Shown: positions 1 to 55,595 of the stretch, in pieces
Position numbering within the stretch: the first letter of the stretch is position 1
How the letters are laid out: every line of letters starts with the position of its first letter
IMG/VR virus record: IMGVR_UViG_3300032246_001883
Location: 1-55,595 of that record
Direction: 5' to 3' (one strand)
Origin: a virus
Taxonomy: Duplodnaviria; Caudoviricetes
DNA: 55,595 nucleotides
Translations under genes and position numbers: made by a program
Notes under the pieces: model-generated
Database searches by the model: none
What the model was told of the DNA's origin: nothing
The model's input: only the letters and a program-made list of their open reading frames with translations

Positions 1-26
1 CATTTTTTTATTTTAAAGTTATTAAG

Positions 27-34
27 TATTTATA
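27..34 (-). promoter_or_regulatory. T4-type late promoter TATAAATA for the gene starting at position 3 (runs off the window)
   Basis: Exact TATAAATA on the minus strand about 24 nt upstream of an ATG (cat at 1-3). Confidence 0.7.
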
Positions 35-43
35 ACTGTTCAA

Positions 44-3000
44 TTATGAAGAACTTGTTGAGATATTTGTGTTAGGGAATGCTCTGCCAGCACCCCAAAC
101 AATTCGAATACCACCCGATCCAGGTTGGACTTTGATAGTTGTATCATAATCATATGCATATGATCCGTTCCACCAACCTCCTCCTCCAGATCCATAATAT
201 TTACGGCTATCATCTGGACCATAAAGGCTAGATCCGGTACCTCTTCCACCGGCGCCCGTGAAGTTTTCTTGACCAGCGATTACGAATGAAGCACCAGTTC
301 CTCCTGTACTATTATTAGCGCCGGTAGTACCAGCAATGCCAGCACCAGAAACAACACCATCGCCGCCGGAACCGCCGGTGCCATAATATGTACCCGCAGC
401 ACCACCGCCGGATCCTCCGGTATTTAATCTATTAGTCATGTTGCCACCAGAACCGCCATCGCCACCAGCATAAATAAACCTATCAATGGCACCGCCGGAT
501 CCACCAATACCTATTGTATCTGAAGTAAACGTTGAATATCTGCCAGAATATGCCTCTAATAGTGGTGTACCGTATACACCGTTACGGTATATACCACAGA
601 CGCTTCCGTAGTAATCCATTCTCAAAGTTAGAACTTCTCCTGGTGTAACAGAAATATTATTTCTGTAAGCGAGGCCGCCGCCGCCACCGCCAGGTGCACC
701 ATATTTGTTAATATACACACCATAATCTGGGTCATCAGAATATGTCTGGCTGTTCGTACCACTACTTGCACCTCCATGAGCTATTACAACAGCACTTATG
801 CTAGTAATAAATCCTGGCACTTTAAATGTTGTAGTATAATAACCGACGCTAGGAGTATACAAATAATCACCTGGTGAAGCACTTGCAGTTGTAAAGCTAA
901 AACTATATGCACTGCTATCAACAAATAATCTATCAGTATATGCTCCAGCAGGAATTGAAAGATAATAAGTTGTATTTTCAGACATTGCAGGATAATTACT
1001 AATACTTACGTTCCTATTAGTAGATGGAACACTGCCAGTTGCAAATACAGTTCCTCCTAAACTACCAGTATATAAAACCCATTTCACAGAAGTATTTGTG
1101 GAATAAGCATCTCTGTTTAAAGAGAGAGTAATTACATCAACACCATTAAATCCAGTTCCGCCATCCAATGGAGATACAGCCGTAAGTGTAAGTGGTCCTT
1201 GATCTATTGTTGTAAAGCTAGAATTAAATGTATCGTTTTTAACATGAAGAATATCAGAGTATGCACCAGGAGGAATTGAAAGATAATATTTTGTGTTTGC
1301 AACCAATCGAGGATAATTATCAATAATTACGGCTCTATCAGTATTTGGATTGCTTGAGTTTTCTGGATCAACATATTTATTATAAACTGAAACATTACCG
1401 GTTGCAAATACAGTTCCTCCTAAACTACCAGTATATAAAACCCATTTCACAGAAGTATTTGTGGAATAAGCATCTTGGCTTAAATTAATTCTAAATGGTA
1501 ATGTAGCACCAAAATCTGTTGAACCATTCGTTGGTCTGGAAGATACAAGAGTTAATGCTCCAAAATATCCCATTGTAAAACTATAATTATAAGCTAAACT
1601 ATTATTACCATAATCATCATAATATTGATTTGCCGGAATTGAAACATAATATTTTGTATTTGAGGTAAATACAGATCCGTTGCTGAGTAAATTTATGGGA
1701 AAGTTTAAATTTAAACCTGTACCGTCCTGTCGTGTTGGTGTAGTATTAGCATATATTAAATTCCCGCCATTTGCTGCGGTGTTACCTGTGTATATACGAA
1801 TTCCAGTTACAGAAGTATTTGTAAAAAAAGTTCCTCGATTCGGAAGACTAATAGATAAATTAACTCCACTAGTTGCAGTTCCTCCGTCTACTGGATCTAC
1901 CGCTGTGAGTGACACAGGTGAACGAAAAACATTATTATTAATAGATGTTCCACTACTAGTAATCGCCGAGTAATAAATAGGTTGTGCACCGAGCACACCG
2001 CCTGCAGAAATTGGATCTACTGTATAAGGAATGCCGTTTATAGTAGAACTACTTAAATTTGCAGGAGGTATTGTAAAAAGGTTGGATCCTATGGTAATAG
2101 TTTCTGTATAATCTGTACTACCTGCAGGAACAGTATAGTCAGCAACAAATAAATTACCAAACATAGCGTTAGCGTCAATTTTTGTGTTAGATGTAAGAGT
2201 TAAAGTACCTAATGTTCCGCCCGAATTTAATGTAATCACACTTTGATTTACGTTGGAAACTAATGATCCAAATTTATCTATGTATATTTTAAGTACACCG
2301 TTATTTGTTCCTGATTTTCTAGCCATTAAAGCATAAATGCCGATGTTGTTAACGTACCAAATGCGATTAAAATAAATTGGCGAAACAGGAACATTAAATA
2401 TGGTACTACTAATGTCTTGATAAGCTCTTGCAGGAATTGATAATTGAAAAAGATAATCTAGATAATAATATGTATTATTAATAAACATATCTGCATAACG
2501 TACACTAGAAGTAGCAGATGCGATTGTTGTATTATTATTTGTAGTGTATAAGGATGTACTAACCAGCAGTTGCGTAATACCAGGAGAAGGAAAAACAGAT
2601 GAAGTTCTTACAATATCACTTCCAATAAGACCTGCCGTCCCGGTGATGGCAACACCGTTTGCTCCCATATTAATAAGAGAAATTTTAATTCTTCGGTTAC
2701 TTACATTATTGAAAGATGTACCACTCATATTATTTGTAAATTGTCTAACTGAATTACTAAAATTTGGATCAAAAAATGTATAAACAGGATTTGCTTGACT
2801 TGAATAAGACTCAACTCTTAAAGTTGCATAAGGTAAATAAGCACCGGCGAGTGCTTCGGAATAGATAACCGAATTTTTTAGATTGTTAACAACTACTGAA
2901 TTTGCTGGAATATATACTTGTCCTAAGGCACCAGTAAAAGAAAAGTTAGCTTTGTAAAGTGAAGGATCAGTAGTATCTTGTGCAAATGATGAAAGTGCTG

Positions 3001-3262
3001 CTGTATTACCAGTTAAACTTAACATATTGGCTGTGAATTGACTCGTATTAACAGGCTGATTCCATTGTATTAACAACTGTACTTGTTGTCCGGCTACTAT
3101 CTGAGCTCCATCAGCCTTACCGTCATAGTTAGATGTAATCACGGCAGTAGGTGGCACAGCAATTACACGTTCCCATCGAGTTGCTGCTGAATTGTAAATA
3201 TATTGTTTATTACCAAGTAACCTAAGTGTACTATTAGCGGCCGGCGATAAATCATATGACAT
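44..3262 (-). CDS. Tail fibre/adhesin-like virion protein with Ig-like (Big_5/SbsA-like) repeats and a Gly-rich C-terminal domain
   Basis: 1072 aa. Three repeats of the pattern LT/LV..P.(D/N)G...L..NT.YY.SIP.GAY.D....SFT; C-terminus with many GGGGG loops; lies in the fibre cluster. Confidence 0.7.
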   Translation of the reverse strand: MSYDLSPAANSTLRLLGNKQYIYNSAATRWERVIAVPPTAVITSNYDGKADGAQIVAGQQVQLLIQWNQPVNTSQFTANMLSLTGNTAALSSFAQDTTDPSLYKANFSFTGALGQVYIPANSVVVNNLKNSVIYSEALAGAYLPYATLRVESYSSQANPVYTFFDPNFSNSVRQFTNNMSGTSFNNVSNRRIKISLINMGANGVAITGTAGLIGSDIVRTSSVFPSPGITQLLVSTSLYTTNNNTTIASATSSVRYADMFINNTYYYLDYLFQLSIPARAYQDISSTIFNVPVSPIYFNRIWYVNNIGIYALMARKSGTNNGVLKIYIDKFGSLVSNVNQSVITLNSGGTLGTLTLTSNTKIDANAMFGNLFVADYTVPAGSTDYTETITIGSNLFTIPPANLSSSTINGIPYTVDPISAGGVLGAQPIYYSAITSSGTSINNNVFRSPVSLTAVDPVDGGTATSGVNLSISLPNRGTFFTNTSVTGIRIYTGNTAANGGNLIYANTTPTRQDGTGLNLNFPINLLSNGSVFTSNTKYYVSIPANQYYDDYGNNSLAYNYSFTMGYFGALTLVSSRPTNGSTDFGATLPFRINLSQDAYSTNTSVKWVLYTGSLGGTVFATGNVSVYNKYVDPENSSNPNTDRAVIIDNYPRLVANTKYYLSIPPGAYSDILHVKNDTFNSSFTTIDQGPLTLTAVSPLDGGTGFNGVDVITLSLNRDAYSTNTSVKWVLYTGSLGGTVFATGSVPSTNRNVSISNYPAMSENTTYYLSIPAGAYTDRLFVDSSAYSFSFTTASASPGDYLYTPSVGYYTTTFKVPGFITSISAVVIAHGGASSGTNSQTYSDDPDYGVYINKYGAPGGGGGGLAYRNNISVTPGEVLTLRMDYYGSVCGIYRNGVYGTPLLEAYSGRYSTFTSDTIGIGGSGGAIDRFIYAGGDGGSGGNMTNRLNTGGSGGGAAGTYYGTGGSGGDGVVSGAGIAGTTGANNSTGGTGASFVIAGQENFTGAGGRGTGSSLYGPDDSRKYYGSGGGGWWNGSYAYDYDTTIKVQPGSGGIRIVWGAGRAFPNTNISTSSS
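1038..1475. repeat. Exact 75-bp direct repeat (1038-1112 and 1401-1475) within the Ig-like repeats
   Basis: Both copies read gttgcaaatacag...gaataagcatct and encode DAYSTNTSVKWVLYTGSLGGTVFAT; offset 363 nt. Confidence 0.9.
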
Positions 3263-6039
3263 TATGGTCTCCCAAATTCAACCCAGCCAGTATTTGCTAC
3301 ACCATTACCAGCTACAAGATACATTGACCAAATTCCTGTTGACGTATCCAACCACGTATCTCCTTCTATTGCATTTTCTGGTGGTGTTGAAGTTAAAGTC
3401 TTAGTAATCCTAAAAACAGTTCCTGAAGTTAAACTTTTTGATAATAAACAAACAACATCAACAATCTCTCCTCCAAAAATTAGAGTTGATGTATTTAGTG
3501 TAACAGTAGTACCATCATTAGCAATATAATTTAATGGGTTTATCAAAAAACCGTTTACGTAAACAGAAACAAGACCTGGAGTATATGTATTTGCTCCAGG
3601 TAAAGTAAATACGTTTTGGTTTGTTGTTGCTATAAATGAAAAAACATTTTGTGATGAGTTTGAAGAAGCTACGGCTGTTGTTTGTGTTGTTCCGTCTGGA
3701 AATACAAAACCAGTACCAGATGCTTTTACGTTAGAAGATATTAAAGTATTATTAGAACTTACATATTGCAAGTTTGGTGTATTTGATAAGTATCCTGTTG
3801 CATCAGCAAATATGATAGAGTTTGCTTGATAACCAAATGAAGAAGCTATTCCAACGCTTGGTGTTAAAGAAACAACATCAACAACTTCTCCTCCAAAAAA
3901 TTGAGTTGATGTTGTATCAAATACAACAGTATTGCCTGTATTAGCGGTATAAGTTTTTGGATTTGAATAAAATCCATTTATATAAACAGAAATAAGATTT
4001 TGTGTATATGTATTTGAACCTGGTAAAGTAAATGTATTTTGACTTGGTGTTGCTATAAATGAAAAAACATTTTGTAACGTATTTAAACCAACAGATAAGT
4101 TAGATATTCCAGATGAACCGCCTGATATAGCAGTGTTAACAACGCTAGTAACTCTACCATAAGTGTCAACAGTAATTACTGGAACATAACTAGTATTACC
4201 ATAAGTTCCTGCTGTCACTATACCTGGTGATAATCCGGCACCACCAGCTGTTGTTTGTACTGTTCCATCTGGAAATATAAATCCAGTAGTTGATTTTATG
4301 TTAGAAGATATTAAAGTATTATTAGAACTTATAAATTGTAAGTTTGAAGTATTTGATAGGTACCCTGTTGTATTAGCAAATATAATAGAATTAGATAAGT
4401 AACCAGATGCAGATACTCCTCCGCCACCGCCACCACTAACTGTTATAGCAGTATTAACAATATTAGTGATTCTACCATTAGCAGCTACAGTAACTACTGG
4501 AACGTATGTAGAGTTACCATAAGTACCGGATGTTATTATTATATTGGTAACATCATTATTGGCTTGATTATATGCTGATTGTGCTAAGTTGTTTGCTATA
4601 TTTGCTTGATTGAATCCAGCTTGTGCTAAAGTATTGGCTGTATTAGCTTGGTTATATGCTGATTGCGCTAAATTGTTTGCTGTATTGGCTTGGTTAAATG
4701 CACCATTAGCCTGATTAAAACTGGCTTGCGCTAAAGTATTAGCCGTATTTGCTTGGTTAAATCCAGCCTGTGCTAAAGTATTAGCCGTATTGGCTTGAGT
4801 AAATCCAGCTTGTGCTAAAGTATTGGCTGTATTTGCTTGATTGTATGAACCATTGGCTTGATTGTATGCAGCTTGCGCTAAGTTGTTTGCTATATTTGCT
4901 TGATTGAATCCAGCTTGTGCTAAAGTATTAGCCGTATTTGCTTGAATAAATGCACCATTAGCTTGGTTATATGCTGATTGTGCTAAAGTATTAGCCGTAT
5001 TGGCTTGAGTAAATCCAGCTTGTGCTAAAGTATTGGCTGTATTTGCTTGGTTGTATGAACCATTAGCCTGATTAAATCCAGCCTGTGCTAATGTTCTTGC
5101 TATTTGGTCTAAAGATCCTTGTGATGCGGATTGTGCTAAATCATATGCAGCCTGTGCTAAAGTATTAGCCGTATTAGCTTGAATAAATGCAGCAGTACCA
5201 ATTGGTTCGTTATTGGCTTGATTGTATGCTGATTGCGCTAAAGTGTTTGCTGTATTAGCTTGAATAAATGCACTATTAGCCTGATTAAATCCAACCTGTG
5301 CTAGAGTGTTGGCTGTATTAGCTTGGTTATATGCACCATTGGCTTGATTGAATCCAGCCTGTGCTAAAGTATTGGCTGTATTGGCTTGATTGTATGAACC
5401 ATTGGCTTGATTAAAACTGGCTTGTGCTAAAGTGTTTGCTGTATTGGCTTTAGTAAATGCAGCAGTACCAATTGGTTCGTTATTGGCTTGATTGTATGCT
5501 GATTGCGCTAGAGTGTTGACTGCATTAGCTTTATCGTATGCTGATTGTGACAATAATCTTGCATATGGATCTAATGATCCTTGTGTTGCAGAAAGCGCTA
5601 AATCATATGCTGTGTTGGCTTTATCAAAAGCTGAATTTACTTTTGCAGCTGTTGATACAGCCAAATTTGCTGAGTTAGCCGCTAATGATGCAGATGTATT
5701 TGCTGATGCTGCCGAATTTGCAGAATTATTTGCAGCTGTATAAGAGTTTGTTGCTATTATTAATGCACTATTGGCTGTATTTAATGCATTTTGAGCAACA
5801 TCGAGACCAGGACTTGAACCAGGAATATACTGTATACTTTGAACTTGTTGTGGTGTTTGTTGATTTACACCTACACCAACTGTTCCAATAGTAACATTAG
5901 GACTTAAACCTGTGTTGTATTGTATTTTTTGAACTTGTTGGGATGTTTGTTGATTTACGCCTATACTAACCGATCCAACAGTTACATTTGTTGTCGGTGT
6001 TTGATTTACGGTTACAACTATATTTCCAACATCGGCCAT
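3262..6039 (-). CDS. Long fibre/whisker protein with an Ala/Asn/Gln coiled-coil repeat shaft
   Basis: 925 aa. Long ANTANTLAQ(S/A)(A/G)(Y/F)NQ repeat tract, TVD.YGR.T fibre motifs, a duplicated QNVFSFIAT...GGE.VDVV domain and a C-terminal GDTWLDT motif. Confidence 0.7.
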   Translation of the reverse strand: MADVGNIVVTVNQTPTTNVTVGSVSIGVNQQTSQQVQKIQYNTGLSPNVTIGTVGVGVNQQTPQQVQSIQYIPGSSPGLDVAQNALNTANSALIIATNSYTAANNSANSAASANTSASLAANSANLAVSTAAKVNSAFDKANTAYDLALSATQGSLDPYARLLSQSAYDKANAVNTLAQSAYNQANNEPIGTAAFTKANTANTLAQASFNQANGSYNQANTANTLAQAGFNQANGAYNQANTANTLAQVGFNQANSAFIQANTANTLAQSAYNQANNEPIGTAAFIQANTANTLAQAAYDLAQSASQGSLDQIARTLAQAGFNQANGSYNQANTANTLAQAGFTQANTANTLAQSAYNQANGAFIQANTANTLAQAGFNQANIANNLAQAAYNQANGSYNQANTANTLAQAGFTQANTANTLAQAGFNQANTANTLAQASFNQANGAFNQANTANNLAQSAYNQANTANTLAQAGFNQANIANNLAQSAYNQANNDVTNIIITSGTYGNSTYVPVVTVAANGRITNIVNTAITVSGGGGGGVSASGYLSNSIIFANTTGYLSNTSNLQFISSNNTLISSNIKSTTGFIFPDGTVQTTAGGAGLSPGIVTAGTYGNTSYVPVITVDTYGRVTSVVNTAISGGSSGISNLSVGLNTLQNVFSFIATPSQNTFTLPGSNTYTQNLISVYINGFYSNPKTYTANTGNTVVFDTTSTQFFGGEVVDVVSLTPSVGIASSFGYQANSIIFADATGYLSNTPNLQYVSSNNTLISSNVKASGTGFVFPDGTTQTTAVASSNSSQNVFSFIATTNQNVFTLPGANTYTPGLVSVYVNGFLINPLNYIANDGTTVTLNTSTLIFGGEIVDVVCLLSKSLTSGTVFRITKTLTSTPPENAIEGDTWLDTSTGIWSMYLVAGNGVANTGWVEFGRP
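4560..5620 (-). repeat. Coding tandem repeats (21/42-nt units; ANTANTLAQAGFNQ)
   Basis: Roughly twenty near-identical tgtgctaaagtatt(a/g)gc(c/t)gtatt-type units; boundaries approximate. Confidence 0.85.
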
Positions 6040-6398
6040 TACAACATTCCGGCTGTTTTGGTCACCTGAGGAGTTACAGTTACGATGCCTTCTAATACTC
6101 TTATTCTATTATCAGAATTGTTATCTTTAATATAAACATCATAAAGGTATCTTCCAGGAATAATATTTGCTGTATTAGAAGAAGTCATTGACATTGTAAT
6201 CACACCATTAGAAGGATACGTACCAGTTGAAACAGAAAATGTTGCGGCTGCATTAGAAGAATAATAAGATTTTCTCATTTGAGAAGAAGCAGTATATCCA
6301 GTTAAATTCAATAATCCACCACTCACATCATTGAGTGTTAGTGAAGTATTGAAGGTAGCACCTTGCTCTAAAAATAATTCGGTATAACCTGCGGCCAT
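6039..6398 (-). CDS. Small conserved T4-like virion/fibre-associated protein
   Basis: 119 aa with EQGATF...GRYLYDV...RVLEGIVTVTPQVT, a pattern I recognise from fibre clusters of environmental T4-like phages. Confidence 0.65.
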   Translation of the reverse strand: MAAGYTELFLEQGATFNTSLTLNDVSGGLLNLTGYTASSQMRKSYYSSNAAATFSVSTGTYPSNGVITMSMTSSNTANIIPGRYLYDVYIKDNNSDNRIRVLEGIVTVTPQVTKTAGML

Positions 6399-6420
6399 GA
6401 TTTTTTCTAAGTTGTTTTAT

Positions 6421-6427
6421 TATTTAG
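6421..6427 (-). promoter_or_regulatory. Late promoter-like CTAAATA
   Basis: TAAATA core in the short intergenic gap upstream of the 6398 start; the same core recurs before other late genes. Confidence 0.55.
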
Positions 6428-7621
6428 TTAACTGTATGCTATGATAGCAGAACCACCATTGAAGTTTGGTGTTCCGTCACCAGTTAATAATTTTATACGA
6501 TCTAAAGTGCCTGATAATGTTATGGATCCTGATGTATGTTTGATGTAAGCACTAGGAGACGCACTGTATGCAAGAGTATTATAAAGAGTTGAAGTAATAA
6601 CCCAAAGATTACCAGTTAAATTTGAAATAGTTACTATTCCACCAAGTTTTGACGTAGCTAATGCTGCACCATATGAAAGTACGAATGCATTTACTCCTGA
6701 AAATAAGTAAACACTTGATCCAGTATTATTATTAATTCCATGAACTCCTGTGTAACTTCCAGCGGCTGGATATGTCGCACTTGATGATAGTTGAAGGTGT
6801 AGATTTGATCCACTAACCATTGTCAATTCCGATATAATTATTTGAATATTTTTAGCAGTCGATGGTATTCCTGTCCATTCAAAATTATTAACAGTGCCGT
6901 TTGCAGGATTAGCTGAACCTCCATTGACACTTGCGTAAGTTCTATTCAAAACACCACTAGGTAAAATAGCTGAACTTAATGTGCCAGAAATAATATTTGT
7001 TGCATTAGTTGTATCAGTAGTTGCTGAAGTAGCAAGACCAGATACGTTTGCAGTAGTGATTGCTATGCTAGCTTTTCCTAATGAGGTTATTCTACCATAC
7101 TGATCAACTGTAATTGTTGGTATTGTATTTGAACTGCCTGATGATCCGGCTGTTACACCAGAAGTTGGCAATCTCAATGAATTTAATGTACCTGTTAAAA
7201 TATTATTTGCATTGGTAGTATCAGTAGTTGCTGAGGATACTAAGCCAGATACATTTGCAGTAGAAATTGCTATTACAGTATTAGTTAATGACGTTATTCT
7301 GCCATAAGTATCAACAGTAATTGCTGGTACCACAGTTGCGTTACCTGATGATCCGGCTGTTACACCAGAAGTTGGCAACCTTAATACACTTAATGTTCCA
7401 GCAGAAATATTAGCTGCATTAGTTGTATCAGTAGTTGCTGAAGTAGCAAGGCCTGTTATCTGACCAGAACTTAAAGTGATTGTAGAAACTGATACGTTTG
7501 CTGCAGATGTTAATCTTCCTTGACCATCAACAGTAAAGGTGCTTAATGTGTTTGAAGCTCCATAAATTCCTGGTGTTACTGCTGTGTTTGCTAATACTGA
7601 TGGCGTGACTTTTGTTGTCAT
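6428..7621 (-). CDS. Tail fibre protein with three ~69-aa repeats
   Basis: 397 aa. Repeats TVD.YGRITS...SATTDTTNA.NI..GTL...RLP; nucleotide repeat offset 207 nt. Confidence 0.7.
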   Translation of the reverse strand: MTTKVTPSVLANTAVTPGIYGASNTLSTFTVDGQGRLTSAANVSVSTITLSSGQITGLATSATTDTTNAANISAGTLSVLRLPTSGVTAGSSGNATVVPAITVDTYGRITSLTNTVIAISTANVSGLVSSATTDTTNANNILTGTLNSLRLPTSGVTAGSSGSSNTIPTITVDQYGRITSLGKASIAITTANVSGLATSATTDTTNATNIISGTLSSAILPSGVLNRTYASVNGGSANPANGTVNNFEWTGIPSTAKNIQIIISELTMVSGSNLHLQLSSSATYPAAGSYTGVHGINNNTGSSVYLFSGVNAFVLSYGAALATSKLGGIVTISNLTGNLWVITSTLYNTLAYSASPSAYIKHTSGSITLSGTLDRIKLLTGDGTPNFNGGSAIIAYS

Positions 7622-10413
7622 TTAATTTGTCCTTTTAATATTTCAACTTCTTCTTTAAGTTCTTTAATAGCAGCAAATGCCAAAGCACAAAGTTTTTCAT
7701 AATCAACTACTAATGTACCATCATCTTTAATTCTTGTTGCAACAGGAAATACTTGTTTTACATCTTGAGCAATAACACCAAAGTCGGATTTTTGTACAAA
7801 ATATCCATCTTCACCACCATGTTCTTGTATGTATTCATCAGTCCAATCAAATAATTTACCACCAATTGATTCAACTTTATTCAAAGCATTTGGTATATCT
7901 TGAATATTTTCTTTGAATTTTTTATCTGAAGTATAATAAGCAGTAATATTATTAGCAGCACGAATTTCACCAGCTACAGTTGAAGCAGCTGTACCAACAC
8001 CAAGCGCATTCATCTGGAAATTAGCAGATGTAAGTGTTGAATTTGCAGTAGTTGCAAACGCTGCGGTTCCATCAATACTCACACCAGCTAATGAAAGAAC
8101 TCCACTTGATCGGTTAAATAAAACTTGTGTAGTACCAATATAAGCACTTGAATATACAGTAGTCGAAGATGACAGATATGGTAAAGATGGAATATCACCA
8201 GCGACTAACCGACGGAATGATACGCCTGATGTCATGGTGCCGTTACCATCATCACTATCCACAGATGGTGATGCCCAAACATAACCCACTGTACCTGTGC
8301 CAAAAGGACCAGTCAAGTCAACTGGCAGATCAGCTTTTATCATTGGACGGAATAATTGACTGTGTACTTGACCTGAAGTTTGAGTAGCGTAAACTAGATT
8401 TGGTTGAGAAGTCTGTGGATTGATAGAACCGGCTTTTCCTGTGATATTCGTGGTCAAAGTACCTGAATTATTTGCCAAATTTTGAACGTAAGCTGTTGTT
8501 GCAAAAGAAGTATTGGATGTTCCTGCTGCCATCGTTATACCACGAACATCAGCCGAAAATGTAGATACATTTGCGAGGGATGCTTTACGTGATTCTACCG
8601 ATTCTATTGCCAGTTGAATTGTATTTGCTGTTGATGGTATTCCACCAACTGGTGCAGTAAATGGTATATTATTAGCGAAATATGTTTGGCTTAACAAATA
8701 CCCATCAACTTCAATTAAAATTGAATCGCCAATCTGTGGTGCGCTTGAAAAAATAATTGTTGAGTTTGATGTATTTGCTTGATATTGATTTTCAAACTGT
8801 CTTACACCGTTGATGTAGGCTCTTAATTGGTTGTTTTGATTGAATGTAGGTGTAGTAAATTTTGTAGTACTATTATCACCACTATAAGATAATCTTGATG
8901 AAACAATTGTGCTTCCTGGTGTTGCACCACCACCTCCACCGCTGCCACCAGCGGCCCAAGAATAGTTTCCATCGCCACCACTTGACAAGACATATCCAGC
9001 TGCTGGAGTGATACCAGCAGCGGCTTTAATCAAGTTATTGAAAGCTCCTTGAAATGTTTGGCTACCTGTTCCTCCAGAAAACTCTCCTAGTGCCGTACCT
9101 GATAATGTTAATGTACTAAAATTCGGAGTAGCGCTAGTTCTCAAATCTTGTTGTGTGCTTATTGCAAATGTATTTGAACCTGTAGCAACAATCGTTACAC
9201 CGTTATTACTTGAAAGTGTTATACTATTTGATGTATAAAAACCTGATGTTCCAGTAAGTGTTAGACCACCCGCATTTGCTTTATTATAAGCAGCTTGTGC
9301 AAATCTGTTTACTGTATTAACAGAACCTATTGATGCTGCATTTGATGTGCTTGTTGAAGTTGTGTCATTTGATAAAATATCAGATGTTATAAATCTATAA
9401 TAATTATTGTTTGCTACATTTCTGTATTCAAACCAAGCACTAGATTCATTCCAACGAATCTCTGCATTTGTGCCTGATGTTCCTCTATTAACAACTATAC
9501 TAGAATTTAGACCTACAGCTGATCCTGAGTTTAACGTAAATGTTGGTGAATTATAAACTGTAGCTCCATTTAATACAAAATTTCCTTGAACAGTAAATTG
9601 TCCATTTGCATAAAGATTATTAAACTTAGCATCAGCATTTGCTGCCTCTATATTATTAGATACATACAAAATTGCAGTATTGATTGAATTATTAGATTTT
9701 AAGTTATTTGTTATTGTGTTACCACTTAAAGTAATACCATTTGCATCGATAGTTGTGTTAGATTTTAATATGTTTGTAGTTGTTGTTCCGGTAATATTAA
9801 TGTCTGGGCTTATAATATTTACATTTGCTTGTAAATTTTCTGTATATGTTTTACCGTTTACAACAAGGTCTGGTGTTGTAACATTTGTATTAGCTATCAA
9901 TTTATCAGTATATGTGTTTGCACTAACGCTAATTGTTGGAGTATAAATTGAAGTTACAGCTTGCAAAGTTGCTGTGTTAACAGATGTATTTGCTTGTAAT
10001 TTATCTGTAGTGGTGTTAAGTCTAACTGTAAGATTTGAATTGACTGTTGCGCTATTTGCAACATATAAACTAGTGTTTGGTCCTTGTGCAACTAAAAGAC
10101 CATTTATATTTGCTTGACCTGAATTTGTTAGACCTAAAGTTGTATTTGAAAAATAAACTTGCTTTTCAACAGTTAAATTATTTTGTATTGTTGCAGAAGA
10201 ACCAACACCTTGTACCAAAAGTTGTGCAGTAGCAAGAATATCTCCGTTAGCTATTAAAGACTTTTGTGTAGTTTCATTTAAATATAATGTACCAGAATCT
10301 TTTGTATAGTTGGATTTACCTAGTGTATTAACTTCAGTTACAACACCTTGAGTTGAAACAACCCATTCACCAAAAGTGTTTGCGTATGTGATAGTTGAAA
10401 CTGTATTAGCCAT
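7618..10413 (-). CDS. Tail fibre protein with a C-terminal intramolecular chaperone (Peptidase_S74) autocleavage domain
   Basis: 931 aa. C-terminal YTSDKKFKENIQDI...FDW...DFGVIAQDV...VDYEKL...AIKELK is the S74 signature. Confidence 0.85.
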   Translation of the reverse strand: MANTVSTITYANTFGEWVVSTQGVVTEVNTLGKSNYTKDSGTLYLNETTQKSLIANGDILATAQLLVQGVGSSATIQNNLTVEKQVYFSNTTLGLTNSGQANINGLLVAQGPNTSLYVANSATVNSNLTVRLNTTTDKLQANTSVNTATLQAVTSIYTPTISVSANTYTDKLIANTNVTTPDLVVNGKTYTENLQANVNIISPDINITGTTTTNILKSNTTIDANGITLSGNTITNNLKSNNSINTAILYVSNNIEAANADAKFNNLYANGQFTVQGNFVLNGATVYNSPTFTLNSGSAVGLNSSIVVNRGTSGTNAEIRWNESSAWFEYRNVANNNYYRFITSDILSNDTTSTSTSNAASIGSVNTVNRFAQAAYNKANAGGLTLTGTSGFYTSNSITLSSNNGVTIVATGSNTFAISTQQDLRTSATPNFSTLTLSGTALGEFSGGTGSQTFQGAFNNLIKAAAGITPAAGYVLSSGGDGNYSWAAGGSGGGGGATPGSTIVSSRLSYSGDNSTTKFTTPTFNQNNQLRAYINGVRQFENQYQANTSNSTIIFSSAPQIGDSILIEVDGYLLSQTYFANNIPFTAPVGGIPSTANTIQLAIESVESRKASLANVSTFSADVRGITMAAGTSNTSFATTAYVQNLANNSGTLTTNITGKAGSINPQTSQPNLVYATQTSGQVHSQLFRPMIKADLPVDLTGPFGTGTVGYVWASPSVDSDDGNGTMTSGVSFRRLVAGDIPSLPYLSSSTTVYSSAYIGTTQVLFNRSSGVLSLAGVSIDGTAAFATTANSTLTSANFQMNALGVGTAASTVAGEIRAANNITAYYTSDKKFKENIQDIPNALNKVESIGGKLFDWTDEYIQEHGGEDGYFVQKSDFGVIAQDVKQVFPVATRIKDDGTLVVDYEKLCALAFAAIKELKEEVEILKGQIK

Positions 10414-10416
10414 TTT

Positions 10417-10635
10417 TTATTTTTTATCCATTAGTTTTAATAACATTTGTTTGATTTCTGATACATCGGATTTTATATCATTTATTTCAGACTTAACTTT
10501 ATTTATTTCATTTTTTTGATTGTTTAATAATTTTACTTTAGAAATATATTCATTTCTTTCCGCTTCATTTGTATTTGTAAGAGCCATACTTTCTGTGTCT
10601 CTTACAAAATTTGTTCCACTTACTTTTACAAACAT
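10417..10635 (-). CDS. Small coiled-coil hypothetical protein
   Basis: 72 aa, tightly packed between neighbours; C-terminal heptad pattern. Confidence 0.6.
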   Translation of the reverse strand: MFVKVSGTNFVRDTESMALTNTNEAERNEYISKVKLLNNQKNEINKVKSEINDIKSDVSEIKQMLLKLMDKK

Positions 10636-10636
10636 A

Positions 10637-12817
10637 TTACAATCCTGTTCCTGATGGTAGTGCTAAGGCACGAATATCAGTTATTATAGGAACAATTGTA
10701 CTATCAGAAGATGACATTACAACCTTGATTGCAAATTGACTAAACGAACTATATTTTTGTCCATTGGTACTAGTATAAGAAATAAAATTATCAGCTTTAT
10801 TTAATGTACCTGGAGCCCATTCAAATTCAATTAAATTTGTTTTTGATTGTGAATATACATTTCCATTCGAAACTTGTGTCATTAATTGCCAAGACATATC
10901 TTCAAAATTATTAGTATCATTACGATTTAATATTTTATAATATACATCTATTCTTGTTCCGAGTGGTTTGTATGCAGTATAGTATACTCTTAAATCTGCA
11001 GAATCATTTTCTGGTGTCAATACTACTTTTTTGGTAAAATATTTTGCAAATGAATTTCCACCTTTTGGTGATGTTTCACCATAAACTACAGCTGTAGCTT
11101 GTGTTGTATTAGCACCAGAAATAGTAATTTTTGGTGATGTAATATATCCTGAACCTGGATATGTTACATAAACAGAAGAAACAACATTAGATGTTCCATT
11201 GTTTGCAATAGTTAATCCAAGTATGGCATTATCAGATCCAACATCTGGTGAAGAAATTGATATACTTGTATTTGTTGGATCATTATAACCAGCACCAATA
11301 TTTGTTAAAGAAACAACATTGTTTTGTATTCCCATATTATTAACAACATTACGAATACTATACATTGTTATACCATCATCTGAAATCATTGGACTTACAT
11401 ATTTATTAGTTGAACTTAGAGAAGCAAACATTGATACTGAATTGTTTATATTTTTTAATAATGCCCTTTGTCCTAGTCCATCACCGAATTCAATATTATC
11501 CGGTGTTGGAGAACCAAATTTACCAGGAAATACTTGGTATGGACCAACCGGAACATTTCCAGCGGCTAGTATGTTTGAATAAGTATAATCAATTTTAGTT
11601 TCGGTCGGTGTAAAATCTGTTGTTGTTAAATTAATCGCATCAGACCAAGTATCACTAATAGTGAAATTACCATATAAATTTGGCATATTGTTTGCGTTCA
11701 ATGAGTATTGAATATCATTTACACCAATTTTTCTGTATGGTAATCCTTTTGGCAAAGAAAATTCAATAGAAGGAGTTTTTGTTATATCAAATATACAGTT
11801 GTCAATCACAAACATTAGATTTTTTGTTTGATCTGCTGTCCAAGTAATTGAATTTTGTGATTCGAATAACGCACCAACATATGGTGAAGCACCAATTTTT
11901 GTTGTGTTTGTTGGATTTGCATCGGTTTTATTAGCTTTTGCCGTTGATGGAACAGCTATCGAATTTTGTTGTGCGTAATAAACTTGATAATCTGGTGTAC
12001 TTGTTTCTAACATAAAAGCATAAAGTACACCAGGTTGAATATAAACGGGTGCATCAAATACAAATTCTGTATAAGTTGAAGAATCTAGATAATGTGGTGC
12101 ACTCGAAGTTATAACTTGACTAGAAGACAAAATGACAGTTGAATTATCCAATTTCACTCCATTTGGATAACCATTTAATGTATTGACAATCGATAATTTA
12201 ACAGGAACTTCTGTTGTTGGTTTGGAATAGAAAAAGACTTTAATTGATTTTAAAAACATTCCATTTGGATAATTATCTTTTTCTATAATAAATGTTTGTG
12301 CAATTGGATCCCTTCTGGTTGTTACTGAGATCGTACTTGATGAAATTAATTGATTTTGTTTTTGATTAACTTGTATAAATGAAGTTGCACTAGAATCAAT
12401 TGATGCTCCAAAATCTAATCTTTGTGAAGTAGTAGATAATCCAGAAGCAGTAAATGTAGCTTGTGCATAAGTTGTGGCTGATGTTGGATCGGTTTCAACA
12501 CTTCTATTATCTACACGAAATACTCTTTGTCCTGTTTGAAAAATACCTGGAGGAACATTAAAAATACCAACAAAATTCCCGCCTTCATCTGTGGATAATC
12601 TTGGTAATGCACTACCACTTTTTATAGAAGCTTGTGTGCCAATAAAGCTATATTGTGAAGTGATAGAACCAACAGCTTCGTTATGCCCCAACGAAATGTC
12701 TACACCGGTGTTGAGTGTAACAATTTTGTTTACTGCATCATAAGCCGTTACAGTTGCTGTATAATTATATAATGATTCAATGAATTCTGACGGTTGTATC
12801 GTATATGTATATGACAT
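10637..12817 (-). CDS. C-terminal part of the VrlC/DUF4815-like large virion protein
   Basis: 726 aa. DPIAQTF, FYSKP, GALFESQNSITWTADQ, AKYFTKKVVL and P.I.DIRALAL motifs usually lie in the C-terminal part of this family's single large protein. Confidence 0.75.
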   Translation of the reverse strand: MSYTYTIQPSEFIESLYNYTATVTAYDAVNKIVTLNTGVDISLGHNEAVGSITSQYSFIGTQASIKSGSALPRLSTDEGGNFVGIFNVPPGIFQTGQRVFRVDNRSVETDPTSATTYAQATFTASGLSTTSQRLDFGASIDSSATSFIQVNQKQNQLISSSTISVTTRRDPIAQTFIIEKDNYPNGMFLKSIKVFFYSKPTTEVPVKLSIVNTLNGYPNGVKLDNSTVILSSSQVITSSAPHYLDSSTYTEFVFDAPVYIQPGVLYAFMLETSTPDYQVYYAQQNSIAVPSTAKANKTDANPTNTTKIGASPYVGALFESQNSITWTADQTKNLMFVIDNCIFDITKTPSIEFSLPKGLPYRKIGVNDIQYSLNANNMPNLYGNFTISDTWSDAINLTTTDFTPTETKIDYTYSNILAAGNVPVGPYQVFPGKFGSPTPDNIEFGDGLGQRALLKNINNSVSMFASLSSTNKYVSPMISDDGITMYSIRNVVNNMGIQNNVVSLTNIGAGYNDPTNTSISISSPDVGSDNAILGLTIANNGTSNVVSSVYVTYPGSGYITSPKITISGANTTQATAVVYGETSPKGGNSFAKYFTKKVVLTPENDSADLRVYYTAYKPLGTRIDVYYKILNRNDTNNFEDMSWQLMTQVSNGNVYSQSKTNLIEFEWAPGTLNKADNFISYTSTNGQKYSSFSQFAIKVVMSSSDSTIVPIITDIRALALPSGTGL

Positions 12818-12836
12818 TTATTTTCCAATTAATTTA

Positions 12837-15800
12837 TTATTTGTTATTGATAACACAAGCAATTTTTCCGACCACTTTAAATAAACCCACCATAGTTTTT
12901 TGCAATATTGGATTCTTATCGTCTTTAAATGATTTAGCCATCAGCAAGTTAACCAATTTTATATTCGATTTACCAAATAGATTATTTATTAGATAAGCAC
13001 CATAAGTTGTATTTTTACCAGATTTAATAAATTTATCAAATAACTCTGGTATACGATCAGACATTATATAATCTTTTTCTACACACAATCTTAAAAGACC
13101 ACCGTCACCAACAATAGATGTTGTTCCATATCCATTAACTATATATGTTCCATCACCATCGGTCCATAAATTATAAACTAATTTACCTTGTGATGAAATA
13201 ACTTTTATTGGTTCAATTTTTTCCATTTTTCCTAACCAAGGATACCATTCATGAATCATCTCAGGATCAACAGCAGATAATTTATTATCAACATATAACG
13301 GATGATTAATTGTTGCAAATGGTTCAAAATCTTTTGATGGTGTATACAATGAAACAAATTGTTCATCTGAAGTTTTTTCAATAAAAGTAACTATATTTAA
13401 TTTGGTTTTGTTTTTGTTCCACACTTTATCACCAATCTTAATGTCCACAATTTTTTTCTTACCATTTAAAGTGTCAACAATAGTTTCTGAAGTAAAACAG
13501 CTCCTTTTACCGCCTCCTCCACCGCTTGGTGCTGGTGGTGGAGGAACATATGTGGCTGTCTGTGTTATATATTCTTGTATAAATTTGCTGGTGATATTGA
13601 TTTTAGCACCAACATAATAGTTAGCAACAGATGATGCATTTTGATCCAGTTTTAATTTAGTTACGCCAGTAAACCATGCACCACCTTTGGGTAAAATAAT
13701 TTCTTGTGTTATAGAATCATAATTTAAGTTTGGAGGACTTGATGATTGAAATACAATAGTTCCGCTTGGATCTTTAATAACTAAAGCGAAACCACCGCCG
13801 CTTGCTGGTGATCCTGTTACACTCCACGCTAAAGTACCATTATTTAAATTAGTTACATTAAAAGTAGTTGAAGTTACGGTTGTTGGACTTGATGATGTTG
13901 CAATTGTAGTTCCATTGGCTGTTACAGTGGCTGTACCAGTAGAAGAACACTGAACGGTATAAGTTCCTATAGATGGTGGTGAATATATAAAACTTGCCGA
14001 ATAAGTTGCCGTACGATTTAGGTTACCCCAAACACCATATTGATTTAAGAATGAACCCCAATCGTGGCTATTATTTACTTTGTAAATTTGTAGATTAGCA
14101 ACATTATTCGCAGTATAACTTCCTCCAACACCAGAGACAACACCTGAAGTTGCAATGGGTACTGCTGTCAAACTTATTGTACCGGAAGCCGTTGAACCTG
14201 TATAAACACCACTCGAATCAAAAGTAGCATTTTGGAATGTAGTTACTGGTACATAGTTTGATGTACCAAGTAAATTTGCAATATATAATCTAACTGATGT
14301 ACTGTTTGGATATTTGTATAATGTAACGACACGAGCTGTTGGATAAAATTTATTATTAAAATAATAACCAATTACATCATCTTCTTTAAATGTGCCAGAA
14401 ACGTTTGTTAATTCAATTGTATTTGGTGATGTTATGTATTGATCAACTCTTACACCATCAAAAAATGCCAAAATGGGACAATTTGTTAATAATCCTTTTG
14501 TTTTAAAAATAATCTGTTGTGGTCTAATATATGGTAATACAGCAATATTTGTTAAATAACCATTATTAATCCCAATTGTAGAGGATATTTGTGAATAACC
14601 AGTAGCTGTAACATTTTGTAATTGACTACCATAAGTTTGTGTGGTTGTAGATACTGTTGTTTCGTTTCCATTAGTTGTTGTAGCACTACTTGTTTTTGTC
14701 TTAGTTGTTCCTGGAATTGTTTGGAAATCACCAGCATTTAAAAGATTTACGCCTCCGTTTTGTTGATATATTTTTAGTGATGGATCTGTAATAAGAATGT
14801 CTGGAGATTCTGTATTGTCAACCCAATTATCCATTGGTGGATTAAGTCTTGCAATACCTTCATATATTGTAACGGCAAATGGATTCAAACTTACTGTGCT
14901 TGATGCAAGTTGTTGAACAACCGCATTTGCTGTTGTATATGGCAGAGTAAAAATATTTGTATTTGTACCAGCAATACTTGCAACTGCATATGTATTGGTT
15001 TGTTTTAATGTACCAAGAGAATTTAATACCGTTGGATTTTGTAATTGATAATTATCAACTATTGTTAGAGGTGTTAATTCTTTTTTTCTTACATTAATTT
15101 TGGCGGAAAAATCAGAATTATACGTATCAGCGGTAGAGTAAGATGAAAAATCATCAACAAGAATACCATTTTTGAAACGATTTAAACCATTTACATCGGG
15201 TACTTGCAAAGCTTGTGCATTCGCTTCTAACAAACTTAATGCAGAATAATATTCAAGATTATTAAGTCTTGTTTGCAAATCAGTAATATCTTGTTTGATC
15301 CAATTTTTATGTAATATTTTTTCAACTGATAGATTTGTAGCAACACCTTTAGTAGTCTCACTTGGAAGGTATGCAGTATATGGATCGTGAATTAAATTGG
15401 CAATCACCAAAGAACCATCGGGTTCGTCAGGATATGTTGGTTTTGTTGAAGGTGTGCCTTTTACAATTTTAAAAGAACGATCTTTTGTTAAAACTAACTT
15501 ATCTTTTCTACCAAGATAATAACTATAATCACTAACATATTGACTTAAATTTTTTGGTATCATAATACCAGTGTCATCACCGACTGCGCCTGGTGTTCCG
15601 GTGTATTCAAATACAAAACCTGTTTGTGCATTTTTTCTAGATGGTCTAAAATCGATACAATCCGTTAAATTATAAGAAACACCTCTTCTACTTGTATACG
15701 ACTGTATTTCTTTATAATTTTCTGGTGAAGATGAATTTGGAGACAAATATGAATTTATATCAAAATAACCATCTCCACCTAGGTGTGAATAGTAATCGTA

Positions 15801-18254
15801 AATAATTAACAAATTACCTTTTGGAACATTTGCACCAGATACTAATTTAACTGCCGCATGATCATAATAAGTGTCTCTTTGTCCATTGTCCAATGTAAAT
15901 AAACTTGTTACATCATATGATGAATTTAATAACATTGCTGTTGTTGGAACAGTATTTGCACTTTTTGTGTCAATTATTTTAACAATTCTTTTAACATCAG
16001 TCACATATAAATTAATTGACTTACTTACGCTTGCATTTTTAACATATGTTTGTCCATTATTCAAATCGACATAAAAATTAGTATTTACATTTGTTCCTGT
16101 ATAATTAACGCCAGTTGTATTACCTTTAACTAAATTTTTTATTTTCAAGACATTAGTTGTATTATCCGCATTTGAAACAGAAATATTTGTAATAATATCA
16201 ACTGTTGGATTTGCTAATGAAGTTGAAGTAAATGTTACAGTCTTTTTATTTGCACTAAGACTTACTGTATTACCAGAACTAACAAAATCTAAAATGCGTC
16301 CATTGGATCTATCAATAACAATATAGTTTTGTTTTATAACATCCGATGACTGATTATTGGCAGTACCTAAAAAAGTATATGGTGTTGAGGTTGGAATTGA
16401 AATTGATAATTGAGCGCTGCCACTAACATTAGTAAAAGATTTTGCACGAAATACTTTTGTTGAAACATAATTACTATTAGAAATATTAGCCACATAATTA
16501 TATCCAATTGGATAAATTAATTCTGGTGCATTTGGATTCTGTAATAATGTATCGCCCGTGATTATACCATTTTGTTTACCAGAAAGATCAATATTTGTTG
16601 TTGCAGTAACCACATTACTAGAATTTTTATAAGCAATAGATTCAATAGTAGTAACTGGTAATACTAATGTAAAGGTACTTGAACTTGTTGGTGTAATAGT
16701 GAAATTAGAACTAACTGTTGCAACTCTTGTTGCTCCGTTATAAGAAGAAATTTTTCTTGTATCTATTGTACCATTAGTGTTAACAATAATGGTAGCTCCA
16801 TAATACGCATTATCACTAGTTGAATATATTGCATTGACTGGAAATGTAATTGTTGTTGTAGTACCAGAAACAGCAGTATTAGATAGTGTATTTGTATTGA
16901 TATCTGAAACATAAGCTTTATAGATATATGTTAAAGTATTACTAGATGAATTACTCACATATTCTAAATTTCTAATAAATCCTGTTCCAACTAATGTTGA
17001 ATTATATGTTGTTGTATTAGTGGAATTAATATTAGAACTAAGAACACAATGTAAATCAATTGATGGCATTGTGGTAACATCAAATGTTCCGTTTGAACTA
17101 CTTACAAGGAAATAACTGCCATAATCAATGAATACGGAATTGTTTAATATTGAATCAGTTGTTCTTGCTCTATCATTTGTCAACATTAAGTCTGACTGGT
17201 TTTCAATTCTATATCCGTGAACATAAGCCAAACCTTTACCAATTTTCAAATCATATGTTGAAGAATTGGTTGTGTTGGTAGATGGCGTAAGTTTAAATTC
17301 GTTGACAACATAATCGCCATTGCTTTCATAGTCACGTTTTGCTATATAATCATCAAGCACTGAATATACTGTGTTATCAACCTGTTTAATAATATTACCT
17401 GAATTAACACGAACCAATTCAATAAATTGATCGTCATTACCAACCTCTATTGGTAATCTTGTTAGTGTCAATAATACTTGATATCTGTCGGCGCCTGGCG
17501 CCTGAAAATTTGATGCACCAACAGCAGTATCTAATAAAGAACCATCATTAATATAATCAACTATTGTTTCTGTGATTTGAAGACCAATACGATAAGATGG
17601 TGTGTTGCTGTACTTATCTAAAATTGTAGTTTGTGGTTGAACGGAAACAAAGTTTCCTATTGAATATTTGGTATAAGTTCCATCGTCATTTTGTGTTGGA
17701 GATGTATAAAATCCATTTTTAACATAAAAAACACCTTCTGAAATTGAAGCCAAAGAAGAATATCCTGTACAAGTTGTACCACCTGTTGCACCAATTGTTG
17801 TGGCTGTAGCAGAATTATCTGATGTAGAAACAGTCATGTTATCAGTAAACCTAACACCTGAATAATAATTAACAATTAGTGTTGGTGGATCACCAGCGGC
17901 ATTATCCGTACCAGTTGCTTCTGCAATTGCAATAACTTTTGCAACAATTGTACCAGTTGGATCTGTAATAATTTTGTTCTTAAAAGCAGATGCTACAATA
18001 TTATTATTGTCTTGTTGAGCATTTAACTTAATATAGTAACAAGTAAGATTTGTTGTAACTTTACCTCCAGTTACAGGAGTATTTTGAGAAAAAATATTAT
18101 CAGCAAATTTACTAATCTGACTTTGTAATATAGATTGAGATTGTGTTAATTCCCTAGCTTGTACTGCAAATCCAGGTTTAAATAGAATTCTGTGAAAATT
18201 CTTTGACGGATCAAAATCATCATAATAGGGATCAACGTTAAAATTAAGAGCCAT
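12837..18254 (-). CDS. VrlC/DUF4815-like large virion protein, N-terminal part, ending in a Hint domain
   Basis: 1805 aa. NVDPYYDDFD...RILFKPGFAVQARELTQ.Q start, APGADRY, RFKNGILVDDFS motifs; C-terminal Hint domain. Confidence 0.85.
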   Translation of the reverse strand: MALNFNVDPYYDDFDPSKNFHRILFKPGFAVQARELTQSQSILQSQISKFADNIFSQNTPVTGGKVTTNLTCYYIKLNAQQDNNNIVASAFKNKIITDPTGTIVAKVIAIAEATGTDNAAGDPPTLIVNYYSGVRFTDNMTVSTSDNSATATTIGATGGTTCTGYSSLASISEGVFYVKNGFYTSPTQNDDGTYTKYSIGNFVSVQPQTTILDKYSNTPSYRIGLQITETIVDYINDGSLLDTAVGASNFQAPGADRYQVLLTLTRLPIEVGNDDQFIELVRVNSGNIIKQVDNTVYSVLDDYIAKRDYESNGDYVVNEFKLTPSTNTTNSSTYDLKIGKGLAYVHGYRIENQSDLMLTNDRARTTDSILNNSVFIDYGSYFLVSSSNGTFDVTTMPSIDLHCVLSSNINSTNTTTYNSTLVGTGFIRNLEYVSNSSSNTLTYIYKAYVSDINTNTLSNTAVSGTTTTITFPVNAIYSTSDNAYYGATIIVNTNGTIDTRKISSYNGATRVATVSSNFTITPTSSSTFTLVLPVTTIESIAYKNSSNVVTATTNIDLSGKQNGIITGDTLLQNPNAPELIYPIGYNYVANISNSNYVSTKVFRAKSFTNVSGSAQLSISIPTSTPYTFLGTANNQSSDVIKQNYIVIDRSNGRILDFVSSGNTVSLSANKKTVTFTSTSLANPTVDIITNISVSNADNTTNVLKIKNLVKGNTTGVNYTGTNVNTNFYVDLNNGQTYVKNASVSKSINLYVTDVKRIVKIIDTKSANTVPTTAMLLNSSYDVTSLFTLDNGQRDTYYDHAAVKLVSGANVPKGNLLIIYDYYSHLGGDGYFDINSYLSPNSSSPENYKEIQSYTSRRGVSYNLTDCIDFRPSRKNAQTGFVFEYTGTPGAVGDDTGIMIPKNLSQYVSDYSYYLGRKDKLVLTKDRSFKIVKGTPSTKPTYPDEPDGSLVIANLIHDPYTAYLPSETTKGVATNLSVEKILHKNWIKQDITDLQTRLNNLEYYSALSLLEANAQALQVPDVNGLNRFKNGILVDDFSSYSTADTYNSDFSAKINVRKKELTPLTIVDNYQLQNPTVLNSLGTLKQTNTYAVASIAGTNTNIFTLPYTTANAVVQQLASSTVSLNPFAVTIYEGIARLNPPMDNWVDNTESPDILITDPSLKIYQQNGGVNLLNAGDFQTIPGTTKTKTSSATTTNGNETTVSTTTQTYGSQLQNVTATGYSQISSTIGINNGYLTNIAVLPYIRPQQIIFKTKGLLTNCPILAFFDGVRVDQYITSPNTIELTNVSGTFKEDDVIGYYFNNKFYPTARVVTLYKYPNSTSVRLYIANLLGTSNYVPVTTFQNATFDSSGVYTGSTASGTISLTAVPIATSGVVSGVGGSYTANNVANLQIYKVNNSHDWGSFLNQYGVWGNLNRTATYSASFIYSPPSIGTYTVQCSSTGTATVTANGTTIATSSSPTTVTSTTFNVTNLNNGTLAWSVTGSPASGGGFALVIKDPSGTIVFQSSSPPNLNYDSITQEIILPKGGAWFTGVTKLKLDQNASSVANYYVGAKINITSKFIQEYITQTATYVPPPPAPSGGGGGKRSCFTSETIVDTLNGKKKIVDIKIGDKVWNKNKTKLNIVTFIEKTSDEQFVSLYTPSKDFEPFATINHPLYVDNKLSAVDPEMIHEWYPWLGKMEKIEPIKVISSQGKLVYNLWTDGDGTYIVNGYGTTSIVGDGGLLRLCVEKDYIMSDRIPELFDKFIKSGKNTTYGAYLINNLFGKSNIKLVNLLMAKSFKDDKNPILQKTMVGLFKVVGKIACVINNK
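13116..13499 (-). other. Hint (Hedgehog/intein-like) autoprocessing domain, non-canonical C-terminus
   Basis: Block A CFTSETIV at aa 1586, I.DIKIGDKV, block B TINHP, block F VYNL.TDGD.TYIVNG; ends GTTS rather than HN. Confidence 0.85.
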
Positions 18255-18279
18255 TTTTATCCTTTTAAATCCAATAATA

Positions 18280-18286
18280 TATTTAT
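18280..18286 (-). promoter_or_regulatory. Late promoter-like ATAAATA
   Basis: Lies 26 nt upstream of the 18254 start. Confidence 0.6.
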
Positions 18287-18315
18287 GTTACAAACCGTAA
18301 TAATATCTAAATTTT

Positions 18316-19050
18316 TCATAGTTCTTTAATTTTTATTCTTACGGGGTGGTTGATATCTCTTGGAACACTCTTTAAAGTAAACAATGTTCCTGTTAAATTT
18401 ATGTCTTCAATATTCATTTTTATTACAGTAACATTACGACCAATGCGTTTTGCGTATTTCATTGCAATTGTTGGTATAATAACTTCTTCAACAGGAGTAT
18501 AATTAAAGAAATTATTTACTTCTTCAATACTGATTGGGAATTTATTACAATCTTCTACAATATATTCAAAAATTTCTTTACTAAAAAATCCAAGTTCAAC
18601 GCCTTGATAGTATATTGTTTCTTCTTTTGTAAATAACCCCATATCAAATATTGGAAAGTATCTTTCTGGCAACTGATCTGTACGTGTGTCAAATGATGTA
18701 TCAAAGTTTTTTATATAGTCATAAAATCCATGACGAACAAACAATTCAGAGGTATGAAATATTTTTACATATTCAAAATCTTCACTAAATTGTTTTTTGG
18801 CATATTGATATGTTCGCAAAATAGGTAACAATTGACTTTCCCATTTAGAATCAAATGTCTTGGCTTGATTTCTAATAAAAATTACATTTTGTAAATTTGA
18901 AAATCTTTGTTCATCAAAAGTAGTAAATTTTTCACTTATATGAATTGCAATTAATGGTTCAATATCAACATTGAACTTTTTGATATTATTAATTGTATCT
19001 TCAACGCAATCGTTGTTTTCGTGTGCAGTAATGATGAATAGTAATTTCAT
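18316..19050 (-). CDS. Putative glycosyltransferase (GT-A, core-2/I-branching-like)
   Basis: 244 aa. N-terminal LFIITAHE...IAIHIS resembles GT14/Branch starts; late 'VEEVIIPT' resembles the family's (D/E)E...(Q/P)T motif. Confidence 0.45.
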   Translation of the reverse strand: MKLLFIITAHENNDCVEDTINNIKKFNVDIEPLIAIHISEKFTTFDEQRFSNLQNVIFIRNQAKTFDSKWESQLLPILRTYQYAKKQFSEDFEYVKIFHTSELFVRHGFYDYIKNFDTSFDTRTDQLPERYFPIFDMGLFTKEETIYYQGVELGFFSKEIFEYIVEDCNKFPISIEEVNNFFNYTPVEEVIIPTIAMKYAKRIGRNVTVIKMNIEDINLTGTLFTLKSVPRDINHPVRIKIKEL

Positions 19051-19059
19051 TTTATTTTT

Positions 19060-20409
19060 TTAAAATCCAACAACATATTTAAATTGCTCAACACCGTCAG
19101 AACTTCTTTGTATAGGTGATCTATTAACTATAGCAATAACATATCCAGAAAGTGTTTGAAAACTCGGTGAAGTATAAGATAAGAAAGTTCTTTGTGATGT
19201 TGAAGAATATCCGTAAATTGTTTGGTTTGTTATCGGTGTACCTTTTATATTTAGTACCTTAATTGTATTGGTTGATGTATTGAAACTTAAAACTCTGCCA
19301 GAAAAATATGCAGAATCTAAAGTTGGTGTAGCACCCGTACCTTGAAAAACTATCTCGTCTGGTATGTAAATTCCTCTACCTGGGGAAACAACAATATCTG
19401 TCGTTGTGCTATAGATCGATCCATTTGCATAATTTGGAGCATCAGCCAGTGTTGTTGGTGAAAATACTAATCCAAGTTGGTGATAGTCAATATCTGTTGG
19501 TATCACGCCGCCTTCGTTTCCATTAAATTCAGAAGTAAACATAACGTGTGAACATCCTAATTCTGATACTGGATCAAATCCATGGCCACCTATTGGAGAA
19601 GTTGGTGAAATTGCAATAGCCAGATTAGTTGTATTTGCAGATGTTATAGTAACATTTGCGTAAGTATAATTTTTTCCAGGATTTGTTATTGTTACATCAG
19701 TTATTTTACCATCTGTAACTTTTGCTGAAGCAACTAATCCAGTTCCGTCTCCATCAACCTTTACTACAATTGGAGCGGAATAATTTGAGCCACCGCTTAT
19801 TATATTTATAGCATCAATACTTCCTTTTCCGTAAACAGAAGTTACAGGATTTGGCACATTTGTTCCAATTGGTACCGGCATCCAGTCTGTATCCATAAAT
19901 TTTACTTTGTTTCCAATGTCAATTGTGTACATATATTTCCATTTGTAACCATCAGAACCAGTATAAATATTATATGTATTGTATGATCCAGGTTCAAAGA
20001 AAGGTTCCACTGTACTTGGTTGACCGTTATTGTTCCAAAGACATTTGAAAACTTGGTCGTACTGGTTTTTTATATAAAAATTATAAGTATTACTTCCGTT
20101 ATCATTTTGTATAAACAAATTATAATTATCGTTGTAGTAATCATAAGTTGTTCCTGAAGTCCAATCAACTCTTTGCAAAACTGGACTTATATCATTTGCG
20201 TTTAATTTTTTAACAACAAATACATTATTAAGTAAATATTTAATACTTGCAGTATCTTCAGTGGGCATTGGAGGATAATCTTCAGATGGCCAAGGTTCTG
20301 CTCTAGCTAAAAAACAATAAACTGTTCCTAAAATTAAAGGAGAATAAAACATACTTAATGCTAAGTTTGTTTTAAAATTATGTGTGATTATATTTGGATT
20401 TAAATTCAT
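19060..20409 (-). CDS. gp8: Baseplate wedge subunit gp8
   Basis: R.DW.SGT.YD.Y, VFKCL.N, DGYKWKYMY, P.GGHG.DP..ELG, NRSPI.RS.D..E motifs; synteny. Confidence 0.9.
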   Translation of the reverse strand: MNLNPNIITHNFKTNLALSMFYSPLILGTVYCFLARAEPWPSEDYPPMPTEDTASIKYLLNNVFVVKKLNANDISPVLQRVDWTSGTTYDYYNDNYNLFIQNDNGSNTYNFYIKNQYDQVFKCLWNNNGQPSTVEPFFEPGSYNTYNIYTGSDGYKWKYMYTIDIGNKVKFMDTDWMPVPIGTNVPNPVTSVYGKGSIDAINIISGGSNYSAPIVVKVDGDGTGLVASAKVTDGKITDVTITNPGKNYTYANVTITSANTTNLAIAISPTSPIGGHGFDPVSELGCSHVMFTSEFNGNEGGVIPTDIDYHQLGLVFSPTTLADAPNYANGSIYSTTTDIVVSPGRGIYIPDEIVFQGTGATPTLDSAYFSGRVLSFNTSTNTIKVLNIKGTPITNQTIYGYSSTSQRTFLSYTSPSFQTLSGYVIAIVNRSPIQRSSDGVEQFKYVVGF

Positions 20410-20416
20410 AGTGTTT

Positions 20417-20423
20417 TATTTAT
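20417..20423 (-). promoter_or_regulatory. Late promoter-like ATAAATA
   Basis: Lies in the intergenic gap just upstream of gp8. Confidence 0.55.
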
Positions 20424-20426
20424 TCG

Positions 20427-22340
20427 TTAGTTTCCAACTCTGATTAATCCCCAATTCAAAACAATTGCATCAGAGTGTGATGAACCGCCGCCTGAATCAG
20501 AATTATATACAGAAATATTAAAACTACCAACAGCAACTCCACCAACACAAACTTGATATGGATTTGGTGTTGTTACTCCGTTTTGTATTGCAACAAAAGG
20601 TATATCATTAACGTGTTTAACATAACTGTTATTGACTGTGAAAGTTACATATCCTTGACCAGCCAATGCAGCGTTGTGCATTGTAATCTGACCAGAGATA
20701 CCGTTTGCTGTAACTGCCGTAGATTTACTAGTCAACTGAGTAACCATTGCATTGGCAGTAGCAGAACCATATACAAACGTGTTAGCAATAATAGTATTTG
20801 CATTTACAGTACCAGTTGCATCATTAATACTCAATGTATTACTTGCAACAATATTATTTGCAAATGCATACAATACAGAACCGTTTGTTCTACCATATGC
20901 TTGACGAAATTGGTTTTGAACAAACAATTTACCTTGTGATGCATCGCTGTTGATAACTCTACCTAATTGCACAACAGTATTTGAATTGCTAGATAGTGGT
21001 GCCACATTAGAAGAAAGACCAGGTGTTGTTGACAAGAAAAGAATATCACCTGTTACACCAAGGCCTGTAGTATTCAAATCTTCAACAATACCCTGTGAGT
21101 ATGCAAAACCATATGCACCATTTGTGATTGCATTCTTAACAAATCCAGCAACTGTAGCATTAGCTGCCGATGTTGCATCTGCCAATGCAATATAAGGAAT
21201 TTGATTAGCTGTAACACCTGGAATCAAACGAACAAATGAATTGGCAGGAATCGTTGCACCAGTATTATTATAACCACGGAAGAAAAGAACTTTAGAGATA
21301 GACAGTCTATCGCCAGCAATATCTGTATCCAATATTAATGACTGTGTATTGGAATAATACCATAGTTGTGCAGTCTGTTGTGTTACTGCACCTGATTGTG
21401 GGAACCAAAGAATAGAATTTGACTGTGTAGTAGTTGTGGTTACATTAGAAAAGAATATATTTCCTAGTAATGTGTTTGCAGTAAGGCTACCCAAAACAAT
21501 TAAATTTTTACTAAATGTTGCACTGTTTGATGTGAATGTATCAACAGAAATACCTTGACCTACTGAGTTAGCAATTAAATTACCAGTTAATGTTAATGTT
21601 TGTAACTGTATGCTAGCTGTATTTTGTACTGCAGTATTTACTTTGTTATAAGCTGATTGAGCTAATGTATTTGCTGTATTTGCTTGGTTATATGCGGAGT
21701 TACTAAATGCAAAAGGTGCTGCTGCTGTATTTTGTGTTGTACCATCTGTAAAAAATATTGGATGGCCGTTAACCATTTTGAAACCATCAGCAGTAATTAC
21801 AGAAACAACATTACCAAAATTGTATCCACCAGCAATAAGTTTAATTTGAGTATTTGTTGTTGTTGTACCAAGAATTAAATTTCCGCCAGGAGCAGTTGAT
21901 GGAACACCAACAGATGCACCTTGTACATATAGATAACCATCCAATGGACTTAGTGCGCTGCCTAAGTTATTAAATTCAAGACCTGGTTGAACATTTTTAT
22001 TTGCAAATCCTAAATCTGTAAAATAAGCCGCATCTGTACCACCAGAACCAGTGTTTGCAGTTACAACAATATCAGCAGTGCCACCATCATCTGTGTTGAC
22101 CAAATTTGTTTGTATATAAGATGCTCCACTCAAAGAAAATTGAGCAATAGTGTTTGGTAAATTTTGCTGATTTGTTCCTACATTTAATATTTCATTTGAA
22201 TAAAGACCTTGAGCTAATGTTTTTCCTGTAAATTTACCTGTTATGCCAGAAGGTATATCAACAGCAAGAAACAAGGTGTTACTTGTATTTGCGTTTAATT
22301 TAGTTATTGTAGATAATTGTGAAATTTTTGCGGTTGTCAT
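20427..22340 (-). CDS. Baseplate-associated fibre/structural protein
   Basis: 637 aa. KISQL N-terminus, DGTTQ.TAA and ANTANTLAQ modules shared with the 3262-6039 fibre; sits between gp7 and gp8. Confidence 0.6.
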   Translation of the reverse strand: MTTAKISQLSTITKLNANTSNTLFLAVDIPSGITGKFTGKTLAQGLYSNEILNVGTNQQNLPNTIAQFSLSGASYIQTNLVNTDDGGTADIVVTANTGSGGTDAAYFTDLGFANKNVQPGLEFNNLGSALSPLDGYLYVQGASVGVPSTAPGGNLILGTTTTNTQIKLIAGGYNFGNVVSVITADGFKMVNGHPIFFTDGTTQNTAAAPFAFSNSAYNQANTANTLAQSAYNKVNTAVQNTASIQLQTLTLTGNLIANSVGQGISVDTFTSNSATFSKNLIVLGSLTANTLLGNIFFSNVTTTTTQSNSILWFPQSGAVTQQTAQLWYYSNTQSLILDTDIAGDRLSISKVLFFRGYNNTGATIPANSFVRLIPGVTANQIPYIALADATSAANATVAGFVKNAITNGAYGFAYSQGIVEDLNTTGLGVTGDILFLSTTPGLSSNVAPLSSNSNTVVQLGRVINSDASQGKLFVQNQFRQAYGRTNGSVLYAFANNIVASNTLSINDATGTVNANTIIANTFVYGSATANAMVTQLTSKSTAVTANGISGQITMHNAALAGQGYVTFTVNNSYVKHVNDIPFVAIQNGVTTPNPYQVCVGGVAVGSFNISVYNSDSGGGSSHSDAIVLNWGLIRVGN

Positions 22341-22344
22341 TTAG

Positions 22345-25284
22345 TTACCCCAGTATTATTATTGCACCGTCTTCGGTTGTTATTATTGTACCATCTTCAG
22401 CAGTTAATTGTGGTATATACTCTCTGCCAATTTCTCCGTATATTTTTACGCTTGTTGAATTAAAATCTCTATTTACCGACAATAAAGTATTCGCCGTTGT
22501 TATATTTGCATTAGAATTTAGATAAATTAATCCGTTAACATAATCAACAGAATTTATTAATTTGTTATTAGATACATTACTTTCAATGAGTATACTATCT
22601 CCAGCGTATACAATATCTTTTAAAGGATATGATGTATTACTGTAATTTTTGTTGTTAATATAATCGTATGAACCAGTCAATGATAGTATATTTATTACGT
22701 TTGAGTTTGCATTTGCTGAAACATAAGCTACATTTGCATATGTTAACCAAACATTATTTTTTAATGTAATTGTGCTCGATGTAACATTTGCAATTTCTGA
22801 TGTAATTGAGAATCCATTTTGGTTAACCATATTGATGGTACCACCAACAAAAGCAAAATTATTTACTTGAGCGCCAAGTAAATTATAAAAATTAATAATG
22901 TTATTACTTTTCTTTGTGAAATCAGTAGTTATACGAACATTTGATGCCGGATATCCAGTATAGGCCGCAAGTGTTTTGTATGTTAATAAAGCTTGTTGTG
23001 AATGTGTATTTACTACATTGTTATGTCTCAGTGCATAACGACCAATAACTTTCATTCCTGCTGGATGTAAAAGATTATATAAAACTTCCCTATATTTTTC
23101 TATTTCTTTTTCTACAGTAATTTGATATGTAAAATTATTGTATATGTCACTTTGTAAAACATCATAAGAACTTGCTTGTCCTTTTGTATTTAAATATTGA
23201 CCTTGACTAACCACCAAACCATTTAAGAATGTAGCCGTAGCTTTTGCGGTACCATCACCATATTCTATGGTACCTTTATCTCCATAGTTTCTATGGTATG
23301 TAACTGCTGGTGATGAAGCTGTAGCGGGTAAAGTATAAGTGATAATGTCTTGTGTATAAGCAGTTCCGGAATTAACTGGAATCATTCTTATATTGCCTGA
23401 ACTCTTATCGATATTTAATTTAATTGATGTGTTTACTTTATTTGTATAATCAAAAATTCTTAAATTATATTTATTTAAAAGTTCATTATTGTCTGTCGTT
23501 AAACTTGTAATTGAATCAACGGTAGCAAGAACTGATGCTGATTCTTTAGATGATCCTTGATAAACTAAATCTCCTTTTTGTGGCAAATTCATTAAATATA
23601 CATTTGATACTAAAATATCTTGTATTTTTAAAGAAACATTTGGTTTTGCAATATAATCTTCTCCAGCGTCTAAAACACTGATTGTGGTTATTGATCCTGT
23701 TCTGTCTAATGTCAAAGAAAATGATGCTGTTGTTCCTAATATAGAAGGAACATATAAAGAAGCATTTGAAGCTTGTGCATTTGCAGAATTTACAGATAAT
23801 GTTGGTAAAGAATCGTTTCTATAACCAGAACCACCCAAAGGACCTTCAGTTTTTGATCCAAAAACATATGATACACTTGTAATAGCACCAGTACTATTAA
23901 CACTTAAAACGTTTGCTCTTGCTCCTCTTCCTGAACCTCCAGAGAAAACAATTTGGTCATTTGCACGATATCCATTTCCGCCATTTATAATCAATATTGG
24001 ACCTAATATACCCAAATTTTCTAAAGGTGTTTTTACGTAATAATCTGTAGTATAAGTTGAATTTGCTGTAACTGTTGGTATTTTTGATATTCCACCGCCA
24101 CCATTATCTACATAAACTGAAGAAATTGGATAACCTGTGTAAGAAACAAAAGTAAATGCGTTTGCTAAAGTTGTATTAGAATTTGCAGTTCTATTTGATT
24201 CAAAAAAAGAAAATGTTGTGTTATTAATTCTAACATTTTTGGCTAAAAATATACTGTTTATTGGAACATTTGCAATATTTGATATTGGGCCGTTTGAATT
24301 AATAAAAGCAACATGAGCTGCAGCTTTTGAATTTTCTGAATCAGATATATTTACAAAAGATAATGGATCTCTAGCATTTGAACCAGTGTATACTGCCGGA
24401 TCTGGAAAACCATAACCACCATTAACAACTTTAATTGATGTTATAGCACCTTTCGTAATTGTTGATACTTCCGCCTTTGCACTGGCTGACGTATTAGAAC
24501 TTAATCCTCCATAAACAACAACTGGATCACCTGGTTGATATAATAACCCTCTTTTATCTGCGCTTGCATCTATATTTATTTGATTAATTTGACCAACAAT
24601 TTTTGCACGTAGAATACTTCCATTAATATAAACATCCTGATTTAGATTATTAACAATTCTTGCAAATTCACCTGATTGAAATAATCTTTCAATATTTGAT
24701 ATAAAAACTTCTATTTTATTTCCAGCCAATACCGAAGTTTCTATTGTTGCAATTGATTTTGTTGTTTCTCCAATAATTCTATAATTTGATATATTTAAAA
24801 ATCTTGAATCTGTTGTAGAAAGCTTTAAACTTTTTGCAATATACCATTCGCCAGCGGATGCTCTAAGAACCGCATCTCTAGTAAAAAATACATCAAAGTC
24901 TGAATTATATAATATTTTAAATAAAAATTTGTAAGAAGAAATTGTTCCTTTAGATTGATATAATTCTCTTGCAAACTTTATGGCTTTTTGTTTACTTATT
25001 AAAATGTCTTTAGGAAAATATTGTAAAAAATCATTTGTATAATAGTCAATAAAATCATCAATTGTTGAATCAATATCATTATAATTTAATAAATTTTTTG
25101 AAGCGTATGTAACACCTTGGTTGTTTGCAGCAGGACTTTTGTTGAATTTGTCCGTTATATTAATTGTTTCTAACCATTCATAATAAGCATTTAAAAACAA
25201 ATTAAAATTTTTGTACTCGTCACTATCCCGAACAAACTCAGGAAGTTGTGACGGTATTAATAATGATGTTTTATTGTCAATCAT
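22345..25284 (-). CDS. gp7: Baseplate wedge initiator gp7-like
   Basis: QLPEFV, FL.AYYEWLE, LYQSKGT..SYKFLF.ILY, LHPAGMK motifs; follows gp6. Confidence 0.8.
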   Translation of the reverse strand: MIDNKTSLLIPSQLPEFVRDSDEYKNFNLFLNAYYEWLETINITDKFNKSPAANNQGVTYASKNLLNYNDIDSTIDDFIDYYTNDFLQYFPKDILISKQKAIKFARELYQSKGTISSYKFLFKILYNSDFDVFFTRDAVLRASAGEWYIAKSLKLSTTDSRFLNISNYRIIGETTKSIATIETSVLAGNKIEVFISNIERLFQSGEFARIVNNLNQDVYINGSILRAKIVGQINQINIDASADKRGLLYQPGDPVVVYGGLSSNTSASAKAEVSTITKGAITSIKVVNGGYGFPDPAVYTGSNARDPLSFVNISDSENSKAAAHVAFINSNGPISNIANVPINSIFLAKNVRINNTTFSFFESNRTANSNTTLANAFTFVSYTGYPISSVYVDNGGGGISKIPTVTANSTYTTDYYVKTPLENLGILGPILIINGGNGYRANDQIVFSGGSGRGARANVLSVNSTGAITSVSYVFGSKTEGPLGGSGYRNDSLPTLSVNSANAQASNASLYVPSILGTTASFSLTLDRTGSITTISVLDAGEDYIAKPNVSLKIQDILVSNVYLMNLPQKGDLVYQGSSKESASVLATVDSITSLTTDNNELLNKYNLRIFDYTNKVNTSIKLNIDKSSGNIRMIPVNSGTAYTQDIITYTLPATASSPAVTYHRNYGDKGTIEYGDGTAKATATFLNGLVVSQGQYLNTKGQASSYDVLQSDIYNNFTYQITVEKEIEKYREVLYNLLHPAGMKVIGRYALRHNNVVNTHSQQALLTYKTLAAYTGYPASNVRITTDFTKKSNNIINFYNLLGAQVNNFAFVGGTINMVNQNGFSITSEIANVTSSTITLKNNVWLTYANVAYVSANANSNVINILSLTGSYDYINNKNYSNTSYPLKDIVYAGDSILIESNVSNNKLINSVDYVNGLIYLNSNANITTANTLLSVNRDFNSTSVKIYGEIGREYIPQLTAEDGTIITTEDGAIIILG

Positions 25285-27356
25285 GTTGTTTTAGCTATCA
25301 TATTTACAACAATTGAACTTGGATCATAAGGATCGATAGAAATAATTCTATTGTAACTTGATGAAATGATTGTTGAAGTGGGCTTACATGTTATAGTTAA
25401 TTGTCCTAAATCATTATCCACAGAAGTTGGCGAAAAATTAGTTAAAGATACAATACCATTTTGATAATCAATTGTACCAACATTTGAATTCAATATTTTT
25501 TTTCCGTTTTTATTATCATAGTAATAACTTCTTAATGTTCCGTAACGGCCTGACAAATTAACTATTGCAGATCCTAAATTTCCTGTTTTGTCTTCTGGCG
25601 CATTTGTAATTTTCGCCACAGCTGTTGAATAACCACTTCCTGGTGAATTTACAATAATATTTTTAATTGAATTGTCGGAATTTAAGATAGCATAAGCTGT
25701 TGCACCCGAACCGTCTCCAACGATTGTTACAGTAGGTACGTATTGGTAACCATAACCATGATTTAAAATAGAAATAGATTCAACATAATTTGTTTCTGAA
25801 GCAACTTCTTCTATATAAACACCAGATACAAGTAAGTCTGGATTAACTATATCACGTACTGTAAATTTTGGATAACTTGAAACACCACTTAAAAAACTAC
25901 TTTTTTCTAATACCGCTCCAAAATTTAAATTATATGTTGATGAAGAGGTTAAAAAAGGAAAAAATTTCTTTTGTAATGTAAGATCGATTTCGTTTGTTAG
26001 AATTGATTTATTTGTTGATGTTACAATATTTGTAAAATCGGTTATAGAAAAGGTAGAATTAAAAGTATTTAAAGCTTGTACAGCATAATTGGATAAATTT
26101 ATTTTAATTTGTTGAGATAATTGAGAAGAAGTTAAAGAAGTTTTATTTGGATCATAATAAACATTCACAGTAAGTTGAATGTAAGTATAATCAGGATCAA
26201 CAATTGAAGGTTCAACTGTCATTATAGAAATCGGCCTAATAACTTCTTTTAGTATTCTTTGTTTTTGTGTTGCTGTTAAAACATAAGAACCAGCAGGTTT
26301 TAAAGAAACAAATATTTGTCCATATACTGGAGGATTATTTTCTTGGCCACCCCAAACACTAACTGAATCAAATGCAAAACCTAATTTATTTTGTTGTATT
26401 GCTGTAATATAATCATTTTTTGTAACTGCTCTGTTTTGTGCAGCATATGATTTTGGTGCTTGAAATTTTATAGAATCAATTGTTTCTTTATCGCTTGCAT
26501 TACTTGCAACATAATTAAGTGTAACAAAAGCGTTAGAATAACCAGAAACTGGATCCATCAAAGTAAAGCTCGATGCACCGGTTGCGGTTGTTCCTTCTGT
26601 TGTTAAATACGAAACATTTACTATATTACCATCAGTCAATTGTTGTCCAAGTATTCCATCACCAAAATATATTTCATAATAGTCGTCTAATCCTTCTTGT
26701 AAAAAATATACAGTTGAATTTGAATCTAAATTTAAATAATCGGTAGAATTTTTAAATATTTGATAAGAACTATCATAACTTGAAACTACAACGGATACAG
26801 ATAGTGTTGTTGTATCAATTTTTTTACTTGGTAGTCTAAACAAATATTTTGGATTTTGTATAGAATCTACAACATAACTAAAACTTGTAGGAATTCCCTG
26901 TTTTATAGAAATATTGCTAAATGTAGCGATTCCATTAACAACATTTACTGTTGTTGAATCAGTAGTTACAAAAGTATAGCTAACACCATTTATTTTTTCA
27001 GATAAAAATCTTGTAAATTTTGGTAATGTTAATGAAGAATCGGTAACATTATTTATGGTTAGTGTAATTGTTGCTGTTGGCGCAATTGCAGATTTTGGTG
27101 TATAGTTAAGTAATTTTGCTTGTGAGATTACAGAATTTCTTTGTAATGCCGTATCTAAAAACATTTCATTTGCAACCATGTTTAGATAATAAGCATTGTA
27201 TTGTGTATTATAAGCTAAAATATCTAATAATGTAGATAACGCAGATCCTTCATAATTATAATCCTTCAAAACACTTTGTTGTTGTAGGTATTTTTTTAGA
27301 TTAGATTTTATATTATTAAAATCCAATTCTGTTAAATTAAGACTATTCGTAGCCAT
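25281..27356 (-). CDS. gp6: Baseplate wedge subunit gp6
   Basis: LDF..IK..L, DYNYEGS.LS.LLD.LAYNT.YNA, AQNRAVT..DY, WGGQEN.PPVYG motifs. Confidence 0.95.
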   Translation of the reverse strand: MATNSLNLTELDFNNIKSNLKKYLQQQSVLKDYNYEGSALSTLLDILAYNTQYNAYYLNMVANEMFLDTALQRNSVISQAKLLNYTPKSAIAPTATITLTINNVTDSSLTLPKFTRFLSEKINGVSYTFVTTDSTTVNVVNGIATFSNISIKQGIPTSFSYVVDSIQNPKYLFRLPSKKIDTTTLSVSVVVSSYDSSYQIFKNSTDYLNLDSNSTVYFLQEGLDDYYEIYFGDGILGQQLTDGNIVNVSYLTTEGTTATGASSFTLMDPVSGYSNAFVTLNYVASNASDKETIDSIKFQAPKSYAAQNRAVTKNDYITAIQQNKLGFAFDSVSVWGGQENNPPVYGQIFVSLKPAGSYVLTATQKQRILKEVIRPISIMTVEPSIVDPDYTYIQLTVNVYYDPNKTSLTSSQLSQQIKINLSNYAVQALNTFNSTFSITDFTNIVTSTNKSILTNEIDLTLQKKFFPFLTSSSTYNLNFGAVLEKSSFLSGVSSYPKFTVRDIVNPDLLVSGVYIEEVASETNYVESISILNHGYGYQYVPTVTIVGDGSGATAYAILNSDNSIKNIIVNSPGSGYSTAVAKITNAPEDKTGNLGSAIVNLSGRYGTLRSYYYDNKNGKKILNSNVGTIDYQNGIVSLTNFSPTSVDNDLGQLTITCKPTSTIISSSYNRIISIDPYDPSSIVVNMIAKTT

Positions 27357-27357
27357 T

Positions 27358-27750
27358 TTATCTATTTCTTTCCAATATAATAGTTATTGTACTAGGCATT
27401 GTTGCGTTACCAATATAAAAAACCAATGTTACACTATAAGAATTTTGATCTGGTTTTGGTGTTACCTTTATCTCACTTATACTAACTCTTGGTTCATAAT
27501 TATTAATAACATTTGTTATTTCTTTTTCTAAAATATTCGATGTAACGGGAGAAATATTTTCAAATAATAAAGAATCGATTCTTGATCCTAATTCTGGATT
27601 AAATGGTCTCTCGTACAATTTTGTTGATAAAAGATTACGAACAGAACGAATAACTGCTTTTTCATCGTAACTTAGAGCAACGTCAGCACCCACAGGTTTC
27701 TTTGTGAACGCAAAATCTATATCTGAATATAATTTGTTTAAGGTTGCCAT
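27358..27750 (-). CDS. gp25: Baseplate wedge subunit gp25
   Basis: YSDID..F, ERPFNP.LGS, NYEPRV motifs. Confidence 0.93.
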   Translation of the reverse strand: MATLNKLYSDIDFAFTKKPVGADVALSYDEKAVIRSVRNLLSTKLYERPFNPELGSRIDSLLFENISPVTSNILEKEITNVINNYEPRVSISEIKVTPKPDQNSYSVTLVFYIGNATMPSTITIILERNR

Positions 27751-27754
27751 TGTT

Positions 27755-27761
27755 TATTTAT
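27755..27761 (-). promoter_or_regulatory. Late promoter-like ATAAATA
   Basis: Immediately upstream of gp25, leaving almost no leader. Confidence 0.5.
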
Positions 27762-27843
27762 TACACTTAAAAGTAAAAGTCATGTTAGGAATCTTGGAAG
27801 TCGTCAAAAATATTTTGAGGCCGGAACGAAAAATTTCGAATTT

Positions 27844-29058
27844 TTAATCTCCAATGAATACTGTACCGGAACCAGTTTCGATAGTGTTTGTGCCGGCAGA
27901 GTTATTGTCAAGTTCACCGCCAGTGCCTGCATCACCAGTATCAGCAGTATCACCAATCCGTGCTGCACCTTTAGTTCCATGATTGATATTAACGGTTTTT
28001 CCATTAACGATAACATCTTTTTTTCCATTAATGATAACATCTTTACCTACATTTAGTATGTAATTTCCACCTACGTTCTCTGTCACATTTCCGTGTACTC
28101 TTATAATCATGTTTCCATATACATCTTCATCACCACGTACTGTTAAGTCAACATTTCCATATTCTACTATTTGTGTTACATGGCCATGAACCGTTTCGTT
28201 TACATCACCATCGATCTTTTGTGTTACGTTGCCATGAATTAATTCATCAACATTTCCATCAATTGTTTGATTTACATTGCCATGAATTGTTGATTTTACA
28301 TCACCATCAATTAATTCGGTCACGTTACCTTTGACATATAAATTTGTATCTCCATCAACAGTTATATTACAAACACCTTTAACGTGTATATTATGGTCAT
28401 CTAAGAAAATTTCATAATTTTTACCTGACACTTTGGTGACTTTTGTACCATCCGGTGATATCTCAAAGAATGTTCCAGCAGGATGACTGAGTTGTATTCT
28501 CTCAAAACCTTTAGTGTCATCTAATTCGAATACATGGCCACCTTCTGTTTCAGTCACTCTGTTGTATGGTATTTTTGCATTATATAATGATGGTGGTTCA
28601 TCCCATGTGTTTTCATCGGCTGTTTCAACTCCAATATCTAAATTTAAATTGTGTTTTCCAATAATAGTTTCATCTATTTTTTCATTTCTGTGAAGTCTAC
28701 TAGTAGTTGGTTCATCTTTTTTGTAAAAATCACCTTCTGAAAATCCTGTTGAATCATTTGGAGAATTACTTACTATTCCTGGAAATACACCAATTATAAC
28801 TGGTGCTTGTGCTGATAATCCGTCTGTAAAGAAACCAAAAACATAGTCACCTATAAGTGGTGTTCCGTCTGTCATTGAAGTATTTGGTGAATGGCATGCA
28901 TGCGCCCATGACAAATCGGCTGTTGGTATATCTTGCTTATTCTCTGTGTGGTGACCAAATATACGAACACGCACACGATTTAAGCCCAAAGGATCATCTC
29001 TGTCCTCTACTACACCAAGCCACCAAATAAATCCGTCTTTACCTATAAAATTTTGCAT
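27844..29058 (-). CDS. gp5: Baseplate central spike gp5 (OB-fold plus beta-helix, no lysozyme domain)
   Basis: GVVEDR.DP....RVRVR.FG.H, V.GFF.DG..AQ.P, YN.V.ETE.GH..E.DDT, V.GN 8-residue repeats. Confidence 0.93.
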   Translation of the reverse strand: MQNFIGKDGFIWWLGVVEDRDDPLGLNRVRVRIFGHHTENKQDIPTADLSWAHACHSPNTSMTDGTPLIGDYVFGFFTDGLSAQAPVIIGVFPGIVSNSPNDSTGFSEGDFYKKDEPTTSRLHRNEKIDETIIGKHNLNLDIGVETADENTWDEPPSLYNAKIPYNRVTETEGGHVFELDDTKGFERIQLSHPAGTFFEISPDGTKVTKVSGKNYEIFLDDHNIHVKGVCNITVDGDTNLYVKGNVTELIDGDVKSTIHGNVNQTIDGNVDELIHGNVTQKIDGDVNETVHGHVTQIVEYGNVDLTVRGDEDVYGNMIIRVHGNVTENVGGNYILNVGKDVIINGKKDVIVNGKTVNINHGTKGAARIGDTADTGDAGTGGELDNNSAGTNTIETGSGTVFIGD

Positions 29059-30422
29059 TATGATTGTACTGCCTCTGCGATATTTGGATCTGAATTATTA
29101 ACATCTTGATAAGACTTTGTTGTGCTTTCTTTTGCTATTTCAAGTACTGTTACATATCTATTCGATTGAATAATATGTCTTACCGCTGTCACAAGATATT
29201 TGCCGGAATAAAATTTATTCAATTCTTTCTTATTGTTTGATGGCTTTAATGACAACAGATTAAAATTTATTGTTCTTCCTGCTGTTATTCCTGGATCACC
29301 AGGTATAGATAATTTTGCAACTGTATAACTTGCCAAAGATAATGCAGCAGTTCTTTGTGGCAAATAAGTTTCAATGTCAATGTCTTTTGCAAAACCGTCT
29401 TGTTTTTCACTTATATAAGCATTGTTTATTTGACCTTTATTTGATGTTGCTACCTTTAAAACACCTTCATATTCTTGATTTTGATAATTTCCCAATCTGT
29501 TTTTTAATATATTTGTTGGTTCACCTGGATTTAATTTTTCTAAGGCGGTTTGTTTATAATCAAATGTAGTTGTATAATAAGACCTAGTCAAAGGATCAAT
29601 ACTTATTAGTTTGTTTGCCAGAGTACCAGAGTTTACTTCATGTAATGAATCGTATGTTTTAACAAATTCATAATCTAATATTTGTATAAATTTTTCTTGA
29701 TTATTCTGAATATCTTTGCTAATGTTTTTTGCTTCATACTTGTAAGTCGCATACACATCATCTTTATATAGGGATTGTAAAGACCTGAAATTAAAACCAT
29801 CTTTTGTTTCAAAAAACAACATATCTGCTGTAGTGTTGTTTTCTACCGACTTGGCGTAAGTTGAGACCCAGCTAATTGCTTCCAATGGTTTCATTTTTGG
29901 TATAACAAAGTCATACATTCCGTCAGTTTCTTGAATATTTAAAGATGATGTTATCTTTAATTTATTTGTAAGCACATCGTAAACAATATCTGAAATTTTT
30001 GCACCAATATAAGATTTACTTATTTTAGTTTGTTCGGAAAGCATCATTTCTTCTGAACAAAAATATAATGTATATCCTTCGGCATTTTGATTACCAGTAG
30101 GTTTTCTATTTCCCAATTTGTATACTCTAAAAATTTTTGTGATATCATTTGGAGCATCTTTAACTTTAGAAAAGCTTAATTCCAAAAATTCGTTACCTGT
30201 TAATTGCAATAATTCAATAAAACTCTGAGCATCTAATATTGAAACATATCCTGATGAAACAAATGAATAAATGTCTTCATGATATGAAAATTCAATTAAT
30301 AAATTTTTTAATTCTATCGTACTGCCATTACTTAACACAAGGTTTATTTTTTGTAAATAATAATCCTGTGGAAAAAAGTTACCAGGAGAATCTGAAGGAG
30401 ATGATTGATATTGTTCGTCCAT
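29058..30422 (-). CDS. Baseplate hub protein (gp27-like)
   Basis: YHEDIYS, L.GNE, LFFET..GFNFRSL, IPGD, SGKYLVTAVRH motifs; between gp53 and gp5. Confidence 0.75.
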   Translation of the reverse strand: MDEQYQSSPSDSPGNFFPQDYYLQKINLVLSNGSTIELKNLLIEFSYHEDIYSFVSSGYVSILDAQSFIELLQLTGNEFLELSFSKVKDAPNDITKIFRVYKLGNRKPTGNQNAEGYTLYFCSEEMMLSEQTKISKSYIGAKISDIVYDVLTNKLKITSSLNIQETDGMYDFVIPKMKPLEAISWVSTYAKSVENNTTADMLFFETKDGFNFRSLQSLYKDDVYATYKYEAKNISKDIQNNQEKFIQILDYEFVKTYDSLHEVNSGTLANKLISIDPLTRSYYTTTFDYKQTALEKLNPGEPTNILKNRLGNYQNQEYEGVLKVATSNKGQINNAYISEKQDGFAKDIDIETYLPQRTAALSLASYTVAKLSIPGDPGITAGRTINFNLLSLKPSNNKKELNKFYSGKYLVTAVRHIIQSNRYVTVLEIAKESTTKSYQDVNNSDPNIAEAVQS

Positions 30423-30424
30423 AA

Positions 30425-31030
30425 TTATTTAAGTAAATTCTTCATTTCATTTTCAAGTTGTTCAACATAAATGGCATTTAAAAGTTTAATGCTTCTTTTT
30501 GATTCATTTAATCTCATTTCATAATCATAATAAGAAACAGCATTTAATTGTGTTGTAATTGATGTTGTATCACCGTTTTGTAAATTATAAGAAGTTGTTT
30601 TTCCTGATTCATTATACAAAAAATTATATTCATCAAAACTAATTTCAATTGTTTGTGATTCAGGTAAAAGTGTTTCTGAATTTGTTTGTGTCAATACTTT
30701 CTCATAATGATGAACTGTTGCGGTTGTGTTATAATTATATTTTTTAGCCAAATAATTATTAAAGACGGATTGTGACATTGGCCAATCCCATTGTGGATCT
30801 AAAAGCTGATTTGAAAACATGACAATCCAATAACGATAAATGTCGTTATAATATTTGTAAGCAATAATTTCTGGAGTGTCACCTTCTTGTATGTCATATT
30901 GGTAATATGCCATAGGATTATTTAAAACACTTGGTATTATATTAACTCTTGTTAAGAGGTTTTTGTATGTGATTGTTCTACCATTTTTATCGGTATAATA
31001 AATCCTAGGTAAAGCTTTGAAATATTGCAT
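30425..31030 (-). CDS. gp53: Baseplate wedge protein gp53
   Basis: YF...P, Y.I.EGDTPE.IA.KYY....YWIV, WP, YDYE...NE.KR.I motifs. Confidence 0.9.
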   Translation of the reverse strand: MQYFKALPRIYYTDKNGRTITYKNLLTRVNIIPSVLNNPMAYYQYDIQEGDTPEIIAYKYYNDIYRYWIVMFSNQLLDPQWDWPMSQSVFNNYLAKKYNYNTTATVHHYEKVLTQTNSETLLPESQTIEISFDEYNFLYNESGKTTSYNLQNGDTTSITTQLNAVSYYDYEMRLNESKRSIKLLNAIYVEQLENEMKNLLK

Positions 31031-32041
31031 TTAATAACCTTCAGATTCTATTTTATCACGGTCAATCAATTCTATTTCTTTAAAGTTTATTGTCATGACT
31101 GTTTGTATAGGAGAACCATCTGTGTGTGCTGACCAGCCATTAGGCGCATAATTTACATCAATATTCTCTATGACACATTCTGCTACTCTACTAATTTTTG
31201 TATTGATAGCGCCTTTAAAGAAGAAATCTAAATTAAAAGTTGAAGGAGGTACCCAAAACATACCACCAACTTCTTCTACAAGTTTTGGTGCAGCGTGTTT
31301 TTTAAATGTTTTAATTATATCTTTAACCATATCAGCTTCTTGTTTTGAAGATGGCGTAAAAACAAAAGTCATTTGAAACGTTCTGAAATCAATACCATCA
31401 AATAATATTTGTTGTTGAGGATTTATTGCCAATCCTTGTGTTGATAACAATAACTTTGCTGTTGACGATTTAGCTGCGGCCAGTGTTGCTGTAGCAACTT
31501 TTCCAATAAGTGGCAAACCACTTACTAAGTTAACTATTTCATCAGCAATATCAAACATATTTAAGCTTCCGTAAGCAGCATTATTTGTAAAATTCAATGT
31601 TTCTGGTAAATATAAAGCAATAGCCGCAACTTGTGTTTGTTTTTTTGGTGTTAAACTAAAATTAATTCTATCTTTTATTTCACTTGCAGCTTTACTTACA
31701 GTATTTGTAATAGGAGTTACAGCATTTTTTGCTGCGGTTACTGCAGACTTTGTTTTGTCAAGTACACTACCAGAAGAATCAACTTCATTGTATGCTTGAG
31801 CAGCAGTTCCAGCTAATTGAGACACTGGGTTTCCGCTTTCCAATGGTTCAAAAGAAATAGGTTGTATTTCATTTATTGTAAATTGCACCCAATGACCTTT
31901 TGTTTTTGATCCCAAATCTTGTGGATAAGTATAGGTCGCTATCGAAGATTTATTACCAAATAGTTTACCCAGAGGACCTTTAAGAGCGGCTCCCGGTATT
32001 TGAATTCCAGCGACTGATGATGGTATTGATATGATGGCCAT
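31031..32041 (-). CDS. gp48: Baseplate tail-tube cap gp48
   Basis: YP.DL, I.LY.P, NP....LF.G..FR.F...F.F.P.S..EA, C....I.VNY.P, F.E.E motifs. Confidence 0.85.
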   Translation of the reverse strand: MAIISIPSSVAGIQIPGAALKGPLGKLFGNKSSIATYTYPQDLGSKTKGHWVQFTINEIQPISFEPLESGNPVSQLAGTAAQAYNEVDSSGSVLDKTKSAVTAAKNAVTPITNTVSKAASEIKDRINFSLTPKKQTQVAAIALYLPETLNFTNNAAYGSLNMFDIADEIVNLVSGLPLIGKVATATLAAAKSSTAKLLLSTQGLAINPQQQILFDGIDFRTFQMTFVFTPSSKQEADMVKDIIKTFKKHAAPKLVEEVGGMFWVPPSTFNLDFFFKGAINTKISRVAECVIENIDVNYAPNGWSAHTDGSPIQTVMTINFKEIELIDRDKIESEGY

Positions 32042-32067
32042 ATTTTTTTATAGAAAGGTGTAGGAAG

Positions 32068-32074
32068 TATTTAT
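32068..32074 (-). promoter_or_regulatory. Late promoter-like ATAAATA for the gp48 operon, overlapping the gp4 start codon on the other strand
   Basis: tatttat at 32068-32074 in the divergent gap. Confidence 0.55.
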
Positions 32075-32507
32075 GGCATATTCAGGAACATTTAAACCAA
32101 TTAATCCACAAAAATATGTTGGTGACCATAAAAACATTATTTATCGTTCTTCTTGGGAATGTCGTGTTATGGACTGGTTTGACCGAAATCCAAACATTAT
32201 TTCGTGGGCTTCAGAAGAACTGATTGTACCTTATATATCTCCAATTGATGGTAAAAAACATAGATATTTTCCCGATTTTCTTGTTAAAGTACTTACAAAA
32301 GATGGAAAAACAAAAACTTTGATGGTTGAAGTCAAACCTAAGAAACAAACAAAAGAACCTGAAAAAAAACAAAGAATCACTAAACAATACATTAATGAGG
32401 TTGCCACTTGGGGTGTCAATCAAGCAAAATGGAAAGCTGCAACAGAATATTGTTTAGATAGAAATTGGGAATTTAAAATCATAACAGAAGATGATTTAGG
32501 ACTGTAA
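32073..32507 (+). CDS. gp4: Head completion protein gp4 (TnsA-like nuclease fold)
   Basis: G.FKP.NP.KY.GD, YRSSWE, W.SEE, HRYFPDF, EVKP, NQAKW motifs. Confidence 0.93.
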   Translation: MAYSGTFKPINPQKYVGDHKNIIYRSSWECRVMDWFDRNPNIISWASEELIVPYISPIDGKKHRYFPDFLVKVLTKDGKTKTLMVEVKPKKQTKEPEKKQRITKQYINEVATWGVNQAKWKAATEYCLDRNWEFKIITEDDLGL

Positions 32508-32514
32508 CTAAATA
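32508..32514 (+). promoter_or_regulatory. Late promoter-like CTAAATA
   Basis: Directly upstream of the gp2 start. Confidence 0.55.
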
Positions 32515-32518
32515 CAAT

Positions 32519-33139
32519 ATGACTTCAAAATTAACTGAATTAACTGTAGCAAAAACTCTACTTGGTTATCCAACTATGGGTAATGACGCCTTAAAGTGGT
32601 TAAGGCAAAAAGTATCACAACTAAAAAATGTAAGGTCGATACCAGGTTCTATCAGTAGAGAGACTATAAGACATACCAACGAATTTTATCGTGGTGGTCT
32701 ATATTTTTTCTTTTATGATCCAAAAACAAAAGATGAATTACCATATTATGACACTTTTCCTTTGGTTTTAGTTTTAGAGAAATATCCAGATGGATTTTTA
32801 GGCTTAAACCTACACTACTTGCCTACCAAATACAGAGTGGCATTCCTACAAAAATTAATAGCCTATGGAGGCCTCCGTGATTCACAAAATGAGGTTAGTC
32901 GTGTTCGTATCACCTATGATATCCTGAAGACCACAAGTCAATTTAAAGAGTTTGGACCATGTCTAAAGAGATATTTGTTGACACAGGTAAGATCAAGAAT
33001 ACTTGCCATTGAACCAGAAGAATGGGATGTAGCAATAAGTTTACCAGTACAACAGTTCAAAAAGGCTTCAGCAAAAGATGTTTGGAAAGAATCCATAGAA
33101 GAAATAAAGGCAGAAACACAAAATGGCACGATCAATTAA
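32519..33139 (+). CDS. gp2: DNA end protector protein gp2
   Basis: YDPKTK..LPYYD.FPLV, GFLGLNLHYL, PCLKRYL motifs. Confidence 0.92.
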   Translation: MTSKLTELTVAKTLLGYPTMGNDALKWLRQKVSQLKNVRSIPGSISRETIRHTNEFYRGGLYFFFYDPKTKDELPYYDTFPLVLVLEKYPDGFLGLNLHYLPTKYRVAFLQKLIAYGGLRDSQNEVSRVRITYDILKTTSQFKEFGPCLKRYLLTQVRSRILAIEPEEWDVAISLPVQQFKKASAKDVWKESIEEIKAETQNGTIN

Positions 33140-33821
33140 CGATTTTAAATCAAGTTTTAAAGGTGATATTGCAAGACCAAGTAGATTTGATGTTTCTATT
33201 CCGGTTCCTGTTACATTATTGCCTTACTTAAAAACTTCTAGAAGTTTAGAGTATCGTTGCGAAAATGCAAATTTACCAGGCAGAACATTAGGAACAGTCA
33301 ATTCAAATACATATGGACCTGCTGAAAAGTTTCCATATATGAATTCATATAATGATATTGATTTGACATTTATTGTTGATGATTCTATGAACCAAAAAGT
33401 ATTTTTTGACGGATGGTTGAACTTCATCAATCCTTTATACAATAATAATTATAGATATAAAAGTGACTATTGTACAGATTTACAAATAACACAATATGAT
33501 GTGTCAAATAAGCCAAGTTATTCTGTTACATTATATGAAGCTTTTCCTGTTTCTATAAATCAAATGGACTTAGATTGGTCTAACGAAGGATACCACAAAG
33601 TAACCGTGACATTTGCTTATACATACTGGAAAAACAATTCATTGGAAGCTTTTGCGATGGAGCTTTTGGACGCTGCAATTGGAGATATTACAGATCGAGT
33701 TGGCGGACTTGGTGGTACAACAAGTGGTGCAGTTGGTGCCATTACTGGTGCTGCCACTGGTGCTGTCAGTCAAGGAGTTTCGTCAGCTGCAAACTATGCT
33801 TCAAGCATATTTAAAAAATAA
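33123..33821 (+). CDS. gp54: Tail tube initiator (gp54-like, gp19 superfamily)
   Basis: ARP.RF.V, C....LPG, L.EAFP.S....L, VTFAY..W motifs; precedes gp26. Confidence 0.75.
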   Translation: MARSINDFKSSFKGDIARPSRFDVSIPVPVTLLPYLKTSRSLEYRCENANLPGRTLGTVNSNTYGPAEKFPYMNSYNDIDLTFIVDDSMNQKVFFDGWLNFINPLYNNNYRYKSDYCTDLQITQYDVSNKPSYSVTLYEAFPVSINQMDLDWSNEGYHKVTVTFAYTYWKNNSLEAFAMELLDAAIGDITDRVGGLGGTTSGAVGAITGAATGAVSQGVSSAANYASSIFKK

Positions 33822-33839
33822 TCATAAGGAGTGATAATT

Positions 33840-34562
33840 ATGTTACCTAAACTAGATGTACCAACATATGAGATTGAATTACCAATTTCTAAAAAGAAAA
33901 TTAAATATAGACCATTTCTCGTCAAAGAACAAAAGAATTTGTTAATGGCGGTAGAATCTGATGATGCAAGCACTATACAACAAAATGTATATGATGTATT
34001 GAATAATTGTACACTTTCAGAAAATATTGACATTAATAAGTTACCAATTATTGATGTTGAATATTACTTTATTAACCTCAGAGCCAAATCTGTTGGTGAA
34101 ATTATTGAGTCAAAATACAAATGTAACAATGAAGTTAATGATGTTGTTTGTGGCAATAGTCTACAATCAAAAATTAATCTTTTAAATATTAAACCACATT
34201 TTGAAGAAGAAGTTGATCCTGTCATAAATCTTAACGAAAAAATTTCAATTAAATTAAAATATCCAGAGTTTTCAATTATAAAAAATTCTGTTGATATTGA
34301 AGACGTTACAGAAATAACTTTCAATATGATTGCTGATAGTGTTGAGTATGTGTATGACGGAGAACAATTTTATTATGCACATGAATCTCAACCTGGCGAA
34401 ATGTTAGCTTTTGTTGAATCTTTAAACCAACAACAATTTGAAAAAATAGAACACTTTTTTAATAACTTACCAAGGTTAAAAGAAACTGTAGAGATGACTT
34501 GTGGTAAATGTGGTTTTCATCACAAAATTGATGTAGAGGGACTAGAAAATTTTTTCGGATAA
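33840..34562 (+). CDS. gp26: Baseplate hub assembly protein gp26
   Basis: LPK...PTY...LP, YRPFLVKE.K.L, LRAKSVGE, C..C, GL.NFF motifs; ATG 33840 follows AGGAG. Confidence 0.9.
   Translation: MLPKLDVPTYEIELPISKKKIKYRPFLVKEQKNLLMAVESDDASTIQQNVYDVLNNCTLSENIDINKLPIIDVEYYFINLRAKSVGEIIESKYKCNNEVNDVVCGNSLQSKINLLNIKPHFEEEVDPVINLNEKISIKLKYPEFSIIKNSVDIEDVTEITFNMIADSVEYVYDGEQFYYAHESQPGEMLAFVESLNQQQFEKIEHFFNNLPRLKETVEMTCGKCGFHHKIDVEGLENFFG
34550..34556 (+). other. Putative -1 ribosomal frameshift slippery site T TTT TTC
   Basis: X XXY YYZ heptamer one codon before the gp26 stop; the -1 frame is open into the gp51-like ORF. Confidence 0.65.
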
Positions 34563-34582
34563 CGCTGTGTCATGATAGTCTC

Positions 34583-34744
34583 ATGAATTATTATCGAACA
34601 AATTTTTCCTTGATACAGCACCACAAATATAGTTTGACTGAACTTGAAGGTATGATTCCTTGGGAACGTGATATTTACATTACCATGTTAATTCAGTATA
34701 TCGAAGAAGAAAACAATAAAATTAAGGAACGCCAAAGAAAATAA
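34583..34744 (+). CDS. gp51: gp51-like baseplate hub assembly protein (53 aa; not in ORF track)
   Basis: My translation MNYYRTNFSLIQHHKYSLTELEGMIPWERDIYITMLIQYIEEENNKIKERQRK matches the HHKYSL.E.E.M.PWER.IY pattern. Confidence 0.85.
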   Translation: MNYYRTNFSLIQHHKYSLTELEGMIPWERDIYITMLIQYIEEENNKIKERQRK

Positions 34745-36322
34745 ATGGCTAGAGCAGAACCTTCAGATAAAATGAAAAACAATGCGGCTTCAATGGTAGA
34801 CATGAAGCCTATTCGTCCTTCCGTTAACGATAAGAATTTACGTTCCTCTGCTGATTTGCTTGGTGACATTTATAAATTGATGGTTAAAGCTCGAAAGAGT
34901 CAAGTTACAGATATGGAACTTGAAAGAAACCACAAAAAAGAAGAAGAATATAAAGACCAAAAAAGACACAAAGAAATATTAAAAGCTTTGACAGTCAGAA
35001 GAAAACCAAAAGCAAAAAAGAAAAAAGAAGTAAAAGAAGTAAAAAAAGATGAAAATAAATCAACTTCAAATTCTTCTGTGGTTGGTGATTTAGTCACATC
35101 TAAAGCAGTTACCGAAGCTGAAAAAACAGTTGCCAAAGCAGCAGTCAAAGAAACTGCTAAGACAGCTGAAAAAGCAGCAGTCAAAGAAACTGCTAAGACA
35201 GCTGAAAAAGCAGCAGTCAAAGAAACTGTTAAACAAGCTGAAGGTACAGCTGTTAAAGAAACTGCCAAACAAGCTGAAGGTACAGCTGTTAAAGAAACTG
35301 CCAAACAAGCTGAAGGTACAGCTGTTAAAGAAATTGCTAAACCAACAAACATACCAAAAAAAATGGAAGTGTTTCCATCTGCAACAAAAATTGGAAAAGT
35401 AACACCAAATATAGCAAAAATTGGATCTTTGTCTTTATCAACAGCAGCAATTGCAACTATTGCTGGAGAAACTGGTGCTGGAAAAGAAAAACCAGAAGTT
35501 ACTGAAAAACAAATTTTAAATAAAGCTGGCCAAATTAATCGAAATGATCCCGAAAAAGGATTTCATTCATATGGTGTATTTGGTATAAATTCAGGAACTC
35601 CAAAAAAAGGAAAACGTAATATTGTCAATAAAGGTACTTCACTTGATAATTTTATTAAAGATAATCCACAATTTGGTATGAGTTCTTCTATGACACTAGA
35701 TCAAATTGATGAATTGTGGGAAAAAAATGCAAGCAAAGATCCAAAAGGATTTCTTGAGGCTCAAAATAAATGGTATGAAAAATATGTTTTGAGTGAAGTC
35801 GCAAAAGACATGCAAAAATTTAAAGGAGATCAAACAGTAATAAATGATCCTAGAGTTTTTGATTTTCTTGCGGATAGACGCAATCAACAAGGTTCATATG
35901 GATTAACACAATCATTTGAATATGCAAAAGATTCGAAATCACCAGAAGAATTAATTACAAAAATGGCTTCTTTTGATATTGCAAATTTAGAAAATGTTTT
36001 TTCAACGGCAATAAAAAAAGCAGATAAACCTGAAAATTTTAAAAAAGGTCTAGCAGATAGGTCTAGATTAAGAGCGGAACGAGCATTAGGTAAAAAATTA
36101 AATTTAGAAATACCTAAATTAGAAATGAATAATCAAGATGATAAATCAAAATTAGATTCAATTTCAAAAGAAAATAAAGACCTTAAAGACCAATCTAATA
36201 AAAACAAACCATCAGGTTCAGGTAATGTGACAAATCAAACAACGGTTGTAAATCAAACAACAGAGCAAAGGCCACAAAGACCGGACGTTGATGATAGACC
36301 AGCACATCAAAGGATAAAATAA
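34745..36322 (+). CDS. Tape-measure-like/tail-internal protein with a putative muramidase domain
   Basis: 525 aa. Follows gp26/gp51; GETG...DP..G.HSYG.F.I.S...W...A..DP..F..AQ resembles VgrG3-like lysozyme-fold hydrolases. Confidence 0.55.
   Translation: MARAEPSDKMKNNAASMVDMKPIRPSVNDKNLRSSADLLGDIYKLMVKARKSQVTDMELERNHKKEEEYKDQKRHKEILKALTVRRKPKAKKKKEVKEVKKDENKSTSNSSVVGDLVTSKAVTEAEKTVAKAAVKETAKTAEKAAVKETAKTAEKAAVKETVKQAEGTAVKETAKQAEGTAVKETAKQAEGTAVKEIAKPTNIPKKMEVFPSATKIGKVTPNIAKIGSLSLSTAAIATIAGETGAGKEKPEVTEKQILNKAGQINRNDPEKGFHSYGVFGINSGTPKKGKRNIVNKGTSLDNFIKDNPQFGMSSSMTLDQIDELWEKNASKDPKGFLEAQNKWYEKYVLSEVAKDMQKFKGDQTVINDPRVFDFLADRRNQQGSYGLTQSFEYAKDSKSPEELITKMASFDIANLENVFSTAIKKADKPENFKKGLADRSRLRAERALGKKLNLEIPKLEMNNQDDKSKLDSISKENKDLKDQSNKNKPSGSGNVTNQTTVVNQTTEQRPQRPDVDDRPAHQRIK
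35135..35341 (+). repeat. 36-bp coding tandem repeat (AVKETAK(T/Q)AE(K/G)(A/T), about 5.5 units)
   Basis: Two subtypes, aaagcagcagtcaaagaaactgctaagacagctgaa and acagctgttaaagaaactgccaaacaagctgaaggt. Confidence 0.9.
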
Positions 36323-38016
36323 TGGCTAAAATGTCCAGAGAAGAAGCAAGATATATTCGCAATAAAAATTATAATTTATCTAGTTTAATTGAAGAAAACC
36401 TATTGCGACAAGAGGCCGGCCCGCTTGTCGCTGTTGGCCGAGCATTAAAAGAAAAATTTAATGTTTCCAAAAGATTAAGTGCAAAGGCTCAAGGCATCAA
36501 AGAAAAATTTAATCCATTGAATATTATTAAATTTATGACAGGATTCATGGGACAAAAAGCAAGTAATATTGCGACTGCTGGTTTTGGCAGAATGTTTGGA
36601 TTTTCAACTGGAGACATTCAATATTTTACTAAAAGCAGAAGTAGAATGATGGGTAGACAACAATATGAAAGACTTGGAAGATTACCAAGTGAAGGTGATA
36701 GCGAAACATTAAAACCAATTCTTAATAAAATGTATAAATTCATAAAGAAAAATTATGAAGAAGATACTAGAAGAAAAGAATTAGAAAAAAACCATCTTGA
36801 AGAAAAATCAGATAAGGATGAAAGAAGGCACAAAGAGTTATTAAAAGCTCTTGGAAAATTTACTGGAAAAGACACAGGCACAAGCACACAAACAGTCATA
36901 AAAGAAAAAGGGTCAACAGCTGAAGAACTTTTTAACTCAATGAAAATGCTTATTAAAGGCTTGGTGGTAACATTAATAGGAGCCGCTTTAAAAAGATTTA
37001 CTGGAATAATAAAAGGTGTGATTAAGCTTGTAAAGTCCTTAAGCTGGTTATCTCCATTAAAATGGTTGAAAAACCTAAAATGGTTAAAAAATATATTTAA
37101 TATGACTAGATTTATTAGATTTATGGGATTTATTCTCAGAGCTTCTCCATGGATAGCAGCTGCACTTGGTGTTGCTTGGTTGGGTATGAAAATATGGGAT
37201 TTTTTACAAGAACGTAAAGAAACAGTTCCTGAGAGAGCTGCCGAAATGTTAAAAAATCCAAATTTATTATTGAATGAAGAACAAAGAAAAGAATATGAAA
37301 ATAGTGTTAGAGAAGGAGGTAGAAGTGCAAAAGAATTGTTAGAATCAGGAGATGAAGAATCTATAAAAAATGCTGGAGGATACGATAAGTTAGTCAATCG
37401 AGTGAGATTATCTGAAGACCTTGAAGATGGCCTTCTTAAATCACAATCTGTAGAAAATTATGCAAAAGTAAAACCTAGACCAAAAGGAAAATTGCAAGCA
37501 GATTCTTGGGATTCAAAATATGGTCAACAGTATGATCCAATAACAGGCGAATTAAAGCCGGAATTAAGGAAGAAAATTGGATTAGATGCTAAACCAAGAG
37601 ATGAAAGTAAAAGATATATCCCTCCACCACGTCCGGTTGAGGAATCAGAAGATGATGATACAGCAACTTCAATTAAGAATATAGAAAAGATGCTAGAAGA
37701 CGATGATAGCTGGAAAAGTGCTGTACCTGATAATGAGCCACCAAAGCCACCACCAACAGAACCTACACAACCACCTCTTGAAATTCCACCTGAACTTTTA
37801 GAGAGTATAAGGAAAGATGAAGATAGGTTAAATAATTTAGTTAATGAAAACAATAATTTGAAATTGCCTGAAAAAGAAGAAGATAATCAATCAGTGATTA
37901 ATCAACAATCTTCAGTAATTAATAATTCAAAACCACAAAGAGATAGTATACCATCAGTGAGACCCACTGAAGATACGATTTCACGATTAATAGCTGATTC
38001 TACAAAAGTTGTTTAA
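36322..38016 (+). CDS. Second tape-measure-like protein with a hydrophobic/amphipathic central region
   Basis: 564 aa, helical; LIKGLVVTLIGAAL and PWIAAALGVAWLG segments; shares motifs with the preceding ORF. Confidence 0.55.
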   Translation: MAKMSREEARYIRNKNYNLSSLIEENLLRQEAGPLVAVGRALKEKFNVSKRLSAKAQGIKEKFNPLNIIKFMTGFMGQKASNIATAGFGRMFGFSTGDIQYFTKSRSRMMGRQQYERLGRLPSEGDSETLKPILNKMYKFIKKNYEEDTRRKELEKNHLEEKSDKDERRHKELLKALGKFTGKDTGTSTQTVIKEKGSTAEELFNSMKMLIKGLVVTLIGAALKRFTGIIKGVIKLVKSLSWLSPLKWLKNLKWLKNIFNMTRFIRFMGFILRASPWIAAALGVAWLGMKIWDFLQERKETVPERAAEMLKNPNLLLNEEQRKEYENSVREGGRSAKELLESGDEESIKNAGGYDKLVNRVRLSEDLEDGLLKSQSVENYAKVKPRPKGKLQADSWDSKYGQQYDPITGELKPELRKKIGLDAKPRDESKRYIPPPRPVEESEDDDTATSIKNIEKMLEDDDSWKSAVPDNEPPKPPPTEPTQPPLEIPPELLESIRKDEDRLNNLVNENNNLKLPEKEEDNQSVINQQSSVINNSKPQRDSIPSVRPTEDTISRLIADSTKVV

Positions 38017-38018
38017 TC

Positions 38019-38045
38019 AATAAAAAACCCCGCACTAGGCGGGGT
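38019..38045 (-). terminator. Rho-independent terminator after gp32, between convergent operons
   Basis: Stem ACCCCGC/GCGGGGT with a 5-nt loop, followed by a T-tract on the minus strand. Confidence 0.85.
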
Positions 38046-38076
38046 CCAAACTAAGTTCTGAGAAAGGAGCTTTAGT

Positions 38077-38952
38077 TTATTCGTCAGCTAACTTGGCAAA
38101 ATATGCCATGTCATCGTCATCTTCTGTAACATCAACCTCGTCAACTACTGGCTTTTTAGGAGCAGACTTAATTTGCTCAACAGTAGTACGAACAGCAGGT
38201 GCATCACCATTAATTCCCAATACTTTTTCTAGGCGGTGCAATAAATCACCATATGCCTTGAATTCTGTATCAACAACTAATGCCGAAAGAGAATGTTCGG
38301 ATTTCCAAATCTTTTCAAGTTCTTCATCATCATCTAACAATGCTGAAGCTGACATGAATTCTGATTTGTCGTAGTTTTGATAACCAGCAACCTTAGTGAT
38401 TTTCAATTTAAAGTTAGCACCTTTCCACAAATCAAATGGATTGATAGGTGTTTCATCTTCAAATTGAGGATTCATTGCTTCTGTGATTTTCTCAAAAATC
38501 TTGGCACCAAATTTAAACAATTTGACTTTGCCTTCATTTTCTGGATGTTTCGGATCAGAAACAATATAGACATTACAAATATAGCTGAGTTTGCGCTTTT
38601 GTTTACGCACAATCTCTTTGTTAGCTTCAATGCCAGAGTTCCACAACTTACTGTTATGTTCACAAACTGGACAGTTTTGATTTTTTGTCGTCAAACATTT
38701 ATCAATAAGCCAACCACCAGGTCCTTGAAAACCATGTTCAAAGAGTTTAACCCAAGGCAAACCATCTTCACCATCAATTGGTGCTGCTGGTAAGAATCGG
38801 ATTGTTGCCATACCATTGCCTGCTTTGTCTACCTCAGGCTTCCAATAATTTTCTTTATCAGATTTACCTTCGTTAGAGCTGAGTGCTTCTACGGCGGATT
38901 TGAGTTTGGCCATATTGCCTGAACTCTTTTTCAAGTTTGAGAAGTCTACCAT
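38077..38952 (-). CDS. gp32: Single-stranded DNA-binding protein gp32
   Basis: W....DKAGNG.A.IRFLP, HGFQGPGGW, CP.CE, PFDLW.GANFKLK, NYDKSEF, acidic tail. Confidence 0.96.
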   Translation of the reverse strand: MVDFSNLKKSSGNMAKLKSAVEALSSNEGKSDKENYWKPEVDKAGNGMATIRFLPAAPIDGEDGLPWVKLFEHGFQGPGGWLIDKCLTTKNQNCPVCEHNSKLWNSGIEANKEIVRKQKRKLSYICNVYIVSDPKHPENEGKVKLFKFGAKIFEKITEAMNPQFEDETPINPFDLWKGANFKLKITKVAGYQNYDKSEFMSASALLDDDEELEKIWKSEHSLSALVVDTEFKAYGDLLHRLEKVLGINGDAPAVRTTVEQIKSAPKKPVVDEVDVTEDDDDMAYFAKLADE

Positions 38953-39003
38953 AATTTACCTTTCTAGTATAAACGGAATATAAACGGATTATCCACATGA
39001 TGC

Positions 39004-39032
39004 ATTATATAATAATATTTAGGCGTTGTCAA
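39004..39032 (-). promoter_or_regulatory. Consensus sigma70 promoter for gp32 with an embedded late motif
   Basis: TTGACA-17 nt-TATAAT; CTAAATA at 39016-39022 within the spacer. Confidence 0.85.
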
Positions 39033-39528
39033 TATGATGAATTAACATTGCCAAGGTGGTTTCCACATCTTTATGATGTATTGGAATTCCACCTGCCTTC
39101 TTCCAATCACTGATAACAACATCTGTATCATCAATAATTATTGAAGTTGGTGTAGCAAACTTATATTTCAATTCTTTACCTGGAACAAAGTTTTGCTTGA
39201 ATAGAATACCATGGTCTTTTAACCATTTGGATTTTTGTGTGCTTAATTCATCATGTCTTTTTATATTTGCTGTTGATGAAAGAATTTCAGTTGGAATACC
39301 TTTTTCTAAAAAGATATTTTCAAGAGTGTTAATAAGTGTATGAGCATTAGGCATTAAATCCAAAGTTGCAAATTGTTGTGTCTGTATAAAATCATCAAAA
39401 TAACCATTGAACTTTTTTTGTGATTCTGCTTCACTTGGATGAATACCGTATCTTTCTTTATATCGCTTTTCAAAGTCAGCAATTACACCATCCATATCAA
39501 GATAAATTTTTTCTATTTTTGTGGACAT
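39019..39528 (-). CDS. HAD-family 5'(3')-deoxyribonucleotidase-like protein
   Basis: YLDMDGVIADF, ILSS, K..WL, IIDD, W..AGG motifs. Confidence 0.85.
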   Translation of the reverse strand: MSTKIEKIYLDMDGVIADFEKRYKERYGIHPSEAESQKKFNGYFDDFIQTQQFATLDLMPNAHTLINTLENIFLEKGIPTEILSSTANIKRHDELSTQKSKWLKDHGILFKQNFVPGKELKYKFATPTSIIIDDTDVVISDWKKAGGIPIHHKDVETTLAMLIHHIDNA

Positions 39529-40142
39529 AATTCTCTCATACTTTCTTTAAGGATGGTTTTAAACTTTTCTTTATCGTATTGAATAAAAGGCTTATATCTC
39601 AAACATTTTCTTTGATATGCGGGCCATATAATATCATCAGATATCTTTTTGTTCCACATAGGAAAGAAATTCATAATGTCATCGAGTATCACCAGTGTTT
39701 CAATACAAATCTTGTGTTGATTTGCACCTAATAACAAAGCAGGATAACCAGCAGATGGCACTTCAATCAGTTCATCAGGATTATTTGCCTGTTCTAAGAT
39801 ACTGATTATATCTTGTTCAAACTGATATGTCAAGCGCTGGTTTCTTTTTTGCCATTCTTTGTAGGTTTCTTCACCTTCGGCATTAGAAATATCACCAACC
39901 CAATTTACATTATTGCTTAAAAAGTTGGAAACATAAAAATATTTTAATTCTTCCAGTTTGTATTTCCTGGAAAGTCGATAAAATGTATACTTGTCTTTTC
40001 GGTTGGCAAAAGTATCTTTTGAGACACTGGTTTTACCGCCATACTTAAAATAATCATAACTATCAGAGGTAAAATGTAATTTGATTGCATTGAATAAAGC
40101 AAAGGCTGAAAAGCCCGACCCTTCCTCAAAAGTAAAACTCAT
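39513..40142 (-). CDS. gp59: Helicase loader gp59
   Basis: A.KLHF....YDYFKY.GK, F..RKD.Y.F, I..ETL.IL, Y.PF motifs; the 33-59-32 order. Confidence 0.9.
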   Translation of the reverse strand: MSFTFEEGSGFSAFALFNAIKLHFTSDSYDYFKYGGKTSVSKDTFANRKDKYTFYRLSRKYKLEELKYFYVSNFLSNNVNWVGDISNAEGEETYKEWQKRNQRLTYQFEQDIISILEQANNPDELIEVPSAGYPALLLGANQHKICIETLVILDDIMNFFPMWNKKISDDIIWPAYQRKCLRYKPFIQYDKEKFKTILKESMRELCPQK

Positions 40143-40360
40143 AGTGGCAATTTAGACGATTTTTTCATTAAATTTAAATCTTCAGCTTCTTCTCTAATTT
40201 TAGCCTTCAACGCTGGAGATATAAGAGATGCTGCTAAATCTACTTCTAGTCCTATAGTTTCACAATGATATACAATTGCATCCATTCTTGTTAGTCCCGT
40301 ATCTTGAGACAATATCTCTATCATTTCACTAAATTCTGCAATTTCTGATTTTGTTGGCAT
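40139..40360 (-). CDS. gp33: Late transcription coactivator gp33
   Basis: MDAIV..CE...E.....LIS..LK.KI..EA..LN.....KLP. Confidence 0.88.
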   Translation of the reverse strand: MPTKSEIAEFSEMIEILSQDTGLTRMDAIVYHCETIGLEVDLAASLISPALKAKIREEAEDLNLMKKSSKLPL

Positions 40361-40515
40361 GATTGTAAAAATTCAATTAGTTGTGGAATTTCTTCCGATT
40401 CCATAATTATACATGATGATGATGTTGGAGGCAAGCCTTTGATTTTAGGAATTCTTTCTTCTTCCCTAACCAATATAATATTATTGCCTATTTTGTTGAT
40501 TTTATATTTTACCAT
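40321..40515 (-). CDS. Hypothetical protein
   Basis: 64-aa ORF filling the gap and overlapping the gp33 start. Confidence 0.45.
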   Translation of the reverse strand: MVKYKINKIGNNIILVREEERIPKIKGLPPTSSSCIIMESEEIPQLIEFLQSCQQNQKLQNLVK

Positions 40516-40521
40516 TTGAAT

Positions 40522-40544
40522 TGGGGGTTTTTATAGAACCCCCA
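40522..40544 (-). terminator. Hairpin after the OMP gene (terminator or stabiliser)
   Basis: TGGGGGTT...AACCCCCA inverted repeat; weak U-tract. Confidence 0.5.
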
Positions 40545-40552
40545 TAACTATA

Positions 40553-40996
40553 TTAGAATGAGTACTTCAAACCACCAGTAATCACGTTACCGTTAAATGA
40601 ATCAACTTTCTTTTGACCGTATTGATGATCAAATACAAGAACAGCCGACAAGTTTTTCATCACTGGAACTGAAACACCAGCACCAACAGTCATGGCAAAA
40701 CCATTATCGCCTGTTCGGTTGTCCAAGTAGGATACACCAGTACGAACATCAACAGATGCAAAGCTTGTTTTAAAAATATCATATGATGCGGTAACACCAT
40801 ACTTATTTTGGTCATTATCTCCTTTTGTAAAGCGAGTAAAACCTGCTTCTAGTCCTACTGGACCAAACTTATCACCAGCTACAATATTGAAACCTGTACG
40901 GTCAGTAGCTTTATCTTGTACTGCATTTACACCAACTTCAACAGCAGATGCGGAAAGTGCCAAAGCGGCCAATGTCGAAAAAATAACTTTTTTCAT
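40553..40996 (-). CDS. Outer-membrane beta-barrel protein (OmpA/Ail/Lom-like, about 8 strands)
   Basis: Signal peptide MKKVIFSTLAALALSASA, amphipathic strands, C-terminal GLKYSF beta-signal. Confidence 0.85.
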   Translation of the reverse strand: MKKVIFSTLAALALSASAVEVGVNAVQDKATDRTGFNIVAGDKFGPVGLEAGFTRFTKGDNDQNKYGVTASYDIFKTSFASVDVRTGVSYLDNRTGDNGFAMTVGAGVSVPVMKNLSAVLVFDHQYGQKKVDSFNGNVITGGLKYSF

Positions 40997-41020
40997 AATA
41001 ACTCCTTATAATTAATAAAA

Positions 41021-41055
41021 TGGTAGTTTAATTCTGTTACGAGGATAAACTACCA
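41021..41055 (-). terminator. 3' hairpin/terminator of the tmRNA coding piece
   Basis: TGGTAGTTTA...TAAACTACCA stem followed by TTTTATT. Confidence 0.65.
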
Positions 41056-41072
41056 AAAACCCTAGTCTGCGT

Positions 41073-41105
41073 TTAGGCAGCCAATGCGAAACGTGAGTCG
41101 TTTGC
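41073..41105 (-). other. tmRNA tag reading frame (A)ANDSRFALAA*
   Basis: GCA AAC GAC TCA CGT TTC GCA TTG GCT GCC TAA, preceded by the resume context AAAGTAACC. Confidence 0.92.
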
Positions 41106-41355
41106 GGTTACTTTGTTTTAGTTTTTACACCTACTCTGGTGAGTTGTCCACTTCTGTACTATTTGCCCTGTCGAAACTATGCACCCCCATCAAAAACACA
41201 CCGAGCACGGCTTTGCCACCCATATGTTTTCAGCACCACATAATCAGGTATCCGTGTACCGAGTTGCGTTAAGGATGTGCTTTTGGTGGAGGTGGGGGGA
41301 TTTGCACCCCCGTCCAGAACACATTTCAAGTTGCTTCATACAACCATAACTTCAC

Positions 41356-41384
41356 ATTATACATTAAATTATTTAGTCTGTCAA
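41356..41384 (-). promoter_or_regulatory. Consensus sigma70 promoter of the tmRNA with an embedded late motif
   Basis: TTGACA-17 nt-TATAAT; CTAAATA at 41370-41376. Confidence 0.85.
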
Positions 41385-42034
41385 GTATTCTTTTTGTAGA
41401 ATTCAATGGCTTTTACCAAACCCTCAATATGGTCTTCCGTTTTCTCAATGAATAGTCCAGGTGGTTCATTGTCAATCGCCATAATAGTCACCAGCTGATT
41501 GATAGGTTCACCAACTAATTCTTCATACATTAAAGCATATGCTGTTTCTTGCCAAAAATAATCTAAAATATCATCACGTTGTTTGATTCGTTTGGATGTT
41601 TTAAAGTCAATGACTGAAAGCACACCATCAAACTCACCAATGCAGTCAACACGACCAGCAAGTCCTAATTGTTCAGACCATAGTGCCTGTTCTTGGTAAT
41701 GTATATTGTCAATTCTGTCCAACAATGGAACCAAAGCAATAAACATCTCTTTAGCATCCGGCATGATATCGCCAAGTTTATCATTGTTTAGATATCGTTC
41801 ACATAATGTATGTACATTAGTACCACGTGAACTTGCCTGTCTTGATATCTTATTAGCAGCTTCTTCACCAACACGCTTACGCCATGCCATAATAGATGCT
41901 TTCTTTTGAGCACCGATGACTGTGGTTACAGATGGAAGTTTGTTTCCTGCTGGTGTAACGTAGTATCGTTTGCCATCAGGAAATGTTTGTGATTTTAGGT
42001 CTGGTAATACTTTAGGTGGACAATAATTAAACAT
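41381..42034 (-). CDS. PD-(D/E)XK exonuclease
   Basis: PSVTTV, RGT.VH, AGRVDC, IDFKTS, Q..AYA motifs. Confidence 0.88.
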   Translation of the reverse strand: MFNYCPPKVLPDLKSQTFPDGKRYYVTPAGNKLPSVTTVIGAQKKASIMAWRKRVGEEAANKISRQASSRGTNVHTLCERYLNNDKLGDIMPDAKEMFIALVPLLDRIDNIHYQEQALWSEQLGLAGRVDCIGEFDGVLSVIDFKTSKRIKQRDDILDYFWQETAYALMYEELVGEPINQLVTIMAIDNEPPGLFIEKTEDHIEGLVKAIEFYKKNT

Positions 42035-42049
42035 AATATACTTTCTTTT

Positions 42050-42274
42050 TTAATTTTCTATTTCAGCCAATACAATTTTATCATTTTTATAACTAACATA
42101 TTCATCTGGTAAGTGAGCGATTGAAAAAGAATCACCTCTATCTAAACCCAACATAATTTGATGTTTTAAATATTTGTTATTATTTTTGTTGACAAAATCT
42201 TCAGCTTCTTTTGCTGAATAAAATTTTTCATATTGTCCAGAAATTATGTTGAAAATACAATAAAATAACTTCAT
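42050..42274 (-). CDS. Hypothetical protein
   Basis: 74-aa ORF directly downstream of the Gly-rich gene. Confidence 0.55.
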   Translation of the reverse strand: MKLFYCIFNIISGQYEKFYSAKEAEDFVNKNNNKYLKHQIMLGLDRGDSFSIAHLPDEYVSYKNDKIVLAEIEN

Positions 42275-42276
42275 AA

Positions 42277-43773
42277 TTACCTGTTGTAATATGTTCCGAT
42301 GTTGCTATAAATTCCTGCAGGTACAGAAGAACCATAATAACCACGGTTTCTAAAATACGTATAACCACCAGCTCCGGCCCGTTGGTAACCAACTTCACCA
42401 AATACTACTGCAGTATTTTCAATAGTTACAGTTATACCGAAAAGATACTCAAAATCTTCAAGATATACTGCAAATCCAGCTCCACCACCAAGTGACTCTC
42501 CGGCACCACCAGTATTTGGATAAAGATATTCTGATGCTGTTGATCCTCCTGAGCCACCCCAACCGCCTCCACCGCCGCCACCGGTTACGCCGTATGTGCC
42601 GTCACCATAGTAAATTTGATTGCTGCCATACATACTCGCATAGGAGCCGGCAGTTGGCCAGGATCCATCGATTCTTTCATTACTTCCTCTACCATCTCTT
42701 ACTGCGTAATTGGGTGTTGCGCCTGTATATTGAGGATTTGCTTGCAGAGCCGGAGCGCCTGCACCATAGTTTGTGTTGGTCTTGAATGTGCCAATTGTGG
42801 TTATACCTGCGCTACCACCTCCACCACCACCAAGGCTATAAGTAGCGCTACCGGTACTTGAATTAGCTACTGCTGCTGATCGAGTTGGCAATATAAACCC
42901 TCCTCCACTGCCGCCGGATATATAGCGGTCGTATCTAGTTGGGAAACTAGAACCTCCATCATTTGAATTGAAATAAGTACTGGTACTTGCATCAGTACCT
43001 TTTGAGCCAAAAGTAGTAGCTCCTTTGCCAGCTCCACTAGGCGCATAACTAGTACCGTACAAGCCGCCCATACCGCCGCCAGCTCCACCACCACCACAAC
43101 TAAAGTATATGCCTTTAGTTCCAGTTCCACCTGAAATATTGTATAAATATTGGTTTTGATATGTTGATCCACCGCCGCCGCCGCCATAAAATCCAACATT
43201 AGCTGTTGTACCAATTGAACTTGGACCTTTGAGTGTAAGCGCTGAAGGTGTTCCTTTTATCCGAACAGCTGGTCTACCCCACATTCTAGCTGAATCTTGA
43301 GCAGACATGATGCTGTAAGTGCCGCCATCGCCGCCCCTGCCCATAACGCAACCATTCATAACAATAGTTATAGTGTCGTTGGAAGATAAACCTAATATAT
43401 TCAAAGATGATCCAGTTGCTGCACTTGTGTTAGCTGCAAGATTACCTAAATCTCCAGATGGTGGCATAATTATAGCGCCAGTATTGGCTTGTATTGTAAC
43501 ATCATAAGTCCCAGCATTTGTAGCACTATATCCTGATAATGTTGCTACATTAATAGTATAACCATAATACGTTCCAGAAGAAATATAACTTACAAGATTA
43601 ATACGGCTAGATTTACCATAACCATCTGAAAATCTAATTGTAGATTTATCTGTAGGCAATTTAAAAAGTGATCGTACATTGGTATCGTTGAGAGTTAACG
43701 TACTTCTCGCAGTAACTTTTAATTCAGTTTCAATATTATCAACTGAGATTGGTCCTGAAGTCTGTAACGCCAT
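42277..43773 (-). CDS. Gly-rich adhesin-like protein (gp38-like architecture)
   Basis: N-terminal MALQTSGPIS...I..EL...L.D..VR.L...DGYGKS, then GRGG.GG, GGGGGG and GGGGGWG loops separated by aromatic-rich segments. Confidence 0.65.
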   Translation of the reverse strand: MALQTSGPISVDNIETELKVTARSTLTLNDTNVRSLFKLPTDKSTIRFSDGYGKSSRINLVSYISSGTYYGYTINVATLSGYSATNAGTYDVTIQANTGAIIMPPSGDLGNLAANTSAATGSSLNILGLSSNDTITIVMNGCVMGRGGDGGTYSIMSAQDSARMWGRPAVRIKGTPSALTLKGPSSIGTTANVGFYGGGGGGSTYQNQYLYNISGGTGTKGIYFSCGGGGAGGGMGGLYGTSYAPSGAGKGATTFGSKGTDASTSTYFNSNDGGSSFPTRYDRYISGGSGGGFILPTRSAAVANSSTGSATYSLGGGGGGSAGITTIGTFKTNTNYGAGAPALQANPQYTGATPNYAVRDGRGSNERIDGSWPTAGSYASMYGSNQIYYGDGTYGVTGGGGGGGWGGSGGSTASEYLYPNTGGAGESLGGGAGFAVYLEDFEYLFGITVTIENTAVVFGEVGYQRAGAGGYTYFRNRGYYGSSVPAGIYSNIGTYYNR

Positions 43774-43777
43774 TTAA

Positions 43778-44488
43778 TTATAGTCCTTGCCTTTCTTTTT
43801 CTATTAGATACGAACGGACAAAACCAGATCGAACAACATCATCAATCGTAAACCTAATTTGTTTAACATCTTGAATGTTGGATAGTATTTTTACCGCATC
43901 TTGAAAACCAGATTTCTCTTTTTTGTTATTTAGGTCGTTTTGTGCAAAGTCTCCACACAGAACAAACCTACAATTTTCACCTATACGTGTTAGTACCGAA
44001 TCAATTTCGTGGAATGTTGCAGACTGAAATTCATCAAAAACTATAATACAATCTCTAAATGTAAGTCCACGTAAAAAAGATGTGGTCTGAAATTCAATAA
44101 TCTGTTTATTTATTAAAAAGTGCCAAGCATCACCACGTTGTACCAATTCATTGACAATATTCATATAAGGTTCTTGATATATTTTTGATTTTTCTTCCAA
44201 AGTGCCTGGAACAAAACCAATTTCTCTTGATGGTACCGCTGATCGAATAATTATGATTTTTTTATAATATGATCCAGATTCTAATATTTCTTTGAGAGAG
44301 AGATACAAGGCTAGAAAAGATTTACCTGAACCTGCTGATCCAGATAGAACTAAATTTTGTCCATCAAAAAACTCATCAAATGTTTTTTGTTGATTCTCCG
44401 TTAATGGCTTTATTGTTTTTAAGGAGAAATGCTGTTTGTTTGCTTCTTCCGCTGGCGATTTTTTCTGTCTTGATGCCATTGTCTCCAC
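43778..44488 (-). CDS. phoH: PhoH-family ATPase
   Basis: P.TENQ, GSAGSGKS, IGF.PG..EEK, FLRG.TF, DE.Q, GD..Q.DL, DVVRSG; true start may be ATG 44479. Confidence 0.93.
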   Translation of the reverse strand: METMASRQKKSPAEEANKQHFSLKTIKPLTENQQKTFDEFFDGQNLVLSGSAGSGKSFLALYLSLKEILESGSYYKKIIIIRSAVPSREIGFVPGTLEEKSKIYQEPYMNIVNELVQRGDAWHFLINKQIIEFQTTSFLRGLTFRDCIIVFDEFQSATFHEIDSVLTRIGENCRFVLCGDFAQNDLNNKKEKSGFQDAVKILSNIQDVKQIRFTIDDVVRSGFVRSYLIEKERQGL

Positions 44489-44566
44489 CCTTTCTTTGTT
44501 GTGTATTCTTTTGCGTGTTTTTATTCAAAGATGGACGCATTAATGCCGAGATAGGACGAATTTTCA

Positions 44567-44845
44567 TTACCACTCTCTTGGCATTTTAGTCTTATGACGA
44601 GATGCAATATTGTTTCCTGGAATTGTTTCCTTCATTCGATTGATGACATACTTTTCAAATGTTGAGTCGGCCTTACCAGTTCCTGGTGTATCCATGCGCA
44701 TACCATCGCCTAGTCCAGGTATGCTTTCTGGACCAAAATATCTTTGTAAGTGGGGATTGTTTTCTTTGAACTCATCATATTCTGCGAGACGCATTGTATG
44801 TTCTTCAATTTCATTTGTATTTTTGTTCAAGAATGTATAAATCAT
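44567..44845 (-). CDS. Conserved hypothetical protein
   Basis: 92 aa, Y.F.N..T.E..E..M...EYD.F...NP.L; overlaps its neighbour in the operon. Confidence 0.65.
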   Translation of the reverse strand: MIYTFLNKNTNEIEEHTMRLAEYDEFKENNPHLQRYFGPESIPGLGDGMRMDTPGTGKADSTFEKYVINRMKETIPGNNIASRHKTKMPREW

Positions 44846-45402
44846 GCGGTTTGAAACCAGTTTGGAACTGGTCGTGAGTTAATCTTTCCTTGCCAAGAAG
44901 CAAGGTGCTGTTTATTATTTATATAGTAATTGTGATATGATGCCATAGAATCGCCTGCCACTTTTACTTCATCAGGCATGGCTGGTGTTGGTTCAGACCA
45001 GAATACATCGGTATGTATATTTTTTGGTGGTCGTTCTAATGTCCAGAGTAGACCATCACGTTCTACTTTGTGTACCTTGCCGTAACGATAGGTATATTCT
45101 TTACATAACTCAATCAAAAGATTGTGTAACCAACGGTATTGCATTATACCTTTGCGACACCAAATAGCTGAAGGATGGTTGATATGAGTAGCAACATAGA
45201 GCTTAGACTCACGGCCGTCAGGAAGAACATATCTTTTTTGTTTACGACCAGTTTCACTGAGGCCAACAGACAGAGTGCCATCAAGCACCCGATGAGCAGT
45301 AGAAAGAAGTTGAGCATATTCAAGGATCATTTTAATGCAGTGTTTATCAACGTGCATTTCTGCACAGACTTTTGGATCATTATCAAGGTAAAAAATGTTC
45401 AT
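44842..45402 (-). CDS. Pyrimidine-dimer DNA glycosylase-like (DenV-related) protein
   Basis: MNIFYLD.DP..CA..H.DKH..KMILE.AQLLSTAH, H.NHP...W, EYT.RYGK.H, AMP motifs. Confidence 0.75.
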   Translation of the reverse strand: MNIFYLDNDPKVCAEMHVDKHCIKMILEYAQLLSTAHRVLDGTLSVGLSETGRKQKRYVLPDGRESKLYVATHINHPSAIWCRKGIMQYRWLHNLLIELCKEYTYRYGKVHKVERDGLLWTLERPPKNIHTDVFWSEPTPAMPDEVKVAGDSMASYHNYYINNKQHLASWQGKINSRPVPNWFQTA

Positions 45403-45692
45403 GTGTTCAAATACCGAATAAAACCCACAGTGTCAATGCAGGTAAGCAACAAATAATTAGCGACCATACCAAAACTTCTCCGAGTATAAGCAGCCCAGCA
45501 GTATATAATGCAACCGCTGATCCATACGGGATAGAGAATGTGAAAAGGAACATTTGGTACAGAGATGGCAAAAACAACAGCACAAAAAATAGAAGCAGCC
45601 CAAGTAAAAACTTCCAAGACAAAACGAATCTTGTTACTCTTCCAGTCATTTTTTATCCAATCAAAAATACCATAAACAATATCATTCATCAT
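45399..45692 (-). CDS. Small membrane protein (about three TM helices)
   Basis: Hydrophobic segments; start trimmed to MMNDIV to remove the overlap with the upstream ORF. Confidence 0.65.
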   Translation of the reverse strand: MMNDIVYGIFDWIKNDWKSNKIRFVLEVFTWAASIFCAVVFAISVPNVPFHILYPVWISGCIIYCWAAYTRRSFGMVANYLLLTCIDTVGFIRYLNT

Positions 45693-45870
45693 GTGGCACC
45701 ACATCCAATCTGCCATCAATAATATAACCACAACCACGCAGGAACATGGCAAATTCATCTAGAACATTATCAATATGTTCTGCTTCAAATTCCATATTGA
45801 TTTTTGTTCCTGGGTGTTTGTCGGTCAACGACAAGTAATTGTAATGTTGACCTGTCAATTCAAACTTCAT
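45682..45870 (-). CDS. Hypothetical protein
   Basis: EF.A.....VL..F..FLRGCGY pattern; GGAG upstream of ATG 45870. Confidence 0.65.
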   Translation of the reverse strand: MKFELTGQHYNYLSLTDKHPGTKINMEFEAEHIDNVLDEFAMFLRGCGYIIDGRLDVVPHDE

Positions 45871-45894
45871 GATATACTCCAAAAATTATACACA

Positions 45895-45923
45895 ATTATA
45901 ACATAACAAAAAAAGTTTGGCAA
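45895..45923 (-). promoter_or_regulatory. sigma70-type early promoter
   Basis: TTGCCA-17 nt-TATAAT. Confidence 0.75.
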
Positions 45924-45925
45924 GA

Positions 45926-47236
45926 TTAATATTTCCATCCTTCACAGAAACCAAATCTTCTTAATTTGACAAGAGCTTTTTCACATTTTTCACCAATATC
46001 TGTACGGTATTGTGGATCATTACCAAGTTTAACTTTATCTACTTGTTTGTATGCTTTATCTTTTGCTTCTGATATTGTATCACCAACACCTGTACATACA
46101 ACAATATAAGAACCTGCGGTACCCCATTCAGGCACATCTTCAACTAGTTCATCACCTATTTTACGAATTGCTTTGGTTAGTTTTACTTCACATGGATGTA
46201 TATGATCAACATCGGCATCATCAGTGATTACTGGAAAATCCAAATATTCTTCTTCATCTTTTTTGTTGAATGGAAAATCTGAGTTAGCCATTACGACACC
46301 AACACAAGTTTTTTCTTCAACCTCTAGTGAATTTTTACCATTGAGACAATCATAAATCCATTCGGCTGGATCACCTTTATGCAAAGGTTGCATGATGTTC
46401 CACATTGGATAACCAGGTCTAGCAGTCCATTCCATTGGCCATGGTGTACCATCTTTTTCATCAACAATACAATTCATGTCCAACATACCAGTGTAACCAA
46501 TAGCCATTAGTTCTTTCTCCATTGGCTTCATTAACATATCTGCCAACAAAGATTCTCTAGTATAACGAATAACTGTTCCCATCTCACCTGTGTTAACACC
46601 AAGGTCTTTGTTCATTTGTTTTTTGAATTCAAAACCTTCTGCCCAAAAATCATGCCAACCAGCAGGACCAAAAATGCCTGTGACAGCAATTTCAACACCA
46701 GGCTTGAATTCTTGTAGAATGAATTTTGTTGCTGGTTTGCCTTTTTCTTTTCGTTTAGTCAAGAATCCAATTAAATCTGCTTCATCTTTTGAAACATATG
46801 AAAGTGTTTTATCTTCTTCTTCACCACATGGTTTACACACATATCGGTTTGGATTATCACGTATGAATTTAATTGCTGCATCATAGTTAGAGAATTCGGT
46901 TGAAGGAATAATTGCACCACCGAATTTCTTAATGACATTTTGGCCATACATTCTATCTAATTCAAGTTTAGCTGCTGCTTTTCCTGGACCAAATATTGGA
47001 TAACCTTTTTTTCGGTAAACATCAAGTTCTTGCATAAATTCAAGGTTGTCTGCTGAAAATATAATATCAGCAACATCCATGTATTTTTTCCAATTATCAA
47101 CTTTATCAATAAGTCCTTGACCTATATGACTAGCTCTGGAACCTTTGGTGTACATTTTGACAGTGTGACCTGCTGCTACACAACGTAGGCACCAGTCTAG
47201 ATTTAGACCACTGGGATCTATTGATAGTATGAACAT
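45926..47236 (-). CDS. Divergent PurD (GAR synthetase)-like ATP-grasp ligase
   Basis: FGP...AA.LE.DR, V.KP, ILQEF..G.E, G.NTGEMG, EW.AR.G.P, G.TI.EA...AY, YRTDIG motifs; lacks GGREHA. Confidence 0.8.
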   Translation of the reverse strand: MFILSIDPSGLNLDWCLRCVAAGHTVKMYTKGSRASHIGQGLIDKVDNWKKYMDVADIIFSADNLEFMQELDVYRKKGYPIFGPGKAAAKLELDRMYGQNVIKKFGGAIIPSTEFSNYDAAIKFIRDNPNRYVCKPCGEEEDKTLSYVSKDEADLIGFLTKRKEKGKPATKFILQEFKPGVEIAVTGIFGPAGWHDFWAEGFEFKKQMNKDLGVNTGEMGTVIRYTRESLLADMLMKPMEKELMAIGYTGMLDMNCIVDEKDGTPWPMEWTARPGYPMWNIMQPLHKGDPAEWIYDCLNGKNSLEVEEKTCVGVVMANSDFPFNKKDEEEYLDFPVITDDADVDHIHPCEVKLTKAIRKIGDELVEDVPEWGTAGSYIVVCTGVGDTISEAKDKAYKQVDKVKLGNDPQYRTDIGEKCEKALVKLRRFGFCEGWKY

Positions 47237-47268
47237 GAGAAAATCCTAAAGTAAGTAGATTACCTTAT

Positions 47269-47275
47269 TATTTAT
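47269..47275 (-). promoter_or_regulatory. Late promoter-like ATAAATA upstream of the ATP-grasp gene
   Basis: Same TAAATA core as before the structural genes; no clear -35. Confidence 0.5.
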
Positions 47276-47281
47276 TCTATG

Positions 47282-47581
47282 TTATTCTCCAAACTTTGGA
47301 ATTTCTAGTGCACCTGTTTTTTTCTTAGGTGTAACTACTGGTTCAGGTTTTGGAAAACGTTTTGCTATGTCATCAGCGGATACTGTGTGCATTACAAATT
47401 GCTGAAATAGAGTATACTCATCAGAAACACGAATTGCAATTCTAGAATTCATTCCTGCACCATCGAGCATTGATAATTCACATCCACCAGCGGCAAGAGG
47501 AGCAATTTCAACAATATGATCCAAATTTATAATAACTGGACACTTTTTTTCAACCGAATTAACTTCAATAAACATTGACAT
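47282..47581 (-). CDS. Hypothetical protein
   Basis: 99-aa ORF with an RBS. Confidence 0.65.
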   Translation of the reverse strand: MSMFIEVNSVEKKCPVIINLDHIVEIAPLAAGGCELSMLDGAGMNSRIAIRVSDEYTLFQQFVMHTVSADDIAKRFPKPEPVVTPKKKTGALEIPKFGE

Positions 47582-47582
47582 T

Positions 47583-47810
47583 TTAATTTCCTTTATAAAT
47601 GTAAAAAATAATTAATATGATAACGAAAAAAATGAAATATTTAATAAATTTAAAAGATTCATCACGATAATAATCAACTTCAAGTTTAATCATATCACGC
47701 TGAGCCAATATCATTTCTTGACATTCACTTTCGCCGCCTAACATATAAACAGTCTTTTCAGACTCTTTTAATCTGCGTACAGCACTTATATAGTGCAATA
47801 TAGATATCAT
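47583..47810 (-). CDS. Hypothetical protein with a C-terminal TM helix
   Basis: 75 aa ending FIFFVIILIIFYIY. Confidence 0.6.
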   Translation of the reverse strand: MISILHYISAVRRLKESEKTVYMLGGESECQEMILAQRDMIKLEVDYYRDESFKFIKYFIFFVIILIIFYIYKGN

Positions 47811-47914
47811 TCTTCTTCCGTATCTAAAAATTCAACGGAAGAATTATCAGGATCCCATTGCACTGTTTCATCTAAGTCCCAGTATGTTGTATCTATTCTT
47901 TGATTTTCTGGCAT
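47807..47914 (-). CDS. Small acidic hypothetical protein (35 aa; not in ORF track)
   Basis: MPENQRIDTTYWDLDETVQWDPDNSSVEFLDTEEE; ATGA overlap with the next gene. Confidence 0.45.
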   Translation of the reverse strand: MPENQRIDTTYWDLDETVQWDPDNSSVEFLDTEEE

Positions 47915-47919
47915 ATACA

Positions 47920-48069
47920 CTATTGACCCAAATCAAAATCTGGGTGGCCAGTTTGTGGGTATTTTTTGAATTGTCGTGTACGTTCATCAATTTCATTGAC
48001 ACGCTCTTTTAATTCTTTCATCATTTGCTCAAGTCTCTCAATAACTTTCAATGCTTCTTCATTAGTCAT
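47920..48069 (-). CDS. Small coiled-coil hypothetical protein (49 aa; not in ORF track)
   Basis: MTNEEALKVIERLEQMMKELKERVNEIDERTRQFKK...; fills the gap. Confidence 0.5.
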   Translation of the reverse strand: MTNEEALKVIERLEQMMKELKERVNEIDERTRQFKKYPQTGHPDFDLGQ

Positions 48070-48071
48070 AA

Positions 48072-48746
48072 TCAATCCCACAAATTTTGATAATATTTTC
48101 CAAACAAACGAAAGCCATTTTGAATTCGTTCTTCAACAACTTTCATTCCCTCATAGTCACACTTGTATGTATTATTCGGTCCTTCAACCCATTGATACAT
48201 AGTGGCTTTGCCATTTTCATCCCATTCAACAGCAACAGTTTTCATATCGTGGTCACCTGAGGAAAATGCATCTCGCCATGATTCATCTTGTTTAGATTCA
48301 AAGGCGAAAATCATTTCACTCAGCACCCAATCCCAACGCTTGAAATGGTTTTCATCAACATCATATTCATTTACTTTTGGTGGTGCATTGGTTGATTTCA
48401 ATTCATCTGGTACATCTTCATCATCAACAAAGCCTGCACCATGTGTGGTTACTCTTAACTGTTTCAACATAGGCAAAGCAATCATACCTAGTGTGGCGTC
48501 CATCGACCATGTATCCCATCGGTCAATCTTTACATAATCAATTTTGGGATGTACAAAGTCGAGGAACTTTCTGATGGCACCACAAATAGGGGTCAATCGT
48601 TTCACCCACTTTTCATACTTGTGGTCAGGCTCATCTTCATGGTTGTAGAATACATCTTTGTCTTTCTCCCAAAAGCAAACCTTTTCCAAAATTTCGTAGG
48701 GAGAAATCCAATGACTGCGATAACTGTTAATATAAACCTTCATCAA
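48072..48746 (-). CDS. Conserved phage hypothetical protein
   Basis: ID.WDTWSMD.TL..I..PMLKQL, WDWVL.EMI.AF, GFRLFGKYY..LWD. Confidence 0.75.
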   Translation of the reverse strand: MMKVYINSYRSHWISPYEILEKVCFWEKDKDVFYNHEDEPDHKYEKWVKRLTPICGAIRKFLDFVHPKIDYVKIDRWDTWSMDATLGMIALPMLKQLRVTTHGAGFVDDEDVPDELKSTNAPPKVNEYDVDENHFKRWDWVLSEMIFAFESKQDESWRDAFSSGDHDMKTVAVEWDENGKATMYQWVEGPNNTYKCDYEGMKVVEERIQNGFRLFGKYYQNLWD

Positions 48747-49579
48747 ATCACCTTTAGTTTTTCTTGAATTGTAAACAACTCTTTCATGTAAGGCGAAACT
48801 TCACCTAACACACTTCTAGCCAAATCACCTGACCGTCTTGGTAATACGTTTACCTCAAACCGCATATTATTAACTTCTTTGAAATAATCAATCATCTGCA
48901 ACACTGAATATCCAGAACCTGTGGCCAAGTTTTGTATTGTACCATCAGATGGCAATTCAATGGCAGTTTTAATTGCTTGGCAAACTTCTAATACATGGAT
49001 ATAGTCACGCAATGCGGTACCATCATATGTATCATAGTCATTACCATACAAATTAAACACACCTGTTTCCATACCTGCTTTAATCAGGTTGTACATCAGG
49101 CCATCCATGTTTGTTGGATCATAACCAGCAGAACCAATTACATTGTAGAATCTGAATATTGTAAAATCTTTATTGTTCAGTTGGCAATACTGACGTACCA
49201 TATCTTCGGTTACTCGTTTAGATAAGGCATATGGACTGTTAGAATTCTCAGCAGCACCAGTAGAGGCAAGAATAAAATGTTTGTAGTCAACGTGCTCAAG
49301 CATTTTCAATGTACCAGCCACATTGGTTTCATAATAACGCATTGGATTCTTTACAGAATCACCAACATTAACTAGGCCAGCCAAATGAACCACAGCATCA
49401 AATTCACCCTCAACCATCTTATCTTCTAAGATATTTTGTAGGATGAATTTGTCTGCTGATTGTGATTTGAATACACGATCCAAACCTACAGTATAAAAAT
49501 TAGGCAATACATCAAGTAAATGCCTGCCGATATAACCAGAACTACCCGTTACTAGGATCTTTTTCATCTTCATACTCAA
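48743..49579 (-). CDS. galE: NAD-dependent epimerase (UDP-glucose 4-epimerase-like)
   Basis: VTGSSGYIG, HLAG...VG.S...P..YY..N..GT, Y..SK, FR.YNV, DGT..RDYIHV. Confidence 0.85.
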   Translation of the reverse strand: MSMKMKKILVTGSSGYIGRHLLDVLPNFYTVGLDRVFKSQSADKFILQNILEDKMVEGEFDAVVHLAGLVNVGDSVKNPMRYYETNVAGTLKMLEHVDYKHFILASTGAAENSNSPYALSKRVTEDMVRQYCQLNNKDFTIFRFYNVIGSAGYDPTNMDGLMYNLIKAGMETGVFNLYGNDYDTYDGTALRDYIHVLEVCQAIKTAIELPSDGTIQNLATGSGYSVLQMIDYFKEVNNMRFEVNVLPRRSGDLARSVLGEVSPYMKELFTIQEKLKVI

Positions 49580-49847
49580 TTGTGTTAATTATTGACATTC
49601 TTTGTTCATTAGGCCAAGATTTCAAATAATCATTATCTGAATCAAACAAATTCATGTAATCTGTTGCAGATAATTCCCGTGTAGAAACAATCACTTCATC
49701 AATGTGTTTCTGTGAGAATTCTTTGAAAGAATCTTTGCCAATTTCCATAACGAATTCATCTTCCGCATGAGAAGCTTCACGAGCCTCTACAACATACCGC
49801 ATACGAAACATTGAGACTGTTTCAACCAAATACAACTTCTTTTCCAT
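49542..49847 (-). CDS. Conserved hypothetical protein
   Basis: YLVETVSMFRMRYVVE...EFSQ.H..E; start adjusted to the ATG after GGAGG. Confidence 0.65.
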   Translation of the reverse strand: MEKKLYLVETVSMFRMRYVVEAREASHAEDEFVMEIGKDSFKEFSQKHIDEVIVSTRELSATDYMNLFDSDNDYLKSWPNEQRMSIINTIEYEDEKDPSNG

Positions 49848-49848
49848 A

Positions 49849-50703
49849 TCAAACCTCCACAAATTTCAATACAAATCTATCAGCACGATCCTCATAAGCA
49901 TCATAACCACGTGGATTACAAACGATGCGAGTAGAACCAATCATATAGTCAAAATCTTCATGTGTATGACCATGAGTCCACAATTTAATTTGTGGATGAT
50001 CCATGATAAACTCACTCAAATCTGAACTATAACCACCATTCATAACCTGTTCATCCGCATATCGTGGATGTGTTGACAATTTACTTGGTGCATGGTGACC
50101 AACAACAACAAACTTCTGGTCAAACTTACCTTCAATCATCAATCGTATATATTCAACCATTTTTTTGTGGTCATCAACCGCATCTTCTGGTGAAAATTTA
50201 GCAGGTCGAGTATGAAACTTACCTTCAGTGTCTTTGAAATTCACCACACGATCACTGTTAAGAACACAACGGAAATCATTCATCATGCTGGTCATATGCA
50301 TCAATGTAATTGGATCTTCTTTGTTCATGTCAGTCCACAATGTACCACCAATGAATGATACATCACCAAACTGAACAATTTGTTTATCTAAGATATGTAA
50401 ATTGGCCAGATAACCAAGCTTATCACGAAGCCTTGGAATAGTGTCACTAAAATCACCGTGATAATGTTCATGGTTTCCAGCGATGTAGATAACATGAGGG
50501 AATCTAGCACAGCATTCTTGAAAGAATTGATGCCATTTACCAGACCGACTAAACTGATCCATAAGTGCATATTCATCTCTATAAGTCAAATCATGAGCAA
50601 CACAAATATCACCACCAAGAATAAGCACATCAGCACCTTCGGTATTTTCGAGGCTGATAGTACCAAATTCAAGGTGAATGTCTGAACAAATTGCAATCTT
50701 CAT
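49849..50703 (-). CDS. Calcineurin-like metallophosphoesterase
   Basis: SDIHLE, GDI, GNHE, TLWTD, HHAP, HGHTH, NPRGY motifs. Confidence 0.9.
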   Translation of the reverse strand: MKIAICSDIHLEFGTISLENTEGADVLILGGDICVAHDLTYRDEYALMDQFSRSGKWHQFFQECCARFPHVIYIAGNHEHYHGDFSDTIPRLRDKLGYLANLHILDKQIVQFGDVSFIGGTLWTDMNKEDPITLMHMTSMMNDFRCVLNSDRVVNFKDTEGKFHTRPAKFSPEDAVDDHKKMVEYIRLMIEGKFDQKFVVVGHHAPSKLSTHPRYADEQVMNGGYSSDLSEFIMDHPQIKLWTHGHTHEDFDYMIGSTRIVCNPRGYDAYEDRADRFVLKFVEV

Positions 50704-50903
50704 TTTCTTCTTTCTACGTAAATGCCTTTGTATGGCTTACACACTGTTTGATTTTCAAACACCCTAACAGTTTGGCAATCCAATCCTGTATTGTAACTCA
50801 TTACATGGTCGGTGATTGTTTTATCAGTGGTAACATATACTGCACCATTGACTGCTGTAGAAACAGCACAACCATTGAGAAACAATAACAATATATACCG
50901 CAT
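50700..50903 (-). CDS. Small putative lipoprotein
   Basis: MRYILLLFLNGC lipobox-like signal. Confidence 0.6.
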   Translation of the reverse strand: MRYILLLFLNGCAVSTAVNGAVYVTTDKTITDHVMSYNTGLDCQTVRVFENQTVCKPYKGIYVERRK

Positions 50904-51121
50904 TACTGAAGTGTGTTATTTGGAGTGTCCATTATACTGGATTGGGCCAAAGAAAGCAACCGTTCTGTGTCGGATACACCTTCAAGTTGTCGTGAAAGAG
51001 CAACAATCCTGGCCAATACTACGGCTGTTATAACATTGAAATCAATTTCATATTTTAGGCAACTATCCATTAATAGGTCATCTATTTTTTCGGATAATTC
51101 TAATAATTTTTCATCAATCAT
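50903..51121 (-). CDS. Hypothetical protein
   Basis: 72-aa ORF coupled to its neighbours. Confidence 0.6.
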   Translation of the reverse strand: MIDEKLLELSEKIDDLLMDSCLKYEIDFNVITAVVLARIVALSRQLEGVSDTERLLSLAQSSIMDTPNNTLQ

Positions 51122-51519
51122 TCTTTATCTCTTTCAATTAAGGCTCTTTCTTCATGTACACGGTCATCCCAGATTTCTTCACATTGTGTACGGGTGTAGT
51201 CAGCCAAGTTGATACATTTGTCCATGAATTCTTTACGAACATCTTTTGGTTCAGACAAATCAATTGGTTTTTCTGGTGATATCTTTACCTGATTAATAAC
51301 TTCTTCTTTTTTCTCAATAACAGGAAGTACAACATCTTTGACACTAGGTTTATGGTTTGCCAACACAGCAACACAACCTAATGCCAAAGCACCCATAACG
51401 ATATATTTCCAATACAGAATCAGAATTACACCAATTACAGCAATAAAAATACCTATGAAAACCATGGTTTCCATAGTGTTTTGTGAAAGTCCTAGTCTAT
51501 CAACAACTTCGGAATACAT
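51118..51519 (-). CDS. Membrane protein (two N-terminal TM segments)
   Basis: FIGIFIAVIGVILILYW and YIVMGALALGCVAVL segments. Confidence 0.65.
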   Translation of the reverse strand: MYSEVVDRLGLSQNTMETMVFIGIFIAVIGVILILYWKYIVMGALALGCVAVLANHKPSVKDVVLPVIEKKEEVINQVKISPEKPIDLSEPKDVRKEFMDKCINLADYTRTQCEEIWDDRVHEERALIERDKE

Positions 51520-51528
51520 GACAACACC

Positions 51529-51834
51529 TTATTTGAATGGATCACAATGCACGTTTACGGGAATCATAATAACACCTTTAGCAGTTTGCTGTGAAAGGTA
51601 TTCGACAGTAGGTTTCATTTTTGCATTGATACAATCACGGGAACCTTCAATAACATCAATACGCTTCAAAGCGACAGGACCTGTATAGTTAGCAATCTTT
51701 GCTTCTTCAACAGGAACTGGTTTCACTGCTTGAACTGGTTCTGGTTGAACTGGTTTTTCAATCTCAACAATCTGTGGTTTGCTAGCACAACCCACAACCA
51801 AAACTAATGGTAACAACCAAAGTTTATTCATCAT
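51529..51834 (-). CDS. Putative lipoprotein with a Pro-rich linker
   Basis: LWLLPLVLVVGC lipobox followed by PVQPEPVQAVKPVP. Confidence 0.65.
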   Translation of the reverse strand: MMNKLWLLPLVLVVGCASKPQIVEIEKPVQPEPVQAVKPVPVEEAKIANYTGPVALKRIDVIEGSRDCINAKMKPTVEYLSQQTAKGVIMIPVNVHCDPFK

Positions 51835-52021
51835 AATTCTCCTTCACACTCCATGCCATAAACAAAATAACAATAAAATCAAAAATCACACCAGAAAAAT
51901 TGTCAGCATAAGCCTCAGCCAACAAACAACTGAACATGAAACCCATGGTGAACCATGCAATCTCAAAACCATACTCATTCAAAAATTCAACTATTTTTTC
52001 CAACATTACGAATCCTATCAA
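51824..52021 (-). CDS. Small membrane protein
   Basis: Two hydrophobic segments; true start probably MLEKIV. Confidence 0.55.
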   Translation of the reverse strand: MIGFVMLEKIVEFLNEYGFEIAWFTMGFMFSCLLAEAYADNFSGVIFDFIVILFMAWSVKENYDE

Positions 52022-52220
52022 TTAACAAATTAGCTTCGGCTGTGTCACTAACATTATCAAGCATTTCATGCTCTTGTGTCAATAATTCAGCCTTGGCGGT
52101 ACGAATCAAGTTCAAAGCATAATCAATGTCATCATTGTCTGCTTGGTCTAACCATTCTTCAAACGATTCATCGGTTGTATTGAGGATGAAATGGAGATTA
52201 TCACGGTCCCAATCATTCAT
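51987..52220 (-). CDS. Acidic hypothetical protein
   Basis: 77-aa ORF in the operon. Confidence 0.6.
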   Translation of the reverse strand: MNDWDRDNLHFILNTTDESFEEWLDQADNDDIDYALNLIRTAKAELLTQEHEMLDNVSDTAEANLLIDRIRNVGKNS

Positions 52221-52435
52221 ACCATCTTACCCAACACAGTATAAATCAATTGATCCAATTCATGTGAAAAGTCTTTGCCATTTCTACGATTTTGGTAAAT
52301 GGCTTCTACGATTTCTTTTGAACTGGTGTCAGTCATATAACCACGATTTTCCAATTCATCAATCAAATCATCGGTTTCAAAATAAGTAAGGTCAACATCA
52401 ACCTCAACTTCTGTATAAACTGTGCGGGATACCAT
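52217..52435 (-). CDS. Hypothetical protein
   Basis: EVEVDVDL..F.TDDLI.ELE.RG pattern. Confidence 0.6.
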   Translation of the reverse strand: MVSRTVYTEVEVDVDLTYFETDDLIDELENRGYMTDTSSKEIVEAIYQNRRNGKDFSHELDQLIYTVLGKMV

Positions 52436-52436
52436 A

Positions 52437-52649
52437 TCATCCTTTCACGGTTGTGGTTCTATTAAACAAAAAGCCGGATAACGCACTCAAACCCCAAGCC
52501 TGTAACCAAGTTACCTCATTGATACCTTGAGCAGCAGGTACAAGGCATTCATTCCATAATACCATAACAGGCCAACTAAGCAAGAAGCTTAGAACAACGG
52601 CAAATAAAATTGCGCCGATTGTAACACCTAGGATTTTTTGTACGGTCAT
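52437..52649 (-). CDS. Small membrane protein
   Basis: TM helix, then LWN..L.P......TW.QAWG. Confidence 0.6.
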   Translation of the reverse strand: MTVQKILGVTIGAILFAVVLSFLLSWPVMVLWNECLVPAAQGINEVTWLQAWGLSALSGFLFNRTTTVKG

Positions 52650-52650
52650 A

Positions 52651-53007
52651 TCAAGCCTCGGCAGTTTCAGTTTCTTGGACTTCTGTTACTTCAGCAACAG
52701 CAGGTGCTGCAGCAGGTACAATCTTACCAACATAACGACCATTGAGGTTAAACTCAGTATAATTTACCAACTGATATGCCTTGACGTTACGACCTTCTTT
52801 GATAACTTTCACAATACCACCATCTTTGCGGATATTGTAAATGTTGGTTGACAAGCGATACAACACCGCTTCTTGGTCTGTACCTTCAAAGACTTTAGCA
52901 ATCTCAGCAGGTGTTACGGGTTTGCCAGACAGGAGAACCTGTGTGATTTTTTCATGGCGATTAATCTTACCTTTACGAACTGTATTCATAATATATTTCC
53001 TTATCAA
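52651..53007 (-). CDS. Putative winged-HTH protein
   Basis: LLSGKPVT..EI...YRLSTNIYNIRK.GG.V...K; true start probably MNTVRK. Confidence 0.55.
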   Translation of the reverse strand: MIRKYIMNTVRKGKINRHEKITQVLLSGKPVTPAEIAKVFEGTDQEAVLYRLSTNIYNIRKDGGIVKVIKEGRNVKAYQLVNYTEFNLNGRYVGKIVPAAAPAVAEVTEVQETETAEA

Positions 53008-54144
53008 TTAAAATGGGATTTCATCATCAATTTTTGTAGTCACGGTTTCTGTTTCAGGTTTTGCCTTAGCATCTACTTTAGAATACAAATCTAAGAAAGC
53101 CGTCTTGGTTTCAGCATCAAAACGGCTGACACACAATTCAATGGCTTTCATCCTATCACCAAACATTTTGAATGCCTTGGCAATATGGACAAGTCGGCGA
53201 GTAGAGATAATTTCATCTACGGCGCCTTGGTCAAAGGACTGACGAACAATGTCAGCCCATTGGACCAAATGGTCTACAAATTCTTTGTCATCAATCAATG
53301 GTAACAAAATTTTCTTTTCTGTTTTTGCATCAGGATATTCCTGTTCAACAGTAATCGGGAAACGTTCCAAGAAAGCATCATCAAGAATCTGTGATAGATA
53401 ACGACCTTCTTCTGAACCACGGCCTTTGGTGTTTGCAGTAGCAACCACATTGAAGCCATTCTTTGGATAAACCATCTCACCGTTTTTCTTGTTGTAGTAT
53501 GGTTTGCCTTCTAAGATACCTTGCAAACACATTAACTTATTTGAACCACGATCTACCTCATCAATCAGTAGAATTGCACCTCGCTTCATTGCTGTAATAA
53601 CTGGACCGTCACGATTAACAACGTTCCCATTAACAAGAGTAGGACCCCCGAGCAAATCCGATTCATCAGTTTCAATACTAATGTTAACTCTAATGCACTC
53701 CCGCCCGAGTTCCGAGCAAACTTGTTCCACCATGAGGGTTTTACCATTACCAGAAAGGCCTGTAATGAACACAGGATAAAACATATCAGAGTTAATGACA
53801 TTACGCAAATCTTTAAAAAATCCAAATGGTACATAATCAGGGTATTTTACAGGGATTGATACATCAGAATCATCAATCAATTTAGGTTGTTTAAATTCTA
53901 AAACTTGTGCAGCCAATGCTACTTCAAATTCAGGTTCTTTAATTTTAGGTTTTGTGCCAATGTCAGGTAGTTGATACTGACCACGTTCAGCACGAAATTC
54001 AGACTTGGTTACAAACCAATAGGGGAATGTGATGCTGTTTTCTTCCACGACACGTTGAATTTGGTCACGGTTAAGAATTGCTTTCTCACCAAAGATTGCT
54101 TCTGCCGCTGTGACAAACGCTTTTTGGTTTCTGTTTAAACTCAT
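53008..54144 (-). CDS. cobS: CobS/MoxR-like AAA+ ATPase of T4-like phages
   Basis: GLSGNGKT, ETDE.DL.GG, LLIDEVD, ATANTKG.G, AFLERF, ISTRRL; start set at MSLNR after GGAG. Confidence 0.85.
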   Translation of the reverse strand: MSLNRNQKAFVTAAEAIFGEKAILNRDQIQRVVEENSITFPYWFVTKSEFRAERGQYQLPDIGTKPKIKEPEFEVALAAQVLEFKQPKLIDDSDVSIPVKYPDYVPFGFFKDLRNVINSDMFYPVFITGLSGNGKTLMVEQVCSELGRECIRVNISIETDESDLLGGPTLVNGNVVNRDGPVITAMKRGAILLIDEVDRGSNKLMCLQGILEGKPYYNKKNGEMVYPKNGFNVVATANTKGRGSEEGRYLSQILDDAFLERFPITVEQEYPDAKTEKKILLPLIDDKEFVDHLVQWADIVRQSFDQGAVDEIISTRRLVHIAKAFKMFGDRMKAIELCVSRFDAETKTAFLDLYSKVDAKAKPETETVTTKIDDEIPF

Positions 54145-54173
54145 TATAAAAACTCCAGTTATTCGGTGAATCA

Positions 54174-54202
54174 ATTATATCATAAATTTAGGCAAGTGGC
54201 AA
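54174..54202 (-). promoter_or_regulatory. sigma70-type promoter
   Basis: TTGCCA-17 nt-TATAAT upstream of the cobS-like gene. Confidence 0.75.
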
Positions 54203-54227
54203 GCGGTTGTATTAGGAATACAACAGT

Positions 54228-54479
54228 TTATTCGTACATCCACTTGGAAGTCTGCTCAAAGGACTTTTCCTGGATGGTGGACTCGTTCCAGACTTTCCTA
54301 GGACTACTGCATAACATACATCCAGACCGTCCACAATCCATGGCGTGGTGTTTAGCAAACTTGTGTGCCTCCTTAACATCCATACCTTGTGACTTGGCAA
54401 TCTTAACTTGCTTGGCCACGGCACATTCATCTTTTTGCATACGCTTGGTACGCTTGATTTTATCTTCTTCTGTACTCAT
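54228..54479 (-). CDS. Hypothetical protein with a Cys/His motif
   Basis: KHHAMDCG..GC.LC.SPRK. Confidence 0.65.
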   Translation of the reverse strand: MSTEEDKIKRTKRMQKDECAVAKQVKIAKSQGMDVKEAHKFAKHHAMDCGRSGCMLCSSPRKVWNESTIQEKSFEQTSKWMYE

Positions 54480-54613
54480 GTTAATAGGTCCTGTATAATG
54501 TCCATTGCTATTCTAACAATTTCAGGATCAATACGGAGTTTTGTTGCTATCTCTAGCAAACTCCAGTCTCGATCCATCATCTCCCTGACTTGCAACAATA
54601 TTGTATGTTTCAT
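54476..54613 (-). CDS. Small HTH-like hypothetical protein (45 aa; not in ORF track)
   Basis: MKHTILLQVREMMDRDWSLLEIATKLRIDPEIVRIAMDIIQDLLT; ATGA overlaps on both sides. Confidence 0.55.
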   Translation of the reverse strand: MKHTILLQVREMMDRDWSLLEIATKLRIDPEIVRIAMDIIQDLLT

Positions 54614-54741
54614 TCTAGGTCCAGTAAAAGTAAAACACCTAAGACTACCAACCAAACAGAATCTTCAATATTGTGTTCATATCCCCAAAAGGCTAACGCA
54701 ATACATCCAAGACCTGCTATTGCTTTACTTAGGTATTTCAT
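54610..54741 (-). CDS. Small membrane peptide (43 aa; not in ORF track)
   Basis: MKYLSKAIAGLGCIALAFWGYEHNIEDSVWLVVLGVLLLLDLE. Confidence 0.5.
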   Translation of the reverse strand: MKYLSKAIAGLGCIALAFWGYEHNIEDSVWLVVLGVLLLLDLE

Positions 54742-54743
54742 AA

Positions 54744-55595
54744 TCAGAACGCATCAAAGTTAAAATATTTTGGACGTTCTTTGGTCAAAATCATAGTCAC
54801 GCCATCTTTTTCAAAGATAAACTGACCAGTTTTGTTGTTGAATTTCACCAAATCTGTTGGTGTGAAATCTTCTTCACCCCAACCACCATCTTCATCTTCA
54901 TCATCAGAACCGAGAACAGCAGTTTCTTCACCTGTTTTCTTTTTAGGATCAAAACGCCAGCTGATACAGATTTCTCTTGCAGACAATGGTGTACCATTCC
55001 AAGTGGAAGGACTGATACGGGTAGCCGTACGGTCACCTTTAAAGATTTCAACAGTGTATGCGGCACCAGCATCAAACTCTGCCTTCACGTTTAGAATACG
55101 CATTGCTTCTTGTGGTGTTTCACCATAACGGTTCATTTCTTCAACCAACGCCTTTAACATATCAAAGTTAAATGCAGAGAATACAGAGCTGATGTTCACA
55201 ACGGTGTCAACTGTTTTCGGTTCTGGATTGGCCAGATTTTCCAAACAATATTCACGAATGAATGCTTCGTCCAAACCTTTGAAGTCAATCATGTAAAAGA
55301 TACGACCTGGTCGGTTACGCATATGACTATCAACACGCCATTTATCATTACTGGTCAACATGAACAGTTTTTTGGATGAATAAATGCCGTCAAGCAATGT
55401 CAACAATTCTTCCTGTTCATCGCTACTGTACACCTTTTCAAATTCATCAAACAACACAATACATGGTTGCTGAATAGATTGAATCAATGTATTGAATTTA
55501 TCACCATGCCAAGGATGGTTGACAACAATGGTCGGCACATTTTGTTTGGCCAATTTAATACAGATATTCTTACTCAACAAGGTTTTGCCTGAACC
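54744..55595 (-). CDS. AAA+ ATPase, 5'-truncated by the window edge
   Basis: The window begins in-frame at GSGKTLL (Walker A); LFDEFEK, LL.LLDG, LTSN, NRPGRI motifs. Confidence 0.88.
   Translation of the reverse strand, partial: GSGKTLLSKNICIKLAKQNVPTIVVNHPWHGDKFNTLIQSIQQPCIVLFDEFEKVYSSDEQEELLTLLDGIYSSKKLFMLTSNDKWRVDSHMRNRPGRIFYMIDFKGLDEAFIREYCLENLANPEPKTVDTVVNISSVFSAFNFDMLKALVEEMNRYGETPQEAMRILNVKAEFDAGAAYTVEIFKGDRTATRISPSTWNGTPLSAREICISWRFDPKKKTGEETAVLGSDDEDEDGGWGEEDFTPTDLVKFNNKTGQFIFEKDGVTMILTKERPKYFNFDAF

Follow-up and report, generated by a model that had tools for sequence, protein, structure and literature searches.

Hedgehog and Hedgehog-related proteins contain a Hog domain, a Hint domain joined to an SRR or ARR. 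In the available part of PMC12054796, Hedgehog D46 activates cholesterol and C143 is the nucleophile of the branched intermediate. The last 220 residues of P0001, a virion protein of the phage analysed here, form a cassette that shares with the Hog domain a C-terminal position behind variable cargo, a Cys-Phe start, TxxH, an acid aligned to D46, the lack of a terminal Asn and a helical extension of about 90 aa on the Hint. Matched by eye on the sequence printed in PMC12054796, position 128 of the cassette, a Ser/Thr/Cys, also seems to fall at C143 of HhC. The cassette differs in being bacteriophage and cytoplasmic where the Hog domain is secretory, in having Glu for Asp and Ser for Cys143, and in a tail without detectable SRR similarity. 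No sterol is known to be available in the likely hosts of the window phage, the window being the whole 55,595-nucleotide stretch of DNA that was analysed.

Bacterial intein-like (BIL) domains, among them BIL2 from the Tetrahymena BUBL1 locus, likewise place a Hint fold in non-conserved proteins, where the N-flank is cleaved or transferred and no splicing takes place. According to section 2.4 of PMC8616854, BIL2 passes its N-flank to the amine of another protein as an isopeptide to Lys. BIL2 (6y75) is the best PDB match of the cassette in Foldseek (E 2.2e-6, TM 0.43/0.61). However, its C-terminal Asn is retained (6y75 being a C1A-N143A mutant), it has no helical tail and it shows Val at the conserved-Glu position in the printed alignment. 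Among virion proteins, phage fibres and spikes carry another self-cleaving C-terminal domain, the intramolecular chaperone Peptidase_S74, but its fold and its chemistry, a Ser-Lys dyad, are unrelated to those of the Hint cassette. Pretoxin HINT (PF07591) of polymorphic toxins, which gives the best Pfam coverage (cassette 7-124 on profile 1-125 of 137), sits near the C-terminus too. There a variable or exchangeable module follows the Hint, whereas in the cassette that module is constant and the cargo lies ahead of the Hint; no toxin domain was recognised. Split inteins and the "fractured genes" of marine phage metagenomes, as far as the available part of Dassa et al. 2009 (PMC2677866) describes them, share with the window a phage gene in two pieces and a Hint sequence at the break. 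Set against that account, the window has the entire Hint on the N-fragment, no C-intein in P0002 and only 19 nt, without a homing endonuclease gene, between the ORFs.

The divided VrlC gene

In this pelagimyophage-like marine phage, the VrlC baseplate gene takes the form of two genes, P0001 and P0002, in different reading frames:

18254..12837, minus strand: P0001, 1805 aa, VrlC N-fragment with linker, Hint and tail; stop codon at 12837-12839
13587..13622, minus strand: N-half of the split beta module, P0001 residues 1545-1556, NYYVGAKINITS, from alignment to unsplit L090
13545..13586, minus strand: loop remnant ahead of the linker, P0001 residues 1557-1570, from alignment to unsplit L090
13500..13544, minus strand: Pro/Gly linker PPPPAPSGGGGGKRS, residues 1571-1585; predicted scissile bond between Ser1585 and Cys1586
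13116..13499, minus strand: Hint domain, residues 1586-1713, from Pfam, AlphaFold2, Foldseek and PDB profile matches
12840..13115, minus strand: helical tail of 92 aa, residues 1714-1805; in the AlphaFold2 model, five helices lie packed against the Hint
12818..12836, minus strand: 19-nt spacer between P0001 and P0002, with a GGAAAA element just 5' of the P0002 ATG
12817..10637, minus strand: P0002, 726 aa, VrlC C-fragment, from phrog_358 and HTVC008M VrlC matches
12713..12763, minus strand: C-half of the split module, P0002 residues 19-35, YTATVTAYDAVNKIVTL, from alignment to unsplit L090

P0001 matches the DUF4815 profile (PF16075) with 188 bits against a cut-off of 30. Positions 5-1263 of the phrog_358 profile correspond to P0001 and positions 1276-1633 to P0002 (E 1e-226 and 3.5e-88). 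VrlC of HTVC008M is one CDS of 2001 aa; by BLASTP, its residues 1-1363 align with P0001 1-1275 and its residues 1395-1999 with P0002 93-720. Baseplate wedge genes adjoin the VrlC ORFs, and the 72-aa gene that comes next after them has the same order in HTVC008M. By profile match and synteny, P0001 and P0002 therefore belong to the VrlC/DUF4815 baseplate protein (phrog_358). The split arrangement is found again on independent contigs and is thus no assembly accident.

The gene break falls within the loop of a small beta module. An earlier note on this DNA had proposed that the VrlC/DUF4815-like ORF stops mid-module and that the next gene, 19 nt on, resumes it. The unsplit close relative L090 bears this out: its residues 1265-1292 align with P0001 1529-1556 (score 62, reached by 0 of 1000 shuffles) and 1334-1442 with P0002 19-119 (score 242, reached by 0 of 200), and a 41-residue loop separates the two aligned module halves. 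Collinearity across the junction holds with phrog_358 and HTVC008M VrlC as well as with L090. The uninterrupted module that had been noticed earlier in the same protein is also there, P0001 499-521 aligning with L090 1335-1357 (2 of 1000 shuffles reach the score). Among unsplit relatives the loop varies in length and content, and one of them, L108, keeps a Pro/Gly linker in frame within it. The break site is a hypervariable surface loop of VrlC. Complex prediction with P0001 1470-1585 and P0002 1-110 scored 0.60 (runs 0.59, 0.60 and 0.70; best control 0.00), with at least 63% of contacts in agreement between runs and a partner pLDDT of at least, and near, 50. Of 80 solved complexes, 58 reach the pass mark of this prediction, as do 2 of 110 mismatched pairs; scores of 0.60 or less belong only to 7 of those 80 solved complexes and to both passing mismatches. 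The models hint that the module halves of P0001 and P0002 may complement each other.

The Hint domain, its tail and conserved positions

The end of P0001 was described correctly in the earlier note: a linker, Cys1, TxxH, a Hint without His-Asn that ends in GTTS, and a 92-aa helical tail. Both the block A nucleophile and the block B TxxH of the Hint superfamily are present, as Cys1586 and T1648-I-N-H1651. Numbered within the cassette, the Hint residues are Cys1586 (1), Glu1626 (41), Thr1648 (63), His1651 (66), Asp1701 (116) and Ser1713 (128), the last of these standing at the intein Asn position at the end of ...NGYGTTS. Four Hint-clan families of Pfam match the 220-aa cassette, every one under its gathering threshold: PF07591 with 20.6 bits against 27.7, Hint_2 (PF13403) with 19.2 against 28.4, Hint (PF01079) with 15.1 against 29.7 and Vint (PF14623) with 12.0 against 27. 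The best of these is PT-HINT (E 5.5e-4). A profile of 50 relatives matched PI-SceI, BIL2 and Sonic hedgehog chains in the PDB at E 8.6e-6 to 2.6e-4. The AlphaFold2 model (pLDDT 97, pTM 0.91) has beta strands to residue 127 and five helices at 134-219. Foldseek gave 21 PDB matches at E<=1e-3, and among the matches listed all are inteins, BIL, Vint or Hedgehog; two BIL structures resemble the cassette, and after 6y75 come Vint, the gp41-1 intein and Hedgehog 1at0. Judged by its modelled fold, the Hint domain of P0001 is genuine. For the tail itself, neither Foldseek against the PDB nor Pfam gave a match. Identity to seven site-B relatives is 52-79% in the Hint, 37-55% in the tail and 58-72% in the VrlC-N core, values that indicate purifying selection on the cassette.

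A class 1 or split intein is ruled out, as another 92 residues and a stop come after the Thr-Ser end of the Hint, and P0002 lacks a Hint segment and has a variable residue 2. The stop, the ORF in another frame and the hypervariable loop rule out in-frame intein insertion at a conserved host site. With neither a terminal Asn nor a conserved +1 nucleophile, trans-splicing is excluded.

Across 164 distinct cassettes, C1, F2, H66 and D116 are invariant (164 each) and T63 is found in 156, with Ser in the other 8. Position 41 is Glu in 152 and Asp in 1. Position 128, the intein terminal position, is Asn in 2 and Ser/Thr/Cys in 160. By comparison, the canonical Hints upstream in the same proteins have Glu in only 8 of 56, and 54 of the 56 end in His-Asn. 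The best PDB match of one family member, P0104, is Drosophila Hedgehog 1at0 (E 2.8e-4). Its Glu196, equivalent to Glu41 of the window cassette, aligns with Hedgehog D46 in computed alignments to 1at0 and 6tyy; 6tyy is a D46H mutant entry, with His at that column. On these alignments the active site is of the Hedgehog type, with a predicted general-base acid at the D46 position. Together with the scarcity of Asn and the AlphaFold2 helices, this agrees with the proposal of an N-cleaving, Hedgehog-type Hint followed by a helical region. Glu at D46, Ser/Thr/Cys at the apparent C143 and the conserved 92-aa tail exceed the needs of plain hydrolysis; such surplus machinery counts against simple self-removal with water and points to a chosen nucleophile, as in Hedgehog-type transfer.

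Relatives and spread of the cassette

We considered the 80 relatives nearest to P0002, leaving out 2 as not assessable. The 78 assessable ones comprise 38 that are unsplit and 40 that are split at the same loop as the window. Only 10 of the 40 carry Hint and tail; 22 have other C-terminal cassettes and 8 a short tail only. The 22 are made up of 12 CTKL-type helical cassettes (one divergent), 7 of CCVVATA type and 3 of Peptidase_S74. The last (L134, L147 and L165; 25.2 bits against a cut-off of 22) sit exactly at the position of the Hint cassette. No protease is recognisable in the CTKL and CCVVATA cassettes, and the last helix of the CTKL type is moderately hydrophobic (KD19 1.5). On the VrlC tree the cassettes are intermixed, with 22 changes where the minimum is 7 and shuffling averages 40.4; unsplit relatives are nested in the split clade and close relatives swap cassettes.

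The unit itself extends well beyond VrlC. At E<=1e-3 the cassette matches 215 clusters, and at E<=1e-10 it still matches 137; of the 150 listed, just 19 resemble VrlC. It is always terminal, 101 of 102 representatives with the tail covered ending no more than 35 residues past the match. It sits at VrlC breaks of three or more sites and at the C-terminus of gp5-like hub proteins, where no second half adjoins. An unrelated family, phrog_24848, is also broken at the cassette, the N part covering profile positions 3-394 and the next ORF 388-795. In P0006, as many as four canonical Hints stand in tandem ahead of it. The linker before Cys1 is G/S/P-rich in 67 of 118 assessable representatives, and in 13 of the 118 a hydrophobic stretch lies immediately before Cys1. 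The tail is conserved across contexts, whereas partner N-termini are wholly different between the three split sites. Contexts group together on the cassette tree, with 19 changes where shuffling gives 42.8 on average. This widespread, generic C-terminal unit of Hint and tail is new here, no account of it having turned up in literature searches.

Proposed cleavage and the fate of the two halves

Because the loop is continuous or split with exchangeable cassettes, one of which is the self-cleaving Peptidase_S74, we read the Hint cassette as a self-removing C-terminal module. Tentatively, and at somewhat less than even chances, we favour a Hog-like autoprocessing cassette that cuts between Ser1585 and Cys1586, with non-covalent assembly of the halves. 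In the folded Hint, which lacks the intein C-terminal Asn and is fused to a helical bundle, Cys1586 would attack the Ser1585 carbonyl in an N-to-S acyl shift, assisted by Thr1648 and His1651. Ser1713 may then take the acyl group. Glu1626 would act as general base in resolving the (thio)ester, with water as the simplest nucleophile. VrlC-N (residues 1-1585, with the Pro/Gly linker at its end) would thereby be released from the cassette and assemble with P0002 by complementing the divided beta module, without a covalent joint. What the analysis shows directly is how the cassette is built and folded, which catalytic positions are conserved and where it occurs; cleavage, the choice of nucleophile and any role of the tail before release are inferred here from sequence and models.

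The earlier note had suggested, as one of three candidate nucleophiles, that the partner's N-terminal Ser takes over the chain, and had asked whether split homologues always bear the Hint and have Ser, Cys or Thr at partner residue 2. Of 29 cassette-bearing split VrlC pairs (the window and 28 loci), only 6 have Ser/Thr/Cys at residue 2; 10 have Ala, 8 Lys, 4 Pro and 1 Gly, and with Lys the Met would remain. Furthermore, 30 of the 40 split relatives have no Hint, so that VrlC is two genes regardless of it, and the partner N-terminal pattern is unchanged in them. Since residue 2 varies and splits occur with or without the Hint, cleave-and-ligate is unsupported on both counts, each of which the note itself had named as grounds for refutation. 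The gp5-like proteins without an adjacent partner, and the conserved tail facing unlike partner N-termini, also speak against it. Attack of the P0002 N-terminus on the thioester, restoring a single VrlC chain, does have a precedent in the Hint-to-amine transfer of BIL2 (section 2.4 of PMC8616854), also the best Foldseek match. The chain ends are expected near each other in the complemented module, and the in-frame linker of L108 means that a joined product would be tolerable. We nevertheless consider ligation highly improbable. The self-cutting domain of P0001 most likely removes itself instead of joining P0001 and P0002, and the other nucleophiles that had been named, a lipid or small molecule and water, are still candidates.

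Transfer as in Hedgehog is doubtful, though it merits serious consideration. A lipid, glycan or small-molecule hydroxyl or amine, held by the tail and activated by Glu1626, would resolve the Ser1585 (thio)ester, and the linker end of VrlC-N would bear the adduct. The match of P0104 to 1at0, the alignment of Glu41 with the cholesterol-activating D46 (PMC12054796, available part) and the enrichment of Glu in tail-bearing over upstream canonical Hints argue for it, as do the hydrophobic stretches before Cys1. The cassette also fits the Hog definition in the available parts of PMC2362128 and PMC7906309: variable N-terminal cargo, CF start, Asn-less Hint and helical extension of about 90 aa. However, a general base serves hydrolysis equally well, and the tail has no detectable similarity to SRR or a lipid-binding fold (Foldseek matches cover the Hint part only; protein-atlas scores are <=0.87). 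Ser/Thr/Cys at position 128 would count in its favour, although the C143 equivalence is judged by eye. In an unlikely stronger form, the cassette would be a true Hog-type transferase of bacteriophages, in which Cys1, the Ser at the C143 position and the Glu at the D46 position move the C-termini of virion proteins such as VrlC and the gp5-like hub to a non-protein nucleophile chosen by the tail, for example a membrane lipid or envelope glycan. The transfer might take place in assembly, or at host contact if the ester survives in the virion. If true, Hedgehog-style adduct transfer would for the first time be seen beyond eukaryotes, and the cassette would offer a candidate source for the Hog domain, whose origin is unknown. 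It is distinctly unlikely that linker, Hint, tail, stop and restart are instead a selfish or neutral element that fractures genes, carried by recombination into loops that tolerate it and of no benefit to the phage, with cleavage merely limiting the damage. Its presence at several VrlC sites and in unrelated genes, the unsplit relatives within the split clade, the swaps between close relatives and the P0006 arrays, as proliferating elements would show, are what one would expect of such an element. However, no nuclease or recombinase domain is present, the tail of the cassette is constrained although one stop codon could remove it, and contexts cluster on its tree. Cassette divergence is in step with VrlC, which implies long periods of vertical inheritance. 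That Hint and tail stay on VrlC-N uncut, serving for display or anchoring at the tip of the flexible linker, is very unlikely, since Cys1, His66 and Asp116, invariant in all 164 cassettes, are difficult to account for if no chemistry takes place at the N-terminal junction. Even so, the CTKL type, with its end helix and no recognisable protease at the same site, suggests that some cassettes may be retained domains.

For the self-removing cassette that we favour, a chaperone role would be by analogy with Peptidase_S74. Against this reading stand the CTKL and CCVVATA cassettes, which occupy the same site without a recognisable protease, and the eight loci split without a cassette, which show that VrlC can do without the cassette and without removing it; such a chaperone-like role would thus be inessential.

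Organization of the VrlC gene pair

The 55.6-kb virus-record fragment has a CheckV completeness of 33 and a low G+C content, contains no tRNA genes and carries a T4-type baseplate module in its left half. Among cultured phages its nearest relative is HTVC008M, a Pelagibacter phage of the Kyanoviridae. VrlC, described in a pelagimyophage study as a core baseplate protein standing in for T4 gp7 (PMC7029224), is encoded here by two genes:

18254..12837, minus strand: P0001, 1805 aa, VrlC N-fragment with linker, Hint domain and tail
12817..10637, minus strand: P0002, 726 aa, VrlC C-fragment

The genes lie 19 nt apart, and their difference in frame rules out read-through from P0001 into P0002. DUF4815 is matched in P0001 at 188 bits (cut-off 30). 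The earlier note asked for a check of collinearity with unsplit homologues across the junction, and three comparisons support collinearity. The VrlC profile phrog_358 is covered in succession, positions 5-1263 by P0001 and 1276-1633 by P0002. In HTVC008M a single CDS encodes VrlC (2001 aa) and a 72-aa gene comes next, as it does in the window; BLASTP places P0001 1-1275 on residues 1-1363 and P0002 93-720 on residues 1395-1999 of that protein. The third comparison is with L090, an unsplit close relative that is 51% identical to P0002. At the level of sequence, P0001 and P0002 together read as one functional VrlC, and annotation as a pseudogene would be wrong.

A variable region of 310 residues in P0001 precedes the junction elements, which follow in this order:

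P0001 residues 1545-1556, minus strand: NYYVGAKINITS, first strands of a small module
After NYYVGAKINITS, minus strand: 14 residues, linker PPPPAPSGGGGGKRS, Cys1586, 128-residue Hint, 92-residue tail

That the gene breaks in the middle of this module, as the earlier note had it, is confirmed by L090, in which the module is uninterrupted. P0001 1529-1556 aligns with L090 1265-1292 (score reached by 0/1000 shuffles) and P0002 19-119 with L090 1334-1442 (0/200 shuffles). Between the two aligned parts L090 has 41 loop residues, and the break therefore falls in a loop. We considered and rejected a suspected short duplication on either side of the insert (P0001 1557-1570 and P0002 10-26): 194/1000 and 285/1000 shuffles reach its score, DNA identity is weak, and alignments of other split sites contain no flanking duplication.

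A domain of ~190 residues, WGSFLNQYGVWG... (P0001 ~1385-1520; window 13700-14100), is missing from HTVC008M and L090. A relative sharing this region, P0262, has a precomputed PA14 match (PF07691), and a Pfam search of the window's own copy gave no match. Two other ORFs of the baseplate/fibre module, at window 18316-19050 (minus strand, 244 aa) and 3262-6039 (minus strand, 925 aa), match no PHROG family at E<=1e-5.

Fold and active site of the C-terminal cassette

The last 220 residues of P0001, the cassette, comprise the Hint domain and the tail. Four Pfam models of the Hint clan match it, each under its own cut-off. A profile built from 50 relatives matches PI-SceI, BIL2 and Sonic hedgehog chains, and PHROG matches are exclusively to intein-bearing families. 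AlphaFold2 models the cassette very confidently as a single unit (pLDDT 97, pTM 0.91), with strands up to residue 127 and five helices at 134-219. Foldseek with this model returns only Hint folds, Tetrahymena BIL2 ranking first, and has no match for the tail helices. In BFVD there are many viral 'Hint domain containing' proteins, with alignment confined to the Hint part (TMq <= 0.48). For the tail alone, the best protein-atlas score is 0.87, under the 0.9 that the atlas itself requires for more than a lead. A phmmer search of the PDB with P0005 gave nothing useful.

By exhaustive HMMER search the family numbers 215 clusters at E<=1e-3, of which 137 pass E<=1e-10 and 89 pass E<=1e-30. Of the 102 listed representatives with a covered tail, 101 have no more than 35 residues beyond the match. 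Among 164 distinct cassettes, selected for alignments beginning at position 1 (Cys1), C1, F2, His66 and Asp116 are present in all 164, Glu41 in 152 (plus one Asp) and Thr63 in 156 (Ser in the other 8). The intein penultimate position is Thr in 96 and His in 44; the terminal-Asn position is Ser in 146, Thr in 11, Cys in 3 and Asn in just 2.

The best PDB match of family member P0104 is the Drosophila Hedgehog autoprocessing domain 1at0 (E 2.8e-4). The active site of Hedgehog is given as C1, D46, T69, H72 and C143, D46 activating the cholesterol hydroxyl and C143 making a branched thioester (PMC12054796). In the printed alignment, FIEKN of P0104 lies on FMDRN of Hedgehog, and the D46H mutant entry 6tyy has His in that column; the P0104 Glu at D46 corresponds to Glu41 of the window cassette (Glu1626 of P0001). 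Of 56 canonical Hints upstream in the same proteins (54 ending in His-Asn), only 8 have Glu in this column, which ties the acid to the form that bears a tail and lacks Asn. Setting GTYIVNGYGTTS of the cassette by eye against GTIVVNSVAASC of the HhC sequence as printed in PMC12054796 brings Ser128 (Ser1713) to the place of C143. As aligned, the predicted active-site layout is the same as that of Hedgehog-type autoprocessing. A Hog domain is defined in published accounts as a Hint plus an adduct-binding SRR or ARR, with variable cargo in front (PMC2362128, PMC7906309).

Autoprocessing of the Hedgehog type, which combines an Asn-less Hint with a general base and a helical region for the adduct, is treated as eukaryotic and of open origin in Burglin 2008 (PMC2362128). 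What is new here is a large family, laid out like Hedgehog in its active site, that forms the C-terminus of baseplate proteins and other virion proteins of phages. The question of origin thereby gains a testable system in prokaryotic viruses, and protein engineering a compact Hint predicted to cleave on its N-terminal side and to carry its own regulatory domain. No source examined gives the family proteins a functional name, tblastn found no match to the cassette among 50,697 cultured phage records, and we found no published description in the literature; relatives may be among the bacterial C-terminal Hint-like proteins of additional files 16-17 of PMC2362128.

Breaks and exchangeable modules at a VrlC loop

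BLASTP to HTVC008M VrlC sorted the 80 cassette-bearing IMG/VR loci, a count that, like those below, takes in near-identical contigs:

Site A: VrlC break near 1264/1322 (HTVC008M numbering), 4 loci
Site B, that of the window: VrlC break near 1364/1389, 11 loci plus 2 running off the contig
Site C: VrlC break at 1478, C-part starting MKPIGQTF, 13 loci
VrlC N-part of ~1200 residues, then a small ORF: 8 loci
Cassette without VrlC similarity: 42 loci

At L018, L037, L050 and L051 VrlC may be in three pieces, because the cassette ORF, just 394-449 aa long, begins around VrlC residue 1314-1330. The cassette also sits at a like break in a virion-protein family unrelated to VrlC, phrog_24848; at L066 positions 3-394 of its profile are covered by the N part and 388-795 by the ORF that follows:

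L066:4729-7952, also L067, L071, L075, L083 and L084: phrog_24848 split into two overlapping ORFs (ATGA)

At L039:4894-6663 and L072:1319-2737, gp5-like hub N-domains (phrog_694/430, positions ~12-130) end in the cassette, and no second half is adjacent.

The Hint is not the only element at the VrlC break. Among the 80 nearest relatives of P0002 (48-74% identity), 38 are unsplit and 2 could not be assessed. The split ones carry a Hint and tail in 10 cases, a short tail only in 8, a helical 'KIICTKL...' (CTKL) cassette in 11 plus 1 divergent, a 'CCVVATA...' cassette in 7 and Peptidase_S74 in 3 identical loci (25.2 bits, cut-off 22). In the C-part tree a single clade of 52 rows (support 100) holds all split forms, with 9 unsplit rows inside it, and cassette types are mixed among close relatives (22 changes; minimum 7, shuffled mean 40.4). 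Loop length at the break point differs widely among the unsplit genes of the clade, one of which (L108) retains the Pro/Gly linker in frame in the loop. One VrlC surface loop is a hot spot where the gene breaks repeatedly and exchangeable C-terminal modules are fitted, a finding relevant to the diversification of the host-contact apparatus in T4-like marine phages.

The CTKL cassette takes the Hint cassette's place both at this loop and on other carriers:

L089:3529-4008, also L092 and 11 loci; proteins P0260-P0316: CTKL cassette, 'KIICTKLxELG...'

It forms a family of 57 proteins, is always C-terminal and follows G-rich linkers or canonical Hints. Its model is confident (pLDDT 88), with six helices, the last moderately hydrophobic. 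Searches of the PDB (best E 0.87), Pfam and PHROG gave it neither a structural neighbour nor a family. Homology between it and the Hint tail was rejected (hhalign probability 8.5%; phmmer found nothing). The third cassette, 'CCVVATA...LHRGYH...SIPNS...', ends the upstream ORF at the same split site in L098, L115, L116, L129, L130, L154 and L166; neither this type nor the cassette of L105 has a Pfam family. The VrlC N-fragments of the three identical S74 loci (L134:2362-2961, L147 and L165) finish with a coiled-coil-like stretch plus Peptidase_S74. L160 stops just where the S74 domain would start, as if the processed form were directly encoded.

Probable processing without ligation

Identity to seven site-B relatives is 52-79% for the Hint, 37-55% for the tail and 58-72% for VrlC-N, and the cassette diverges in step with VrlC among them. 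On the cassette tree contexts cluster (19 changes; shuffled mean 42.8). Because the catalytic set is conserved, divergence tracks VrlC and contexts cluster, the cassette reads as a working module that has mostly been inherited vertically.

The cassette is most likely a Hog-like self-processing unit, with a predicted cut at Ser1585/Cys1586 that would separate VrlC-N from the Hint and tail; the two VrlC pieces would then assemble non-covalently. By analogy, S74, a known self-cleaving chaperone domain at the same place, supports reading the cassette as a self-removing C-terminal module. Complex prediction for the two module halves supports assembly weakly, with a score of 0.60 against 0.00 for the best control, where the pass mark is reached by 58/80 solved complexes and 2/110 mismatched pairs, and a score of 0.60 or under is seen in only 7 of the same 80 solved complexes and in both mismatches that passed. 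In these runs at least 63% of contacts agree and partner pLDDT is at least 50. The main rival, with an acyl acceptor other than water, has a real chance of being correct; the tail and the conserved Glu and Ser speak for it.

A separate reading, one of those in the earlier note, has the Hint ligate the N-part of P0001 to the N-terminal Ser of P0002. Ligation is chemically possible, since BIL2 is described as handing its N-flank to a Lys amine (PMC8616854). However, residue 2 of the partner is mixed in 29 split VrlC pairs, the window among them (Ala 10, Lys 8, Ser 4, Pro 4, Thr 2, Gly 1), and the expected conservation of Ser, Cys or Thr there did not hold. Nor is the split tied to the Hint, VrlC relatives being split with other cassettes or with none; split VrlC evidently works without the Hint and without any cassette. 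The conserved tail could not be reading partner N-termini, since these differ completely between split sites. With no conserved partner nucleophile and VrlC split without a Hint, trans-ligation to P0002 is not called for, and nothing we found calls for ligation of the VrlC halves.

Among 150 representatives listed, 67 have a G/S/P-rich linker upstream of Cys1, 11 have another Hint there, canonical and ending His-Asn-Lys, 27 have something else and 32 could not be classed; a hydrophobic stretch precedes Cys1 in 13 of the 118 assessable. Such a transmembrane-like stretch, often behind poly-Gly, stops exactly at Cys1 (for example P0014, P0021 and P0041; L022 and L026), and cleavage at Cys1 would leave it as the carrier's C-terminus. 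In P0006, which shares the split site of P0001 and is 55% identical to its VrlC part, a tandem of four canonical Hints (residues 1540-2397) comes directly before the terminal cassette. Tandems of up to four also precede the cassette at L038, L043, L055-L057 and L064. These Hints start with Cys-Phe and end in His-Asn-Lys (His-Asn in 54/56, Lys next in 50/56), and their conserved +1 Lys recalls the Lys-directed transfer of BIL2.
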